Shown here piece by piece: positions 1 to 64,000 of a stretch of 64,000 bases of DNA. The stretch is taken from positions 160,001 to 224,000 of the forward strand of contig JAVVEA010000004.1 in NCBI GenBank assembly GCA_032250835.1, written 5' to 3'. Below the pieces are notes generated by a model. It had not been told where the DNA came from. It was given only the letters and a program-made list of their open reading frames with translations, and did not search any database. The stretch's first letter is position 1. Every line of letters begins with the position of its first letter. The translations under genes and the position numbers were made by a program. The DNA is from a bacterium. Its GTDB lineage: Bacteria; SAR324; XYD2-FULL-50-16.

Positions 1-1
1 G

Positions 2-877
2 TTGCTTTTCTCCCAACCCTTTGAGGCCACCGTTTATTTAGACGGCAACCGACTGGGCACCACGCCGCTCAAGCAAAACATTTCGGCGGGCCAGCACCGC
101 CTCCGTCTGACCTTGAGCGGTTACGCCCCGGTCGAGCGGGAGATACGGGTCAAACCCTTCGAGCGCAACGAGTTTCAGTTCAAACTCCTGCCGGGGCGGG
201 ACGTGATTTTGGAGGTCAAACCGGCCAATGCGCAGGTCAAAATGGACGGGGATGTGCTGCTTCCCGGCGGGCCGGAAAGCGTAGCCGACTTGGACCGGGC
301 GGCGGCCCACCGTAAGTTTTTGGGTCAGGGGCTCCGCCGCTTTGAGGTAAGCCACCCCGGCGCGGCCCAACCGCTCTACCGGGAAATCGACATCCTAAGC
401 GAGGGACAAACCGAGCGGTTCGACCTCCCCATCTCCCCGGCGTACCGCAAAAAGCTGGAATATAGCGAAGCGATGGAAAGCTGGGAATGGTCCTGGAAGG
501 TGCCGCTCTACCTCTCGGCCACCGGTGCGCTGCTTTCGGCCTACAGCTACCAACTGGCGACCCAGGCCTGGGCGGAGCAAAGCTCCGCCGAAGACTCGCG
601 GGACCAAGCTTGGAGCCAACACCAATCGGCCACTTCGGTCGAGGATGCCTTCCGCTACCAACAAGAAGCCCAAACCTACCATGAATCGGCGGTGGCCCAG
701 TCCCAAAAGGCCGAGCAGCAATACCAAATCGCCCAAACCGCCGGGGCCGTCGGCGTGGTGGCAGCGGGACTGGCGCTTTGGTTTTGGGCTGGCGAGCCCG
801 ACCCACCGGGGCAAGTCTCCCTAACGCCGCCCCTGCCGGGCCGTTCGGCGCAACTCAATTATTCCTGGAGGTGGTGA
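2..877 (+). CDS. PEGA-domain protein (5' partial)
   Basis: SQPFEATVYLDG...GTTPL...GQHRLRLTLSGY matches the PEGA pattern; second PEGA-like unit and hydrophobic C-terminal segments; stop overlaps next ATG (TGATG). Confidence 0.75.
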   Translation: MLFSQPFEATVYLDGNRLGTTPLKQNISAGQHRLRLTLSGYAPVEREIRVKPFERNEFQFKLLPGRDVILEVKPANAQVKMDGDVLLPGGPESVADLDRAAAHRKFLGQGLRRFEVSHPGAAQPLYREIDILSEGQTERFDLPISPAYRKKLEYSEAMESWEWSWKVPLYLSATGALLSAYSYQLATQAWAEQSSAEDSRDQAWSQHQSATSVEDAFRYQQEAQTYHESAVAQSQKAEQQYQIAQTAGAVGVVAAGLALWFWAGEPDPPGQVSLTPPLPGRSAQLNYSWRW

Positions 878-2706
878 TGAAGCGATTCTTGATTTTGTGC
901 TGGGTGCTGTTGGCGCTGGTGGGCTGCAAGAAGCAGATGGAGGCCCCCGCAACCGACTTTGAGGACTACGCGGGCAGCAACCCCTCCTCCCAGGCGGCGC
1001 TGCGCTCTTTCGGGTTGCGCAAGGCCCACAATGCCGCCCTGAGCGCTGATGCCCTGGCGGTCATCAGCGGCACCACCCTAGGGCTCTCCCTGCCCGATAA
1101 CCTTGACCAAAGCGCCCTGGTGCCCAGCTTCGAGTTCACCGGGGCGAAGGTCACCGTTGACTCGGTCGAGCCGATCAGCGGTGAGACGGCTCAAGACTTC
1201 AGCAACGGCCCCACCTATCGCGTCGAGGCCTTCGATGGCAGCCACCAAGACTTTACGGCCGTCGTCACCACCTACGACCCCAACGACCCCCTGCTGGCCT
1301 CGGGCGAAAACGGCATCTCCCTGGCCAGCGGAGCCGACTCGACCCAAACCAAGACGGTCAGCGTCGCCCTGGCGGCGAACGACGAAGACGGCCTAGTGGG
1401 TTACTACCTTTCCGAATCCGCCACCGCCCCGGCGCTGGACGCCGAAGGCTGGGTGACCTTCGCGCCGACCGAAAATTACCTGGGCACCACCACCTTCACC
1501 TTGAGTAACACCGACGGGACCAAGACGGTCTACGCTTGGTTCAAGGATTCGTCCGGCGAGGTGTTGGGCGGGGTGAGCGACCAGATCAGCCTTTCGCGGA
1601 CCTACTCGATCAGTTTGGCCGACGGCGCGGCGAGCACCAGCACCAAGTCGATCACCGCCAGCTTGAGCGCCGCGACCAGCGGGATCAGCGGTTATTACCT
1701 CTCCGAAACCAACTCGACCCCGACGGCGGATGCCTCGGGCTGGGTGGCCGTCTCGGGTTCGGGGACCAGTTGGAGCGGTACGGCTAGCTTCACCTTGAGC
1801 GACAACGACGGGACCAAGACGGTCTACGCTTGGTTCAAGGATTCGTCCGGCGAAGTACAAGGAGGGGTGAGCGACGGCATCACCCTAAGCCTGCCCAAGG
1901 CGTTGACCGCCTTCAGCTTCAAAAAATCGGATAATTCTCCGTTGCTGGCTGATGTGGACGCGACCATCAGCGGTACGGCCATTTCGGTTACTCTTTGGGA
2001 ACAACGGGCAAATCAGACCAAAATGCTGGTGCCCAGGTTCGCCAGCACCGGCACCTCTGTTTGGGTCGGTTCGACGCAACAGTCCAGCGGGACCAGCAGC
2101 CAAGATTTCACCCATCCGGTGACCTACAAGGTCCAAGACACGGACGGGGGCACCCAGGCATACACCGTCTCGGTAACCGTCCATTCTCCGGTCCCCGACA
2201 CGGGGCAGACCAGTTGTTACGACAATTCGACGGCCATCACCTGCCCCAGCGCCGGGCAGAACTTCTACGGCCAGGACGCCCAATACCAACCATCGCTCAA
2301 CCAGCAGAGCTACACCGACAACGGCGACGGCACCGTGACCGACAACCTGAGCGGCCTAGTCTGGCAGCGCTGTTCGGCGGGCCTGAGCGGAGCCAACTGC
2401 GCCACCGGTACGGCGGCCACCTACACCTGGGCCGACGCAGGCACCTATTGCACCGACAACACGGCGGGCCTACCCGGCACGGGGTGGCGGTTGCCCACCA
2501 AGACCGAGTTGAGCTGGATCGTCCGCAGCCAGGGATCGGCCCCGTTCATCGACACCACGGCCTTTCCGGCCACTGTTTCGAGCGACTATTGGACGTCCAC
2601 GTCCTACGCGTTGCTCACCAACAGCGCCTGGTACGTGCTCTTCAGCAGTGGTGACGTGCCCGCCAACAATAAGGCCAGCAACTTCTATGTCCGTTGCGTC
2701 CGTTGA
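877..2706 (+). CDS. Surface lipoprotein with repeated beta-rich domains and C-terminal DUF1566/Lcl domain; candidate DGR target
   Basis: Start at ATG 877 gives lipobox MKRFLILCWVLLALVG-C; PDTGQ..C..GQDAQY, DNGDGTVTDNLSGLVWQ, WRLPTKTEL, YWTST and terminal VRCVR are DUF1566 motifs. Confidence 0.85.
   Translation: MKRFLILCWVLLALVGCKKQMEAPATDFEDYAGSNPSSQAALRSFGLRKAHNAALSADALAVISGTTLGLSLPDNLDQSALVPSFEFTGAKVTVDSVEPISGETAQDFSNGPTYRVEAFDGSHQDFTAVVTTYDPNDPLLASGENGISLASGADSTQTKTVSVALAANDEDGLVGYYLSESATAPALDAEGWVTFAPTENYLGTTTFTLSNTDGTKTVYAWFKDSSGEVLGGVSDQISLSRTYSISLADGAASTSTKSITASLSAATSGISGYYLSETNSTPTADASGWVAVSGSGTSWSGTASFTLSDNDGTKTVYAWFKDSSGEVQGGVSDGITLSLPKALTAFSFKKSDNSPLLADVDATISGTAISVTLWEQRANQTKMLVPRFASTGTSVWVGSTQQSSGTSSQDFTHPVTYKVQDTDGGTQAYTVSVTVHSPVPDTGQTSCYDNSTAITCPSAGQNFYGQDAQYQPSLNQQSYTDNGDGTVTDNLSGLVWQRCSAGLSGANCATGTAATYTWADAGTYCTDNTAGLPGTGWRLPTKTELSWIVRSQGSAPFIDTTAFPATVSSDYWTSTSYALLTNSAWYVLFSSGDVPANNKASNFYVRCVR
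1513..1853 (+). repeat. Intragenic domain duplication (294-nt period)
   Basis: 1513-1559 and 1807-1853 are identical (gacgggaccaagacggtctacgcttggttcaaggattcgtccggcga); protein repeat GYYLSE...GW...FTLS..DGTKTVYAWFKDSSGEV.GGVSD. Confidence 0.9.
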
Positions 2707-2714
2707 GGGGAGCT
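2575..2714 (+). repeat. Putative DGR variable region VR1 with IMH-like 3' end
   Basis: Ungapped match to 4120-4259; mismatches concentrated at codon positions 1-2; identity continues past the stop codon (tgaggggagct). Confidence 0.75.
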
Positions 2715-2805
2715 GGTTTTGGAACGTGAATTCTGCTGGGAATGCTCCCCCCAGCGGAAATGCTGTTACAAGGAGCAAGTCAAAGCATTCTTTTTGGAGA
2801 TAAAA

Positions 2806-3297
2806 ATGAACGTGAAAGCGATCAGCGCAAAAATCAACGACGCCGGATTCGGCAGCAGCCGAACCCAAGTGCAATTCGCCGAGATCCGCGTGCAGGCCGG
2901 AGGCAACGCGGAGGAGGCGGTGTTCCGCTTCGAGGCGAGCGAGTGGACCGCATTGGACGACAAAATGAAGGGTATCCCGCTGCCCGATGGCGAGCCCATC
3001 CAGGTCTCCCTTACCCTGCTCTCCTTGGGCAGCAAAGCCTTGGACATGCTAATTAGGAACATTCTGCGGGGGAGCTTGGGGCAGGCCGCTCCATTGACGG
3101 AGGTGCTTCTCCCCAAATTGGACCTCAGTCAGGATGCAACGCAAACCTTCGACCAACAGGTCATCAATCCAGACGATGGCGGATTCTCGTCGCAGCAGAT
3201 CTTGGTGGAGTTTCCGTCCGCGACCAGACGCATGACGCCGGACGGGATCCTCAAGCCCGGCGACAGTCTGGCCCTAGTCACCCTGAACTTGGCGTAA
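2806..3297 (+). CDS. Hypothetical protein
   Basis: Open frame; ggag RBS before ATG 2806; no family recognised. Confidence 0.6.
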   Translation: MNVKAISAKINDAGFGSSRTQVQFAEIRVQAGGNAEEAVFRFEASEWTALDDKMKGIPLPDGEPIQVSLTLLSLGSKALDMLIRNILRGSLGQAAPLTEVLLPKLDLSQDATQTFDQQVINPDDGGFSSQQILVEFPSATRRMTPDGILKPGDSLALVTLNLA

Positions 3298-3396
3298 AGC
3301 GCCGCATCTCCTGGGCGGCTAACGCCGCTCCGCCTGATGCCCAAGAGGGAGGACACCGGGCGTAACTTCAGCCCCTCGTTTTTTTGGAGAACTGTT

Positions 3397-3726
3397 ATGA
3401 ATAGTCAAGAATCGGTTCATAAAATCGCCCCTATCCTCGCCAAAATAGCCCAACATATCCTCGCCGACTTGTTGCATCGTTCAGCGACCGGAGCGGCCAG
3501 GGATTTACTCGATGCGGTGCAGGATGGTGATCAGGACAAAATCAAGAAGCTCCGCACGGTCTTAGTGCATGACTGGGCGGACAAACTCGTTCTGGATCGA
3601 ATTCCTGGTTTTGACCGCGAACGAGAGGAATGGGTCATTGGGCAAGTCCTCGACATCGTCTGTGAATCCATCAAAGCGAGCGATAAGGCAGTCAACGCTA
3701 ATGGTGACAGCCTGGAATCAGTGTAA
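3397..3726 (+). CDS. Hypothetical helical protein
   Basis: ggag RBS before ATG 3397; no family recognised. Confidence 0.55.
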   Translation: MNSQESVHKIAPILAKIAQHILADLLHRSATGAARDLLDAVQDGDQDKIKKLRTVLVHDWADKLVLDRIPGFDREREEWVIGQVLDIVCESIKASDKAVNANGDSLESV

Positions 3727-3822
3727 CCGGGGCACCCGACTCCGCCTGACCGGCGGCGGCAGCCGACCCTGCCGTCGTCGGCTTCTCCAAGAACGGAAGA
3801 ACGCCAGAACCTGGGATTTAAG

Positions 3823-4251
3823 ATGAAAAAGAATTGTTTGCTTTGGTTGCTGTGGTGGGCCTTCGGGCTCCCGGCGCTCTGGGCCGCGCCCTACACCGGC
3901 CACGGCGACCAGACCGTGACCGACCAAGCGACGGGCCTGATGTGGGACCAACGGGAGACCTCGACCAGGACGTGGCAAGCGGCCCTGGCCTACTGCGAGG
4001 GGCTCGACCACGCAGGACACACCGACTGGAGGCTGCCCAACCGCAACGAACTGGAAAGTCTGGTCGATGACGCCAAGACCTCCTCCCCGGTCATCGACAC
4101 CACGGCCTTCCCCAACGCCGTTTCGTACTACTATTGGGCGTCCACGTCCCACGCGTTGAACACCAGCAACGCATTGAGCGTGCTCTTCAACAGTGGTTAC
4201 GTGAACCACCTTAATAAGACCAGCAACCGCTATGTCCGTTGCGTCCGTTGA
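3823..4251 (+). CDS. Secreted single-domain DUF1566/Lcl protein; candidate DGR target
   Basis: Signal peptide; GDQTVTDQATGLMW, TWQAALAYC, DWRLPNRNEL, YWAST, VRCVR. Confidence 0.88.
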   Translation: MKKNCLLWLLWWAFGLPALWAAPYTGHGDQTVTDQATGLMWDQRETSTRTWQAALAYCEGLDHAGHTDWRLPNRNELESLVDDAKTSSPVIDTTAFPNAVSYYYWASTSHALNTSNALSVLFNSGYVNHLNKTSNRYVRCVR

Positions 4252-4259
4252 GGGGAGCT
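4120..4259 (+). repeat. Putative DGR variable region VR2 with IMH-like 3' end
   Basis: Ungapped match to 2575-2714 at offset 1545. Confidence 0.75.
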
Positions 4260-4268
4260 TGGCACTTG

Positions 4269-4455
4269 GGGCCTTCGGCCCTTTTGGGGCGCAAAGCAGC
4301 ACCGAGGCGAAGCCGAGGGCTGCGTGCGTACCGGTTCCCAAGCAAGCACAGCTTGCTTGGGGGCCCTGCAACGCGAGAGCGTTGCCCAGCCGAGGGGTCG
4401 GCGGAGTCGACTCCCCTGCCCCCGCCCCGCCCGCCTTAAGGCGGGCCGGTTTTTT
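4269..4455 (+). other. Cluster of short hairpins ending in a terminator-like stem
   Basis: GGGCC-ttc-GGCCC 4269-4281; CCCAAGCAAGC-aca-GCTTGCTTGGG 4337-4361; GCAACGC-gaga-GCGTTGC 4368-4385; GCCCGCC-ttaa-GGCGGGC 4429-4446 followed by a T-run. Confidence 0.7.
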
Positions 4456-4775
4456 CCGCCGCGCTCCCCAACGCCCCGGCTTGCGGTCCTCTAGGGAAAC
4501 CGAAAAGCAGTCGTTCACAACGTCGCCTCGGAAAACAGGAAATCAGGGGATAGCATGCCCATATTTCCAAATCCGAATAGAAATCAGAGGACCGTAAACC
4601 TATTTTAAAATCCGCTAGCCTACGGTCGATTTGGATTTAAGCGAAGGAAGGGGGCGGGCATTGCTCACCCCAATCCCTCGGCGGCGGTTCAAGGGACGAG
4701 CAAAGGGATTGTCAAGGTTTGACTATTTGGGGCTCCCTAGATTAAACTGGAACAAACCAGTCAGGGAGGTGCGCC

Positions 4776-5027
4776 ATGCAGATGAATGTTTCCATAACCG
4801 AACACTTGGGCCAGTTCGTTCAGGAAAAGGTGAAGGCCGGTTTGTATAATTCGGCTAGCGAAGTGGTCCGGGAGGCGCTCAGGCTGCTTGAGCAACAGGA
4901 TCAAATCCGGCAGTTGCAGCTTGAAGCGCTGCGGTCTGAGATTCAAAAAGGGGTCGGCAGTGGCGAAGCTACGCCCTGGGATGCGGGCGAACTGAAGGCC
5001 GCTTTGTCGAAGCGGCACAAACGCTAA
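4776..5027 (+). CDS. ParD-family (RHH) antitoxin
   Basis: MNVSIT...FV..KVKAGLYNSASEVVREALRLLE is typical of ParD-like antitoxins. Confidence 0.88.
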   Translation: MQMNVSITEHLGQFVQEKVKAGLYNSASEVVREALRLLEQQDQIRQLQLEALRSEIQKGVGSGEATPWDAGELKAALSKRHKR

Positions 5028-5028
5028 C

Positions 5029-5331
5029 ATGCCCCGAATCCTGAAAACTCCCTTGGCCTTGGAGGATACGCTCGAAGCGGCTGAATTCATCTACCGGGAC
5101 AATCCCCAGGCAGCCGAGAGGTTCTTGGACCTGATCGACGAGAAATTGAAGCTGCTGGCGGAAAATCCCCTGATTGGGCGGGAGCGCGCCGAACTGCTGG
5201 CAAGTCTGCGCAGTTTCCCCTTCAAAAGCTATGTTGTCTTTTACCGCCCGCTGACCGATGGAATCGAATTCATTCGGCTATTGCACGCGCACCAGGACGT
5301 GGAAGGCCGGTTCGGTGGAGCGGAGCAATAA
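5029..5331 (+). CDS. RelE/ParE-family toxin
   Basis: A.EDT....FI.RDNPQAAERF...LAENPLIGRER.EL..LRSF...YVVFYR...IRLLH; follows antitoxin by 1 nt. Confidence 0.9.
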   Translation: MPRILKTPLALEDTLEAAEFIYRDNPQAAERFLDLIDEKLKLLAENPLIGRERAELLASLRSFPFKSYVVFYRPLTDGIEFIRLLHAHQDVEGRFGGAEQ

Positions 5332-5739
5332 CCTCGATTCCCAACTGGAAACTGATCAATCACCCTTTTGGGGGCAACAAGGGTGAGAACGGATTTAACC
5401 ACAATCCAGCCAGCCAAACAGTTTTTTTTGAACCTCGTGGAAAAGTAATCAAATTTTTACCAACCAGGCGGATGGTAATCATATTTTTTGATTTGTAACG
5501 TTTTCTAAGGTCTGGTGGCGTTGGGCAAGACACAGAATTTGCTGGCGGTCTATGCGTTTCTGATAGATCAGCCAGACTTGTACTCCGGTGCCCGCACCCC
5601 TACCTTTTCAAGCCCGGCTTCTGATCACCGAGTCTTCATGGCCCCCAAACCAAACGGCTTTAAGGGCTCGTCATCCCAGCGCTAAACACCAGGAAAAGGG
5701 CGGTGCCCAGGAGGATTAAGCTGCGGTGCATGATCATTT

Positions 5740-5755
5740 TGTCGCCTTTATGACA
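5740..5755. promoter_or_regulatory. NifA upstream activator sequence (TGT-N10-ACA)
   Basis: TGTcgcctttatgACA about 130 nt upstream of the nif-associated ArsC-like gene. Confidence 0.6.
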
Positions 5756-5882
5756 GGCCGCTCAACATGAGGGCGATTTAACATCTTCTACAATTTCTGT
5801 ACCAACGAGGCGAAGGGCCTGGTTTGCACCGCTTTTGCAGTAAAAAGGCGATCAACCAACCCTTGAATCTGGAGGAAGCGCC

Positions 5883-6296
5883 ATGGAATTGGAATTTTTT
5901 GAAAAGCCGGGCTGTAAGAACAATACCAAACAGAAGAAATGGCTCGAAGGGGCCGAATGCCGCTTGGAGGTGCACGACCTCTTGGCCTATCCCTTTGCGG
6001 CCGACGAGTTGGCTCACTTTTTTCGAGGTCGTCCCCGGAGCGACTGGTTTAACCAAACCGCCCCCAGATTGAAGTCCGGCGAATTTAACCCCGAGGGGTT
6101 GAGCGATACGGAGGTTTTTGAGGCGATGCTCAAGGACCGCTTGCTGATCAAGCGGCCTTTGATCCGGCGCGGGCAGGTGCGTTTGGTTGGCTGGGACGCC
6201 GCCCAGTTGGCGGCGTTGGGGATCAACGGCTTGGCCGAAGCCGAGGCCGAGGAGATGAGCGCTTGTAAAGAGCACAAACCCTGTCCCCAGCCTTAA
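5883..6296 (+). CDS. Nitrogenase-associated ArsC/Spx-family protein (NifO/DraB-like)
   Basis: FFEKPGCKNNTKQK, WFNQTAPRLKSG, LIKRPLI; nif context. Confidence 0.8.
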   Translation: MELEFFEKPGCKNNTKQKKWLEGAECRLEVHDLLAYPFAADELAHFFRGRPRSDWFNQTAPRLKSGEFNPEGLSDTEVFEAMLKDRLLIKRPLIRRGQVRLVGWDAAQLAALGINGLAEAEAEEMSACKEHKPCPQP

Positions 6297-6302
6297 ACCG
6301 GG

Positions 6303-7916
6303 TTACTTCAGGTTGCGCCGCTCGTTATAGGGCGGTGCGGTGCTGATCCGGTCATCGACCAACGCCTTGCCGATGGTGAAGTGATAAAAGCTCTGGAAGG
6401 GGCGTCCTTCGAGCTGTAAGTATTCGTGGACTTGGTTGTCGTGGTAACAGCCGATCCCGGTGCCTTGCAGCCCTGCGGCCTCGGCCTCTAGGTACAACAC
6501 CTGCCCCACCATACCACACTCCCAAAAGAGCCTGCGGTACAGCGAGGGGTCTTCTTCTAAGCTCGATCCAAAGGGCACCAACATCCCCAGCGTAAAGGCC
6601 GAATGGCCGCCAATGGCCTGATTGCAACTGACCTGGGCCATCATCTTTCGGGCATTGCCGGTCTCTAATAGGTAAAGGTCCAGGTTGGCTTCGGTTTCGA
6701 TTTTCGACCACATAAACCGCTGAGAAAAAGCCCCTTGCAAGACCGCCAGTTGGGCCTTGTCACGCACTAAGATATAAGTCCCCTGGGCCATGCCCTCGAC
6801 GTTATGCACAAAGAGCAGCAAATCCGCCTTGGGGGCTGGTAGGTCTAGGTCAAAGGGCGCCGCGCCCGCGCGGGGGACCGTCTTTTCTAAGAGGCTGATG
6901 AAATGAGCCTTGTCGGTTCCGCTGGCCTTGGGGTCATAGGCCTGACCGCTGCGGCGGCGTCGGATCAGGGCTTCGGCGTCGGCGTCGGCGGCGGGGCCCT
7001 CAAACCAGGGGCGTTCGGGTAGCGGCTGGGGCCGGAAGGCGCGGTCCGTTTGGATGCTGTCGCTGACCGCTTCTTCGTTGGGCTGCCAGGGGAGGTTGTC
7101 TTTAGAAAGCGGCAACGGCTTGCCCACGAAGGTGAGGTCCGCTAACGCCTCGTCTAGGCCAGCGGGCAGGTCCTGGGGTGCTGCCACCTCTTTGGGGCCG
7201 ATCCACAGCAGCGCTTCAGGCTCTTCGGCCTCGTTTTTGACCCAGGCGGTATGGTGGAAACCCAACAATTGGCCGATCCGTTCCTGGCCCAAACCGTTGA
7301 GCAGCCGCACCTTCCAGCCCAACATATTGGCGGCGATGCTGATAGCCGCCAGGGCATGGCCCAGGTCGTGTTGGACATAGCGGAAGGCCCGCACGCCGTA
7401 CTTCCAAGATTCGCGGATCACGACACTACTTAAGCCCAATAAAAATCCGCCTTCCAGGGCTTCTAGGCCCGCCCGCGCCGCGTCGCTCAGTTCGGCGCGC
7501 CGTTCCAACTGGTGGTGTTCGGGTTGGTAGTGGAAGTGGCCGTCTAGTTGGGCGCTGATAATATGGGCTTCGGTGGGGTGCAGGTTGCCGCTTGAAGGGT
7601 TCATGCGCAGCGCCCAGCGGGCCCCGTCATATTCCTTCCAACAAGAAAGCCCCAAGGACAGCTCTAAAAGCGCGCCGATCCCGCGGGCGTCTACCGTCCA
7701 AGCGGGGGCTTCGGGCGGGATATATAGGTGCTTGCGGGCTAGATTTAAGGGCCCCTCTAAAAAAGGTAGGTCTAGGGTGGGGGCCCCTTGGTAGGTCCTA
7801 AAGGGGTTGGGTTGGTTGTCCCAGTCTAAAAAGGGGAGCGATTCAGCGTAGTTCCCCGGATAATGCTTGCTCGCTTCGTGGTATTCGATGATGTCTTTGC
7901 AGAGAGTCTGCGCCAT
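6303..7916 (-). CDS. SagB/ThcOx-family nitroreductase-like protein
   Basis: YHEASKH, DWDNQPNPFR, LRMNPSSGNLHPTE, RESWKYG.RAFRY, GQVLYLEAEA.G..GTGIGC. Confidence 0.85.
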   Translation of the reverse strand: MAQTLCKDIIEYHEASKHYPGNYAESLPFLDWDNQPNPFRTYQGAPTLDLPFLEGPLNLARKHLYIPPEAPAWTVDARGIGALLELSLGLSCWKEYDGARWALRMNPSSGNLHPTEAHIISAQLDGHFHYQPEHHQLERRAELSDAARAGLEALEGGFLLGLSSVVIRESWKYGVRAFRYVQHDLGHALAAISIAANMLGWKVRLLNGLGQERIGQLLGFHHTAWVKNEAEEPEALLWIGPKEVAAPQDLPAGLDEALADLTFVGKPLPLSKDNLPWQPNEEAVSDSIQTDRAFRPQPLPERPWFEGPAADADAEALIRRRRSGQAYDPKASGTDKAHFISLLEKTVPRAGAAPFDLDLPAPKADLLLFVHNVEGMAQGTYILVRDKAQLAVLQGAFSQRFMWSKIETEANLDLYLLETGNARKMMAQVSCNQAIGGHSAFTLGMLVPFGSSLEEDPSLYRRLFWECGMVGQVLYLEAEAAGLQGTGIGCYHDNQVHEYLQLEGRPFQSFYHFTIGKALVDDRISTAPPYNERRNLK

Positions 7917-7936
7917 GAATCGGGCCTTGTATTAGG

Positions 7937-8731
7937 TTAGAAAAAGTCCACTTCTTCGGAAAGATAGTCTCCTCCCAGCAGAATGTGTTCCTTTTCATAA
8001 CCTGGGAACTTTCCGCCCAAGGCTTCTTCGTAACAAAACACCTTCTGGAAGGGCACGCGGATGCGTACGATGCGGTCGCCGAACTCGCTGGCCCGTTCGA
8101 TATTGGCGCTGTAGGAAGTCAGACAATTGTTGCGCAACACCCACGCTCGAGGCCCTAAAGTGGCCACCCGTTCGGACTCGTCGGCGGCGCTGTTGTAGCC
8201 CCGGTACAGCTCTAGATAGCCCTCGGGAGGTCCAAACCGCTTGAGGTATTCTTGCACATATTCATAAACCAAGTCTAACTGGGCGTAGATGCTGTTGTAG
8301 TGGAACCGAGGGTGCATCTTTTCAGCAAGATAGGCGAGGTATTCGGGGGTGTTCAGCCCCGTCAACAGGCCGTTGTGGTATAGCGCCCGCAAACCGAAGC
8401 GCGACTCCACCCAACCCTTCATCACTGCGCCTTCGGGGCGGTTTGAGTCAAAAAACCAGCCCTTGATCAGCCGCAGAAAACCGGCGCGGTATTTCTTTGA
8501 TTTTCCTTGAACTTCTTGGTCCTCCAAATTAAATAGGGCCCGCATGTGCTCAAAGAAAAGGGGCGCAAATTCCGATTGGGGGTAGCGGTCTAAGACTTCA
8601 AAGAAGGGGCGGTACATCTCGCGAACCCCATTGATATGGACTTCACGAGGTTTCTCGTTGAATTCAGTGGAAGCGAAAATCGGGGTGGGGACGCCGATCA
8701 GATTAGAATAGTGGATGTAAGGATTGTCCAT
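7937..8731 (-). CDS. draT: NAD+-dinitrogen-reductase ADP-ribosyltransferase (start could be 8776)
   Basis: GWFFDSNRPEGAVMKGWVESRFGL, QLDLVYEY, LYRG, ASEFGD, EKEHILLGG. Confidence 0.9.
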   Translation of the reverse strand: MDNPYIHYSNLIGVPTPIFASTEFNEKPREVHINGVREMYRPFFEVLDRYPQSEFAPLFFEHMRALFNLEDQEVQGKSKKYRAGFLRLIKGWFFDSNRPEGAVMKGWVESRFGLRALYHNGLLTGLNTPEYLAYLAEKMHPRFHYNSIYAQLDLVYEYVQEYLKRFGPPEGYLELYRGYNSAADESERVATLGPRAWVLRNNCLTSYSANIERASEFGDRIVRIRVPFQKVFCYEEALGGKFPGYEKEHILLGGDYLSEEVDFF

Positions 8732-8765
8732 GTCGTAAAGGAGACAATTTGTCGTAAAGGCGACA
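8731..8765. promoter_or_regulatory. Tandem NifA UAS sites
   Basis: TGTcgtaaaggagACA 8731-8746 and TGTcgtaaaggcgACA 8750-8765. Confidence 0.8.
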
Positions 8766-8833
8766 GTCTCCTCCAATCGAAAGAGAACCGCTTAAGCCCC
8801 GTTTGGCCGCGTTTTAGGAGGCAAACAGCCCGA

Positions 8834-8849
8834 TGGCCCCAGGCTTGCT
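8834..8849 (+). promoter_or_regulatory. sigma54 -24/-12 promoter of nifB
   Basis: TGGCcccaggcTTGCT (GG-N10-GC) between the UAS pair and nifB. Confidence 0.8.
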
Positions 8850-8925
8850 CTAAAGAGATTGTCGGTTCGCCTCGGCGGACCTCCCAATTTTTGGTTCTGA
8901 CCCAATACTTGATCAGGAGAACGCC

Positions 8926-10311
8926 GTGAGCAGTTGCAACGTAAAATCGACGGAGATCGAAGATCCCCGTAACGAGGACCACCCCTGTTATTCCGAAAAG
9001 GCACACCACTACTTCGCGCGGATGCACCTATCCGTAGCGCCGGGATGCAATATACAGTGCAACTATTGCAACCGCAAGTACAACTGCGCCAATGAGTCCC
9101 GCCCCGGCGTGGTGGTGGACCAGTTAACGCCTAAAGAGGCGCTCCAGAAGGTCTATTACGTAGCCAGCGAGCTCAAGGAGCTTTCGGTGATTGGGATTGC
9201 CGGTCAGGGTGACTCGCTTTGCAGCGTGCAGCGCACCATGGAGACCATGGACCTGATCAACGAGCACTTCCCGGACCTTAAGCTTTGCCTCTCGACCAAC
9301 GGCTTGATGCTGCCCAAGTACGCCGAAGAGATCGCCAAGCGCGGCGTGGACCATGTGACGGTCACCGTCAACACGCTTAACCCCAAGACCGCTCAGTTGA
9401 TTTATGATTGGGTCAAGGTCGGCGGTAAGAAGCGCAACGACCTGGAGGCCATGGCCTACTTTGCGGCCCGCCAGCTTGAAGGGATCCGTTCGCTGATCAA
9501 TCTAGGCGTGATGGTCAAGGTCAACAGCTTGATGATGCCCGGCATCAACGACGAAGAATTGCCCGCTCTTTCGGCTCGTTTAAAGAAGATGGGGGTGTTC
9601 ATGCACAACATCATGCCCCTAATCGCCAAGGCCGAGCATGGCACCAAGTTCGGCTTAGAAGGCCGCCCGGAGCCCACCGAAGAGCAGATGAACGAAGTCC
9701 GCGAAAAGTGCGGCGACATGAAACAAATGACCCATTGCCACTCTTGCCGTGCCGACGCGGTGGGTAAGTTGGGTGAAGATAAGTTTGAAGAATACGGCAA
9801 GGAGCACTGGCGCAACCTGGAAATCCCCGAAGCCGGGAGCGATTTCAACGCCAAACAACGCGAAGTCTGGCGCGCCCGGATCGCCAACCACTTAGGCCGC
9901 CCCAACCGCGCCGAGGAGACCCCTATTTTGGTCGCCGCCGCCAGCGAGTCGATGGGCTTGATCAACCAGCACTTCGGCCATGCCAAAAAGTTTTATATTT
10001 ACCATGTCTTTAGTAACCGCGCCGAGCTCAAAGAGGTCCGCGAAATCCCCGCGCCTTATTGCAGCGGCGACGAGACCTGCGGCGACAAAGACACCCTTTT
10101 AGACCTGATCATTCGCCGCTTGAGCGATTGTGAGGCCCTGGTCTGCCTGAAGGTAGGCTTCCCGATCTTTAAGAAGTTGGAGGCTGCTGGAATCCTTCCG
10201 GTAATCGACCAGCCCATGCAGCCCATGGTGCGCGCCGTCCAATCTGCCGCTGTGCAGGTCTTGGAAAAGGCCGGACCGGGGCAAACCCAAATGGCCGAGG
10301 AGGTCTCGTGA
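8926..10311 (+). CDS. nifB: FeMo-co biosynthesis radical SAM protein NifB with C-terminal NifX-like domain
   Basis: HPCYS, RMHLSVAPGCNIQCNYCNRK, NESRPG, HCHSCRADAVG, INQHFGHA. Confidence 0.97.
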   Translation: MSSCNVKSTEIEDPRNEDHPCYSEKAHHYFARMHLSVAPGCNIQCNYCNRKYNCANESRPGVVVDQLTPKEALQKVYYVASELKELSVIGIAGQGDSLCSVQRTMETMDLINEHFPDLKLCLSTNGLMLPKYAEEIAKRGVDHVTVTVNTLNPKTAQLIYDWVKVGGKKRNDLEAMAYFAARQLEGIRSLINLGVMVKVNSLMMPGINDEELPALSARLKKMGVFMHNIMPLIAKAEHGTKFGLEGRPEPTEEQMNEVREKCGDMKQMTHCHSCRADAVGKLGEDKFEEYGKEHWRNLEIPEAGSDFNAKQREVWRARIANHLGRPNRAEETPILVAAASESMGLINQHFGHAKKFYIYHVFSNRAELKEVREIPAPYCSGDETCGDKDTLLDLIIRRLSDCEALVCLKVGFPIFKKLEAAGILPVIDQPMQPMVRAVQSAAVQVLEKAGPGQTQMAEEVS

Positions 10312-10511
10312 AAGTTATGGTAAGCAAAGCCGGAGACGGTTACAGCATCTACATCCCCAAAAAAGACCTTGAAGCTAAGGTGGTTTCTACTGAAGCAGGC
10401 GTAGCTTTCGGCGGCACTTGGGAACTGGAAAATGGCGATAAGCTTTACATTGAGCCATTAGATGCCGAGCCTAAGTTGCCGTTGACTATGGTCGCCAAGC
10501 GAGTGGACTAA
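10308..10511 (+). CDS. nifT: NifT/FixU
   Basis: MKVM....YIPKKDLE.KVV...FGG..EL.NG. Confidence 0.9.
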   Translation: MKVMVSKAGDGYSIYIPKKDLEAKVVSTEAGVAFGGTWELENGDKLYIEPLDAEPKLPLTMVAKRVD

Positions 10512-10555
10512 ACCAAACCGACCCGAATCCATGCCCTTTAATTCGGAGATCGAAG

Positions 10556-11659
10556 ATGATCGAAATTTTAGATACGACGCTGCGCGACGGTGAACAGACC
10601 CCAGGGGTTTGTTTTTCCGCCGCAGAAAAGCTAGAAATCGCCCGGCGCATCAGCGCTTTGGGCGTCACCTATATTGAAGCGGGCACCCCGGCCATGGGGC
10701 CCGAGGAGCAAGCGGCGGTCACCCAGATCGTCCAAGCAGGCCTGAGCGCCAAAATCGTGACCTGGAATCGGGCCCAAGAGTCGGATTTGATCGCTTCCTT
10801 AGAGACGGGATCAAAACATATCCACCTTTCGCTGCCCGTTTCGGAGCAGTTGATAGCCAAAAAATTAGGTAAGGACCGCCAGTTTGTTTTGGACCGGCTC
10901 AAGTCCTGTTTCGCCTTTTTGGCCGGACAAGGGGCGTTGGAAATTTCGGTCGGAGCCGAAGACGCCAGCCGCGCTGAGCCCGAATTTGTCAAAGAATACG
11001 CACTCTTGGCCCAAGAACTGGGCGCTTGCCGGGTGCGGCTGTGCGATACGCTGGGGGTCTTAAGTCCCTTTAATTTAGCTAAAACCTTTGAACCTACCGT
11101 CAAGGCGCTAAAGGTGGCTTTAGAAATCCACACCCACAACGACTTCGGGATGGCCACCGCCAACGCGCTGGCCGCTGCTCATGCGGGCTTTACGGTGCTT
11201 GATACCACGGTCTTAGGGCTGGGCGAGCGCGCCGGAAACGCGGCTTTAGAAGAATTGGCCTTGGTGCTGATGTTCCATTTGAACCAACCGAGCATCCAGA
11301 CCCAGGGGCTAAAGTCCTTGGCGGCCTTTGTGGCCCAAGCAGCAATGCGGCCCATTCCTTTTGGCAAAAGCATTGTGGGCGAGCGGATCTTTTACCATGA
11401 ATCGGGCATCCACGCCGATGGGGTGATCAAAGACCCGCTCAATTACGAGCCCTTTGCGCCGGAATTGGTCGGGGCCCACCACGAGATTGTGATCGGTAAA
11501 CATTCGGGCCGCCATTCGCTGGCCCACAAGCTAACGCAATTGGGCTTGAGCGCCCAACATGCCGAAGGCTTAATGGAATCGGTAAGGGGCCTGGCTAACG
11601 CCAAGAAGGGCCTTTTAAGCGACCAAGACCTAATGACCTTGGACCAGCAACTGGTCTAA
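10556..11659 (+). CDS. nifV: Homocitrate synthase
   Basis: DTTLRDGEQTPG, GAEDASRA, HTHNDFGMATAN, HESGIHADG, GKHSG. Confidence 0.93.
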   Translation: MIEILDTTLRDGEQTPGVCFSAAEKLEIARRISALGVTYIEAGTPAMGPEEQAAVTQIVQAGLSAKIVTWNRAQESDLIASLETGSKHIHLSLPVSEQLIAKKLGKDRQFVLDRLKSCFAFLAGQGALEISVGAEDASRAEPEFVKEYALLAQELGACRVRLCDTLGVLSPFNLAKTFEPTVKALKVALEIHTHNDFGMATANALAAAHAGFTVLDTTVLGLGERAGNAALEELALVLMFHLNQPSIQTQGLKSLAAFVAQAAMRPIPFGKSIVGERIFYHESGIHADGVIKDPLNYEPFAPELVGAHHEIVIGKHSGRHSLAHKLTQLGLSAQHAEGLMESVRGLANAKKGLLSDQDLMTLDQQLV

Positions 11660-11669
11660 AGGCCCCAGC

Positions 11670-11791
11670 ACCCCGCCGGACCCTAATCCTTGGGAGTCCG
11701 TCCAACCAACGGTATCCGGCGGGGTACCTTTTGCCCCGTCGGCCTGAATCCCTGGGAGTCCGTCCAACCAACTGACCCCCCGGCGGGGCAA
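11670..11791 (+). repeat. Two tandem stem-loops with conserved 26-nt loop core
   Basis: Units 11670-11725 and 11731-11791; core aatcc(t/c)tgggagtccgtccaaccaac at 11685-11710 and 11747-11772. Confidence 0.8.
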
Positions 11792-11970
11792 TTCCTTCCT
11801 TTCATTCCCCTCGACTACTCACAAGAAGGCCCAAGATCTGAAAAAACGGAAGCTTTTGGGAGCCTCCTTTCGATCAGTTTTCCATTTTTTTTAAGGCCAC
11901 CCCAGCGCCGAATAGCCCAGCTCGACGCAACCCAACAACGCTCTGCCTTCCCTAGAAGTTTCGATTTTAT

Positions 11971-12000
11971 TTGAATTTTTCGGGTTGGTTTCTGTATAAT
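11971..12000 (+). promoter_or_regulatory. Candidate sigma70 promoter of arr operon
   Basis: TTGAAT-N18-TATAAT ending 30 nt before the first gene. Confidence 0.5.
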
Positions 12001-12029
12001 GCTATACGAACCCCATTTGTGGAGGCGTC

Positions 12030-12959
12030 GTGGAACTGATCTTCAACATTCAAGGTATGCCGGTCTGGGATTGGCGGGTGGCGTTGGACCTTTTCTTTGG
12101 TGGTATCGGTGTTGGGGCCTTTTTGGTAGCCCTTCTGGTTGACTGGTTCTACCGCGACCAACAATCCCTGGGGCGCACTGCCGCCAGTTTAAGCCCGGCC
12201 ATGCTCTTGCTGGGCTTTTTGTTTCTGCTCATGAAACTGGGCCGTCCAATGGCCAGTATCCATCTCTTCACCACCTATCAACCTCAGTCGGCTGTTTGGT
12301 GGGGAGGCTGGCTTCAGTCAGCGCTCTTGGCTGGGGTGCTGGTCTATGCCTTTCTTTGGGGGCAAGAGGCCAGCGCGTTCAGGCGCCTTTGGGGTCTTTT
12401 GGTCGCGCCGTTAGCGGTGGCGGTGGCGGCGTACCATGGCTTGTTGCTAGCCTCCTTTAGGGTCCGAAGTCTTTGGGTTTCGACGCCCGCCCTGTTGAGT
12501 GCCCTGTTCGCAGCAATCGCCACGGGCCTAGCCTTAACCCTGTTGGTGCATATTGTCCGGGCCCGTAGCCAAGGCCAGTTGCAAGGGGCTGAGTTGGTGG
12601 ACTATTGGAGAGAGCTGTCGGGTTTGCGCAAACTGTTGGGTGCTGTTTTGATCCTGCAATTGCTGGTCTTGGCCTACTGGTGGCTCCGGTTAAGCGGTGG
12701 GGGCGATGCTGCGGTGCAGGCTTTGAGCGCTGCTACAGCCGCCTATGGCCTAGTCTTTTGGGGGGGCGGCTTGGGCCTGGGGTTGGTTTTGCCTTTGTTG
12801 ATTGGCCTGAATCTAGCCCGCCAGGCCGAAGCTTCCGGTGAGATGGTCTGGACGGGGTTGTGGACGGGTAGTGCCTCGATCTTGTTAGGGGGCTTAGCGC
12901 TCCGTTGGGCAGTGGTCCTAGGGGGGCAATCGGCTCCCCTGTCGATGATCTTAGGTTAA
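12030..12959 (+). CDS. NrfD/PsrC-family membrane anchor (ArrC-like)
   Basis: WDWRVALDLFFGGIGVG, LGRP, multiple TM helices, GGLALRWAVVLGGQ. Confidence 0.88.
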   Translation: MELIFNIQGMPVWDWRVALDLFFGGIGVGAFLVALLVDWFYRDQQSLGRTAASLSPAMLLLGFLFLLMKLGRPMASIHLFTTYQPQSAVWWGGWLQSALLAGVLVYAFLWGQEASAFRRLWGLLVAPLAVAVAAYHGLLLASFRVRSLWVSTPALLSALFAAIATGLALTLLVHIVRARSQGQLQGAELVDYWRELSGLRKLLGAVLILQLLVLAYWWLRLSGGGDAAVQALSAATAAYGLVFWGGGLGLGLVLPLLIGLNLARQAEASGEMVWTGLWTGSASILLGGLALRWAVVLGGQSAPLSMILG

Positions 12960-12968
12960 GGAGTCGCC

Positions 12969-15521
12969 ATGAGCACGAGATTTAGCCGTCGAGAATTCAT
13001 CCAATACGGCAGCGCTGCGGGGCTGCTGGTTTCGGCCCAGAGCGGTATTCCGGTCAGTCGAGTGCTGGCCGAAGCTCCGCCAGCCACGGCCAAGCCCAGC
13101 GAGGAAGACTGGCGCAGCACAACCTGCCAAGGCTGCACCACTTGGTGCTCGGTGCAGGTACAGGTGGAAAAGGGGCGGGCGATTAAATTGCGTGGCAATG
13201 CCGCCTGTAAGGGGAACCACGGGGTAATTTGCCCAAGGCCGCATTTGGCTTTGCAACAGGTTTACGATCCAGACCGGCTCAAGGTCCCTATGAAGCGGAC
13301 CAACCCCAAGAAAGGTCGCGATCAGGACCCTGGCTTTGTCCCCATCACCTGGGATGAGGCCTTGGACCTCTTGTCCGACAAGATGATGGAGTTGCGCGCC
13401 GCCGAATTGACGAACCAGTTTGCGGTGTTGCGTGGTCGATATACCTACATGCGGGACCTGATCTATTCGTCCTTGCCTAAGGTTTTTGGCTCGCCCAACG
13501 GCATCAGTCATTCGGCCATCTGCGCCGAAGCCGAGAAATTTGGTGCCTATTTTACCGAAGGCTTTTGGGACTACCGAGATTACGACCTGGAAAACACCAA
13601 GTATGTGCTTTGTTGGGGGGCCGACCCGCTGGCCTCGAACCGCCAAGTCCCCCATGCGATCAATATGTGGGGGCAGGTCCGCGATCAGGCCAAGATTGCG
13701 GTGGTGGACCCCCGGCTTTCGATCACGGCGGCTAAAGCGAACGAGTGGTTACCGGTCATTCCCGGCGAAGACGGGGCCTTGGCTCTGGCCATGGCGCATG
13801 TGATCTTGGTCGAAGGGCTTTGGAGCCGTGAATTTGTCGGTGACTTTAAGGACCAAACCAACCGCTTTGTGCCCGGTGTTATGGTGGACCTCGGCAGCTT
13901 TAACGAGACCGAGACCTTTGGTGTGGTGGCTTGGTGGAATATCGAACTGAAAGACAAAACCCCCCAATGGGCCTCTGAGCGTTGCGGGATTCCGGCTGAG
14001 CAGATTGCCCGAGTGGCCCGCGAGTTTGCCCAGGCGGCCCCGGCTTGTATGAGTTGGGTTTCTCCGGGGACGGCCATGCAGGTTCGCGGCGGGTACGCTG
14101 CCATGGCGGCCCATGCGCTCAATGGTTTGGTCGGTTCAACAGACCAAAAAGGGGGCGTGGTCCAAAAAACCAAGGTCCCCGCCAGCTCCACCCCGGACTA
14201 TAAACCCTACCAAGACGAACTGGCCCAAAAAGGGTCCAAAGCGAAAAAAATCGACCAGCGCGGTACCCTGGAATTCCCGGCCTTAAAGGAAGGGAAGCCT
14301 GGGGGCGGGGTGGTCACCAACCGAGTGGCCGACGCGATCTTGGAGGGGAATCCCTATGACCTCAAGGTGGTGATTGCTTATTGGAGTAACTTTCCCTTTT
14401 CTTGCTCCGGTGCCCAGCGGTGGGAGGCGGCTTTGAGCAAAATTCCCTTTATGGCCCACGTTACCACCCATGCCTCAGAGATGAGCCATTTTGCTGATTT
14501 GGTGTTGCCTGCGGCGCACCATCTCTTTGAAAAATGGGGCTTCTTAAAGAGCAAACAGAATCTCCATGGGTACGCCACCCTCAACGAACCGGTGGTGGAG
14601 CCTTTGTGGGACGTGCGGATGGATGAAAGTGAGGTTCCCTGGCTGTTAGCCGAAAAGCTGGCTGCTAAGGGGTTTGATAACCTACTGCGTTACTACCGTG
14701 AATCCTTTAAGGACCCAGAATCTGGGCGCGAAGCGAAAGATGCGGCCGAATTCAGCCTCTTTGCGTTGAAGTATTATACCCGGCCTATGTGGGACCCCAG
14801 CCACGAAGACTACGGCAAATACGGCGATGCTATCCCAGGGTGGGATACCTTTGTCAAAGTCGGCGTGTGGAACTCCAAGAAATACGAGTTCAAAAAGAAA
14901 TGGGGCCACTTCAAAACCAAGACCGGCAAGTTTGAGTTTTACTCAAAAACCCTGAAAGCGGCTTTAGAAGCCCACGGCGAAAAACATGGGACCGATGTGG
15001 ACGGGGTGTTGGAGGCGACGCATTATTTAGGCCGAGGTGAGCGGGCCTTTGTGCCGCATTACGAAGAGGCGCTGCGCTGGGGCGAGGTGGAAAAATACCC
15101 CCTGATCTTCTTTGAACACCGCTCCCGTCTCAACCGTGAGGGGCGCTCGGCCAACTGTACTTGGTACCAGGCCCACAAAAATGCCGACCCCGGAGACGAG
15201 AATTGGGGTGACGTGCTGAAGATTAACAGTGTCGACGCGACGGCCCGTGGACTTAAAGACGGCGATGCAATCGAGATCATCTCCCCGACCGGTAAGATCC
15301 GCTCGACCATCAAGGTGTGGGAAGGGGTGCGCCCCGGCACGGTGACCAAATGTTACGGGCAAGGGCATTGGGCTTATGGCCACATTGCCGCAATGGATTT
15401 TAACCGGAGGCTTCCGCGTGGAGGGAACAACAACGAGATCCTCCCGGCCGATTACGAACGGCTAAGCGGCAGCACCGCGCGCCACGGTGGCGTGACTTGG
15501 GTCAATTTGGTCAAACTCTAA
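12969..15521 (+). CDS. arrA: Respiratory arsenate reductase catalytic molybdopterin subunit
   Basis: TAT signal SRREFI; CQGCTTWC...C Fe-S motif; RGRY motif and SHSAICAEAEKFG characteristic of ArrA; SRLNREGRSAN. Confidence 0.9.
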   Translation: MSTRFSRREFIQYGSAAGLLVSAQSGIPVSRVLAEAPPATAKPSEEDWRSTTCQGCTTWCSVQVQVEKGRAIKLRGNAACKGNHGVICPRPHLALQQVYDPDRLKVPMKRTNPKKGRDQDPGFVPITWDEALDLLSDKMMELRAAELTNQFAVLRGRYTYMRDLIYSSLPKVFGSPNGISHSAICAEAEKFGAYFTEGFWDYRDYDLENTKYVLCWGADPLASNRQVPHAINMWGQVRDQAKIAVVDPRLSITAAKANEWLPVIPGEDGALALAMAHVILVEGLWSREFVGDFKDQTNRFVPGVMVDLGSFNETETFGVVAWWNIELKDKTPQWASERCGIPAEQIARVAREFAQAAPACMSWVSPGTAMQVRGGYAAMAAHALNGLVGSTDQKGGVVQKTKVPASSTPDYKPYQDELAQKGSKAKKIDQRGTLEFPALKEGKPGGGVVTNRVADAILEGNPYDLKVVIAYWSNFPFSCSGAQRWEAALSKIPFMAHVTTHASEMSHFADLVLPAAHHLFEKWGFLKSKQNLHGYATLNEPVVEPLWDVRMDESEVPWLLAEKLAAKGFDNLLRYYRESFKDPESGREAKDAAEFSLFALKYYTRPMWDPSHEDYGKYGDAIPGWDTFVKVGVWNSKKYEFKKKWGHFKTKTGKFEFYSKTLKAALEAHGEKHGTDVDGVLEATHYLGRGERAFVPHYEEALRWGEVEKYPLIFFEHRSRLNREGRSANCTWYQAHKNADPGDENWGDVLKINSVDATARGLKDGDAIEIISPTGKIRSTIKVWEGVRPGTVTKCYGQGHWAYGHIAAMDFNRRLPRGGNNNEILPADYERLSGSTARHGGVTWVNLVKL

Positions 15522-15534
15522 AAGGGGAGGCAAG

Positions 15535-16227
15535 ATGTTAGGACAGCGATTGGCCATGGTCATTGACCTGCACCGCTGCGTTGGTTGTGCGGCCTGTGAT
15601 ATAGCCTGCAAGAGCGAGAACAACGTACCCCATGATTTTCACTGGTCTAACCACATCATTGAAACGGCGGGCAGCTTCCCTGAAGTGAAGTACCGATACA
15701 TACCCACTCTCTGCAACCACTGCGGTGACGCGCCCTGTGTTGAGGTGTGCCCGACCGGGGCCATGTATAAGGATGACCGGGGCTTGACCTTGCATGATGC
15801 CCCGACCTGCATCGGCTGTCGTTCTTGTCAGTTGGCCTGTCCCTACGGGGCCATCTATTTTAATGAAGACCGACCCTTTCGTGCTTTGGAAGAAACCAAG
15901 CCGCTCATCAAAGGTTGCACGCCCGGCGGAGCTGAGTTGATCCAAAAAACCGGGGAGAACCCACCGCATTACAATCCCGACCGGGCCCGGACGGCGGACG
16001 GGGTGCGGCGCAAAGGGGTGGTGGAAAAATGCACCCTCTGCGACCACCGACTGGAACAAGGCAAGGAACCTTGGTGCGTGGTATCCTGTCCGGCCGAGGC
16101 CCGGACTGTGGGCGATATCAACGACCCCAAGAGCAAGGCCAGCCTGCTGTTGGCAAAACATTCACCCAGAGTACTCAACAAAGAACAAGGGACCCACCCG
16201 CATGTATTCTACATCCGAGAGTTCTGA
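15535..16227 (+). CDS. arrB: Arsenate reductase 4Fe-4S subunit
   Basis: MVIDLHRCVGCAACDIACKSEN, CNHC..APC..VCPT, CIGCRSCQLACPY, KCTLC. Confidence 0.88.
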   Translation: MLGQRLAMVIDLHRCVGCAACDIACKSENNVPHDFHWSNHIIETAGSFPEVKYRYIPTLCNHCGDAPCVEVCPTGAMYKDDRGLTLHDAPTCIGCRSCQLACPYGAIYFNEDRPFRALEETKPLIKGCTPGGAELIQKTGENPPHYNPDRARTADGVRRKGVVEKCTLCDHRLEQGKEPWCVVSCPAEARTVGDINDPKSKASLLLAKHSPRVLNKEQGTHPHVFYIREF

Positions 16228-16873
16228 GCCGATCGAAAGCCAAAGCGGGCAACTATTGGCCGCTGCGAACCTATCTCGTCTGTTGGCTGATGTTTTTTGG
16301 GAGCCTCTTTTGTTGGACGCTTCAAGCTTGGGGCATTTGCGACAAGCAGCGTCTAGTTTGGGGCCCAATTTTTTGCAGGCTGTTTTAGTTGCGGAGCGGG
16401 AGCAGGAAGGGCAATCTGTCCAGGAGCTCCGCCTGCTTTACGCCAAGTTATTTTTGGGCCCCTTTGAGTTGATGGCTGCGCCTTATGCGTCGGTCTATCT
16501 TGAGGGCGATGAGGCCTTTTCGGGAAACACCCGCGACTATTTGATGGACCTGTACGGGCGTGGAGGGTTCCGCCTACCGGCCAAGGCCGGTGACCTGCCG
16601 GACCACTTGGCCGTAGAATTGGAATTTGTCTATTTGATGCTTGCCCGGTATTTGCAGTTTGGCGATGAAGCGGCCTTGGGGCTGGCTCAAGAAATGGCCG
16701 AGCATATGGCTTCGTGGTTGCCCCAATGGCAGCGAACTTTGGTTTTGATCCCCCAAGCCAAATATTATTATCCCTTTGGAGACCTAGCTCTGTCTTTGCC
16801 GCCAGCCCTTCTGGCAGCCTTGTCTGCTTCGGGGGCTTGGGAATCTAACCCAGCCGGGGCAGGTCGAAGCTAA
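16202..16873 (+). CDS. TorD/DmsD-family chaperone (ArrD-like)
   Basis: YAKLFLGP..LMAAPYASVY, LPDHLAVELEF. Confidence 0.85.
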   Translation: MYSTSESSEPIESQSGQLLAAANLSRLLADVFWEPLLLDASSLGHLRQAASSLGPNFLQAVLVAEREQEGQSVQELRLLYAKLFLGPFELMAAPYASVYLEGDEAFSGNTRDYLMDLYGRGGFRLPAKAGDLPDHLAVELEFVYLMLARYLQFGDEAALGLAQEMAEHMASWLPQWQRTLVLIPQAKYYYPFGDLALSLPPALLAALSASGAWESNPAGAGRS

Positions 16874-18488
16874 AGCAGCTGCCTTGGCCCAGTGTGCTGT
16901 CGATCTGTAGGCGGCTGCCCTGGGCCTTTAATAATTCGGTGATCAACACCAAACCCAAACCAGCCCCCTTTTCCCCTGCGGTCCCGTAGGCCGAGGGCTG
17001 CGGTTTGGCGAGGCGCATTCGCTCCAGTTGCGCTGTCTCAATCCCGACACCCTGATCGCTCAGGCTAAACATTACGCGCTCTGGGGTGGCTTGGGCCTTT
17101 AGGTTTAGGTTGCCGCCGGGAAATGAAAATTTGATCCCATTAGAGATCAGGTTACGCAACACCACTAATAAGCCGTGCCGGTCCACCAGCGCCTCGGGGT
17201 TGCCTAGGTCCAAGGTCACCTGGATTTGTTTTTCTTTTAAAAGCAGCTCTAACTGCGCCAAACACTGCTTGATCACTATCCCTATAGGCCTGGGCTCGGG
17301 TGCTTTGTTTTGGTCCGCAAAGGAGAGGCTGGCCCAGTCAAAGAGGTTGTCTACCAGCGCTTTGACCGAATGGCTGCCTTGGCGGACCAGCTCAATGGCC
17401 TCCTGGCCGCTGGTTGAGTCTAAGTCCTCTTCGTCGGCGACCATATCAGTGATCTGAGCAAAGTTGTTGATCGGCCCGCGCAGGTCGTGCGAAAGGATCG
17501 AAAACAGCAGGTTTTTGTGCTGGTTGGCCTCTGTCAACTCGGCGGTGCGTTGGGCGACCCGTTCTTCTAGGCGTTCGTTGGCTTCGCGCAGACGACGGTA
17601 AAGCTGTTTGAGTTCTTGCACCGAAGCGCAAAAGAGCAGGCTGGTTAAGGACATCAGCCCAATAAAGGCTTGGGCGGTGCTGAGCGGTTGGCTGTGGTGG
17701 CCGCTGCTAAAATGCCCGAAGCCATAACTGGTGCTGAGCCAGACGATCAAAAAAGCCAACAGGTTCCAACTGACGACCGCCCTGGGGCTAAAGCGGATCG
17801 CACCCCACAAAAGGGGCAGCAAGAGATAATAGGGTTGCGCCAAAGGGGCGAAGAAGGGGTCATGGGGCCCGAAGACAAACCAGCCGATCCCTAAAATCGC
17901 CAGGGTGATCACCGTCTTTTCGGTCTTGCGTTGGAACCCGATATATAGGGGATCTACACTGAGCCAAAGGGTGAAGGCCGGACCGGCCAGCAGAATACCG
18001 ACCCAGTCCGAAACGCCCCAAAGCCACCAATCCAAGAAAAAGCTGCCCGGCCCTTGGGACCCACCCAGCCGAACGGCAATGGCCCCAAAAAGCGCGGCGG
18101 TGGCCGCCGCAGGTACCGCGCCCAAAAAACCAAAAGCCAGGATGTCTGGGTAGCGGCGTAGTCTCGCGTCAAAGCGGGGCCAGGATTTTAGGGCCATCAA
18201 GCCCAGGTAAGGAGACAGGATATTGCCCGTAGAGATGACCAAATCACGCGCCAAAAGTTCAAGGCTCGCCGAAGAAAACCCCGAAAGGTAGTGCCAATTA
18301 GAAAGGAGGCTGGCCAGGAAAATGGCCGGGGTCACCTGGGTTCCGTAGTAGAGCATCGCGCCAAAGGCAATGCCCGCTGCGGGCCAGACGATCCCTGTGT
18401 CGGATTGAAGACTGGAAAGGGAGATGGAGAGTTCCGCCGTACCTAGGTAGAGCAGAAAAACCCAAAGAGATTCTTTTATTTTGGACAT
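16845..18488 (-). CDS. MASE1-domain sensor histidine kinase
   Basis: VWPAAGI, WW.W..SD..GILL..P (MASE1); SHDLRGP H-box; NLISNGIKF, DQGVG, GAGLGL. Confidence 0.88.
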   Translation of the reverse strand: MSKIKESLWVFLLYLGTAELSISLSSLQSDTGIVWPAAGIAFGAMLYYGTQVTPAIFLASLLSNWHYLSGFSSASLELLARDLVISTGNILSPYLGLMALKSWPRFDARLRRYPDILAFGFLGAVPAAATAALFGAIAVRLGGSQGPGSFFLDWWLWGVSDWVGILLAGPAFTLWLSVDPLYIGFQRKTEKTVITLAILGIGWFVFGPHDPFFAPLAQPYYLLLPLLWGAIRFSPRAVVSWNLLAFLIVWLSTSYGFGHFSSGHHSQPLSTAQAFIGLMSLTSLLFCASVQELKQLYRRLREANERLEERVAQRTAELTEANQHKNLLFSILSHDLRGPINNFAQITDMVADEEDLDSTSGQEAIELVRQGSHSVKALVDNLFDWASLSFADQNKAPEPRPIGIVIKQCLAQLELLLKEKQIQVTLDLGNPEALVDRHGLLVVLRNLISNGIKFSFPGGNLNLKAQATPERVMFSLSDQGVGIETAQLERMRLAKPQPSAYGTAGEKGAGLGLVLITELLKAQGSRLQIDSTLGQGSCFSFDLPRLG

Positions 18489-18511
18489 CGATCCCTATAA
18501 AACGAATCACG

Positions 18512-18901
18512 TTATTGCGGGGGATCTAGCTTGAGATTACTGAAACTACTAGCGACTTTTTCCTTTGAAAGCGGTTTCACTAGGTAATAGTCACAGCCTG
18601 TTTCAAAACAGCGGTTAATTAATTCGCGGTCTTCAGAGCCCGTCAGCATGATCACCAACGCCTTGGGGCGGGCTTCCTCGGCCTCCAAGCGGCGCAACTC
18701 GACCAAGGTCTCGGGTCCGCTGATGCCGGGCAAACCAATATCTAAAAAGACCAGATCAAAGGGTTGGTTGGTCCAGCCCTCTTGAAGGCTTTTGATCGCC
18801 TCCTCACCGCTGCCGACTAGGGTGACATCTCCTTTGTCCTCTAAGACCTTGCGGCCCACATGGGCGACTAAAAGGTTGTCTTCTACTAGTAATATCCGCA
18901 A
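18512..18901 (-). CDS. Single-domain response regulator
   Basis: LLVEDN, FLDIGLP, YLVKP. Confidence 0.88.
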   Translation of the reverse strand: MRILLVEDNLLVAHVGRKVLEDKGDVTLVGSGEEAIKSLQEGWTNQPFDLVFLDIGLPGISGPETLVELRRLEAEEARPKALVIMLTGSEDRELINRCFETGCDYYLVKPLSKEKVASSFSNLKLDPPQ

Positions 18902-19088
18902 ACTAACCCTCCTGATCGTGGCCCCCGGTAGTTTTGGCTATTGTAGGACCGCCACCCCGTTAGGTCAATAAGGTAGAAATGCCCAGCCTGAATGCTGAGG
19001 CGTTAGGCGGCAAGTCAGCGGACTGGGGTAAGGTCCTTGGAGTCCCTACCTGAGCGCGGGTTGGCAGGGCCAACCGCTCGCCCACAAG

Positions 19089-20699
19089 CTAGAATTGCTC
19101 GACCTGAATGTTGAGTTTTTTAAGGCGGTAGGCAATCTGGCGGGGTGTCATGTTCAACAGGCGGGCCGCTTTGGCCTGGACCCAACCAGCTTGTTGCAAG
19201 GCGGCAATCACGCGGTCGCGCTCGTTGGCGATCTCGTTTAGGGGACGGCTGGTGGCCGAGGTGGGGACCGCTACCGATTCGGCGGGTGCCGCGCTAGGCA
19301 TCCCCATGCCCATGGGTTGCCCCGGCGACATGGGGGCCGGGCTGGTTTGGACTTTGTGCATGGCGGCACTCATGCAGTTGCCGGTAGTGCAGGGAAGGTC
19401 CGTCGGGGCGATCACTCCGTCTTTGGCGGTGATGGCGCAGCGGTGCACGCAGTTTTCCAGCTCCCGCACGTTGCCCGGAAAGTCACATTGCTCCAAGATC
19501 TGCATCGCCGCCCCGGTGATCGAAAGCTCGCGCCCCGTATCTTTGCGGAGCTGGGTCAAGAAATGTTCCACCAACAGGGGGATATCCTCTTTGCGGTCGC
19601 GCAGCGGCGGCAAGAAGATAGGCATTACGTTGAGGCGGTAATAGAGGTCTTCGCGGAAATGGCGCTCCGCTACGGCCTGTTCGAGGTTCACATTAGTCGC
19701 CGCCACCACTCGCACGTCTACTTTGATGGTCTCTTCCCCGCCGAGCCGCTCGAACTCGCCTTCTTGTAAGACCCGCAGTAATTTGGTCTGGAAGCTGGGG
19801 CTGGTGTCGCCGATCTCATCTAGATAAATGGTCCCCTGGTGGGCCATCTCGAAGCGGCCCAACTTACGTTTGACGGCACCGGTAAAGGCGCCCTTCTCGT
19901 AGCCGAATAATTCGGATTCCAGCAAGTTATCGGGTAGGGCGGCACAGTTGACCTTAACCAGCGGGCCGTTGGAGCGGGGGCTTTGGTAGTGGATGGCGCG
20001 GGCGACGCCCTCTTTACCGGTGCCCGACTCGCCCCGGACTAAGACCGTCGCGTCCCATAGGGCCACTTGGCGTAGCGTTTCAAAGACCTGCTCCATCAGC
20101 CGCGAACGCCCCACCATGTTCTGGGGGTTGAAGCGGTCTTTGAGCTGGCTTTTGAGCTCCTGGCGCTCTTTTTGGATCTTTAGGGTTTCCTGCTCGTGGC
20201 GCACCAGTCGGCTCAAGACGCTGCCGATCAAGTTAGCCAAGGTGACCACGATTTTTTCGTGTTCGTCTAAACGGAAGTGTTCCTTGGCGTCTAAGGTGGT
20301 GGTCAAGACACCCAAAATATGTTCGCGGTCTAAGATCGGCACGCCGATGAAGCAGTGGTTGGGGTCGTGCATCCCTAAGCGGTTTAAGAACCGGGGATCG
20401 TCACCGATGCGGCGGATGGTTAGGGGCTTTTGGGTTTTGACGATCAAGCCGGTGATCCCTTCGCCTTTTTTATAGCGCACCTGTCCTTGTCGTTCGGGCT
20501 CCAATCCGTGGGCGACCTCGACCAGCAAGCTGTTGGATTCGCGGTCAAACAGCGCCACCACAGCCTTGTGGTAGCCTAGGCGCTCCTCTAGGATCTCTAG
20601 GATGCGCGCCAAGGTCTGCTTGGAATCCAAATTTAGCTTAAAACACTGGGAGACCTGAAAGATGGCCTCCAAGGCTTTCGCGTTGAGGTCGATCATCAA
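19089..20699 (-). CDS. nifA: Nif-specific sigma54 activator NifA (start 20699 or 20696)
   Basis: N-terminal GAF (GEGITG); [24 protein letters not shown]-terminal [25 protein letters not shown]. Confidence 0.95.
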
Positions 20700-20702
20700 T
20701 CC

Positions 20703-22262
20703 TTAAGGGAAGGTCATCATCATCAAGGCACCACCCAGCGCCGAGCGGTTGATCTCGATGCGGGCTCCTTGCTGGTTTAAGATCTGAAAAAGCATGGTCA
20801 GGCTTAAGCCCTCGTGCCCTTCTTTGGTGGTGTGCAGCGGTTCAAAAACTTTCATGCGGTGTTCTTCGGGGATGCCGTCGCCGGAGTCTTCAACCGTAAT
20901 GTGTCGCCCTAAGGGGTCTTCAAAGAGGCGTACCAGCACCTGCCCTTTGCGCCCTTCTAAAGCCTCGGTGGCATTGTCGATCAGGAAACCCACCAACAAC
21001 AGCAACACCTCGCTGGTCATGGGGTAAGGGGTTTTGGGGTGGCCGTTTTCTAAAATGAAATCCAAACCCGCCTCTTGGAGGCGTGGGGCAAAGAGGTGGG
21101 CCAAGCCCTTTTCTAGGTCTAAAGAGGTGGCTTGCCCCTCGGCGTATCCTTTGAAGTCTTCGGCCCGCAGCGCATCGCGTAAGACCGACTCCATCTCAAA
21201 CAACCGGCGGTTCAGCTCGACCATGCCCGGCTTTTGGTCTTGTGGTTGGGCCATTTGCAACCGCCCCAAAATTGCCTTACAGACGTTGAGCGGTTGGGAG
21301 AGCTGGATAGAGAGGCTATTGGCCAGCTCGCGCCGGGCCCATTTCTTCTCTAGGCGGTGGATGCTCAAGGCGCGGGTTTTGGTGTCTAGTTCTTCTTTCT
21401 TGGCCACCAACTCGCTCAGGTCCGAAAGATAGACCACATAAACGGGCTTTTCGTCGGTTTGGCCCAACAGGTAACTGGCGGGAACCTTCTGGCCTTGGGT
21501 GAGAAAGGTCTTCTCGCCCCGGCTGGTGGTCAGGGTCAGTTTCTTTTGGTCGAGCCGGTGTTTGCGGCCAAATTGATCAGAAAGGAGGGTCGATAAAAGC
21601 TTGGGGCCCTCTTTGCCTAAGTCGCTAAATAGCGTCTTGAGCGCCAAGTTTTCCATCAGCCAGCGCCCCTCTTGGTTAAACACGCCCACGGCATTATCCG
21701 AGAGGTTCACCAGCTTTTCTAAAAAGAGCTTTTGGCCCCGTAATTTTTCTTCTACCGCCAGTTCTTCGGTCACGTCGCGTAGCGTTAAGACCTGATGGAT
21801 CATGCCGCCTAAGGGGTTCTGGGCCAATACGGCCGAGATCACCAAACTGCGCGGCCCCTCGGGTCCTTTAAGGTGTTGCAACATGCCCTCGTAGGTCTGC
21901 CCGGCGGCCAGTAGGTTTTGGATTTGGCGCCAAGCGGCGGTTCCGTCGCGGTCTAAAAAGCTTTCGAAGTTGCGCCCGATCAGGTCCGCACCGGCTATGC
22001 CCACGAGGTCTTCAAAGGCCGGATTGGCCAAGCGGATGCCCTGGTCAGGGCAGTAGACCGCCACGGCGTCGGTGGCGTGGGAGAGGGCCAGGGCCATTTC
22101 ATGTTCCTGGGCCCGCAGACGCTCGCGTTCCTTTTCTAAGCTGGACATGCCTTGGTCCAGTATCTCCGCCAACTGTTGTAGGCTTTCGGCGCTGGGTACG
22201 GTCCCCGAATCCAGGGCTCGTTTCAAGCCTTCGATTTCATAGCGCCACTGCCTAAAGATCAT
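20703..22262 (-). CDS. NifL-like PAS-PAS-GHKL regulatory protein
   Basis: Two PAS domains; H-box-like segment without His (LSIQLSQPLN); GHKL domain (IDNATEA, EDSGDGI, FEPLHTTK, GLSL); immediately upstream of nifA. Confidence 0.7.
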   Translation of the reverse strand: MIFRQWRYEIEGLKRALDSGTVPSAESLQQLAEILDQGMSSLEKERERLRAQEHEMALALSHATDAVAVYCPDQGIRLANPAFEDLVGIAGADLIGRNFESFLDRDGTAAWRQIQNLLAAGQTYEGMLQHLKGPEGPRSLVISAVLAQNPLGGMIHQVLTLRDVTEELAVEEKLRGQKLFLEKLVNLSDNAVGVFNQEGRWLMENLALKTLFSDLGKEGPKLLSTLLSDQFGRKHRLDQKKLTLTTSRGEKTFLTQGQKVPASYLLGQTDEKPVYVVYLSDLSELVAKKEELDTKTRALSIHRLEKKWARRELANSLSIQLSQPLNVCKAILGRLQMAQPQDQKPGMVELNRRLFEMESVLRDALRAEDFKGYAEGQATSLDLEKGLAHLFAPRLQEAGLDFILENGHPKTPYPMTSEVLLLLVGFLIDNATEALEGRKGQVLVRLFEDPLGRHITVEDSGDGIPEEHRMKVFEPLHTTKEGHEGLSLTMLFQILNQQGARIEINRSALGGALMMMTFP

Positions 22263-22711
22263 GCCGGTTCCAGTTGGGGTTCGAAGAGCAGGCTCAGTTG
22301 AGAGGGGTCCTGATCGAAACGTACTTCGTATATATAGCCACGCCCGTCTAAGTAGGTGCGTACCGTGATCTTGCCTTGGGCCCCTTTGGGCCAGAGTAAC
22401 TCACCGTTTTTGGTCAGGTCCGCCGTCGCCTTGATGCGGATTCCCGGCTCGTATTTGGGCGGCTCCCAGGGCTGTTCAAAGTCGATCAGCTCCCGTTCTT
22501 TACAGCCCAAAAAGCGGCCCTTCTCCACAAAATCGACCTCATAAACCAGATCGTCAAGGAAGTAGCCTACATTGCGCACAAACCCGAAGTCACCGGCCTC
22601 TTGTAATTGCTCCCCCCGTTTGGCCCCATATAGGGTGCCGTCGTTGTGGATCGGGGAGACCAAGCGTACCTTTTGGCCGATGGCGAATTTGTATATATTA
22701 GAATCGTCCAT
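22259..22711 (-). CDS. nifZ: NifZ
   Basis: F.IGQKVR...IHNDGT.YG..RGE.L...G..G.V...G.FL....Y.VDF....FLGCKEREL. Confidence 0.9.
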   Translation of the reverse strand: MDDSNIYKFAIGQKVRLVSPIHNDGTLYGAKRGEQLQEAGDFGFVRNVGYFLDDLVYEVDFVEKGRFLGCKERELIDFEQPWEPPKYEPGIRIKATADLTKNGELLWPKGAQGKITVRTYLDGRGYIYEVRFDQDPSQLSLLFEPQLEPA

Positions 22712-22725
22712 CTTTGGCCTCGGGG

Positions 22726-23058
22726 TTAGGCAAATTTGTCAAAAACGTCCATTGCGGCGAAATTGCTCGTCTCGGTGCTGCAACCGGTATTACATCCCAT
22801 ACAGGGGCCGGTCACCTCGAAGGCCTTGGGCGCGTCTTCTTTGGACTGCTCGCACCAAGCCTGGGCCAGGGCACTTTTGGCGGCTTGGTACATTTCTTCT
22901 TCACCTAAATCTTGGGGCACAACACTCAGCTTAGAGCGGTACAGCTTAAGCAGGTGTAAGCGGATCACATTAAGCCGGTCTTCATCGAAGGGCAATTCAA
23001 AATATTCGAAGTAGGCTTCGGCGGAGTCTAATTCTTGTAAGTCTTCCATTACGCTCAT
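22726..23058 (-). CDS. nifW: NifW
   Basis: L.ELDSAEAYFEYFELPFD...LNVIRLHLL; ggag RBS before ATG 23058. Confidence 0.88.
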   Translation of the reverse strand: MSVMEDLQELDSAEAYFEYFELPFDEDRLNVIRLHLLKLYRSKLSVVPQDLGEEEMYQAAKSALAQAWCEQSKEDAPKAFEVTGPCMGCNTGCSTETSNFAAMDVFDKFA

Positions 23059-23124
23059 GGGGTCTCCTTTGGGGGAACGTTCAGGGGTGGCGGTTCGGTT
23101 TGCGAACCTTGATCGGTCCATAGC

Positions 23125-23140
23125 TGCAAGAGCAGTGCCC
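23125..23140 (-). promoter_or_regulatory. sigma54 promoter of nifW-nifZ-nifL-nifA
   Basis: Minus strand reads GGGCACtgctcTTGCA (GG-N10-GC). Confidence 0.72.
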
Positions 23141-23225
23141 CTAAGTCTTTAGTTTTGGCCCAACTGAGTGGTAGTCGCCTTTAAGAGCGCATTGAGGGTT
23201 ATCCTATATAGGTATAAAAGCGGAC

Positions 23226-23286
23226 TGTCGCAGATGCGACACAACCCTCCAGACATCTTGTAGGGTTTATTGTCGCAAATGCGACA
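23226..23286. promoter_or_regulatory. Two palindromic NifA UAS sites between divergent promoters
   Basis: TGTCGCAgaTGCGACA 23226-23241 and TGTCGCAaaTGCGACA 23271-23286. Confidence 0.85.
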
Positions 23287-23359
23287 AATTGTCGCAAGGA
23301 CTCCACAAAAGATTCCCGTCTGTTTTGGGACAAAATAAATTTAACCTATTGGTATCATG

Positions 23360-23372
23360 TATCAAAATATTG
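23360..23372 (+). promoter_or_regulatory. IHF binding site
   Basis: TATCAAaataTTG matches WATCAANNNNTTR, between UAS and nifH promoter. Confidence 0.65.
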
Positions 23373-23385
23373 TTTTACGGCGGCG

Positions 23386-23401
23386 TGGCACGGCTCTGGC
23401 T
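23386..23401 (+). promoter_or_regulatory. sigma54 promoter of nifH
   Basis: TGGCACggctcTGGCT (GG-N10-GC). Confidence 0.8.
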
Positions 23402-23440
23402 CTAACCTAAATCAAATTGGATTTCATCAAACCCCACTAA

Positions 23441-24331
<891 letters not shown>

Positions 24332-24360
24332 GTAATCGAAAAAACATCAGGAGGAACGCG

Positions 24361-25812
24361 ATGAATGCTAAAAATCAGCCTCTGACGAAAGACGGTGCCG
24401 AGAAGATCATCTCGGAAGTCTTAGAGGTTTACCCCGAAGAGACGAAAGCCAACCGTCTCAAGCACCTGACCGTCAAAGAAGAAGGTCAGGAAGCTAAAGG
24501 CAACTGTGTGAAGGCCAACCGCAAGTCGGTTCCAGGCGTTATGACCATCCGCGGTTGTGCCTACGCCGGTTCTAAAGGTGTGGTTTTCGGTCCGATCAAG
24601 GACATGATCCACATCAGCCACGGCCCCGTGGGCTGCGGTCAGTACAGCTGGGGTACCCGCCGGAACTATTCGAAGGGCACCACCGGTATCGACAACTTTG
24701 TGGTCATGCAGATCACCTCGGACTTCCAAGAGAACGACGTCGTCTTCGGTGGCGACAAGAAGTTGGAAGTGATGCTCAGCGAGATCAAGACCCTGTTCCC
24801 GCTAGCCAAAGGGATTTCGATCCAATCGGAATGCCCCATCGGCTTAATCGGTGACGACATCGAGGCGGTCTCGAAGAAGATGAGCAAAGAATTGGAATTG
24901 CCGATCGTCCCGGTTCGCTGCGAAGGCTTCCGCGGTGTGTCCCAGTCTTTGGGCCACCACTTAGCCAACGACGCCATCCGCGACTGGATCTTGGGCAAAC
25001 AAGAGCCCAGCTTCCAGCCCACCGATTATGACGTTTCGATCATCGGTGACTACAACATCGGCGGTGACGCCTGGGCTTCTCGTATCCTCTTAGAGGAAAT
25101 GGGTCTGCGGGTTGTGGCTCAGTGGTCTGGTGATGCTTCGATCAACGAAGTGCAGTCTACCCACGGTTCTAAATTGAACCTGATCCACTGCTACCGCTCG
25201 ATGAACTACATCTGCCGCTCGATGGAAGAAAAGTTCAACATCCCCTGGATGGAGTACAACTTCTTCGGCCCCACCAAGATCGAGGAAAGCTTGCGCGCCA
25301 TTGCCGCCAAGTTTGACCAGAAGATCCAGGACAACGCCGAGAAGATGATCCTCAAGTACAAAGGTTGGATGGATCAGGTAGACGCCAAGTTCAAGCCTCG
25401 TTTAGAAGGCAAGCGCGTGATGTTGTATGTCGGTGGCTTGCGCCCCCGCCACGTAATCGGCGCTTACGAAGACTTAGGGATGGAAATCGTCGGTACGGGC
25501 TACGAGTTCGGCCACAATGACGACTACGACCGCACCATGCATTACTTGAAGAACACCACCTTGATCTATGACGACGTCACTTCTTATGAGCTCGAAGAGT
25601 TCGTTAAGCGGATCAACCCTGACTTGGTGGGTTCGGGCATCAAAGAAAAGTACACCATGCAGAAGATGGGCTTCCCCTTCCGCCAGATGCACTCTTGGGA
25701 CTACTCGGGACCCTACCATGGCTACCATGGTTACCCGATCTTCGCCCGGGACATGGACATGGCGATCAATGCACCGGTTTACACCAAGATGAAAGCACCC
25801 TGGAAGAAATAA
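24361..25812 (+). CDS. nifD: Nitrogenase MoFe protein alpha chain
   Basis: [47 protein letters not shown]. Confidence 0.99.
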
Positions 25813-25827
25813 CCTTAGGAGGACCAG

Positions 25828-27354
25828 ATGAGCGACGAATTGATCGTAAAGGATCATAACCAGGTCTTCGAAGAAGAAGTCTTCCAGAAGACCTTTGCGG
25901 ACAAAAAGGAATTTGAGTGTGGCGCTTCTGAAGAAGTAGTGGCCCAACAACTTGAGTTCTCTAAGTCCGCAGAATACAAGGAACTGAACTTTGGCCGCAA
26001 GTTCTTAAAAATCAACCCAGCCAAAGCTTGCCAGCCCTTGGGCGCTATCTTGGCTGCTTCGGGTTTTGACGGCTGCCTTCCTTATGTGCACGGTTCGCAG
26101 GGCTGTACGGCTTATTTCCGCAGCCACTTCAACCGCCACTTTAAGGAGCCTTTCTCGGCTGTTAGTGACTCGATGACCGAAGACGCGGCGGTATTCGGTG
26201 GGCACAAGAACATGTACGAAGGTCTCAAGAACGCGATGACCATCTACAAGCCCAAGATGATTGCGGTTTGTACTACCTGTATGGCTGAGGTCATCGGGGA
26301 CGACTTAAACGCATTCATCGGCAACGCTAAAGACGAGGGGTACATCCCCAATGAGTTCCCTGTGCCTTTCGCACACACTCCGTCTTTCGTGGGCAGCCAC
26401 GTCACCGGTTACGACCAGATGATGCGCGGTTTCTTGTTCTACTTCACCAAAGGTAAGCCGAAAGCGGCCACCAACAACGGTAAAGTGAACATCATCCCCG
26501 GCTTCGACGGTTACACCGTGGGCAACACCCGCGAGATCAAGCGCATGTTGGATATGATGGGTGCCGGTTACACCATCTTAGGGGACAACTCAGACATCTT
26601 AGATACCCCGATGGACGGTACCTACCGGATGTATGACGGCGGCACCACCATTGAAGAGGTCAGCGATGCCCACAACGCTATCGCCACCATCTCTTTGTTG
26701 GGCGACTCCACCTCTAAGGTCACCAAGGCCTGTGTGGAAGCTGACTGGGAAGCTCAGTACATGGACATCACCCCGCTGGGTGTGGACGGGACTGACGCTT
26801 TCTTGATGAAAATGTCTGAACTGACCGGCAAAGAAGTGCCCGAGTCGCTCTCCATTGAGCGCGGACGGGCGTTGGACGCCATGGCCGACAGCAACCTTTA
26901 CCTGCACGGCAAGAAGTTCAGCATCTTCGGCGACACCTCTTATGTAGAAGCCTTAGTTGACTTCTACATGGAACTGGGTGCAGAGCCCTTGCACATTGTC
27001 TGCACCAACGGCACCAAGCGTTGGGGCAAGCAGTTGCGCAAGAAACTGGCCGCTACCGAGTTCGGTAAAGACGCCCAGGTTCATGACGGCGCGGATCTTT
27101 GGCACCTGCGTAGCTTGATGTACGAGACCAAGCCTGATTTCTTGGTCGGTAGTACCTACGGCAAGCAGATCTGTACTGAGATGGATGTGCCTTTGGTTCG
27201 GATCGGTTTCCCGATCTTTGACCGCCACCACCTGCACCGGTACCCGACCTTCGGTTACCAAGGTGTGATCAACATCCTGCAATGGACTGTTAACACGTTG
27301 TTAGACGACCTGGACCGCAAGGCCAGCGACTTCAACAATGACTTCGTAAGGTAA
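25828..27354 (+). CDS. nifK: Nitrogenase MoFe protein beta chain
   Basis: NPAKACQPLG, HGSQGC, TTCMAEVIGDD, HTPSF.GSH, GFPIFDRHH. Confidence 0.99.
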   Translation: MSDELIVKDHNQVFEEEVFQKTFADKKEFECGASEEVVAQQLEFSKSAEYKELNFGRKFLKINPAKACQPLGAILAASGFDGCLPYVHGSQGCTAYFRSHFNRHFKEPFSAVSDSMTEDAAVFGGHKNMYEGLKNAMTIYKPKMIAVCTTCMAEVIGDDLNAFIGNAKDEGYIPNEFPVPFAHTPSFVGSHVTGYDQMMRGFLFYFTKGKPKAATNNGKVNIIPGFDGYTVGNTREIKRMLDMMGAGYTILGDNSDILDTPMDGTYRMYDGGTTIEEVSDAHNAIATISLLGDSTSKVTKACVEADWEAQYMDITPLGVDGTDAFLMKMSELTGKEVPESLSIERGRALDAMADSNLYLHGKKFSIFGDTSYVEALVDFYMELGAEPLHIVCTNGTKRWGKQLRKKLAATEFGKDAQVHDGADLWHLRSLMYETKPDFLVGSTYGKQICTEMDVPLVRIGFPIFDRHHLHRYPTFGYQGVINILQWTVNTLLDDLDRKASDFNNDFVR

Positions 27355-27360
27355 AAAGCC

Positions 27361-28710
27361 ATGTTCCTGCCCAAACATGCTGAAATTTTTGAAGAACCTA
27401 GTTGCGATCATAACGCCAAGAAGGAAAAAGCCGGTTGCCCCAAACCCACTCCGGGTAAGGTAGGCGGCGGCTGCACCTTCGACGGTGCCTTCAGCTCGCT
27501 GGTGCCGATTGCCGATGCCGCCCATATCGTTCATGGGCCCATTGGTTGTTCGGGCAACGCTTGGAACAACCGGGGCGCTCAAAGCTCCGGCGACAAGCTC
27601 TACCGGCAGGCCTTCACGACTAGGTTCCTCAACAACGACGTTGTGTTTGGGGGGGAAAAGAAGCTTTATAAGGCGGTCCGGGAGATTATCGAAGAGTATA
27701 ATCCCCCGGCTGTCTTTATCTACCAAACCTGTGTGACCGCGATGATCGGCGACGACATCACCGCGCTCGCTAAGGTGGTAGAGCAAAAGACCGGCGTCCC
27801 GGTGATCACCGTGGAAGCCCCCGGATTTACGGGCAACAAAAACTTGGGCAACCGCCTCAGCGGCGAAGCGATCTTAAAAAAAGTGATCGGCACCCAAGAG
27901 CCTAAGACTCAACACCCTTATAACATCAATCTGATCGGCGAATTTAACATTGCCGGTGAGTTTTGGTATGTCGCACCCTTGCTGGACCAAATGGGCGTAC
28001 GGTTGATCTGTAGCCTCTCGGGCGACGCCCGGTTCCACCAAGTGGCGATGATGCACCGAGCGCAGCTCAACATGATGGTCTGCTCACGCGCTTTGCTTAA
28101 CGTGGCCCGCTCTTTAGAGAAGGATTACCAGATCCCTTGGTTTGAAGGGAGCTTCTACGGAGCCAAGAACACCACGCAAGCGCTGATGACCATTGCCGAA
28201 CATTTCGGCGAGCCTGCCCTGGTGGAAAAGACGAAACAAGTGATTGCCGACGAATATGGCTTGATCGAAGCCGAGTTGGAGCAAATCAAGGCCCGACTCA
28301 AAGGCAAGCGCGCCCTGCTCTACACCGGCGGCGTCAAGAGCTGGTCTTTAGTCGGCGCAATCCAAGAATTGGGGATGGAAGTGGTCGCCACAGGCGCCAA
28401 GAAGTCCACCGAAGAAGACAAACAGCGCATCCGCGAATTGATGGGCGAAGACGCCACGATGATTGAAGATGGCTCGGCCAAGGCGCTGCTAGACCTTTAC
28501 CATGACCGCGACGCCCATGTTTTGATGGCTGGCGGACGCAACCAATACACGGCGGTCAAAGGGAAGATCCCCTTTGTGCACGTCAACCAAGAACGCCACA
28601 CCGCCTTTGCCGGGTATCAAGGGTTCTTGAATTTAGCCCGGCAGTTGGACAAGGCGATCAACAGCCCGGCCTTCGCGCTGGCCAAAGCCCCTTTCCCAGC
28701 AGTCAGCTAG
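27361..28710 (+). CDS. nifE: FeMo-co scaffold subunit NifE
   Basis: GGCTFDGA, HGPIGC, TCVTAMIGDD, YTGGVKSWS, NQERH. Confidence 0.97.
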   Translation: MFLPKHAEIFEEPSCDHNAKKEKAGCPKPTPGKVGGGCTFDGAFSSLVPIADAAHIVHGPIGCSGNAWNNRGAQSSGDKLYRQAFTTRFLNNDVVFGGEKKLYKAVREIIEEYNPPAVFIYQTCVTAMIGDDITALAKVVEQKTGVPVITVEAPGFTGNKNLGNRLSGEAILKKVIGTQEPKTQHPYNINLIGEFNIAGEFWYVAPLLDQMGVRLICSLSGDARFHQVAMMHRAQLNMMVCSRALLNVARSLEKDYQIPWFEGSFYGAKNTTQALMTIAEHFGEPALVEKTKQVIADEYGLIEAELEQIKARLKGKRALLYTGGVKSWSLVGAIQELGMEVVATGAKKSTEEDKQRIRELMGEDATMIEDGSAKALLDLYHDRDAHVLMAGGRNQYTAVKGKIPFVHVNQERHTAFAGYQGFLNLARQLDKAINSPAFALAKAPFPAVS

Positions 28711-28755
28711 GATCGGATTTTCAAGCAAAACCTTTTACATGCCCAAGGTTTCGCC

Positions 28756-30039
28756 ATGAGTAAAAATCGCATCACCAACCCCTTGCGGCTATCGCAGCCT
28801 GCTGGGGCGGCCTTGGCCTTTATGGGGGTCAAGGGAACCGTGCCTTTGTGGCACGGCGTCCAAGGCTGTACAGCCTTCGGAAAAATTCTGTTCATCTCCC
28901 ACTACCGCGAACCGTTGCCCTTCCAGACCACCGCCTTAAGCCAGGCCAACGTGGTGATGGGCTCGGACGGGAACTTCTTTGAAGCGGTGGAAAACCTTAA
29001 AGACAGCTGCGAGCTGATCGGCGTCTTCACCACCGGCGTGGCGGAGACCTCGGGCGTTGACTTGCCCCGGCTGATCAAAGAAGTGGAGGCTAAGAAGCTG
29101 GGTGTTGAAGTCGTTGGCGTTAGCACGCCGGATTTTGAGGGCACCTTAGAGACGGGCTACGTAAAAGCTTGCCAAGCGATGCTGGACCACTTCACCCAGC
29201 CCAACCTACCCAAACGCAGCGGCGAAGTGGGTCTCTTTTTGGGGCCTTACATCCAGCCCGGCGAGGTGGAGGAGCTGCGCAAGATCGTTGAAGACTTCGG
29301 GCTCTGCCCGCGCATTTTCCCGGATTTGGGCGACAGCCTTTTGGGCTATTTGATGCCCCAGGACCATGCTTCTTCGACCATCGGCGGGACCAGCTTAAAG
29401 ACCTTAAGCGAGTTGAGCGGCTTGGAACTGCTGGTTTCGGTGGGATCTTCGATGAAAGAAGTGGCCGCCCAGTTTGGCGAAGCCCAGGGAATCGAGACCT
29501 ACCATTACGACAGCCTGATTGAGCTGAGCGAGATCGACCATTTTATGGGCCTCTTGATGCGCCAGACCGGCAAAGAACTGCCCCGGCGTTACCTAAAGGA
29601 GCGCCGTCATTTGCAGGACACCTTGCTGGATGTAGAGGTCTATTACTACGACAAGAAGGTGGGGCTCTTGGGCGACCCAGAGATGATCACCCGCTTCAAG
29701 AAGCCTTTGGAATCCATGGGCATCTCGACCTTCGCGATCAGCCCGATCAAAACCGATGACTACCCCGAAGGGGACCTAGAAGGCGCTTTGCGCCTGCTTC
29801 CCGTCGAGCGGCCCGATCTGCTTTTGGGCAACAGCCATGTGGCCCATCTGGCCGAAGATGAAGGACTAGAGGCGATCCGCGCGGGCATTCCCGTTGAAGA
29901 CCGGATCGGTGGCCATACCTGGATCAGGTTGGGTTACCGTGGCGCGGCGGCCTTTTATATGGAAGTAGCAAACCAACTGATGGTTGCCGACAAGGGAGTC
30001 ACTCCCTATGTCTCGACCCTACAGGCAACCTTGATTTAA
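28756..30039 (+). CDS. nifN: FeMo-co scaffold subunit NifN
   Basis: NPLRLSQPAGAALAF.G, HG.QGCTAF, HYREP.P.QTTA, GDLE, GNSH. Confidence 0.95.
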   Translation: MSKNRITNPLRLSQPAGAALAFMGVKGTVPLWHGVQGCTAFGKILFISHYREPLPFQTTALSQANVVMGSDGNFFEAVENLKDSCELIGVFTTGVAETSGVDLPRLIKEVEAKKLGVEVVGVSTPDFEGTLETGYVKACQAMLDHFTQPNLPKRSGEVGLFLGPYIQPGEVEELRKIVEDFGLCPRIFPDLGDSLLGYLMPQDHASSTIGGTSLKTLSELSGLELLVSVGSSMKEVAAQFGEAQGIETYHYDSLIELSEIDHFMGLLMRQTGKELPRRYLKERRHLQDTLLDVEVYYYDKKVGLLGDPEMITRFKKPLESMGISTFAISPIKTDDYPEGDLEGALRLLPVERPDLLLGNSHVAHLAEDEGLEAIRAGIPVEDRIGGHTWIRLGYRGAAAFYMEVANQLMVADKGVTPYVSTLQATLI

Positions 30040-30051
30040 CGGAGCAGAACC

Positions 30052-30528
30052 ATGAAAGTGCAATCCCAAATCACTAGCCCCGGCATTGTCGATGGGGCCC
30101 TTCGCATTGCCTTCGCTTCCACCGACGGAGCCAAGGTCAACCAGCATTTTGGCAAGGGCATGGAGTTTTGGCTCTTCGACGTTTCCAAGGAAGGCTTCAA
30201 AAAATCCGGCAAGATCACCTTCACGCCCGATGAAGACGACGACGCCGAACATGTAGAGAAGAATTTTGTTAAAGCCGATGCGCTCGCCGATTGCCATATC
30301 GTCTATTCCTTGGCGATTGGTGGCCCGGTGGCCGCTAAATTGACCCAACGCAAGATCCAACCTTTGGTGGTCAAAGAGGAAGACCGGATCGAGGCGCTGT
30401 TAGGGCAGTTTAAAGATATGTTGGGCTCGGCCAAGGTGCCACCCTGGATTGCTAAGATGGTAAACGCAGAGACCGACCTCAGTCGGTTCGATGCCTATGA
30501 CGAAGACGACGACGATGAGGAGGAATAA
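30052..30528 (+). CDS. nifX: NifX
   Basis: LRIAFASTD...VNQHFG, AIGGP.AAKL, PPW. Confidence 0.92.
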   Translation: MKVQSQITSPGIVDGALRIAFASTDGAKVNQHFGKGMEFWLFDVSKEGFKKSGKITFTPDEDDDAEHVEKNFVKADALADCHIVYSLAIGGPVAAKLTQRKIQPLVVKEEDRIEALLGQFKDMLGSAKVPPWIAKMVNAETDLSRFDAYDEDDDDEEE

Positions 30529-30531
30529 ACC

Positions 30532-30825
30532 ATGAGTGATGTATTAGCGGTAAGAAAAAACGGGGAATCTTATATCCCTGAATATGTATCCAGCCTCAAC
30601 GCCGATGAATGCATCGGTTGTGGTCGGTGCTTTAAGGTCTGCGGTCAAGGGGTCTTTGACCTCGTGGACCGTGCCGACTTGGCTACCGATGACGACGATG
30701 ATGACTATGAAGACGAAGGAACCATGGTGATGACCTTGGCCAACGATGGCAACTGCATCGGCTGCAAAGCTTGCGGCCGGGTTTGCCCTAAAGGATGTCA
30801 TGCCTTTGCCGCACAAGCGGCTTAA
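30532..30825 (+). CDS. fdxB: nif-specific ferredoxin III (2[4Fe-4S])
   Basis: CIGCGRCFKVC, acidic insert, CIGCKACGRVCP. Confidence 0.88.
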   Translation: MSDVLAVRKNGESYIPEYVSSLNADECIGCGRCFKVCGQGVFDLVDRADLATDDDDDDYEDEGTMVMTLANDGNCIGCKACGRVCPKGCHAFAAQAA

Positions 30826-31714
30826 GCCGAGCGGGAATCCCGTTCGTGACCGCGCCTTGGCGGCCTATTTGGGGGTGGCGTTGGGCGATGCGCTGGGGGC
30901 GACCACGGAATTCCTGCGCCCTGCGGAAATTGAGTCCCGCTATGGCAAACACCAGGACTTGACCGGCGGGGGGTGGTTACACCTCAAGCCCGGCCAAGTG
31001 ACCGACGACACCCAGATGAATCTGGCGGTCGGTTGGGCGATGGTCGAAGCCAAAACCATGGATGCTGTGGCGGTGGGTGAGAAGTTATTGGGCTGGATGA
31101 GCAGCAAGCCCGCCGATATTGGCTCGACCGTGCGTCAGGGGCTGCACCACTTCCGCCGGACCGGCGAAACGGAGGCACCGCACTCTGAATACCACGCCGG
31201 CAACGGAGCGGCGATGCGGATCTTGCCGGTGATTTTGGCCTGTTTGAATCGACCGGACGATTTAGAACCTTGGTTGGTCACCCAGGGGCACCTGACCCAC
31301 AACCACCCGGAGTCTGACTTTGGGATGGCCATGTTGGGCCAGTTGAGCCGTGCGGCGATCTTGCAAGGCCAGGGGGCTCCCTTGGACAGTATCATGATGG
31401 CATGGGTTGAAAAGAATCCTAAGTTCGACCCCAAAAAGTTCAAGCGGTCCATCGACGGGTATATCGTCAACAGCATGCGCACGGCGCTCTATTACTTTAA
31501 GACCACCCGGGACTTTGAAGAATGTATGGTGGCTATCGCCAATGCCGGAGGGGATACGGACACCAATGCCACCTTGGCGGCGATGGTTGCGGCTCCCTTT
31601 TATGGGCTTGAATCCCTACCGCCCCGGTGGCTGAAGAAATTGGACAAGGCAGTGCAAACAGAGATAACTGACCAAGTAGAGCAACTGTTTGCCGTCTTTA
31701 ACCCAGAAGCTTGA
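30800..31714 (+). CDS. draG: ADP-ribosyl-[dinitrogen reductase] glycohydrolase
   Basis: RALAAYLG.A.GDALGATTEF, GGGWLHLKPGQVTDDT, GNGAAMR, GGDTDT. Confidence 0.92.
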   Translation: MPLPHKRLKPSGNPVRDRALAAYLGVALGDALGATTEFLRPAEIESRYGKHQDLTGGGWLHLKPGQVTDDTQMNLAVGWAMVEAKTMDAVAVGEKLLGWMSSKPADIGSTVRQGLHHFRRTGETEAPHSEYHAGNGAAMRILPVILACLNRPDDLEPWLVTQGHLTHNHPESDFGMAMLGQLSRAAILQGQGAPLDSIMMAWVEKNPKFDPKKFKRSIDGYIVNSMRTALYYFKTTRDFEECMVAIANAGGDTDTNATLAAMVAAPFYGLESLPPRWLKKLDKAVQTEITDQVEQLFAVFNPEA

Positions 31715-31723
31715 AGAGGAAAG

Positions 31724-32338
31724 ATGAACCATGCCCCAACCGAAAACCTAGCCCTGAACTTAGGCTACGATCGCGAGGAAAACTTGCGGCAGCTAACTCA
31801 GGTGATGAATGAGCGCCCCGAAGCTCCCTATTTGGCCCAGTTGATGGCCAGTTGGGCCGCCGGGGTAGGTGTCCTGCCCGACGGAATGGGCCTGCGTGAG
31901 TCTGAGTTTAAAGACTTTACGCGCTTTTATTTTGGCACCGACGCGGTGGAATATAAGTCCGTCAGTGGCAGGGTCTTTGACGCGGACCGCATGCCCGAAA
32001 CCGAAGACCTGCGGATACTGCTCAACCGGCACCGCAAAGGGGAGCAAGAGGCAGAGGCCTGGGTGGCCGAAGTCTTGATCTCTGGGATGTTGGGATATGA
32101 CCACCTGTGGGAAGATATGGGGTATTGGTCGCGCAAAGAACTGAGCGCGACGATCCAAGAGGTTTTTCCGGCGTTGTTTGAAAAAAACGACCAGAATATG
32201 CGCTGGAAGAAGTTCATTTACAAGCAGCTCTGCATCCAAGAAGAGTTTGTTTACACCTGCCGTGCGCCCTCTTGCGCGGAATGTGTGGATTACTCGGAAT
32301 GCTTTGCTATTGAAGAAATCAACCAAGTGAAGGATTGA
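31724..32338 (+). CDS. nifQ: NifQ
   Basis: DHLWEDMG, NMRWKKFIYKQLC, CRAPSCAEC..YSECF. Confidence 0.93.
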   Translation: MNHAPTENLALNLGYDREENLRQLTQVMNERPEAPYLAQLMASWAAGVGVLPDGMGLRESEFKDFTRFYFGTDAVEYKSVSGRVFDADRMPETEDLRILLNRHRKGEQEAEAWVAEVLISGMLGYDHLWEDMGYWSRKELSATIQEVFPALFEKNDQNMRWKKFIYKQLCIQEEFVYTCRAPSCAECVDYSECFAIEEINQVKD

Positions 32339-32339
32339 G

Positions 32340-32918
32340 ATGAATAAACAGGCCGACAGCTTATCCATGAGCGCGCAAAAATGTATGGAACGCCGCAAGA
32401 AGGAATACCCTCCCTTTGTGATCGACCTGCGCAGTGCTGATGAATATCGCGCTGGGCATATTGCCGGGTCGCGGTTGATTCCCGCCGAGAAGCTCGAAAG
32501 CCGTTTAGACCAATTGCCGCCCAATACGGCGGTGATTGTATATGACCAAGAGGGTGGCGAGAGCAGCCAAAAGGCGGCCCAAGCACTCAAAGACTTTGGC
32601 GTGCGCAAAGCCTTTTTTATTGAAGGCGGCTATGAGAGCTTCAGCGCCGCAGTAGATGCCTCGGATGATAAAATCGAAAAGTTCCCGGTAGATCAGTGGG
32701 TCACTGAGATCGAGAAGCTTTTTGAAGGAACCCTCAAGCCGATGCTGCAAGAACACGGCGGCGGGATCACCGTCAAGTCGGCCGCACCGGGCGACTTGAA
32801 GCTTCAGTACATGGGCAGCTGTGCTACCTGCGAAGACAGCATCAACGGCACCTTGAAGCTGATCCACGCTCAGTTGCAGGGTTATTTTAACCACGAGTTT
32901 AAGATCAGCCTCGTCTGA
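32340..32918 (+). CDS. Rhodanese-like domain fused to NifU C-terminal (Nfu) domain
   Basis: IDLRSADEYRAGHIAGS...IEGG; P.LQEHGGGI...YMGSCATC. Confidence 0.82.
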   Translation: MNKQADSLSMSAQKCMERRKKEYPPFVIDLRSADEYRAGHIAGSRLIPAEKLESRLDQLPPNTAVIVYDQEGGESSQKAAQALKDFGVRKAFFIEGGYESFSAAVDASDDKIEKFPVDQWVTEIEKLFEGTLKPMLQEHGGGITVKSAAPGDLKLQYMGSCATCEDSINGTLKLIHAQLQGYFNHEFKISLV

Positions 32919-32927
32919 TCTCCCGCT

Positions 32928-33138
32928 TGGTTCGGTAAGCGGCTTCCAGGCTTTGGGCATGGGGCCGGCGGTTGCTTACCGAACCATCGAAAGCCCTTCG
33001 GGGCTTGTTCGGCAGGCTGTCTGCAGACTTTGGGCATGGGGTCGCAGAGAGCTTGCTGGACCTAGGTCAGCCCTTCGGGGCCTGTTCGGTAGGCCGTCTC
33101 CAGGCTTTGGGCATGGGGTCGGAGAGGGCCTACCGGAC
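32928..33138 (+). repeat. Three tandem 77-bp stem-loop repeats joined by cUUCGg hairpins
   Basis: Invariant ctttgggcatgggg at 32951, 33028, 33105; each unit has self-complementary arms. Confidence 0.88.
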
Positions 33139-33143
33139 TACTC

Positions 33144-33177
33144 AAAAAAAAGGGCACCGTAAGGTGCCCTTTTTTTT
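33144..33177. terminator. Bidirectional intrinsic terminator
   Basis: A8-GGGCACC-gtaa-GGTGCCC-T8. Confidence 0.9.
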
Positions 33178-33430
33178 GCTTTGAAGCTGAGGCAATGCAG
33201 GGCTAGTCCGGTCTGCATGGGCGAAATGCCAACCCCCGGCCGTCGTTTGGAAAGTCCGCTCCCTAGCCTCAGGCCTGCGCTAGGTTGGATTGTGCCCGAA
33301 GCTCGGCATTGGGGGGCTGGGTTTTTGGCTGAATCGACCGGAACCCTGGCTTAGCGAGCCCGACCCACTAGCTTGGTCGAGCCCTTTACTGGTAAAGCAA
33401 TGGGGCCGTAGCGGAACAAAAAGGCACCTT

Positions 33431-35119
33431 TTAGAGTTTCCAGCTGAGCAAGGATTCTTTGAGCTGCCTTATCAAACGCCCCAGTTGCCCCGCTTCTGAG
33501 GCCCGGTTCAGGTAGGCCCGCAACATCGCCGAGAGGATAGCCAACACCAAAGCCACCACCAGGAACAGCGCCAAGATCTTCTTGGACAAGATGATGGGCT
33601 TGAAGTCGTCGTAGGTCAACTGCTTCGCTTCGCCCGGGGTCTCAAAGTTACGCTTGAAGTTGAGGCGGTACGTAACTTCGATGGTGTCTAAACTAGGCGA
33701 TTTGACTAAGTCAAAGGGCGCAAAAAGCAAGTTGTCGTATAGTTGGTATAATTCCTCTAGCCGGACTAAGTCTTCAAGCCAAAAATCCAGGCGTTCGTGG
33801 AAGCTGTAGTCGATCACCGCATCTTCGGTTTTGGCGGGTTGTTGTTCGGCACTGACCTCGACCCACTCGCCAGTCGTATAGTTGGCCATCAAGGCGCGGT
33901 GTCGCAAAACGCCCTCAAGCCGAGAAAAGAGCATCTCCGCGCTGTAGCCCCACTGGGAACGCTCGGATTCGAGTTGGAAGGCCACTTGGGCCTGTTGGGT
34001 CGATACCGCCCTTTGTTGTTTTAAAGCGGCGTCGTCGAGCGCTTCGGCCTGTTCCAGGGCCTTGATTTGGGCTTTGGACTCTTCTAATTGCCGTAATTGC
34101 TGGGTATAGCGTTGGTTTAGGGCAAAGAACTTTTGATAGACCTCCAGTGCCTTGTCGCCCAGTAGCCCGCCCTGCCGCTTGAGCCGGGCGATCTGGCCGG
34201 TAACTTGGCTGGCCTGGTTGCCCAATTCACTGCTCTTGGTGAATTTTAGCAACCGCCAACGCTCGCCAGCGTTGCGTTTCGGTGCTTGCTGCTTGGCACT
34301 ATTGCTGGCCGCTACCGCTACATGGCGCAGCTCCATCAGGTAATTTTGGCCCTGGAATTCCAGGAAAAAACGCTCTACTCCGTTGGAACTGCTAAAGTAG
34401 ATGGGGCCTGCCATGGAGATTTGCGCGAGCCGGTGCTCTGCGGCGTCGTTGATCTCGGCCTGCACCTCGGCGGCCAGTTTTCGGTATTGTTGCTGGTTCA
34501 GTTGCGCGTTGTAGGCCCGGTAAAACTGGTCGAACTCTTGCAACGCTTCGTGGGTGGCCCGAGGGCTGTTGGTGCGGACCAGCACCTTAGTGCCCAGGAG
34601 GCAGCCGTTACAGGAATCGAATTTGACGTAGTCCGCCCCATCAAATATCTGGCCTAATTGTTCGGCCGAGGCGTTGCGCGGAATGGGGAAGTGCTTTTCG
34701 AGCAGCTCGCGGGCCTCAAACAAAGACTGAGGCCGCATCAAGCGCTGGTCTGGGAAAAAGCTGTGGGGGTAGAAACTCTGCATTTGGATCGTGTCTTTGA
34801 TCACTTGATCCTGATCCTTTTGGATCATGGCAGGTGTCACTGGGGCCCGGTGGAAGACCGGCGGGCGTTGGTAGTGGTAGACTACGTGGTCGGTGTAGAG
34901 TGTTTCCCCGTAACGTAGCGAAACGAAGATACCCAGCGCCACACCCAGAGCCGTAATGATCAGCACCTGCCACTTGTACCGCAGCGTCGGCATGACCACG
35001 TCCACCACCTGGATCTCCTTCTCTGCCAGTTTAGGGTGGGGGACCATGTAGACCGTCGGACGGGTCTCGCTGGTGGCGGTGCTTTCGGGAGAGGGCTTGG
35101 TTAAGTCGGTTTCGCTCAT
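33431..35119 (-). CDS. Membrane protein with Wzz/Wzc-like topology
   Basis: N- and C-terminal TM helices flanking a coiled-coil region; family assignment uncertain. Confidence 0.55.
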   Translation of the reverse strand: MSETDLTKPSPESTATSETRPTVYMVPHPKLAEKEIQVVDVVMPTLRYKWQVLIITALGVALGIFVSLRYGETLYTDHVVYHYQRPPVFHRAPVTPAMIQKDQDQVIKDTIQMQSFYPHSFFPDQRLMRPQSLFEARELLEKHFPIPRNASAEQLGQIFDGADYVKFDSCNGCLLGTKVLVRTNSPRATHEALQEFDQFYRAYNAQLNQQQYRKLAAEVQAEINDAAEHRLAQISMAGPIYFSSSNGVERFFLEFQGQNYLMELRHVAVAASNSAKQQAPKRNAGERWRLLKFTKSSELGNQASQVTGQIARLKRQGGLLGDKALEVYQKFFALNQRYTQQLRQLEESKAQIKALEQAEALDDAALKQQRAVSTQQAQVAFQLESERSQWGYSAEMLFSRLEGVLRHRALMANYTTGEWVEVSAEQQPAKTEDAVIDYSFHERLDFWLEDLVRLEELYQLYDNLLFAPFDLVKSPSLDTIEVTYRLNFKRNFETPGEAKQLTYDDFKPIILSKKILALFLVVALVLAILSAMLRAYLNRASEAGQLGRLIRQLKESLLSWKL

Positions 35120-35179
35120 GGGGCCAAAAATATAGGGTTTGTGCCACTTTAGGCGAATTGCTGCTCGAAGGCAAGTGCC

Positions 35180-35719
35180 CTAGAGAGGCTGGTAGTGCAT
35201 CTCGACCAGCCCGCTGGGGTAGGCCTTGCTGTCGATCAGCTGCCAATCAAAGTGGCCCTGATAAGCTCCGAATAAAGGGGTGCCTGCCCCTAAGGTCACC
35301 GGGGCCACAAAGAGCCGCAACCGGTCGATTAAGCGGGCCTCTAGCAACGCTCCGGCCAGTTGACCACCGCCGACCAGCCAGATAGGCCGGTCTTCCCAGC
35401 GCTTGAGTTGCTGGCAATAGTCCACCGGATCGGTGTGGACCAATTGTCCTTGGGCGGGGGCCTTTAGGCTTTGGCTGGTGAAGATGTAACTGCGGTGCTC
35501 CGGGTAGGGATAGTCCCCTTGGCCTTGGATAAACTGGTAGGTGTTGGCCCCCATGATCACCGCCTCGGTATCTTCCAACAGGCGGTGGTAACCGTAGTCT
35601 TCGGCCCCTTCTTCGGTATCGCTTGGGTCTCCGAAGCGGTCCAAGAAAGCGACCGACTTTTGGGCGTCGGTAATGTAGCCGTCGAGGCTGGCGGCGACGT
35701 AGTAGATGATCTCGCTCAT
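35180..35719 (-). CDS. Dihydrofolate reductase/RibD C-terminal family protein
   Basis: YVAASLDGYI, IMGANTY, IWLVGGG, P..LGAG.PLF. Confidence 0.88.
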   Translation of the reverse strand: MSEIIYYVAASLDGYITDAQKSVAFLDRFGDPSDTEEGAEDYGYHRLLEDTEAVIMGANTYQFIQGQGDYPYPEHRSYIFTSQSLKAPAQGQLVHTDPVDYCQQLKRWEDRPIWLVGGGQLAGALLEARLIDRLRLFVAPVTLGAGTPLFGAYQGHFDWQLIDSKAYPSGLVEMHYQPL

Positions 35720-36291
35720 GGCTCCTTTAGGCCGGGGTTTAGTAGTTGAGTGAGGCCCTGCTGCAGGGCCTGTTCGTCGGCATCGGCCAGGAATTCATAG
35801 GTCAGCCCCAACAGCGCCCATCTAAGGCGCAAAAAGTCGCCAGGCTGCTGAAAGAGCGGGCCTATCAGCTGGAATTCGCGGTCCATCTGAGCCTGGGCCT
35901 GGGCTTTTTGTTGGGCCAGCAACTGGGCTACTTCGGGCGTTTCGCTGAACAATAATCCGACCAGTAACCGCATAGCGGCGCGGTTGTTGGCCACCAACTC
36001 ACCGGTTTGCAGGACCCAGGCGGCTAAACGTTGCTCTGGAGGGACCGCCGCTAAGGGCTCAAGCATCTCACGGAACCTCTGTTGCTGGGTCTCTAAGAGC
36101 GAGGCTAAGATGCTTAGTTTAGCTGGAAAATAGTGGTAGGCCAAGCCCTTGGAAATACCTGCCCGCTCTGCGATGGCGGCCATGCTGGTGGCTTGGTAGC
36201 CCTGGCGGCCAAATAGGTCCACTGCGGCATTGAGGATCGCCTCAATGGAGCTTTGTCTCAAGGCCTGATTTTGTGCGGAACTTCTAGCCAT
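35716..36291 (-). CDS. TetR/AcrR regulator
   Basis: ILNAAVDLF..QGYQATSMAAIAERAGISKGLAYHYF. Confidence 0.92.
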   Translation of the reverse strand: MARSSAQNQALRQSSIEAILNAAVDLFGRQGYQATSMAAIAERAGISKGLAYHYFPAKLSILASLLETQQQRFREMLEPLAAVPPEQRLAAWVLQTGELVANNRAAMRLLVGLLFSETPEVAQLLAQQKAQAQAQMDREFQLIGPLFQQPGDFLRLRWALLGLTYEFLADADEQALQQGLTQLLNPGLKEP

Positions 36292-36308
36292 AGTTCAGGG
36301 TTTAATAA

Positions 36309-36326
36309 ATTGACCAATCGGTCAAT
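36309..36326. promoter_or_regulatory. Probable TetR operator
   Basis: Palindrome ATTGACC-aatc-GGTCAAT just upstream of the TetR start. Confidence 0.65.
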
Positions 36327-36336
36327 ATGAAACCCC

Positions 36337-36363
36337 AAAAAAAGGCGTCCGGAGACGCCCTTT
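36337..36363 (-). terminator. Intrinsic terminator after fliM
   Basis: GGCGTC-cgga-GACGCC stem with A7 on the + strand (U-run on -). Confidence 0.7.
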
Positions 36364-36380
36364 CAGGACCAACTACCTGG

Positions 36381-37382
36381 CTACTCGAATTCGTCGGCAA
36401 TCGGCGGGACATAGACCAACTCGCTGATCTTGATGGCCTGTTTGCCTTTATAGCTACCTTGGAAGCCACGGAACTTAGCCACACCCTCGACCTTAACGTC
36501 CAGCGGACTGCTCGCTTCGTGGTTGAGCGGAACGATGTCCCCTTTCTTTAAAGACAAGAAATTGCGTACCGAGATTTCGGTACGGCCCAATTCTACCAAG
36601 AGATTGATCTCCGCCTCGGCTAAGTTGTCGCGGAAGCGCTTGCCCCAAACGTGGTCTTCTTCGTTTTGGTCGGACTGGAAACCGGAGTCTAATTTACCCC
36701 GGATCGGCTCGACCATCGAGTAGGGGATGCAGATGGTCAGCATCATCGGGGCCTTGCCCATCTCGACGTCAAAGGTGATCACCACCACCACTTCCGAATG
36801 GGGCACGATGGCCACGAACTGGGGGTTGATCTCCGTCCGGGTGTAGGCGACCTGCAAAGGAAACACGGGCTTCCAGGCATTTTGTAGGTCTTCTAAGGCA
36901 GAAATCACCACCCGCTTGACCATTTTTTGCTCGATTGCCGTAAAGTCCCGGCCCTCGGCCTTGACTTCCAATTCACCGGTGCCGCCGAAGAAGATGTCGA
37001 TCAACGTAAAGACCAGCCGGGTCTCTAAAACCAAGATGGCGTTGCCCCGTAAGGGGTTCATGCGGAATAGGTTGAGTGACGAAGGGACGGGCAGGGTCTT
37101 GAGGAATTCCCCGAATTTGATCAATTCGGTAGAGCGCACCGAGATGTCCACCACCTTACGCAAGGCTGAAGACAGCGTCAGGCGGAACATCCGCACAAAG
37201 CGGTCGTGGATGATCTCTAGGGTCGGCATCCGGCCCCGGATGATCCGGTCTTGGCTGGTTAGGTCGTAGGGGATGACGGCGTCGGCATCCATGTCCGGCA
37301 TGTCGAAGTCTTCATCGCTGTCCCCCCCGGCTATGCCTTTGAGTAAGCTATCGACCTCGTCTTGGCTGAGTACCTGTGACAT
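36381..37382 (-). CDS. fliM: Flagellar motor switch protein FliM
   Basis: LSQDEVDSLL CheY-binding motif, DRIIRGRMPTLEII, GRDFTAIE, EINPQF, C-terminal SpoA domain. Confidence 0.96.
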   Translation of the reverse strand: MSQVLSQDEVDSLLKGIAGGDSDEDFDMPDMDADAVIPYDLTSQDRIIRGRMPTLEIIHDRFVRMFRLTLSSALRKVVDISVRSTELIKFGEFLKTLPVPSSLNLFRMNPLRGNAILVLETRLVFTLIDIFFGGTGELEVKAEGRDFTAIEQKMVKRVVISALEDLQNAWKPVFPLQVAYTRTEINPQFVAIVPHSEVVVVITFDVEMGKAPMMLTICIPYSMVEPIRGKLDSGFQSDQNEEDHVWGKRFRDNLAEAEINLLVELGRTEISVRNFLSLKKGDIVPLNHEASSPLDVKVEGVAKFRGFQGSYKGKQAIKISELVYVPPIADEFE

Positions 37383-37520
37383 GCTTCTGTTCCTGCGTTA
37401 CCGGGCCTTGGCCCCTTAGGTTCTATGGTTCTCTGGGGGCGATTCTACCAAAGCGCCCAAGCGCTTCCAAGCAAAATTTGCCCTCTCTGCCCCTTCCTTG
37501 CAGGATGCTTACCATTTTGC

Positions 37521-37907
37521 TCCAGCGGCCCAGCGCGGGCCAACCGGTCCCCTAGTTTGCCGGGTCTTCGGGGCCTTTAGCTTCTTCGGAAGTCGCCGAA
37601 TCAGCCGGGGGAGCGGGCGGTTGGGGGCGCTTGTGTTTGGCTTCTTGTTTATTAGACCAACTGACCGCCAAAGGCACTAAAACTAAAAACACAAATAGAG
37701 CAAGCATCCACCAATAATTTAGCTGGCTCGCTGCGGCTAATTGTTCGTTAGGCATCGTCTACTTAAGGGGAAATGATTGAGCGCAGTTCCTGCTTTTTCT
37801 TAGCCTAAACCAAGCCGCCGATCCCGGCAAGTGAACTAGCGCCCCTTTGGGCTTTGGGCCCTTTAAGACGCTAAATCTATGGGGTGGCGAAAAAGTGCAT
37901 CGGTTGG
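37521..37907 (+). repeat. 387-bp direct repeat, copy 1
   Basis: Matches 45306-45692; one substitution seen (37849 g vs 45634 t). Confidence 0.92.
37552..37755 (-). CDS. Small single-TM protein (copy 1)
   Basis: 67 aa with a hydrophobic helix; same protein as 45337-45540. Confidence 0.55.
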   Translation of the reverse strand: MPNEQLAAASQLNYWWMLALFVFLVLVPLAVSWSNKQEAKHKRPQPPAPPADSATSEEAKGPEDPAN

Positions 37908-38048
37908 GGGGGCTGGCGGGGCGAGTACGCGCGGGCAAGGCCCTGGCCCCCCAAAGGGGACTTGGAGGGCCACCTGCCTTGAAAAGGAGGGGCGGCTCGC
38001 GGATAATGGGGTTACGGAGCCCCTGAGGGTTGCCGCAACCTCGTCGGT

Positions 38049-38744
38049 TTATTTTACGACCACTTCAAAGAGGACGCGCATATTGGCCTTTGCCGCCTTG
38101 GAGTCGATGGTTTTCGGAGACTTTTCATAGCTCGCCGGCTTGGATTGACCGTAGCCGATGATCGTCAATCGCTTAGGGTCGACCCCCTGCTTGATCAGAT
38201 ACTCCCGCACCGATTGGGCTCTGGTTTCACTGAGCTTCTGGTTGATTTTTTCGGATCCGTTGGCCGAGGTGTACCCGGCCATGCGGACCTTGACCTGGGG
38301 GTTGTCTTTAAGCATCTGGATGTTATCGTCCAAAATCGATTTAGCATCCAAGGCCAATGCAGATTTGCCATATTCAAAATGGGTGTCCCCAAAAACCAGC
38401 ACCTTTTCTACCGGCGGCTGGGACGCCGCCACCGGTTGCGGTGCTGGCTGGGCCATATAGCCGTGGATCTGCGCCATGCTTTTGTCGGACACCTCCAGTT
38501 TGGGGGCTTCTCGAAGCAGCATGACCAATAGGATCGAAATGATGACCGCTAACAGGAAGACGATGGTATATAGAATATTCCGGAATTGATTGTTCCGTAC
38601 GATCCGGGCTTGTTTGCCGGTCAACCGTTCTGCTTCGAGCCAATCCACAAACTGGTTTCCGTCTTTAAAGCCGTGTTTCTCATACAACGCGTAGGCAATG
38701 TCATTGATCTCTTTGTTTTCTTCGTTCAGGTCTTTTTGTAACAT
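38049..38744 (-). CDS. OmpA-family protein with N-terminal DUF2934-like domain
   Basis: IAYALYEKHG....DWLEAE, one TM helix, AGYTS..GS...NQKLSETRA..V..YL, GYG..KP. Confidence 0.85.
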   Translation of the reverse strand: MLQKDLNEENKEINDIAYALYEKHGFKDGNQFVDWLEAERLTGKQARIVRNNQFRNILYTIVFLLAVIISILLVMLLREAPKLEVSDKSMAQIHGYMAQPAPQPVAASQPPVEKVLVFGDTHFEYGKSALALDAKSILDDNIQMLKDNPQVKVRMAGYTSANGSEKINQKLSETRAQSVREYLIKQGVDPKRLTIIGYGQSKPASYEKSPKTIDSKAAKANMRVLFEVVVK

Positions 38745-38790
38745 GTTGCCTTCCTTCCCTAATCAAGGGTTTGGTGGTGAGGTTTATGGG

Positions 38791-38988
38791 TCATATCTCC
38801 GCTCGACCTTGCGTCCTTGATGATTTCCTGTGCTGGTTCATCAGTAGAAACTCAGAGGGCCCTGGTATTTTCATCTTTGAAAGAGCCGGGATTAAAAACT
38901 GAGTTTCGTCTTTAAAACCTTGTTTTTCATGAAGATAATTGATCTTGTAGTGGCTTTCGTTTTCCCTTTTCAAAAGTTGCGTTTCCAT
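38791..38988 (-). pseudogene. Degenerate paralogue of the DUF2934-like N-terminus
   Basis: YLHEKQGFKDETQF resembles LYEKHGFKDGNQF of the next gene; both starts read aggcaacATG. Confidence 0.4.
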
Positions 38989-39156
38989 GTTGCCTACTTT
39001 TTTTTTTAGAAAGACAAGGCCTTTCAGGAATAGTGCTAATTCACTAAACTTGCCCAACCTAAAGCATTCTCTCTGCTAGCGCTCAATCGAGGCGTCAATA
39101 ACCACGGCCCCTTCTTCCTTGAAGGAGACCTTGGTTAGCTTAGAAGGCCCAAGGTA

Positions 39157-41232
39157 CTAGGGCTGAGTCACCGTGCTAGCGTCCAAGGTGACGGCGGTCT
39201 GGGCAAAGGCCCGGCCATTCAGCGTGGCACCGGTCTGCATGTCCACTGCGGTCTTGGCTAAGATAATCCCTTTGAATTGTGACGTCGTACCCAGCGTAAC
39301 CTGGCCTCCAACTTGCCAGAATATATTCTCAGGTAGGGCACCACCGGCCAGAGTGACGATAACCCCATTGGCTACTGTTAGGGTTTCGGCGATCTGGAAA
39401 ATCCAGACATCATTAGAGGCACCCGAAATGGTGATGGCCGTGGGGATGTACACCCCGGTGCCCCATTTGTAGAGGCCCGGAGTCAACGTCAAGCCGCTGA
39501 CGGTCCCGGCACCGGTGTTGATGAAGTCCGGAATAGAGCGGCCAGCCGCATCGGTGTAGGCGATTTCCAGGTCCCCAATGGCGGTGGTCATGTTCGACGG
39601 CGTCGGCGGGGTCATGTCGGATGCGTAGAGCTTGCCCGTAACGACCGCTGCTGTTGCGTAGGTGTTACTGGAATGATTGGTCAGAGAAAAACCCGTCATG
39701 TAGGTCGTTGCCGCCGGGCTAATGCCCAAGTCACCGGTGATGGCGGTGGTGCCGGTGGTGGAGATGGCGGCTTTAGCTAGCAGCACAAAATTACCTGCCG
39801 TACCTAAGAACACGGGAGCGGGACCTAAGGCCGTGGTGGTACCGGTCGAGAAGGTCCAGACGTAATCTGAAGCCAGTCCGTTACCCGCAAGGTCGGTTGC
39901 CCCGGTGGTGATGGTGGCGGTGTAGGTTGTATTGAAGGCTAAATCACTTAAAGGCGTAAAGGTTGCCGTGCTGCCTACGTAGGCCACCGTTCCGATAACC
40001 GGAGTGGTACCCTTTTTGACCGTAAAGGTCGAAGTGGTGATGGACGTCGGGTCCATGGGCTCAGCAAAGGTAACCGCGACCGGGCGGTTGTTGGCAACGG
40101 CGGTGGTCCCGTTGGCCGGTGAGGTCAGGGGTACGGTCGGTGCCGTGGTGTCCGTCGTGGCTCCGGTGGTAAAGGTCCAGGTATTAGCCGCAGCCAGTGC
40201 GTTGCCAGCCAAGTCTTTGAACCCGGTGGTGACAACGGCGGTGTAGGTGGTGCTGGCTGCTAGTGCGCTCAAGGGCTTAAAGGTAGCCGTATAGCCGAGG
40301 TAGCTGACGGTGCCGCTGACGGCAGTGGTACCGTTTTTTAAGGTGAAGCTGTCGCTAGTTACGGACGTGGGGTCCATCGGCTCACTGAGGGTGGCCGAGA
40401 CGGAGGTGTTGGTGGCAACGGCAGTGGCACCGTTTGCAGGGGTCATCACCAAGAGGGTGGGGATCGAGGTGTCCGCCGTGGCACCGGTGATGAAGCTCCA
40501 GGCATAGTCCGCAGCCAGTGCATTGCCTGCGGAGTCCTGGACGCCTGTGGTGATGGTGGCGGTGTAGCTGGTGTTCGCTGCTAAGTTACTGGAAGGCTTA
40601 ATCAGCGCGCTGCTGCCGGTGTAGCTTAGCGTTCCGCTGACCAGCGTGGTACCGGCCTTTAAATTGAAGTTGGCAGCGGTGATGGTCGTGGGGTCTATGG
40701 GGGCGTCAAAGGACGCGGAGACCGCGGTGTTGATGGCAACGGACGTTGACCCGGTGATCGGGATGGTCAACGATACGCTGGGCGCTGTAGTGTCCTCGGT
40801 GGTTTTAGTGGTAAAGCTCCAGGTATATTTCTCTGCTAAGGCGTTAAAAGAAACATCCCTGATTCCGGTGTTGAGCGTCGCGGTGTAAGTCCTGTTGGTC
40901 TTCAGGTTAGTAGCCGGCTTCAGTACAGCTGTAGTACCTGAGTAGGATACTGCCGAAGAGACCAGGTTGGCACCTTCTGATAAGGTAAAGCTGGAGGTCG
41001 TCAGGGTTTTGGGATCGATGGCCTCGCCAAAGGTGGCGAAAACCGAACTATTGATGGCGACGCCCGTGGCCGCACTGACTGGAAAAGTTTCTGATACGGT
41101 CGGGGACGTTGTGTCGCCGCTCGCTGAAGAACTACTCTTGCAACCGGTCATTAGAGGGGCCAGAAGGAATAGCGTAGCGCCTAAAACCATAAGCCGTCTT
41201 ATGCCTTTAGGAGTGAGGGGGAGATGATTCAT
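39157..41232 (-). CDS. Lipoprotein with four Big_5-like Ig domains and DUF3494 ice-binding domain
   Basis: Lipobox MTGC; four DT..P.V...P...WSFTT repeats; LGTAGNFVLLAK, ITGDLGISP, LTPGLYKW, WIFQI, AQTAVTLD. Confidence 0.92.
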   Translation of the reverse strand: MNHLPLTPKGIRRLMVLGATLFLLAPLMTGCKSSSSASGDTTSPTVSETFPVSAATGVAINSSVFATFGEAIDPKTLTTSSFTLSEGANLVSSAVSYSGTTAVLKPATNLKTNRTYTATLNTGIRDVSFNALAEKYTWSFTTKTTEDTTAPSVSLTIPITGSTSVAINTAVSASFDAPIDPTTITAANFNLKAGTTLVSGTLSYTGSSALIKPSSNLAANTSYTATITTGVQDSAGNALAADYAWSFITGATADTSIPTLLVMTPANGATAVATNTSVSATLSEPMDPTSVTSDSFTLKNGTTAVSGTVSYLGYTATFKPLSALAASTTYTAVVTTGFKDLAGNALAAANTWTFTTGATTDTTAPTVPLTSPANGTTAVANNRPVAVTFAEPMDPTSITTSTFTVKKGTTPVIGTVAYVGSTATFTPLSDLAFNTTYTATITTGATDLAGNGLASDYVWTFSTGTTTALGPAPVFLGTAGNFVLLAKAAISTTGTTAITGDLGISPAATTYMTGFSLTNHSSNTYATAAVVTGKLYASDMTPPTPSNMTTAIGDLEIAYTDAAGRSIPDFINTGAGTVSGLTLTPGLYKWGTGVYIPTAITISGASNDVWIFQIAETLTVANGVIVTLAGGALPENIFWQVGGQVTLGTTSQFKGIILAKTAVDMQTGATLNGRAFAQTAVTLDASTVTQP

Positions 41233-41628
41233 GAGGACTTTCCAATTTGTTGTGCATTAAGCCTAGGGCCGGGTTGAGACACTAAGCCCATATTGATAAT
41301 AATTAAAATACTTAAGGGGGTCTGTTCGGTGGGGCGCTTATAGACCCGAGGCATTACAATGGTCCTTTAGACAAATCCGCAGATAGGTACTCAATGGGCG
41401 GGTGCATCCAACAAAGGGCGAAAATCTTGAGCCCAATCGGCCATAGATGCGTAGACCTAAGGCTATTTCTTGGTCGACTTTCTGATTTTCTTTGGGGGAG
41501 AGGGCTGGCCGCATGCCCCGCCGTTGGCACGGTGGGTGTGATTCTCGAGGAAGGTCGATCAGAAAGCAAAAAGCCGCGCCCCTTTCTCCTTAGAAAGTGG
41601 TCGCGGCTAGAGTAAACGAGGCGGGTTG

Positions 41629-43704
41629 TTAAGGCTGGGTTACCGCGTTAGCGTCCAGGGTAACGGCCGTCTGGGCCAAGGCCCGTCCGCTGAGTTTGGC
41701 ACCGGTTTGCATCTCGATCTTCGTTTGACAAAGGATGATCCCTTTGAACTCCGAGGTGGTACCTAGCGTTGCCTGGCCAGAGACTTGCCAGAAAATGTTC
41801 TCAGGCAACGCACCGCCAGCTAAGGTAACGATTACCCCGTTGGCTACCGTTAGGTTCCCGGCGACCTGGAAGATCCAGGTGTCATTGGCGGCACCGGAGA
41901 TGGTGATCGCCGTGGGGATGGACAATGCCGTGGACCACTTGTGTAGTCCTGGAGACAGTGTCACACCACTGATGGTCCCGGCACCGGTGTTGAGGTAGTC
42001 GGGAGTTACTCGTCCCGCCGCATCGGTATAGGCGATTTCCATATCGCTGACCGCCGTGGTCATGGTCGCCGGAGTCGGCGAGGTCATGTCGGCCGCATAG
42101 AGCTTGCCGGTGACTACCGATGCGGTGGCGTAGGTGTTGGTGGAATGATTGGTTAAGGAAAATCCAGTGATGAAACTGGTCGCCGCAGGACTGAGGCCTA
42201 AATCACCGGTAATGGCCGTGGTGCCCGTGGTGGAGATGGCGCTCTTAGCGAGGACCACAAAATTACCAGCCGTACCTAGGCTCACGGCAGACGGGCCGAT
42301 TGCGGTAGTGGTGCCGGTGGTGAAGGTCCAGACGTAAGCCGAAGCCAGAGCATTACCGGCCAAGTCCTTGGCATCCGTCGAGATCGTGGCAGTATAGGTA
42401 GTGTTGGAGCCCAAATCGCTTGAGGGCGTAAAGGTTGCTGTGCTGCTCAAGTAGGCCACCGTCCCGCTAACCGCTGCGGTACCCGCTTTGACCGTAAAGG
42501 TCGTAGTGGTCAGCGTGGTGGGGTCCATAAATTCAGCGAAGGTTGCAGAAACCGTATTGTTGATGGCAATCGAGGTGGACCCATTGGTCGGTGAAACCAA
42601 GGAAACGGTCGGTGCCGTTGAATCGGCTGTGGTCCCGCTGGTAAAGGTCCAACTCTTACTCGCGGCCAGGGCGTTGCCGGCTAAGTCTTTAAGCCCGGTG
42701 GTGAGGGTCGCGGTATAGACGGTGCTGGTGGCGAGGTTACTGGTGGGTGTAAAAGTCGCCGTATAGCCCAGGTAGCTGACCGTTCCACTGACCGCTGCCG
42801 TGCCGGCTTTTACGGTGAATGTTGTACTGCTCACAGTGGCGGGGTTCAGGTATTCGCTAAAAATTGCCGCAATGGAACTGTTGGTAGAAACCGAGGTGGC
42901 TCCGTCCAGCGGAGACACCAAAGATACGGTGGGTGCGGTAGAATCGGCCGTGGCTCCGGTAGTGAAACTCCAGCTATAGGCTTCTGCCAACGCATTGCCG
43001 GCTGTGTCTAAGACGTCCGTGGAGAGGCTGGCGGTGTAGCTGGTGTTGGCCATCAAGTTACTTGAAGGCTGAAGCACCGCAGTGAGGCCCGAGTAATTAA
43101 CCGTTCCGCTAACCGCAGTATCACTCGCTTTTAAGGTGAAGGTGGTAGCTGAAACACTGGTGGGGTCCAAAGCGGCATCAAAAGATGCGGAGATACCCGT
43201 ATTGATGGCTACCGCCGTTGCCTTATTAGCAGGAGAGATCAGCGATACAGTAGGCGCTGTGGAATCGGAGGTGGCTTTGGTGGTGAAGCTCCAGGTATAA
43301 CTTTCTGCTAAAGCGTTAAATGAAGCATCCCTGACGCCGGTGGTGACCGTAGCGGTGTAGGTGGTACTAGCCTTTAGATTATTCGTAGGATTCAACACCG
43401 CGGTAGTGCCCGAATAGCTTACCGAAGCAACGACCTGGTTGCTGCCCTCTGATAGGGTAAAGGTCGAGCTGGTCAGGGTGCTTGAATTGATGGCTTCATC
43501 AAAGGTGGCGAAAACCGAACTATTGATCGCGATGTTCGTGGCCGCAGTGACCGGAAAGGTGTCCGATACGGTGGGTGAGGTTTGGTCACTGTTGGTTGAA
43601 TCGCTACTCTTACATCCGACCATTAGAGGGGTCAGAAGGAAGAGAGTAGCGCCTAAAACCATAAGCCGTCTTATGCCTTTAGGAGTGCGGGGGAGATGAT
43701 TCAT
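41629..43704 (-). CDS. Lipoprotein with four Big_5-like Ig domains and DUF3494 ice-binding domain (paralogue)
   Basis: Same 691-aa length and architecture; lipobox MVGC. Confidence 0.92.
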   Translation of the reverse strand: MNHLPRTPKGIRRLMVLGATLFLLTPLMVGCKSSDSTNSDQTSPTVSDTFPVTAATNIAINSSVFATFDEAINSSTLTSSTFTLSEGSNQVVASVSYSGTTAVLNPTNNLKASTTYTATVTTGVRDASFNALAESYTWSFTTKATSDSTAPTVSLISPANKATAVAINTGISASFDAALDPTSVSATTFTLKASDTAVSGTVNYSGLTAVLQPSSNLMANTSYTASLSTDVLDTAGNALAEAYSWSFTTGATADSTAPTVSLVSPLDGATSVSTNSSIAAIFSEYLNPATVSSTTFTVKAGTAAVSGTVSYLGYTATFTPTSNLATSTVYTATLTTGLKDLAGNALAASKSWTFTSGTTADSTAPTVSLVSPTNGSTSIAINNTVSATFAEFMDPTTLTTTTFTVKAGTAAVSGTVAYLSSTATFTPSSDLGSNTTYTATISTDAKDLAGNALASAYVWTFTTGTTTAIGPSAVSLGTAGNFVVLAKSAISTTGTTAITGDLGLSPAATSFITGFSLTNHSTNTYATASVVTGKLYAADMTSPTPATMTTAVSDMEIAYTDAAGRVTPDYLNTGAGTISGVTLSPGLHKWSTALSIPTAITISGAANDTWIFQVAGNLTVANGVIVTLAGGALPENIFWQVSGQATLGTTSEFKGIILCQTKIEMQTGAKLSGRALAQTAVTLDANAVTQP

Positions 43705-44219
43705 GAGGACGTTCCAATGTGTTGTGCATAAAGCGTAGAGCCGGACTTAGAAGCTAAATCCATATTGAGAATAATTTAAATTACTTGAAGTGGTCTGTTC
43801 GGTAGGGCGCTTATAGCTGGGGGGGTATTTTTGAAAGTATTTAGATTCAGTAGCTAGTCGGATATGCTGATGTTATATAAGCGAATTTATAAAAAGCCCC
43901 TGGAATTAGGCATCTGTCGGACCTGCGCCGGAAAGGGGACCTAAGATAAATAGATTTAACTAGGGAATAATCCAGGGTACCTATCGATCTTGAGAACCTG
44001 CCAAGGCCTTGTTACCTTGGGAGATATAATGGGGTAGTGCGCTTTAAGGCAGGCGAGCCGTCTCCGGCAAATTCAAAAAATGGGGGTAGAAGGCGCGGGC
44101 GGCGGGTCTATTTCTTTGGACCTAATATAACAGTCTAGGCGATCGAGCCAAAAACAGGGCACCCGGTGGTGAAGCCTTTGAGGTAGACTCTGGTAGGACA
44201 AATTAGCAAGAGGCGCCGG

Positions 44220-45011
44220 TTAGGGCGTGGCTGCCCAGGGGAGCAGTCGCTCCGTTTCCTTTTTGACCACCGCGTAACATTCGCAACATAGTTTTTCCAA
44301 CTTCGGGCGGTCCAGTACCGTGATTTTGCCCCGGACATATTCAATCACGCCCAATTTTTGCAACTTTCCCGCCGCCTCGGTGACCCCTTCGCGGCGTACC
44401 CCCAACATATTGGCGATCAATTCCTGGGTCATGACCAGCTGATTGCTTTTTAACCGATCCAGCGAAAGCAGCAGCCAACGGCACAACTGCTGGTCAATGG
44501 AATGATGGCGGTTGCAGACCGCCGTTTGGGCCATTTGGGTGATCAGAGCCTGGGTATACCGCAGCACCAGCACCATTAAATCGGTGTGGAGATTAAATTC
44601 CTGTTTGAGCAATTGACTGGGTAAACAATAGGCATAGCCCGCACTTTGGCAAATCGCCCGGTTGGGCGTTGTTTCGCCGCCCATAAAGACGGCGATGCCA
44701 ATCAAACCCTCATTGCCCACAATCGCGATCTCGGCAGAAGACCCATTTTCCATCACGTAAAGCAGGGAGACAATGGCGTTGATCGGGAAATAGACTTGAT
44801 CTAAGGTGTCTCCTGATTCGTAGAGGACCGTGCCCAAGGGGAGCGGTGTGAGCTTAAGATTTTTAAAAATGCGCTCCTGTACCCCTTTGGGCACCGTGGC
44901 CAGTAGGCGATTGAGGGTAGGTGAGAGGTTTTCTGGTAAATCCGGAGCCGGTATCTTTTCCACAACAAAGCCCTTAGAGTGCAATCTACAGGAAAGGCCA
45001 TGTCTGCCCAT
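44220..45011 (-). CDS. Crp/Fnr-family regulator (start uncertain, perhaps GTG 44963)
   Basis: NRLLA, VGNEG..G, QTAVCNRHHS..QQLCRWLL, TQELIANMLGVRREGVT, CECY. Confidence 0.92.
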   Translation of the reverse strand: MGRHGLSCRLHSKGFVVEKIPAPDLPENLSPTLNRLLATVPKGVQERIFKNLKLTPLPLGTVLYESGDTLDQVYFPINAIVSLLYVMENGSSAEIAIVGNEGLIGIAVFMGGETTPNRAICQSAGYAYCLPSQLLKQEFNLHTDLMVLVLRYTQALITQMAQTAVCNRHHSIDQQLCRWLLLSLDRLKSNQLVMTQELIANMLGVRREGVTEAAGKLQKLGVIEYVRGKITVLDRPKLEKLCCECYAVVKKETERLLPWAATP

Positions 45012-45305
45012 CCACCATAGTAACAGTGGTTGAGACTAACAAAGTCAGCGGTAAATGAAAATGAAATAAGGTAAGTACCGTAGGCTTCCGTTCAGCTGTT
45101 CGGGCTGTGATTGGGGCGAGTTATTGGGGATCGGGGGCTGAGGAGTTGGGGCAGGTCGGCGGGCCCGGATTTTTATGGGCCTCGGGTCAAATTTGCGGTT
45201 CCAAGCGAAGAGGCCCGGACTTGAACGCCACAGGGTCCCCGCCGGGATTGTCCAAGGTGAGGCCGCCAAAAACCGCGCACCTCCGCCTTGAAAGGATAGA
45301 GTTGG

Positions 45306-45692
45306 TCCAGCGGCCCAGCGCGGGCCAACCGGTCCCCTAGTTTGCCGGGTCTTCGGGGCCTTTAGCTTCTTCGGAAGTCGCCGAATCAGCCGGGGGAGCG
45401 GGCGGTTGGGGGCGCTTGTGTTTGGCTTCTTGTTTATTAGACCAACTGACCGCCAAAGGCACTAAAACTAAAAACACAAATAGAGCAAGCATCCACCAAT
45501 AATTTAGCTGGCTCGCTGCGGCTAATTGTTCGTTAGGCATCGTCTACTTAAGGGGAAATGATTGAGCGCAGTTCCTGCTTTTTCTTAGCCTAAACCAAGC
45601 CGCCGATCCCGGCAAGTGAACTAGCGCCCCTTTTGGCTTTGGGCCCTTTAAGACGCTAAATCTATGGGGTGGCGAAAAAGTGCATCGGTTGG
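45306..45692 (+). repeat. 387-bp direct repeat, copy 2
   Basis: Matches 37521-37907 at offset 7785. Confidence 0.92.
45337..45540 (-). CDS. Small single-TM protein (copy 2)
   Basis: Same protein as 37552-37755. Confidence 0.55.
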   Translation of the reverse strand: MPNEQLAAASQLNYWWMLALFVFLVLVPLAVSWSNKQEAKHKRPQPPAPPADSATSEEAKGPEDPAN

Positions 45693-46117
45693 ACTACTTC
45701 AGATGATATGCTGATGGTTGCCTAAGATGTTTAGGAAGCTGGGGAAGCTAAGTTGTCAAAATTCTGTCAATTGAAAGGGTCTAGTTTTCAGGCACAACAT
45801 CTGAAAAAATTCGTTTTGGGCCGCAACCAGTGAGTACAAAGAGGTTGCCTTCAATATGGACCTGATGCTTGCCTGCAGTCAGGAAAGCGCCCACCGCCTG
45901 TTGGGAGTCTCTAAGTGTTTTCCGTAGAGTGTTGGCCCCTAATTTAAGGGAAACCTACCTAACTGGATGCATTTGTTTTCAATTTTCTTGATCGGGGGGG
46001 TGTTTTTTTGATAAGAACTCGAACTGTTTAAACAATAGATTCCCGTGAGGACTGGACGCACAAAGAAGACGCGGTAGCCCCAAAGAGCAGTTAACGGAAA
46101 ATATAAGTAGGAGAAAA

Positions 46118-46705
46118 ATGGTCGCTGCGAAGGATTTGTCAGAAGAGATCAAACAAGCCATTGGTGCCCATGGGCAATGGAAAATGCGTCTTCTGGACGC
46201 CATTGAAACCGGACAAAGCGAATGGACGCCCGAAAAGGTACGGCCCAACTGCAATTGCGCCTTTGGGAAGTGGTTAGAGAGCTTTAACGAAACTGAAAAG
46301 ACGACCCATTATCGAACCGTTTACGGTCTGCATACGGATTTTCACGTCGAAGCAGCCCGGATTTTAGAGCTTGCCCTCAACCAACTGACCGAAGAGGCGC
46401 GTATCGCCGTCCAGTCGAATTCAACCTACTCGGACCTTACCCAGAGTCTGGTCTTGGCTATGACGACTTGGATGAGGGCAGAAGGGGACCGTCAAACCCA
46501 ATCTAGCTTTGATTCAGGGATTGACCGGCAAGTTGATCTGCCGAAGGATGCAAAAGCAAATAGCCCCAAGGAGAGTTCTGAGCGCGAACTACAGGCCTTC
46601 CTCGACCTTTTGAACGAAGTCGAAAAAATCACTGGCCCATCCATCCGGATGGCCGCCGAAAAAATGTATCAAATTAGGAAAGCGATACTGGACAAGCGAA
46701 AATAA
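46118..46705 (+). CDS. CZB (chemoreceptor zinc-binding) domain protein
   Basis: AHGQWK, CAFGKWL, HTDFH; ggag RBS. Confidence 0.8.
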   Translation: MVAAKDLSEEIKQAIGAHGQWKMRLLDAIETGQSEWTPEKVRPNCNCAFGKWLESFNETEKTTHYRTVYGLHTDFHVEAARILELALNQLTEEARIAVQSNSTYSDLTQSLVLAMTTWMRAEGDRQTQSSFDSGIDRQVDLPKDAKANSPKESSERELQAFLDLLNEVEKITGPSIRMAAEKMYQIRKAILDKRK

Positions 46706-46963
46706 TCGCGTGCTCATCCCTTGAAATTTTAAAGGAACTTGAGGACTCCATAAATCCAAGGGAACCTCAGCAAAGCAAAGGCAACGTGATTCTAAGCTCA
46801 TCTGCGACCTGAGTCTTGGGATGAGAGGATTCGGTCACCATGCGGCCAGCCTCCAGCTTGAATTCCAGACTGTAATTTTTCTCTCGGTACTTGTATTCAT
46901 TTTCAGTCCTCTTGTTTGATCTCTATGAACAAACAAGGACTCTTTCAAGTGGGGGCAACCTCA

Positions 46964-48421
46964 CTAGTCGGGCACGCCCAGTACGTCGCCCACCTTCAAG
47001 ATGCTGACCATATTGGTCTGGCTCGGCAGGTTGAAGAAGTCGCCGACCACCACCACCTTCTCTTCGGGGTCTAGGTAGCCCATCTTATGGCAGGCCACAA
47101 TCGCCGTTTTGATCCGGTTCAGGGTCTTGGCGGCTTGTTCTAGCTCAGGTAGGTGGATCGGCTCCACCGCCCAGAGCAGGCGCATCTCGCGGCAGGCGTG
47201 CTCGTCGGGCGTCAAGGCCAAGATCGGGAAGGGCGGGCGGTACTTGCTGACCATCCGGGCGGTATAGCCCGAACGGGTCAGGCAGATGATCTTCCCCTGT
47301 CCGTTGGCCCGTGAGGCGAGCTGCTTGCAGGCTTGGTGCGTCAAGTGGCCGATCACTTCACTGACCGTGTCTTCTTTAGAGTCGTAGTCGTCAGGGTTGC
47401 GCTCAGGTAGGTGCGACTCGCTGATGCGGATGATCCGCTCCATGGTGAACACCGCCTCGGCGGGGAACTCGCCGGAGGCGGTCTCGGCCGAAAGCATCAC
47501 GCAGTCTGCCCCGTCTTCGATGGCGTTGTATACGTCTGAGACCTCCGCGCGGGTGGGGATCGGCGCTTTGGTCATGGACTCTAACATCTGGGTGGCCACG
47601 ATGATCGGCTTGCCCACGGTGTTACATTTCTTGATCATCATCTTCTGGATCGGCGGCACTTCTTCGGGCGGCATCTCTACGCCTAGGTCCCCTCGGGCCA
47701 CCATGATCCCGTCGCTGGCTTCTAAGATTTCGTCGAAGTTCTCCACCGCAATGGGGCGTTCAATCTTGGCGATGATCTTGATGCGGGTGTTGCCGTAGCT
47801 GGCTAAGATGTGGCGGATAGTCTCCACATCTTCGGCGTCGCCCACGAAGCTAGCCGCTAAATAGGCGGGGTTTAGGCGGGCGATCAACTTGAGGTCTTCA
47901 ATGTCTTTTTCGGTGGGCACACGCAAAGACAGCTTGGTGGTCGGTAGGTTGACGCCTTTACGGGTGTAGATCGTCCCGCCGGTCAAGACTCGGCAGTGGA
48001 CCTCGGTTTCTTTGATGTTCAGCGCCTCTAAACAAACGATCCCATCGTTGATGAAGATCCGGTCGCCTTCGCTCACCTCTTTGGGGAAGGGGTCGTAGCT
48101 GATGGTGACATGATTTTCGTCACCTAAGACCGACTTGGTGGTGAGGATGAACTTTTGGCCCCGCTTGAGCAAGGCTCCGCCCTCTTGGACTTCGCCAATG
48201 CGGATTTTGGGGCCTTGGATGTCGCAGAGAACGGCGATGCCGGGGTGTACGGACCGGACGTTTTCGATCAACCGCAGCTTGGATTCGGCGTCGCCATGCG
48301 AGAAGTTGATCCGCACGAGATCCATGCCCTGCTCAAAGAGCGCGCGGATTTCGTCGGGCTCGTTGGTCGAGGGGCCTAAGGTGCAGAGAATTTTTGATTT
48401 GGTCAGTAGTTCCGGTTTCAT
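46964..48421 (-). CDS. pyk: Pyruvate kinase
   Basis: KILCTLGP, RINFSHG, IIAKIE, GIMVARGDLGVE, ATQMLESM, PTRAE; start at ATG 48421. Confidence 0.96.
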   Translation of the reverse strand: MKPELLTKSKILCTLGPSTNEPDEIRALFEQGMDLVRINFSHGDAESKLRLIENVRSVHPGIAVLCDIQGPKIRIGEVQEGGALLKRGQKFILTTKSVLGDENHVTISYDPFPKEVSEGDRIFINDGIVCLEALNIKETEVHCRVLTGGTIYTRKGVNLPTTKLSLRVPTEKDIEDLKLIARLNPAYLAASFVGDAEDVETIRHILASYGNTRIKIIAKIERPIAVENFDEILEASDGIMVARGDLGVEMPPEEVPPIQKMMIKKCNTVGKPIIVATQMLESMTKAPIPTRAEVSDVYNAIEDGADCVMLSAETASGEFPAEAVFTMERIIRISESHLPERNPDDYDSKEDTVSEVIGHLTHQACKQLASRANGQGKIICLTRSGYTARMVSKYRPPFPILALTPDEHACREMRLLWAVEPIHLPELEQAAKTLNRIKTAIVACHKMGYLDPEEKVVVVGDFFNLPSQTNMVSILKVGDVLGVPD

Positions 48422-48446
48422 GCCCCTCCTAGGTGGCCTAGCCCGG

Positions 48447-48812
48447 CTAGAGAACCGCTTCGATGGTATCGAGCAGTTCTTGGGGATCGATGGGCTTGTG
48501 GAAACATTCCACCGCTCCCAGCGCGCGGGCGTATTCAAGATAGTCAAAGTCGCGGACCACAGCACCGCCACCGGAGATGGCGATCACCTTGGTGTCGGGC
48601 GAGGCTTTTTTTAGCTCCATTATGGCGGCGATGCCATCTTGACGGGGCATGAAGATGTCGACTACCGCCAAATCAACTTGGTTGGCGCTGGCTAGTTGGC
48701 TTCCCTCTTCGCCATTGGTGGCAATCCATACTTGATGTCCGGCGCTTTCTAGGGTGTCTTGCAGTGCCTGAGCCACCAAAACTTCGTCTTCCATGATGAG
48801 GATGCGGGCCAT
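48447..48812 (-). CDS. Response regulator (receiver only)
   Basis: ILIMEDE, VDIFMP, ISGGG, KP. Confidence 0.9.
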   Translation of the reverse strand: MARILIMEDEVLVAQALQDTLESAGHQVWIATNGEEGSQLASANQVDLAVVDIFMPRQDGIAAIMELKKASPDTKVIAISGGGAVVRDFDYLEYARALGAVECFHKPIDPQELLDTIEAVL

Positions 48813-48821
48813 AAATTTAGC

Positions 48822-50882
48822 TCAAGTAAGAAGTTCGCCTAAAACCACCAAGAGGTAGTCTTGGTCCAAAGGTTTACTCAGCACCCGCACCGCACCGGCC
48901 TGATGGGCCTTGGCTTCGGTTAGTTGGTGGCTGTATCCCGAATAGATCACTACCGGAAAATGGGGCCGAAGCCCGGTCACCGCTTCGCTGAGTTGCAGGC
49001 CCGACATTTCGGGCATGGATTGGTCACTTAAAAGTAGATCAAAGGCTTCCGGGCTGGCTTGAAAACGCTTCCAAGCCTCTTGGGGACGGCTAAAGGCCTC
49101 TACCGAAAACCCCCGTGCCTCTAAAAATTCTTTTAAGGGCTCTAGCACCAAGGTCTCGTCATCGACAAAGAGCAGGCGGCCTTTACCCTTAGGGATACTT
49201 GGTTCTATTTGTACGGCTTCGGTCGAAGCCTTGGCAAGCTCCTTTTTGACTTTAGGTAGATAGACCAAGAACCGGGCTCCTTTGCCCGGTTGGGTCTGGC
49301 AGGTCAGCAGGCCCTTGTGCCGCAGCACGATACCCTGGGCCACCGCAAGGCCCAATCCGGTACCGTCTTCGGGTGGTTTGGTGGTGAAAAAGGGATCAAA
49401 AATGCGCGGCAAGACCGAGGGGGCAATGCCCGGCCCGTTGTCGCTCACGCAAAGACGTAAGTAGGGGCCGGGCTTGAGGTCTGAGGCCAACTGGTCGCTG
49501 GAAACCACCTCCCATTCTTCAATACTCAAGGCGACCCGCCCCCCCTCTTCGCGTAAGGAGTAGGCGGCGTTGTTGATCAGGTTCATGATCACCTGATGCA
49601 TCTGGGTTGCATCGGCCATGCAGACGGGTTCGGCGCAGTTGTAGTGCCGCTCCATCACGACGCTTCTGGGGGTGGCCGCGCGGACCAGCTCAAAGGCCTC
49701 GTCGGCCACCTCGCTCAAGTCTACCGGGCCGATCCGGCGGTCTTGTTGCCGACTGAAGGCTAAGATCTGGCGGGTTAAGTCTTTGGCCCGGTTGCCTGCC
49801 ATCATGGAGCGGTCAACATATCCTTGTACCTTAGGCAGGTCCTTGGTGGCCCCCTTGATCAGGTTCAGGTTGAGTAATATCGCAAAAAGTAGGTTGTTGA
49901 AGTCATGGGCCACCCCTCCGGCCATGGTACCTAAGGCCTCTAATTTTTGGGTCTGGTGGAGCTTGTTTTCCAGGGATTTTTTATCGGAGATGTCGAGCGC
50001 ATAGCCCAGCAAGTGGGCTGAGCTCAAGCCTTCGATAAAGAAAGGGATCTTGCCCCGCAACAGCTCCCGTTCGATTCCCCCTAAGCAGACCCGTTCTTCT
50101 AGGCGTAGGGCTTGCCCCGATTCGATGGCTTGCCGGTCGGTGGCTTCGTCTTGGCGTCCGTCTTCGGTGTTCATCAGCGCCAAGGCGCCGCGGCCTAAGA
50201 TTTGGTCTTTGTCTCGGCCCAACAATTCACAAAAACCTTGATTGACCAACACGTAGCGCCCCCGAGGTTCCTTGAGGTAGACCGTCAAGGGCAGCGCGTC
50301 GAGGAGGTCATCTAAGATGCGCTCTTGGACCAAGCTGGCGGTTTGTTGGTCTTCGGCATGGGCCTTGATCCGGCCCAGCTGTTCTAGGCTTTCGGCGAGC
50401 TTGCGGGTGCGCTGGGCGACCATTTCTTCGACTTGGCCGCTGATCTGATCGATCTGTTGTTGCGCCTGGGTTCGCGCCAATTCGCTGTTGGTAAGGCGCT
50501 CTTGCAGCTCTTGATTGCTGCGCTGGGCTCGGCTCAATTCCAAAACCAACCGCAAGCGCTCCATAAAGGCCCGCTGCCGCATGGGCTTGGGGGTCCAGAA
50601 GGTCTCTAGCCAAACTTCAGAAAAACTGGGTTCTTCTTCGCTCAACAGCAGCAAAATAGGCCGGTAACCTACCTCGCGGCCATGCAGACGCAGGGTTACG
50701 TCAGGCAAGCCCGGTTCGTCTAGGTCTAAAACCACCAACGGGGGGCGGAGCCGACGGGCAGCAAGTAAGGCCTCATTACCCTCAGAAAAAACCATGGGTT
50801 CAACACCCAAAGCCCGGCAAGGCTCTAGCATGGGAGCAAAGGTCTCTTCGTCACCGAGCAGAAAAAGGGGAGTTGCGGCCAT
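48822..50882 (-). CDS. PAS hybrid histidine kinase
   Basis: Degenerate N-terminal receiver, PAS, GGVAHDFNN, FFTTK, GTGLGL, C-terminal receiver. Confidence 0.92.
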   Translation of the reverse strand: MAATPLFLLGDEETFAPMLEPCRALGVEPMVFSEGNEALLAARRLRPPLVVLDLDEPGLPDVTLRLHGREVGYRPILLLLSEEEPSFSEVWLETFWTPKPMRQRAFMERLRLVLELSRAQRSNQELQERLTNSELARTQAQQQIDQISGQVEEMVAQRTRKLAESLEQLGRIKAHAEDQQTASLVQERILDDLLDALPLTVYLKEPRGRYVLVNQGFCELLGRDKDQILGRGALALMNTEDGRQDEATDRQAIESGQALRLEERVCLGGIERELLRGKIPFFIEGLSSAHLLGYALDISDKKSLENKLHQTQKLEALGTMAGGVAHDFNNLLFAILLNLNLIKGATKDLPKVQGYVDRSMMAGNRAKDLTRQILAFSRQQDRRIGPVDLSEVADEAFELVRAATPRSVVMERHYNCAEPVCMADATQMHQVIMNLINNAAYSLREEGGRVALSIEEWEVVSSDQLASDLKPGPYLRLCVSDNGPGIAPSVLPRIFDPFFTTKPPEDGTGLGLAVAQGIVLRHKGLLTCQTQPGKGARFLVYLPKVKKELAKASTEAVQIEPSIPKGKGRLLFVDDETLVLEPLKEFLEARGFSVEAFSRPQEAWKRFQASPEAFDLLLSDQSMPEMSGLQLSEAVTGLRPHFPVVIYSGYSHQLTEAKAHQAGAVRVLSKPLDQDYLLVVLGELLT

Positions 50883-50962
50883 GGTACCTAATAAAAAACG
50901 TTGATCGCCTTTAGTCTAGGCCATGGGCGGGGCAAAAACAACTAAACGACCCGGGCAGGGGC

Positions 50963-51000
50963 AAAAAAAAAGGCCGCCATCCCCAAAGGGACGGCGGCCT
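50963..51000 (-). terminator. Intrinsic terminator after cytochrome c
   Basis: AGGCCGCC...GGCGGCCT stem preceded by an A-run on the + strand. Confidence 0.75.
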
Positions 51001-51028
51001 CTCCTTTTAAAGGCGTCTACTTAAAGGC

Positions 51029-51649
51029 TTACTTCAAAGAAGCCAAGTAGTTGGATACAGCTTTAACTTGCTCAGCCGTAAGGCCTTGCGCCATCGGAGC
51101 CATCATCATCGCTTCGGGGGTGCCGCCGCGAGTGGCTTTTTTCTCGGCTGCGCCGAAAGCATAAAGCTGGTTTGCGAGGTACTCAGGAGACAAACCGGCC
51201 AACTTGGGGTAGTTCGGCATGATCGGCGTCTTGGCGTCTTCGCCATGGCAAGCGGCACAACCACCTTGCATAAAGACTTCTTCACCTTCATGGACCTGGT
51301 CGTTGTCGTAGCTAGCGGTCTTGGTCGGCTGGTTGCTGGCCAAGTACTCAGCGATGGCACCGACTACTTCGGGTCCGTCTTTGGTGATGCTGTTAGCAAA
51401 AGGCACCATTTGGTTGGTATTTAAGGTACCTTGGCGGTGCTTGTTGCTGAAAGCCGCAATCTGGCTGACGATGTAATCCTTGTTCTGACCGGCCAGTACA
51501 GGGTACTGGGGGGTGATGGGGTTCGCACCAGCGGCACCGTGGCAGGTGTAGCAGCCTTTACGTTGGAACAGCCTCGAGCCATCTTCAGCATAGGCCGGCG
51601 CAAGACCCATAAGCAGAAGGGCCGAAATGAGGATTGCTGACTTCTTCAT
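51029..51649 (-). CDS. Dihaem cytochrome c (c4-like)
   Basis: Signal peptide; CYTCH and CAACH; YP.LAG motifs. Confidence 0.9.
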   Translation of the reverse strand: MKKSAILISALLLMGLAPAYAEDGSRLFQRKGCYTCHGAAGANPITPQYPVLAGQNKDYIVSQIAAFSNKHRQGTLNTNQMVPFANSITKDGPEVVGAIAEYLASNQPTKTASYDNDQVHEGEEVFMQGGCAACHGEDAKTPIMPNYPKLAGLSPEYLANQLYAFGAAEKKATRGGTPEAMMMAPMAQGLTAEQVKAVSNYLASLK

Positions 51650-51897
51650 GTCTTTCCCTGAAAAAAATGTTGCAAAGCGAAGTTTTTGCCCAGTGTAAGC
51701 GACTTTACTTGGGACAAAAAGGATACTTGTCTCTTAATTAATTTGGCAGGCTTTGTCTAATTTTTTTTGCCTGCCAACCCAAGAATTTTCCTGAGATTTT
51801 TACAGCAAGTTGAAATGCCACAACTTTTAAAAGTCACGTAACTCGATCAACTTTACTGAAGTTCCTCTAGACCCGCTTGGGGCGGGGTGTAACGAGT

Positions 51898-53499
51898 CTA
51901 TTTCGCTCCCTGGCTAACCAAGAAATCGGCATAAGACATGTCTGTTTTTTGGATATGGTTGGTCAACCAATCCTTTAAAATACCCAAGAGGTCCTCAAGG
52001 GTCTTGCGACCGGCCTTGAATTCCCCTAAAAAGGCCCCCACAGCGGCCAAGAAGTCGACGTGCGCTGGTTTGTGGGCCTCAAAGCCGGGATAGCCGTAGC
52101 TTTCCATCATGAACTCCTCAAAGGCGAAGTGGGCCACTGTGTAGTTGACCAGCGAATCGAGGATGTCCGAGTATTCTTCAAAGGGCTGGTGCTCTTCCTT
52201 GGCCCGGTGCAGGAGGTTGATCAGGTGCACCAGGGTCATGTGCTGCTCGTCGATCGAGGCTACCTTGACGCTAAAGGCCTTGGACCATTGGATAAAGGGG
52301 GCCGGGCCTTCGGCTTGTTCTAGTTTGTCTAAAGAGCCAATGACTTGATCTAGGTGGTCTGCCGCCTTCTTTAAGGTGTTGGTGCCCGCTTGGCTTGAAG
52401 AGACCACTTGGCGCAACTCCTCAATCCGCGTGAGCATTTCGGCGCTGGAGTTTTTGAGGCCCTCGGATTGGCGAGATATTTCTTCAATGCCCCGCTCCTG
52501 GCTTTCCATGGCATTGTTGAGGTCGCCCATTTCGCTGGAAACCTCGTGTACTTGCGCCACAATACTGCGCAAATCGGTGCCCACTTGATTGACCACCTCG
52601 GTCCCTCGTTTGACCTCTTCTTGGCTCTGGGCGATCAATTGGTTGATCTCGGTGGCGCTACGGTTGACCCGGTCGGCCAACTTGCGGACCTCGTCGGCCA
52701 CTACCGCAAAACCTTTGCCTTGCTCGCCGGCCTTGGCCGACTCGATGGCGGCGTTGAGGCTAAGCAAGTTGGTTTGGTTGGCGATTTCAGAGATGGTGAC
52801 CACGATCTTGTTGATCTTGTCCGAAGAGGCGGTGATTCGGTGCATGGTGTCAATGGCCTGCTCGACCGATTGGGCCCCGGCGGAGGTCTTTTGTTCTGCC
52901 TCGCTGGTCAGTTGGTCCATGCGGTGGATCTGCTCGGTGATAGTCTTTGAAGCGGCAGTTAATTGGCTTAGGGCCTCTGAAGACTGCTGGATCGCTTCAA
53001 AATCCGCTTCGGCGGTTTTATTGATCTTGCTAGTTGAGTTAAGGATGCACTTACCGTTGATGGTGAAGATGTTCGCGCTTAGGGTAAGGCGGTCCGACTG
53101 CGCCCGCAGCAGTTGGCTCATGGTCCCCACCTCGCGGACAAAGCCGTTGAGTGTTTCCATCAATTCTTTAAACTCGCCCTTTTCCAAATCCGCCATTTCT
53201 TCATCAAAGCTGGTCTCGCCCCGCAGCACCTTAAGTACTTTTTCCTGATACCGTTTTAAGGGGCTGTAGAGCACAGCTCGCCCATACCAAGCAATGAGGC
53301 TCAATCCAATGGCACTCAATAAGAAGGCGGAGATAACGTAGGCGCGGATTGATTGGATATGCCGCATCAATTGGGTATCTTGACCGGCTTGCGCTAAACC
53401 CTGAATATCCCCAGCGGCAAAGTAGGTTAACACTGCCGGGACAAAGAGAATCGCTAAGATGATGAGGCTGACAATAATCAGCTTGTTCTTAGGTGACAC
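51898..53499 (-). CDS. Methyl-accepting chemotaxis protein with C-terminal hemerythrin
   Basis: [15 protein letters not shown]...[39 protein letters not shown]. Confidence 0.92.
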
Positions 53500-53792
53500 G
53501 TAGGATAACCCTCCAAGAGTGGTAGGAAAATTGGTATTGGAGCGGTCAGAAGCCGCTGTACCCTATTACAGGCTACCTAGGTGGCCTTGCAAGAAAAAAA
53601 ATAAATCCAATTAAATGGAACTGGACTTGCCGATCCCCTAAGGCTATAATTTTACCAAAAAAATAGGTAATAACCCCTAGGGCCCTTTCGTTATGGGGAA
53701 GTTGTTACTAAGGCTTTTGCTTGGGCCGAGCGTAAATAAAACGCTGAAAAATTCATAGGAAAAGTTTGTTAATCTACCCCATAGGCCAATAA

Positions 53793-54797
53793 ATGGACCC
53801 CTTGAGTCAAGGCTTGGTCGGCGCTGTTTTGGCGCAGGCCTTTGCTTCTAAAAAGAATCTGCGTTGCGCTTCGGTGGCTGGCTTTTTTGGCGGCATACTG
53901 GCTGATGTTGACGTTTTGATCCGCTCCGGTGACGACCCTCTCCTTAATTTGGAGTACCACCGGCACTTCACCCATGCGCTCCTGTTTATCCCCCTCGGTG
54001 GTCTGATCGCGGCCTTGCTGCTGTGGCCCTTTATCGGGCGTAAGCTAGGGGGAAAAAGACTCTATGGTTTTGCTACCTTGGGTTACGCCACCGCCGGGTT
54101 GCTCGACGCCTGCACTACCTACGGCACCAGGATCTATTGGCCCTTTAGTTATGAAAAGGTCGCTTGGAACCTGATTTCTGTGGTGGACCCGATCTTTACC
54201 CTGGTCTTGTTCTTCTTGGTGGGGGCTGCCTTCTGGCGGCGGGCCGTTGGGCGCGCTTATTTGGGGTTGGCCTTTGGGGCGCTTTACCTCACCTTAGGTT
54301 ACCACCAACACCAACGCGCCGTCCAAGCCCAGGCGGCCATGGCCTTTGAGCGCAAACATGCCATGGTCAAAGCAACCACCAAGCCTACGTTGGGCAACCT
54401 CTTTTTGTGGCGCAGCGTTTATCAGTCCGAGGGCAAGTATTTTGTAGACGCTGTCAATCTGGTGCCCGGGAAAACCCCCAAATGGTACCGAGGGGAATCG
54501 ATCGAGGCTTTGGCTTGGCAAGAACGCTTCGCCAACCTAGATAAGCAGACGCCTTTACACGAAGACCTAGCGCGCTTTGAGGAGTTTTCTCAGGGCTATG
54601 TGATCGCTGCTCCGGACCGGCCCAACAGCTTGGGTGACGTGCGCTACGCTATGTTACCCAATCAGGTGGACCCGCTTTGGGGCATTGAATACGATCCCGA
54701 AAATCCCAACGAACGGGCGGTCTTTGAAAATTGGCGGCGCGCCGAGCCGGATACCCTCCAACGCTTTTTTACCATGCTGGTCGGCGAAGAGCTTTAA
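53793..54797 (+). CDS. Membrane-bound metal-dependent hydrolase (YdjM-like)
   Basis: MDPLSQGLVG, DVD, HRHFTH, LLDACT.YGT, VVDP. Confidence 0.82.
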   Translation: MDPLSQGLVGAVLAQAFASKKNLRCASVAGFFGGILADVDVLIRSGDDPLLNLEYHRHFTHALLFIPLGGLIAALLLWPFIGRKLGGKRLYGFATLGYATAGLLDACTTYGTRIYWPFSYEKVAWNLISVVDPIFTLVLFFLVGAAFWRRAVGRAYLGLAFGALYLTLGYHQHQRAVQAQAAMAFERKHAMVKATTKPTLGNLFLWRSVYQSEGKYFVDAVNLVPGKTPKWYRGESIEALAWQERFANLDKQTPLHEDLARFEEFSQGYVIAAPDRPNSLGDVRYAMLPNQVDPLWGIEYDPENPNERAVFENWRRAEPDTLQRFFTMLVGEEL

Positions 54798-54969
54798 TCC
54801 GAAGTGCCCGGTATACCGCCAGTCCACTTAAGCGGTGGCAGGGTTGATGGATTAAGGAGCAACCAATGATTGAACGGCACACCGATTTTATCGTATGGTG
54901 TAGCTGTGCAAAATAACCGTCCTGCTTCCCTAAGCCGCCAAGGGCGGTTTAATTCGATCCATCGGTGCC

Positions 54970-55506
54970 ATGAACATTACCCTTTGCGACAGCTCGCAAG
55001 CCCAAGCGGTGGAAGCATTCTTTGATGCTGTGTTCACCGACTCTGAAGATGCCACAGAAGGCCGGATTGTCGGCAGATTGGCCTTTGATCTTCTCACCCA
55101 AACCGAGCCCGAAGATTTGTTCGCCATTGCCGCTTGGGAAGAAGAAGACCTAGTCGGCTGCATTATCTTCAGCCGCATGAGATTTGAATTAGAACTCCCA
55201 GCCTTTTTGATGGCACCCGTCGGAGTGCACAGCGAACATCAAAGAAAGGGTGTGGGGCAAGGGCTGATACGGCACGGGTTGACCGAACTAGCAAAAAGAG
55301 GAATCCAGTTGGTGCTGACCTATGGCGACCCGAAATATTATGGCAAAACGGGCTTTCGGCAGGTAACGGCCCATGAAATCCCTCCGCCTTTTGAACTGAG
55401 CCAACCGATCGGTTGGTTGGCGCAAAGGCTGGACGGCCAAAGGATCAGGCCCATTGAGGGGAGGTCGACCTGCGTTGCGGCAATGCACAAACAAGAATAC
55501 TGGTAA
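54970..55506 (+). CDS. GNAT N-acetyltransferase
   Basis: APVGVH..HQRKGVGQGLI, YGDPKYY.KTGF. Confidence 0.88.
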   Translation: MNITLCDSSQAQAVEAFFDAVFTDSEDATEGRIVGRLAFDLLTQTEPEDLFAIAAWEEEDLVGCIIFSRMRFELELPAFLMAPVGVHSEHQRKGVGQGLIRHGLTELAKRGIQLVLTYGDPKYYGKTGFRQVTAHEIPPPFELSQPIGWLAQRLDGQRIRPIEGRSTCVAAMHKQEYW

Positions 55507-55603
55507 TCAGTCCTGTCTCAATCCTCCGGCAAAGCCTGGTACGCCTTAGGCCGCTCGTCCATCCAAGCTTGCAAAGAAAGTATGTGCTTCGGCGGGCTTA
55601 CCT

Positions 55604-56989
55604 TCAGCCGTACACCTGTTTGGGAAGCCACAGCACCAAATCAGGAACAAACCACAAAAGGGCTAAGACCAAAATCTGGATGCCGATGAAGGGCACCACG
55701 CCCTTGTATATCGCCGCGGTACTGACCTCTGGCGGGGCCACGCCACGCAGGTAGAAGAGGGCAAAACCGAAGGGCGGGGTCAGGAAGCTGGTCTGTAAGT
55801 TGATGGCGATCATCACCCCTAGCCAGATCGGGTCAAGCCCCATGGCCAAAAGGATGGGCCCAACAATGGGGACCACCACGAAGGTGATCTCGAAGAAGTC
55901 TAAAAAGAAGCCTAAGAAAAACATCACCACCATGACCAACACAAAGGCGGCGATCATCCCCCCCGGCAGGTTGGCTAAGAAGTGGGCGACTACCTCGTCG
56001 CCGTGATAACCGCGAAATACCAAGGAAAACAAGCTAGAGCCCAAGAGGATGGTGAACACCATGGTGTTCACTTCGGCGGTGCTGGTCATCACCTGCTTGA
56101 GGTTGCTTAAGCTCAGCTGACCCTTGAAGCCCGCCATCAAGATAGCCCCCACCGAGCCCACTGCGGCTGCTTCGGTCGGCGTGGCCACCCCCGCCAAGAT
56201 GGACCCCAAAACCCCGATGATCAGCAGCAAAGGCGGGATCAAGACCTTGAGCACCCGCCCGCTTAAGTCGCCCGGAGCCAAGGCCGCCAGTTCTTCGGGC
56301 GGCACCGCCGGGGCCAACTCGGGCTTGGCCAAGGCGGCGAGGTACACAAACACCATATATAGGAGAACCAACAAAAGCCCCGGAAAGAGGGCCCCTAAAA
56401 ATAAGTCCCCTACGCTAACCGCCGAGGGGGCAAAGTTGCCCAGCGAGAGTTGGGCCTGTTGGTGGGCCGAGCTGATCACGTCGCCGAGTAAGACCAAGAT
56501 GATCGAAGGGGGGATGATCTGCCCCAAGGTGCCCGAGGCGGTGATGATCCCGGCGGCAAAGCTGGGTTGGTATTGGTAGCGCAACATCACCGGCAGAGAG
56601 ATCAAGCCCATGGTCACCACCGTGGCCCCGACGATCCCCGTGCTGGCCGCCAAAAGGGCCCCGACCAAACAGATGGAAATCCCAATGCCGCCCCTAGTCG
56701 CACCAAACAGCAAGCCCAAGGTTTCGAGTAGGTCCTCACTGATCTTGCTGCGCTCGAGCATGACGCCCATGAAGATAAAGAGCGGTACGGCGATCAGCGT
56801 TTGGTTACCCATCACCCCAAAGATACGTTCCGGGAAGGCGGCAAAATAGCCAGCATCAAAGACCCCGAAGAGCCAGCCGCCCCCGGCGAAGATCAAGGCC
56901 GAGCCAGCCAGTGAAAAGGCCACTGGATAGCCCATCAGCAAAATGCCCATGGTCAGGGCAAACATCAACAAAGGTGCCCAGTCGCCCAT
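55604..56989 (-). CDS. dctM: TRAP transporter large permease
   Basis: GYPVAFSL, ASGTLGQIIPPS, ATPTEAAA, QTSFLTPPFGF. Confidence 0.93.
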   Translation of the reverse strand: MGDWAPLLMFALTMGILLMGYPVAFSLAGSALIFAGGGWLFGVFDAGYFAAFPERIFGVMGNQTLIAVPLFIFMGVMLERSKISEDLLETLGLLFGATRGGIGISICLVGALLAASTGIVGATVVTMGLISLPVMLRYQYQPSFAAGIITASGTLGQIIPPSIILVLLGDVISSAHQQAQLSLGNFAPSAVSVGDLFLGALFPGLLLVLLYMVFVYLAALAKPELAPAVPPEELAALAPGDLSGRVLKVLIPPLLLIIGVLGSILAGVATPTEAAAVGSVGAILMAGFKGQLSLSNLKQVMTSTAEVNTMVFTILLGSSLFSLVFRGYHGDEVVAHFLANLPGGMIAAFVLVMVVMFFLGFFLDFFEITFVVVPIVGPILLAMGLDPIWLGVMIAINLQTSFLTPPFGFALFYLRGVAPPEVSTAAIYKGVVPFIGIQILVLALLWFVPDLVLWLPKQVYG

Positions 56990-57492
56990 CAGCTCTCCTC
57001 ACCCAAAAGCACCAACCAAGCTTTAGAAGCCTGTGATAGCCCCTGCAAAATCAACAAAAGCGGCATCACCACCACCATGGACTTGATCAGAAACAGGCCC
57101 GGAATCCCGCCGGTTTCGCCGGAACCCTCAAAAATCCTCCAGGAATCGGCAGCATAGCCCCAGCCATGGAAAAGGATCAGCCCGCAGAAGGGAAAGAGCA
57201 GTAGGAGGGTTCCGGCCAGGTCGATCCAGGCCTTGGTCCGGGGGGTGGCGGGGCGATAGAAGAGGTCCACCCGCACATGCCCTTCGGTTTTTAAGGCGTA
57301 AGGAATAGCCAGCAGGAACAAGAGGGCGTGTAGATAGGTGACCGACTCCTGCATCCATATCCAGCCTATATTAAAGAGATAGCGTAGCAGGGCCACCAAA
57401 AAGGTGACCGCCACCATGCCCAAAATAAGCCAAGAGGCGGCCCTTCCGGTGGCCTCGGTGAGTCGGTCGATCCGCGTGATCCAAACTTTCAT
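56989..57492 (-). CDS. dctQ: TRAP transporter small permease
   Basis: HVRVDLFY, four TM helices, between dctP and dctM. Confidence 0.9.
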   Translation of the reverse strand: MKVWITRIDRLTEATGRAASWLILGMVAVTFLVALLRYLFNIGWIWMQESVTYLHALLFLLAIPYALKTEGHVRVDLFYRPATPRTKAWIDLAGTLLLLFPFCGLILFHGWGYAADSWRIFEGSGETGGIPGLFLIKSMVVVMPLLLILQGLSQASKAWLVLLGEES

Positions 57493-57497
57493 AAGAG

Positions 57498-58646
57498 CTA
57501 GCTGAGGGTAAGTTGGCGCGCTTGGGCAAAGCCCTGCTCACCCAAACGGGTCCACTTGGCTGCCTCAAAGCGGAATTTGGCAAAGGAGTCGTAAATTTTT
57601 TGGCTCTCTGGGTCCTGCTGGGCCACCTCGGCAACCACCGCTTGGGCCGTTTGGCCCAACTTGGTCAAGATTTGGTCGCTGAACTGACGCAGTTGGACTT
57701 TGTGTTGGGTGATCAAGGTTTCTAAGGCTTGTCCGTTGCGGGCCGTAAATTCGGCCAACATCTGGTCACGGGCGACCCGCATAGCCGCAGAGACGACGGC
57801 TTTTAAGTCGCTAGGCAGCGCTTCGAAGGTCTTTAAGTTGACCAAACACTCCATCTCCGAGCCCGGCTCGTGCCAGCCCGGTCCGTAATAGTATTTGGCG
57901 ATCTTATAAAACCCAAAGGCTAGGTCGTTGTAGGGCCCCACCCATTCGGTGGCGTCGATGGCACCGGATTGAAGGGACTGGAAGATTTCACCGCCCGGCA
58001 GGCTGACGGGCGTGCCGCCCAAACGGGCTAAGACCTCGCCCCCTAAGCCGGGCATCCGCATCTTTAACCCACTAAAGTCGGCTAGGGTATTGATCTCTTT
58101 GTTGAACCAACCGCCCATTTGGACGCCGGTGTTGCCTGCGGCAAAGGGCTTGAGCCCGAAGGGGCGGTAGAGGTCATCCCACAATTGCTGGGCCCCGCCG
58201 AAGTTGATCCAAGCGCTCATTTCCTGGGCGTTCAGGCCGAAGGGAACGGCGGTAAAAAACTGGGCCGCCGAACTCTTGCCTTTCCAGTAATAGGCCGCCC
58301 CGTGACCCAATTCGGCGGTGCCTTTAGAGACCGCTTCGAAGGTGCCGAAGGCCGGTACTAGTTCCCCTGCGCCAAAGACTTTAACCTTGATCCGCCCTCC
58401 GCTCATCTGCTCCAACAGCTCGGCTAAATAGTTGGCGCCGGTACCCAACCCAGGGAAGTTCTTGGGCCAAGTGGTGACCATCTTCCATTCTAGGGTTTTG
58501 TTGAGGTTGAGCATCGGCGCGCCGGTGGCGGCCTGGGGCGCGCATTCTTTGGATTCGCAACCGGCCAAAAGGCCCAGCGCGCCCACGGCGGCACCGGCCC
58601 CAAGCGCTTTGACTAGGGTTCTGCGTTCGAGCGGTTTCTTTTCCAT
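57498..58646 (-). CDS. dctP: TRAP substrate-binding protein (TakP-like)
   Basis: Twin-Arg-like leader; WKMVTTWP, YYWKGK, GNTGVQMGGWF, IDATEWVGP. Confidence 0.92.
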   Translation of the reverse strand: MEKKPLERRTLVKALGAGAAVGALGLLAGCESKECAPQAATGAPMLNLNKTLEWKMVTTWPKNFPGLGTGANYLAELLEQMSGGRIKVKVFGAGELVPAFGTFEAVSKGTAELGHGAAYYWKGKSSAAQFFTAVPFGLNAQEMSAWINFGGAQQLWDDLYRPFGLKPFAAGNTGVQMGGWFNKEINTLADFSGLKMRMPGLGGEVLARLGGTPVSLPGGEIFQSLQSGAIDATEWVGPYNDLAFGFYKIAKYYYGPGWHEPGSEMECLVNLKTFEALPSDLKAVVSAAMRVARDQMLAEFTARNGQALETLITQHKVQLRQFSDQILTKLGQTAQAVVAEVAQQDPESQKIYDSFAKFRFEAAKWTRLGEQGFAQARQLTLS

Positions 58647-58908
58647 AACGAGCCTTTGGGTAAGGGGTCTGGGTCCTTCGGACCGGATCATTTCGACCCA
58701 AGACTAGCCGCATTCGAGGGCCTTTGAAAAGCCCCCAAGCAATGAAGGGGCGGCAAAAAGAAACCAGCGTCGGATGCTTGGGTGAGGCAAGGCACCCCAG
58801 CCGAATAGCTAGGTTTAAAGTGCTGTTAAATTAGAAAAAGCTTTTCAGAATTTTGTGTTTTAGGTTACCTTGCCCCAAACTAATTCTCTAAATTCCTGGA
58901 GTGAAAAG

Positions 58909-59142
58909 ATGTCTACCTGGATTGCCAAGTCAGCCAGACTGACCTTTGAAGCCGGAGAAACCCGCTATTTCTGTCGCTGCGGCCAATCAAATAACCAGCC
59001 CTTTTGCGACGGCAGCCACCAAGGTAGCGGGCTCACGCCCTTGAAACATCAATTTGAAGTTGCAGGCGAATACAAAATTTGCCAATGCGGACGCTCCAAA
59101 GTCCTGCCTATTTGTGATTCTTCCCATAAAGACCGGCCTTAA
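58909..59142 (+). CDS. Tandem CDGSH iron-sulfur domain protein
   Basis: CRCGQS..QPFCDGSH and CQCGRS..LPICDSSH. Confidence 0.9.
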   Translation: MSTWIAKSARLTFEAGETRYFCRCGQSNNQPFCDGSHQGSGLTPLKHQFEVAGEYKICQCGRSKVLPICDSSHKDRP

Positions 59143-59150
59143 ACCCGTCG

Positions 59151-60834
<1,684 letters not shown>

Positions 60835-60863
<29 letters not shown>

Positions 60864-61926
60864 AGTAGAACTGGGTCCCTTGACCGGGCGTCGATTCGAC
60901 CCAAATAGGTTGGTCATGTCGGCTCAAAAACTCCTGCACCATCAACAACCCCAAGCCGGTGCCTTCCTCGCCCTGAGTCCCTGGGGTAGTGACCTGCTGG
61001 TCTAACTTGAATAACTTTGCCAGCACTTCGGGTTTCATGCCCACCCCCTGGTCTTTAACCGATACCTGCCAGCCCATTTCCACCGCTTCGGCCCCTATGC
61101 TGATCTGGCTTTGGCGGTGGCTGAATTTAAGCGCATTGGAGAGTAGGTTACGCAGGACCGTGTGCAGCATCTGGGCATCCGCAAAGACCGTCGCCTCGGC
61201 GGGAATATCCAGCGCCCAGGTGATCTCTTTGGCCTTGGCTTGTTCGTTGAGCAGGTCCACCACCTCTTGGACCAACGGGGCGAGCCCCAGTGAGCTTGGC
61301 TCAAAGGCGATGCGCCCCGTCTGGGCTCGGGCCCATTCGAGCAATTGGATCAGCAAGCGGTAGCCAGTCTTGGATGAGTGGTTGATCCCTTCAATTAGGG
61401 GCAACATTTCTTCTTTGGGCAGTTGGTCGAACTCATCGACCAAGAGGTCGCTAATACCGACCAGACCATTGAAGGGCCCTTTGAGGTCGTGGGAGATGAT
61501 CGAAAAGAAGCGGTCCTTGGCTGCGTTGGCTTCTTTTAATTGGCGCAGGGCGACGCGTAGCTTGAGGTGCGTGTTGACTCGGGCCTGGATTTCGCCGGTG
61601 TTAAAGGGCTTGGAAACATAATCCACCGCCCCGGCGGCAAAGCCCAGGGCAAGGCTTTCTTCGTCGCTTTTAGCGGTCAAGAAGATCACCGGGATGTCAG
61701 CCGTTTGGGCCTTTGCTTTGAGCTGGCGGCAGACTTCATAACCGTCCATGCCGGGCATCATCACATCCAACAAGATCAAATCCGGTTGGATGCGCTCTAC
61801 TTGCTGTAGCGCCTCGATCCCACTCTGGGCGAAGGCCAAGGGGTGTCCTTGGGAAGCCAAAGCCTGGGCGGCTAGCTGGATGTTTTGGGGGTTGTCGTCA
61901 ACAATCAAGATCGGCGGTTGGCTCAT
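60835..61926 (-). CDS. Receiver-histidine kinase hybrid
   Basis: IVDDN, LDVMMP, SHDLKGP, NLLSNALKF, GTGLGL. Confidence 0.92.
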
Positions 61927-62336
61927 GCAGTTTTTTGGGGCTCAAAACCCATTTGGTCCAATAGCCGGTACACCGTCGTTTCTTTGTAGGGTTTGGTGAG
62001 GTAGTGGCGCGCGCCGGCTTCGAGGCTCGCTTGGATGTCCGGCCCATCTCGAAGTGCGGAGACCATCACCACCTCAACCCCCTTTTCGACCTGTTGCTGC
62101 ATTTCCCAGTCCCGAATCTTCTCTAGCACCTGGTTTCCCGTCATGCCCGGCATCATTACGTCCAAGAAGATCACATCCGCCGGCTTCCCTTGCTGGTAAA
62201 GCTCCGTGAATTGGTTGATGGCGTCGAAGCCGTCTACCGCAAAAAAACATTCCCCATAGCCGCGTAACAAATGCTCCAACAAGGATCGGTTGATCGTGTT
62301 GTCATCTACAATCAAAAAGCGTGGGGGCTGGGACAT
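61923..62336 (-). CDS. Response regulator (receiver only)
   Basis: IVDDN, FLDVMMP, YLTKP. Confidence 0.9.
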   Translation of the reverse strand: MSQPPRFLIVDDNTINRSLLEHLLRGYGECFFAVDGFDAINQFTELYQQGKPADVIFLDVMMPGMTGNQVLEKIRDWEMQQQVEKGVEVVMVSALRDGPDIQASLEAGARHYLTKPYKETTVYRLLDQMGFEPQKTA

Positions 62337-62408
62337 ATTGAGTATCTTAAGATTGTGGTTTTATAACCCACAACCTAACAGACCTAGACGGTCCTGTTAA
62401 GAGTCAAA

Positions 62409-64000
62409 TTAGAGGAAACTACGTAATCCCCGCACTAGTTTGGGGTAGGCGTTGAGGCTTAACTGGATTCCCGCTAAATCAAAGGATTTGGCTTGGTCGA
62501 GCATTTGACGGCCCAGTCGGGCTAAGGGCTCGACCGAAAACTGCTGCCCTAGTCCTTCTAAGAGGGCCCCGAAGGTTTCGATCTCGCCGAAGAGCTTGTT
62601 GGACTCCACTTGGACGTAGCGGGCCATCAAGGGGCCTTCGAGTTGCTCCACCAAAACACCCAAGCGACCAAAGGCGGCGGGGTCCAATTCGCTTTGCTCG
62701 GCTGCTGCTTCTGGTGCGGTCACCTGGTCCGGTAGCGGGTCCACAAAGCGGGCGATCTCTCGGGCCAGCCGGTCACGGTCCACCGGCTTGAGCAGAATAC
62801 CGGCAAAACCCAAATGCGATAAGTCTTCTTCGGGCGCACCCAAGTTTGAGGCGGTCACCGCCACCACCGGGATCGATGCCCAGCGTGGGTCTCCCTTGAG
62901 ACGCGCCATTAGCTTACGCCCGTCCAACCGGGGCATTTTGATGTCCGTTAAGATCAGGTCCGGCTTTTGGGCCTCGATCTTCTCCAACGCTTCGATTCCG
63001 TCTACGGCGGTTTCCAGCAGTAAGCCCGAATCACGGAAAAATTCGGCGATCAATTCGCGGATTTCTAGGTTGTCTTCGACCAGCAGCAACCTTGCAGCCA
63101 CAAATTTCTGGGGTGCTGGGGCCAGAGAAGAGGCCAAGGACCTACCACCTTGGACTAGCTTGATCCCCGGCAAGTGGACCGTAAAGGCAGAGCCTTGGCC
63201 TAATTGGCTGACCACGCTGATTTCGCCGCCCATCATCTGCACCAGCTTTTGGCTGATCGCTAGCCCTAAGCCGGTGCCGCCGTATTTTTTGGTGGACTGT
63301 CCTTCTTGCTGGGTGAAGTCGTCAAAGATGCTTTGCAGCGCTTCGGGTACGATGCCCACCCCGGTGTCTTCAATGCGGATCGTCAGGTCCACCGTCTCGC
63401 CGTCGGAGTTGCGCTCCGGAGCGGCCAAAATGCGGATCTCCCCGGCTTCGGTGAATTTGATGGCGTTGCCGATCAGGTTAACCAAAATCTGCCGCAGCCG
63501 GATTTCGTCGAGCAGCAACGCTTCGGGCAAGCGTCGGTCCACCAGCTTGACCAACCGCAAGCCTTTCTGCTCGCTACTCAACTGGAATACCGAGACCACC
63601 TCGCCGATCAAGTCGCTCAGATGGGTCGGGGTGGACTCAAGCCGCATCTTTCCGGCTTCGATTTTCGACAGGTCAAGGATGTCGTTGATCAGGGTCAACA
63701 GACCTTTTCCCGCTGATTTGACGGAGTTCAGGTAGCCCCGCTGGCGCGGATCGTCGATCAGGCCGTCTAAGATTTCGGTATAGCCCAGCACCGCATTCAG
63801 GGGGGTGCGGATTTCGTGGCTCATGTTGGCTAAGAAGTCGCTCTTGGCGCGGTTCGCCGCTTCGGCGGTTTGTTTGGCGCTGAACAACTCGCGGGCCTGT
63901 TGCTTGCGTTCGGTGATGTCTTCTTGGATGCCGAGGAAGTTGAGCAGCTCGCCGGATTCGCTTAAGACCGGTGAGATGCTGGCGATGGCCCAGTAGCTGC
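62409..64000 (-). CDS. PAS hybrid histidine kinase (5' end beyond window)
   Basis: Frame stays open to the window edge (..ISPV..GIQEDITERK PAC motif); FLANMSHEIRTP, GGTGLGL, receiver. Confidence 0.92.
   Translation of the reverse strand, partial: SYWAIASISPVLSESGELLNFLGIQEDITERKQQARELFSAKQTAEAANRAKSDFLANMSHEIRTPLNAVLGYTEILDGLIDDPRQRGYLNSVKSAGKGLLTLINDILDLSKIEAGKMRLESTPTHLSDLIGEVVSVFQLSSEQKGLRLVKLVDRRLPEALLLDEIRLRQILVNLIGNAIKFTEAGEIRILAAPERNSDGETVDLTIRIEDTGVGIVPEALQSIFDDFTQQEGQSTKKYGGTGLGLAISQKLVQMMGGEISVVSQLGQGSAFTVHLPGIKLVQGGRSLASSLAPAPQKFVAARLLLVEDNLEIRELIAEFFRDSGLLLETAVDGIEALEKIEAQKPDLILTDIKMPRLDGRKLMARLKGDPRWASIPVVAVTASNLGAPEEDLSHLGFAGILLKPVDRDRLAREIARFVDPLPDQVTAPEAAAEQSELDPAAFGRLGVLVEQLEGPLMARYVQVESNKLFGEIETFGALLEGLGQQFSVEPLARLGRQMLDQAKSFDLAGIQLSLNAYPKLVRGLRSFL

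What the first reader, a model, noticed from the sequence alone, without database searches (positions are those of the whole stretch)
2575..4259. Two DUF1566 genes end in matching, hypervariable 3' cassettes: DGR variable regions with a remote template and RT
Seen: 2575-2714 and 4120-4259 align without gaps. Of the last 42 codons, 25 are identical including wobble bases. The other 17 carry 25 mismatches: 23 at codon positions 1-2, only one synonymous, and 17 with an A in one copy. Thirteen of the variable codons end in C in both copies (agc/tac, ctc/aac, ccc/aac, ttc/cgc), as expected from AAC template codons. The 3' end tatgtccgttgcgtccgttgaggggagct is invariant across the stop codon. Upstream, the genes diverge normally. 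Neither copy can be the template, because each lacks As that the other has and 8 mismatched sites have no A in either. Known: DGRs mutate template adenines and write them into the 3' ends of CLec-fold genes, with an invariant IMH followed by a hairpin. Inference: one remote TR/RT diversifies both a 609-aa surface lipoprotein and a 142-aa secreted protein, and possibly a wider gene family. Caveat: tgg/ttg and aac/ctt need unusual template codons or non-A changes.
Basis: partly seen in the sequence, partly recalled or inferred. Interest (0 to 1): 0.85.

Follow-up and report, generated by a model that had tools for sequence, protein, structure and literature searches.

The report
DGR variable regions without their retroelement
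Two neighbouring surface-protein genes end in cassettes that bear the marks of a diversity-generating retroelement, but the reverse transcriptase and template that a related genome keeps between the same two genes are missing here, so this is most likely a frozen relic of a known system.

Summary
Window 2575-2714 and 4120-4259 align without gaps, with 25 mismatches in 17 codons (12, 11 and 2 at codon positions 1, 2 and 3), one synonymous, followed by a 30-nt identical tail. Both genes end in Lcl_C/DUF1566 domains. The small protein models as a C-type-lectin fold closest to Legionella Lcl.

A DGR origin is well supported. A same-family genome, G003, has the same gene order with MutS-like accessory, Avd, an A-rich TR and an RT between the two targets. 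Of the window's 25 mismatches, 19 fall on adenines of that homologous TR (Fisher p 9e-7).

The "remote template and RT" was not found. The 97%-complete assembly has no third copy, RVT_1 hit, DGR-RT homologue or bAvd hit, and seven pattern scans of public collections found no cognate TR. Two orphan ORFs occupy the core's place. Relatives show other decay states.

Best reading: a DGR that lost its core, leaving two frozen variable regions (about 0.6). An unassembled core acting in trans remains possible (about 0.28). Core-less DGR targets are already described in Treponema denticola (PMC4891356).

The parts
2..877 (+). C-terminal part of a PEGA-domain gene, the upstream synteny anchor
   Evidence: Pfam PEGA E 1.1e-13. 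The gene upstream of target 1 in G003 matches own-genome C38:159000-160874 at 33% identity over 642 aa.
877..2706 (+). Target gene 1: 609-aa predicted lipoprotein with a C-terminal Lcl_C/DUF1566 domain
   Evidence: Pfam Lcl_C E 1.6e-31 at residues 485-609. It is 52% identical over 275 aa to the C-terminal part of G003 target 1. The lipobox LVGC is read from the translation.
2575..2714 (+). Variable region 1, including the invariant 30-nt tail 2685-2714 that spans the stop codon (IMH-like)
   Evidence: It has the same register and the same 18-nt 3' end as the VRs and TRs of G003, G007 and G039.
2806..3297 (+). orf163: orphan ORF at the place where relatives carry the DGR core
   Evidence: No Pfam or NCBIfam family, and only a 0.15 E-value hit in PHROGs. 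No match in 60 relatives. Only itself was found among 5.8 billion proteins. Weak repeat-like hits came from HMMER over 1.84 billion representatives. pI 4.6, GC3 0.79.
3397..3726 (+). orf109: second orphan ORF in the same place
   Evidence: No family found. No match in 60 relatives. Atlas hits are under 0.9. GC 0.51 and GC3 0.56, against GC3 0.83-0.84 in the two targets.
3823..4251 (+). Target gene 2: 142-aa secreted Lcl_C/DUF1566 protein with a C-type-lectin fold
   Evidence: Pfam Lcl_C E 4.1e-35. It is 60% identical to G003 target 2. The AF2 model has pLDDT 89.5. The best PDB match is the Legionella Lcl C-terminal domain 8q4e, E 7.8e-6, followed by C-type lectin-like chains.
4120..4259 (+). 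Variable region 2, including the invariant tail 4230-4259
4260..4775 (.). Non-coding stretch downstream of target 2 with GC-rich hairpins and no remnant of a DGR core
   Evidence: Read. tblastn with the G003 MSL, Avd and RT gave best E above 0.1. A 44-nt piece recurs at 3 other genome sites. No Rfam family was found.

Best explanation
The two 140-nt cassettes are variable regions written by a Legionella-type DGR (Avd, MutS-like accessory, RT, DUF1566 targets). That DGR once sat between the two target genes, as it still does in a same-family genome. Shown: the VR pattern, its match to the adenines of homologous templates, the conserved gene order, and the absence of any TR, RT or Avd from this assembly. 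Inferred: the Avd-TR-RT core was deleted or replaced here (two orphan ORFs now fill the gap). The two C-type-lectin ligand-binding surfaces would then be frozen in their last written states, one on a 609-aa lipoprotein and one on a 142-aa secreted protein. Both genes remain intact and presumably work as fixed binding proteins. The near-perfect identity at scaffold positions implies that the last homing events were recent compared with the age of the two paralogues.
For: 1. Pattern: 25 mismatches in 17 codons, 23 at codon positions 1-2, then a 30-nt identical tail.
2. Homologous intact DGR: G003:C42 reads PEGA-like gene, target 1, MutS_I accessory, bAvd (45.6 bits, cut-off 40), TR, RVT_1 RT, target 2. 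Its TR differs from its VRs at 21 and 18 A sites and at 0 non-A sites.
3. The window's VRs share that 44-codon register and 3' end. Of 25 mismatches, 19 lie on A's of the G003 TR (Fisher p 8.6e-7) and 18 of 25 on A's of the G039 TR (p 2.3e-5).
4. Synteny: the upstream gene is 33% identical, target 1 is 52% and target 2 is 60%.
5. No core in the own genome: blastn at word size 7 finds only the two copies; 0 RVT_1; 0 bAvd; no G003 RT or Avd homologue; no scar in 2700-3830 or 4252-4780.
6. At least two mismatches are non-A by comparison with both homologous TRs (TGG/TTG and the third base of AAC/CTT). VRs beside intact cores have 0, 0, 1 (at the boundary) and 0 non-A changes, and the core-less G003:C61 VRs have 4 and 5. 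The TGG-to-TTG change replaces a W kept in most of the 25 aligned homologues.
7. Core loss recurs in this group. G003:C61 has a 68-aa scar ORF that fuses MSL residues 1-18 to RT residues 487-509. G039:C34 lacks the TR and the RT N-terminus. G007:C39 has the two targets directly adjacent. G007 has 4 VRs but no TR or RT.
8. Precedent: T. denticola isolates lacking RT and TR keep target genes whose VRs differ at TR adenines, called likely leftovers (PMC4891356, passages read).
Against: The assembly is in 43 contigs and is 97.19% complete, so a core of about 2.5 kb on an unassembled or unbinned piece is not excluded. Scaffold positions of the two VRs are almost identical: no synonymous change in the 25 invariant codons and only 2 clear non-A differences. 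That is what an active system would also give. No deletion scar was found in the window, so loss at this exact place is inferred from synteny with one relative at 33-60% protein identity. G007, 97% complete, shows the same 'VRs without core' picture with its loci near contig ends. This could mean that cores of this family are systematically missed by assembly or binning. No read-level data were available to test for ongoing variation.
Confidence: 0.6

Rival explanations
1. The DGR is still active. A cognate Avd-TR-RT core exists in the organism but is missing from this assembly (in a gap, a plasmid, a prophage or an unbinned contig) and rewrites both VRs in trans.
For: Remote and non-adjacent DGR targets are documented, and the core works in trans (PMC5758913, passages read). 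The two VRs are identical at nearly all scaffold positions and keep an intact 30-nt tail. Both genes are intact. G007 shows the same core-less picture with four VRs on one scaffold.
Against: No TR, RT or Avd was found in a 97%-complete assembly. In the relative the core lies between the targets, exactly where this genome has unrelated ORFs. There were 0 hits for this VR scaffold or its tail in metagenome contigs (2 scans), genome contigs (2 scans) and viral contigs (3 scans). Two non-A differences exist between the VRs, and VRs beside intact cores have none away from the boundary position.
Confidence: 0.28
2. This is not a DGR product. The shared cassette would be maintained by gene conversion between the two paralogues, and the differences would be driven by diversifying selection on binding residues.
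For: No template is present in the genome. The genes are only 1.5 kb apart. Eight mismatches have no A in either copy.
Against: The mismatches coincide with the adenines of homologous TRs in two other genomes: 19 of 25 and 18 of 25. Thirteen variable codons are NNC in both copies, as AAC templates give (my count). Identity starts and stops at the same boundaries as the TR/VR repeats of relatives. Gene conversion would also homogenise the variable sites.
Confidence: 0.05
3. orf163 and orf109 are unrecognised DGR accessory or replacement functions rather than unrelated filler. For example, orf163 resembles the published description of the acidic 160-169-aa 'CH1' accessory.
For: orf163 is 163 aa with pI 4.6. 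CH1 proteins are described as 160-169 aa with pI about 4.7 and no motifs (PMC5758913). Both ORFs have GGAG 8-9 nt before the ATG (read).
Against: There are no homologues at all in 60 relatives or in 5.8 billion proteins, whereas CH1 is reported as conserved among DGRs. There is no RT or TR for them to assist. The Atlas's own model of orf163 is poor (pLDDT 0.38). CH1 sequences were not compared.
Confidence: 0.03

Closest known systems
Legionella pneumophila-type DGR (category 'd' / CLec2 targets: DUF1566 lipoprotein LdtA, with avd and a MutS-like MSL accessory), as described in PMC5758913
   Same: The target domain is DUF1566/Lcl_C. One target is a predicted lipoprotein. The VR lies at the extreme 3' end with NNC variable codons. 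The homologous intact cassette in G003 has bAvd, a MutS_I accessory and an RT. The fold is closest to Legionella Lcl.
   Different: This genome has no RT, TR, Avd or MSL. There are two targets in tandem. In the relative the RT itself also carries a C-terminal MutS_I domain.
[quoted passage not shown]
   Same: VR-bearing target genes persist in genomes with neither RT nor TR. Their VRs differ at positions that are adenines in TRs found in related genomes (passages read; here).
   Different: The target family differs, DUF1566/CLec2 here. The comparison here is between genera of one family rather than between isolates of one species, so the cognate TR itself is not available. The core's position is filled by two orphan ORFs.
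Bordetella phage BPP-1 DGR (prototype: mtd VR, IMH, downstream hairpin, avd-TR-brt); details recalled, not taken from a call
   Same: A C-terminal VR in a C-type-lectin fold, an invariant 3' element spanning the end of the VR, and adenine-linked variation.
   Different: The locus is chromosomal, not phage-borne: 0 hits for the family's conserved 18-nt end in viral contigs. No core is present. The downstream hairpins are not clearly conserved in the window.
Remnant TR-VR homology without a nearby RT in cyanobacteria (PMC7517822)
   Same: The authors propose removal of the diversification components after a variant is selected (passage read).
   Different: The target families differ. Here comparative loci show several explicit deletion states of the core.

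Membership tests
Diversity-generating retroelement (complete, functional DGR) | A DGR-clade reverse transcriptase encoded in the genome | tested here: not met
   0 RVT_1 matches in the own genome. tblastn with the G003 DGR RT hit only a MutS N-terminus on C41, E 0.003. There were 0 matches at E<=1e-20 in G000, against 7 of 61 genomes with one. Assembly completeness is 97.19%.
Diversity-generating retroelement (complete, functional DGR) | A template repeat (TR): a third, usually non-coding copy that matches the VRs except where it has adenines | tested here: not met
   blastn (word size 7) and blastn-short find only the two VRs in the 43 contigs. A motif scan allowing 4 mismatches finds exact copies only at the two VRs. 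There were 0 hits in public pattern scans.
Diversity-generating retroelement (complete, functional DGR) | Accessory protein Avd (or HRDC, MSL or CH1) | tested here: not met
   0 bAvd (PF22296) matches at E<=0.1 in the own genome. tblastn with the G003 Avd and MSL found nothing significant.
DGR variable region (product of mutagenic homing) | Substitutions confined to positions that are adenine in the template | tested here: inconclusive
   The cognate TR is unavailable. With homologous TRs as proxies, 19 of 25 (G003) and 18 of 25 (G039) mismatches fall on A's, p 8.6e-7 and 2.3e-5. Two mismatches are non-A in both proxies.
DGR variable region (product of mutagenic homing) | The VR lies at the 3' end of a target gene and ends in an invariant IMH-like element | tested here: met
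   There is a 30-nt identical tail across the stop codon, and identity ends at 2714/4259. The same 18 nt (CTATGTCCGTTGCGTCCG) end the VRs and TRs of G003, G007 and G039.
DGR variable region (product of mutagenic homing) | The target protein has a C-type-lectin (or Ig) fold that displays the variable residues | tested here: met
   Pfam Lcl_C in both proteins. The AF2 model has pLDDT 89.5. Foldseek's best hits are Legionella Lcl 8q4e (E 7.8e-6), then C-type lectin-like chains. The position of the variable residues on the model was not mapped.
DGR variable region (product of mutagenic homing) | A hairpin or cruciform just downstream of the IMH | tested here: inconclusive
   VR2 is followed by a 5-bp GC hairpin and VR1 by a 7-bp stem with a long loop. 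The z-scores are -0.35 and -1.92. Relatives have conserved GC hairpins with 4-nt loops, z -2.4 to -3.4.
DGR variable region (product of mutagenic homing) | Ongoing diversification, seen as VR polymorphism in the population | not testable with these tools
   Only one public run held any of the stretch (7% of words). It is kept as contigs, which cannot show rare variants.

The most novel reading that the evidence does not exclude
The cores of this DGR family may act as shared, movable parts. Chromosomal target pairs in several genera (G000 here, and G007 with four VRs on one scaffold) would keep being rewritten by an Avd-TR-RT unit carried on an element that assemblies and bins miss. Alternatively, repeated excision of the core (five different locus states were seen: intact, TR deleted, scarred, cleanly absent, replaced) may be a regular 'diversify, then freeze' step rather than random decay.
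Probability: 0.12. Interest if true: 0.6.

Novelty: new member of a known kind. Interest (0 to 1): 0.3.

Why it matters
DGR surveys start from the RT, so core-less target genes like these are not counted. This locus and its relatives form a small series running from intact, through partly deleted and scarred, to replaced. That series could be used to ask how often bacteria discard the mutator after diversifying a surface ligand-binding protein, and how fast frozen VRs drift. For this genome, the practical result is that the two DUF1566 proteins should be annotated as former DGR targets and not as evidence of an active hypermutation system.

Tried and rejected
1. Search for a cognate TR in public data. 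The pattern scans were: the VR scaffold with N at variable sites in metagenome contigs and genome contigs; a shorter scaffold and the 27-nt tail in viral contigs; the 23-nt tail in metagenome contigs and genome contigs; and the family-wide 18-nt end in viral contigs. All gave 0 hits. These are exact-match scans, so a diverged TR would be missed.

2. Sequencing runs. Only one run (X1, a soil metagenome, 7% of the sampled words) was listed. When laid at 85% likeness, short contigs of relatives cover 2374-2714, 3986-4125 and 4230-4771. Two ~195-nt contigs over VR1 differ at 26 and 29 letters. Nothing lay on 2720-3811 apart from a trace in one bin, and 3812-3895 had next to nothing. Contigs cannot show rare variants, so this says nothing about activity. 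The missing cover over the orphan ORFs is not evidence. The one 'joint' 2343>3981 has a 26-letter side and joins two homologous DUF1566 domains, so I treated it as spurious.

3. Remnants of MSL, Avd or RT in window 2700-3830 and 4252-4780 were sought with tblastn at word size 2 and E up to 50. The best E was above 0.1.

4. Function of orf163 and orf109. Pfam, PHROGs, NCBIfam, the word-based search and the ESM Atlas (all scores under 0.9) gave nothing usable. The HMMER scan of 1.84 billion representatives gave 4 weak multi-stretch hits to unrelated large proteins. PADLOC was not run.

5. The other DUF1566 genes of the genome are a 393-aa lipoprotein with two DUF1566 domains on C14 and a weak hit at C38:228223-228441. 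Neither has VR-like repeats.

6. Rfam over 2500-5200 gave only a chance-level snoRNA hit, E 1.

7. Earlier notes of this scan held nothing relevant for this genome.

8. The PDB sequence search with target 2 gave 0 hits. The fold search succeeded instead.
Full report
**1. The observation**

The two stretches 2575-2714 and 4120-4259 align without gaps. There are 25 mismatches in 17 codons, at codon positions 1/2/3 = 12/11/2, and only one (GCC/GCA) is synonymous. Seventeen mismatches have an A in one copy and eight have none. The last 30 nt are identical, run across the TGA stop, and identity ends exactly at 2714/4259. The 48 nt immediately upstream carry 15 mismatches spread over all codon positions, as expected for old paralogues. 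The proteins as a whole are about 46% identical over the shared domain. A pattern with position 3 almost untouched is not what ordinary divergence gives: P = 0.0035 even against a flat expectation.

**2. The genes**

- 877-2706 encodes a 609-aa protein with a lipobox and a C-terminal Lcl_C/DUF1566 domain (E 1.6e-31).
- 3823-4251 encodes a 142-aa protein with a signal peptide that is little more than the same domain (E 4.1e-35).
- An AlphaFold2 model of the small protein, built on 25 aligned sequences, has mean pLDDT 89.5.
- Its best match in the PDB is the Legionella pneumophila Lcl C-terminal domain (8q4e, E 7.8e-6), followed by C-type lectin-like chains.
- In the survey of Wu et al., DUF1566 targets are category 'd' (CLec2 VRs), exemplified by the Legionella DGR, which also has a MutS-like accessory (PMC5758913, passages read).

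**3. Is there a template or an RT in this genome?**

The window is C38:160001-224000 of a 3.66-Mb assembly in 43 contigs, 97.19% complete. None of the following searches found a core:

- blastn with word size 7 and blastn-short find only the two copies.
- A motif scan of the conserved tail with up to 4 mismatches finds exact copies only at the two VRs.
- There is no RVT_1 match and no bAvd match.
- tblastn with the DGR RT, Avd and MutS-like accessory of a relative finds only the N-terminus of what I take to be the genome's own mutS, on C41.
- The assembly's many ~0.5-kb contigs include several carrying a shared GC-rich repeat that I read as CRISPR-array fragments. None had an RT or VR-like hit.

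**4. Relatives supply the missing context**

In 61 genomes (the own genome plus 60 relatives), 7 have DNA similar to the VR and 7 have a homologue of the DGR RT at E<=1e-20. Three genomes (G003, G011, G039) have both. G000, G002, G007 and G046 have VR-like DNA without the RT; G046's match is weak and G002 is 88% complete.

G003:C42, in the same family, is a complete DGR. Its order is: PEGA-like gene, an 870-aa target, a 105-aa MutS_I protein, bAvd (45.6 bits, cut-off 40), TR, a 509-aa RVT_1 RT with a C-terminal MutS_I domain, and a 164-aa target. Its TR differs from its two VRs at 21 and 18 adenines and at no other base over 132 nt.

The window's VRs have the same 44-codon register and the same 18-nt end. 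At their invariant positions they match that TR at 90 of 107 bases. Nineteen of their 25 mismatches fall on its adenines (Fisher p 8.6e-7). For the TR of G039:C135 the figure is 18 of 25 (p 2.3e-5). This independent test makes a DGR origin of the variation very likely. It also argues against plain gene conversion with selection.

**5. Where the core should be**

The window is syntenic with G003:C42. The upstream gene is 33% identical, target 1 is 52% identical over its C-terminal 275 aa, and target 2 is 60% identical. Between the targets G003 has MSL, Avd, TR and RT. The window instead has orf163 (2806-3297) and orf109 (3397-3726).

These two ORFs have no family in Pfam or NCBIfam and only a 0.15 E-value PHROGs hit. 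They have no match in 60 relatives. orf163 has no relative among 5.8 billion proteins and only weak, repeat-like hits in a full HMMER scan. The region's GC is lower than that of the targets, and orf109 has GC3 0.56 against 0.83-0.84. No remnant of the core is detectable between or after the targets.

**6. Core loss is recurrent in this group**

| Locus | State |
|---|---|
| G003:C42, G039:C135 | Intact core |
| G003:C61 | A second target pair in which a 68-aa ORF fuses the first 18 residues of MSL to the last 23 of the RT: a clean deletion scar |
| G039:C34 | Keeps MSL, the first ~71 residues of Avd and an RT lacking its N-terminus, with no TR |
| G007:C39 | The two targets lie about 120 bp apart and are followed by an integrase homologous to the one downstream of the G003 DGR |
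| G000 (this window) | Core's place filled by two unrelated orphan ORFs |

G007 is 97% complete. It has four VRs on one scaffold but no TR and no RT.

**7. Relic or active in trans?**

For a relic:
- Every search for a core in the genome was negative.
- The core's ancestral place is occupied by unrelated DNA.
- At least two mismatches are non-A in both proxy TRs: TGG/TTG at 2630/4175 and the third base of AAC/CTT at 2667/4212. VRs beside intact cores have 0, 0, 1 (at the boundary) and 0 non-A changes, and the scarred G003:C61 VRs have 4 and 5.
- The TGG-to-TTG change removes a tryptophan kept in most of the 25 aligned homologues.

For an active system:
- The 25 invariant codons show no synonymous difference and the tail is intact, so the last homing was recent.
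- The assembly is not closed.
- DGR cores can act on remote targets (PMC5758913).
- G007 repeats the same picture with its loci near contig ends.

The hairpins after the VRs are not decisive. Public reads could not settle the question. I put loss at about 0.6 and an unassembled core at about 0.28.

**8. Comparison with what is known**

Mechanistically this is a Legionella-type DGR target pair. As a member of 'complete DGR' it fails three defining tests: RT, TR and accessory. As 'DGR-written variable regions' it meets the tests that could be run.

Core-less target genes whose VRs differ at TR adenines were described for T. denticola isolates and called likely leftovers (PMC4891356). Remnant TR-VR homology without an RT, and the idea of removing the mutator once a variant is selected, appear in PMC7517822. 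I read only the matched passages of these three papers, not the full texts or supplements. My two literature searches turned up no description of this particular lineage, but they were not designed to prove that none exists.

**9. Verdict**

The proposed remote template and RT were not found, and the more likely state is a relic. This is a new example of a known phenomenon. It has a useful comparative series in relatives and moderate-to-low interest.

Noticed in passing
L056 (G003:C61) 5624-5830: A 68-aa ORF fuses the first 18 residues of the DGR MutS-like accessory to the last 23 residues of the DGR RT. It lies between a second target pair and is a clean scar of a deletion of about 2.5 kb that removed Avd, the TR and most of the RT. 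The two VRs there carry 4 and 5 non-A changes against the genome's surviving TR.
   Followed up: yes
L055 (G039:C34) 4942-6572, minus strand: A partly decayed DGR. MSL is intact. Avd is homologous for only its first ~71 residues. The RT ORF starts around residue 73-91 of the homologue and there is no TR. The two flanking VRs still fit the TR of the intact paralogous DGR on G039:C135, with 2 non-A changes each at the boundary positions.
   Followed up: partly
L052 (G007:C39) 2120-4268; L053 (G007:C2) 4552-5413: G007 is 97% complete and has four VRs on one scaffold at two loci, both near contig ends. No TR or RT was found anywhere in its assembly. At C39 the two targets are directly adjacent and are followed by a tyrosine-recombinase homologue.
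   Followed up: partly
L051 (G003:C42) 6342-7868, minus strand: The DGR RT of the relative carries a C-terminal MutS domain I (Pfam E 2.6e-7, residues 413-486), in addition to the separate 105-aa MutS_I accessory upstream. The G039:C135 RT aligns over the same C-terminal part. I did not check whether an RT-MutS_I fusion is already in print.
   Followed up: no
L051, L052: about 55-100 nt downstream of each VR end: In G003 and G007 the VRs are followed by a conserved T-rich spacer (TTGG..CTTTGGTTCTTTG) and two GC-rich hairpins, the second with a 4-nt loop (GTAA or TAAA) (z -2.4 to -3.4). The TR lacks them. The window's VRs do not keep this arrangement.
   Followed up: partly
window 4260-4470: A dense cluster of GC-rich hairpins lies downstream of target 2. 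Read by eye, they include an 11-bp stem, a GAGA-loop stem and a terminator-like stem followed by a T run. A 44-nt piece (about 4289-4333) recurs at 3 other sites of the genome at 86-91% identity. Contigs of run X1 show indels of 40-127 nt here. It may be a REP-like element.
   Followed up: partly
window 4776-5331: A ParD antitoxin (E 2.4e-15) and ParE toxin (E 5.8e-19) pair lies directly downstream of the target pair. In G003 the corresponding position holds a gene I judged Fic-like by eye (no family search was run) and an integrase.
   Followed up: no
own genome contigs C23, C25, C28, C35 (0.5-0.9 kb): These small contigs carry a shared GC-rich repeat (…GTTTCAATCCACGCCCCCGCGCGGGGGGCGAC…) that I read as a CRISPR repeat. 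This suggests the assembly is broken inside one or more CRISPR arrays.
   Followed up: no
own genome C14:703-1884: A 393-aa predicted lipoprotein with two DUF1566-like domains sits at the start of a contig. It has no VR-like repeat and no similarity to the window's VR tail.
   Followed up: partly
P0007 (alignment A2): In the aligned non-VR part, this metagenomic homologue of target 2 differs from it at only a few residues. It becomes very different exactly over the VR part, which is the pattern expected for DGR-diversified orthologues. Its genomic context could not be fetched.
   Followed up: no
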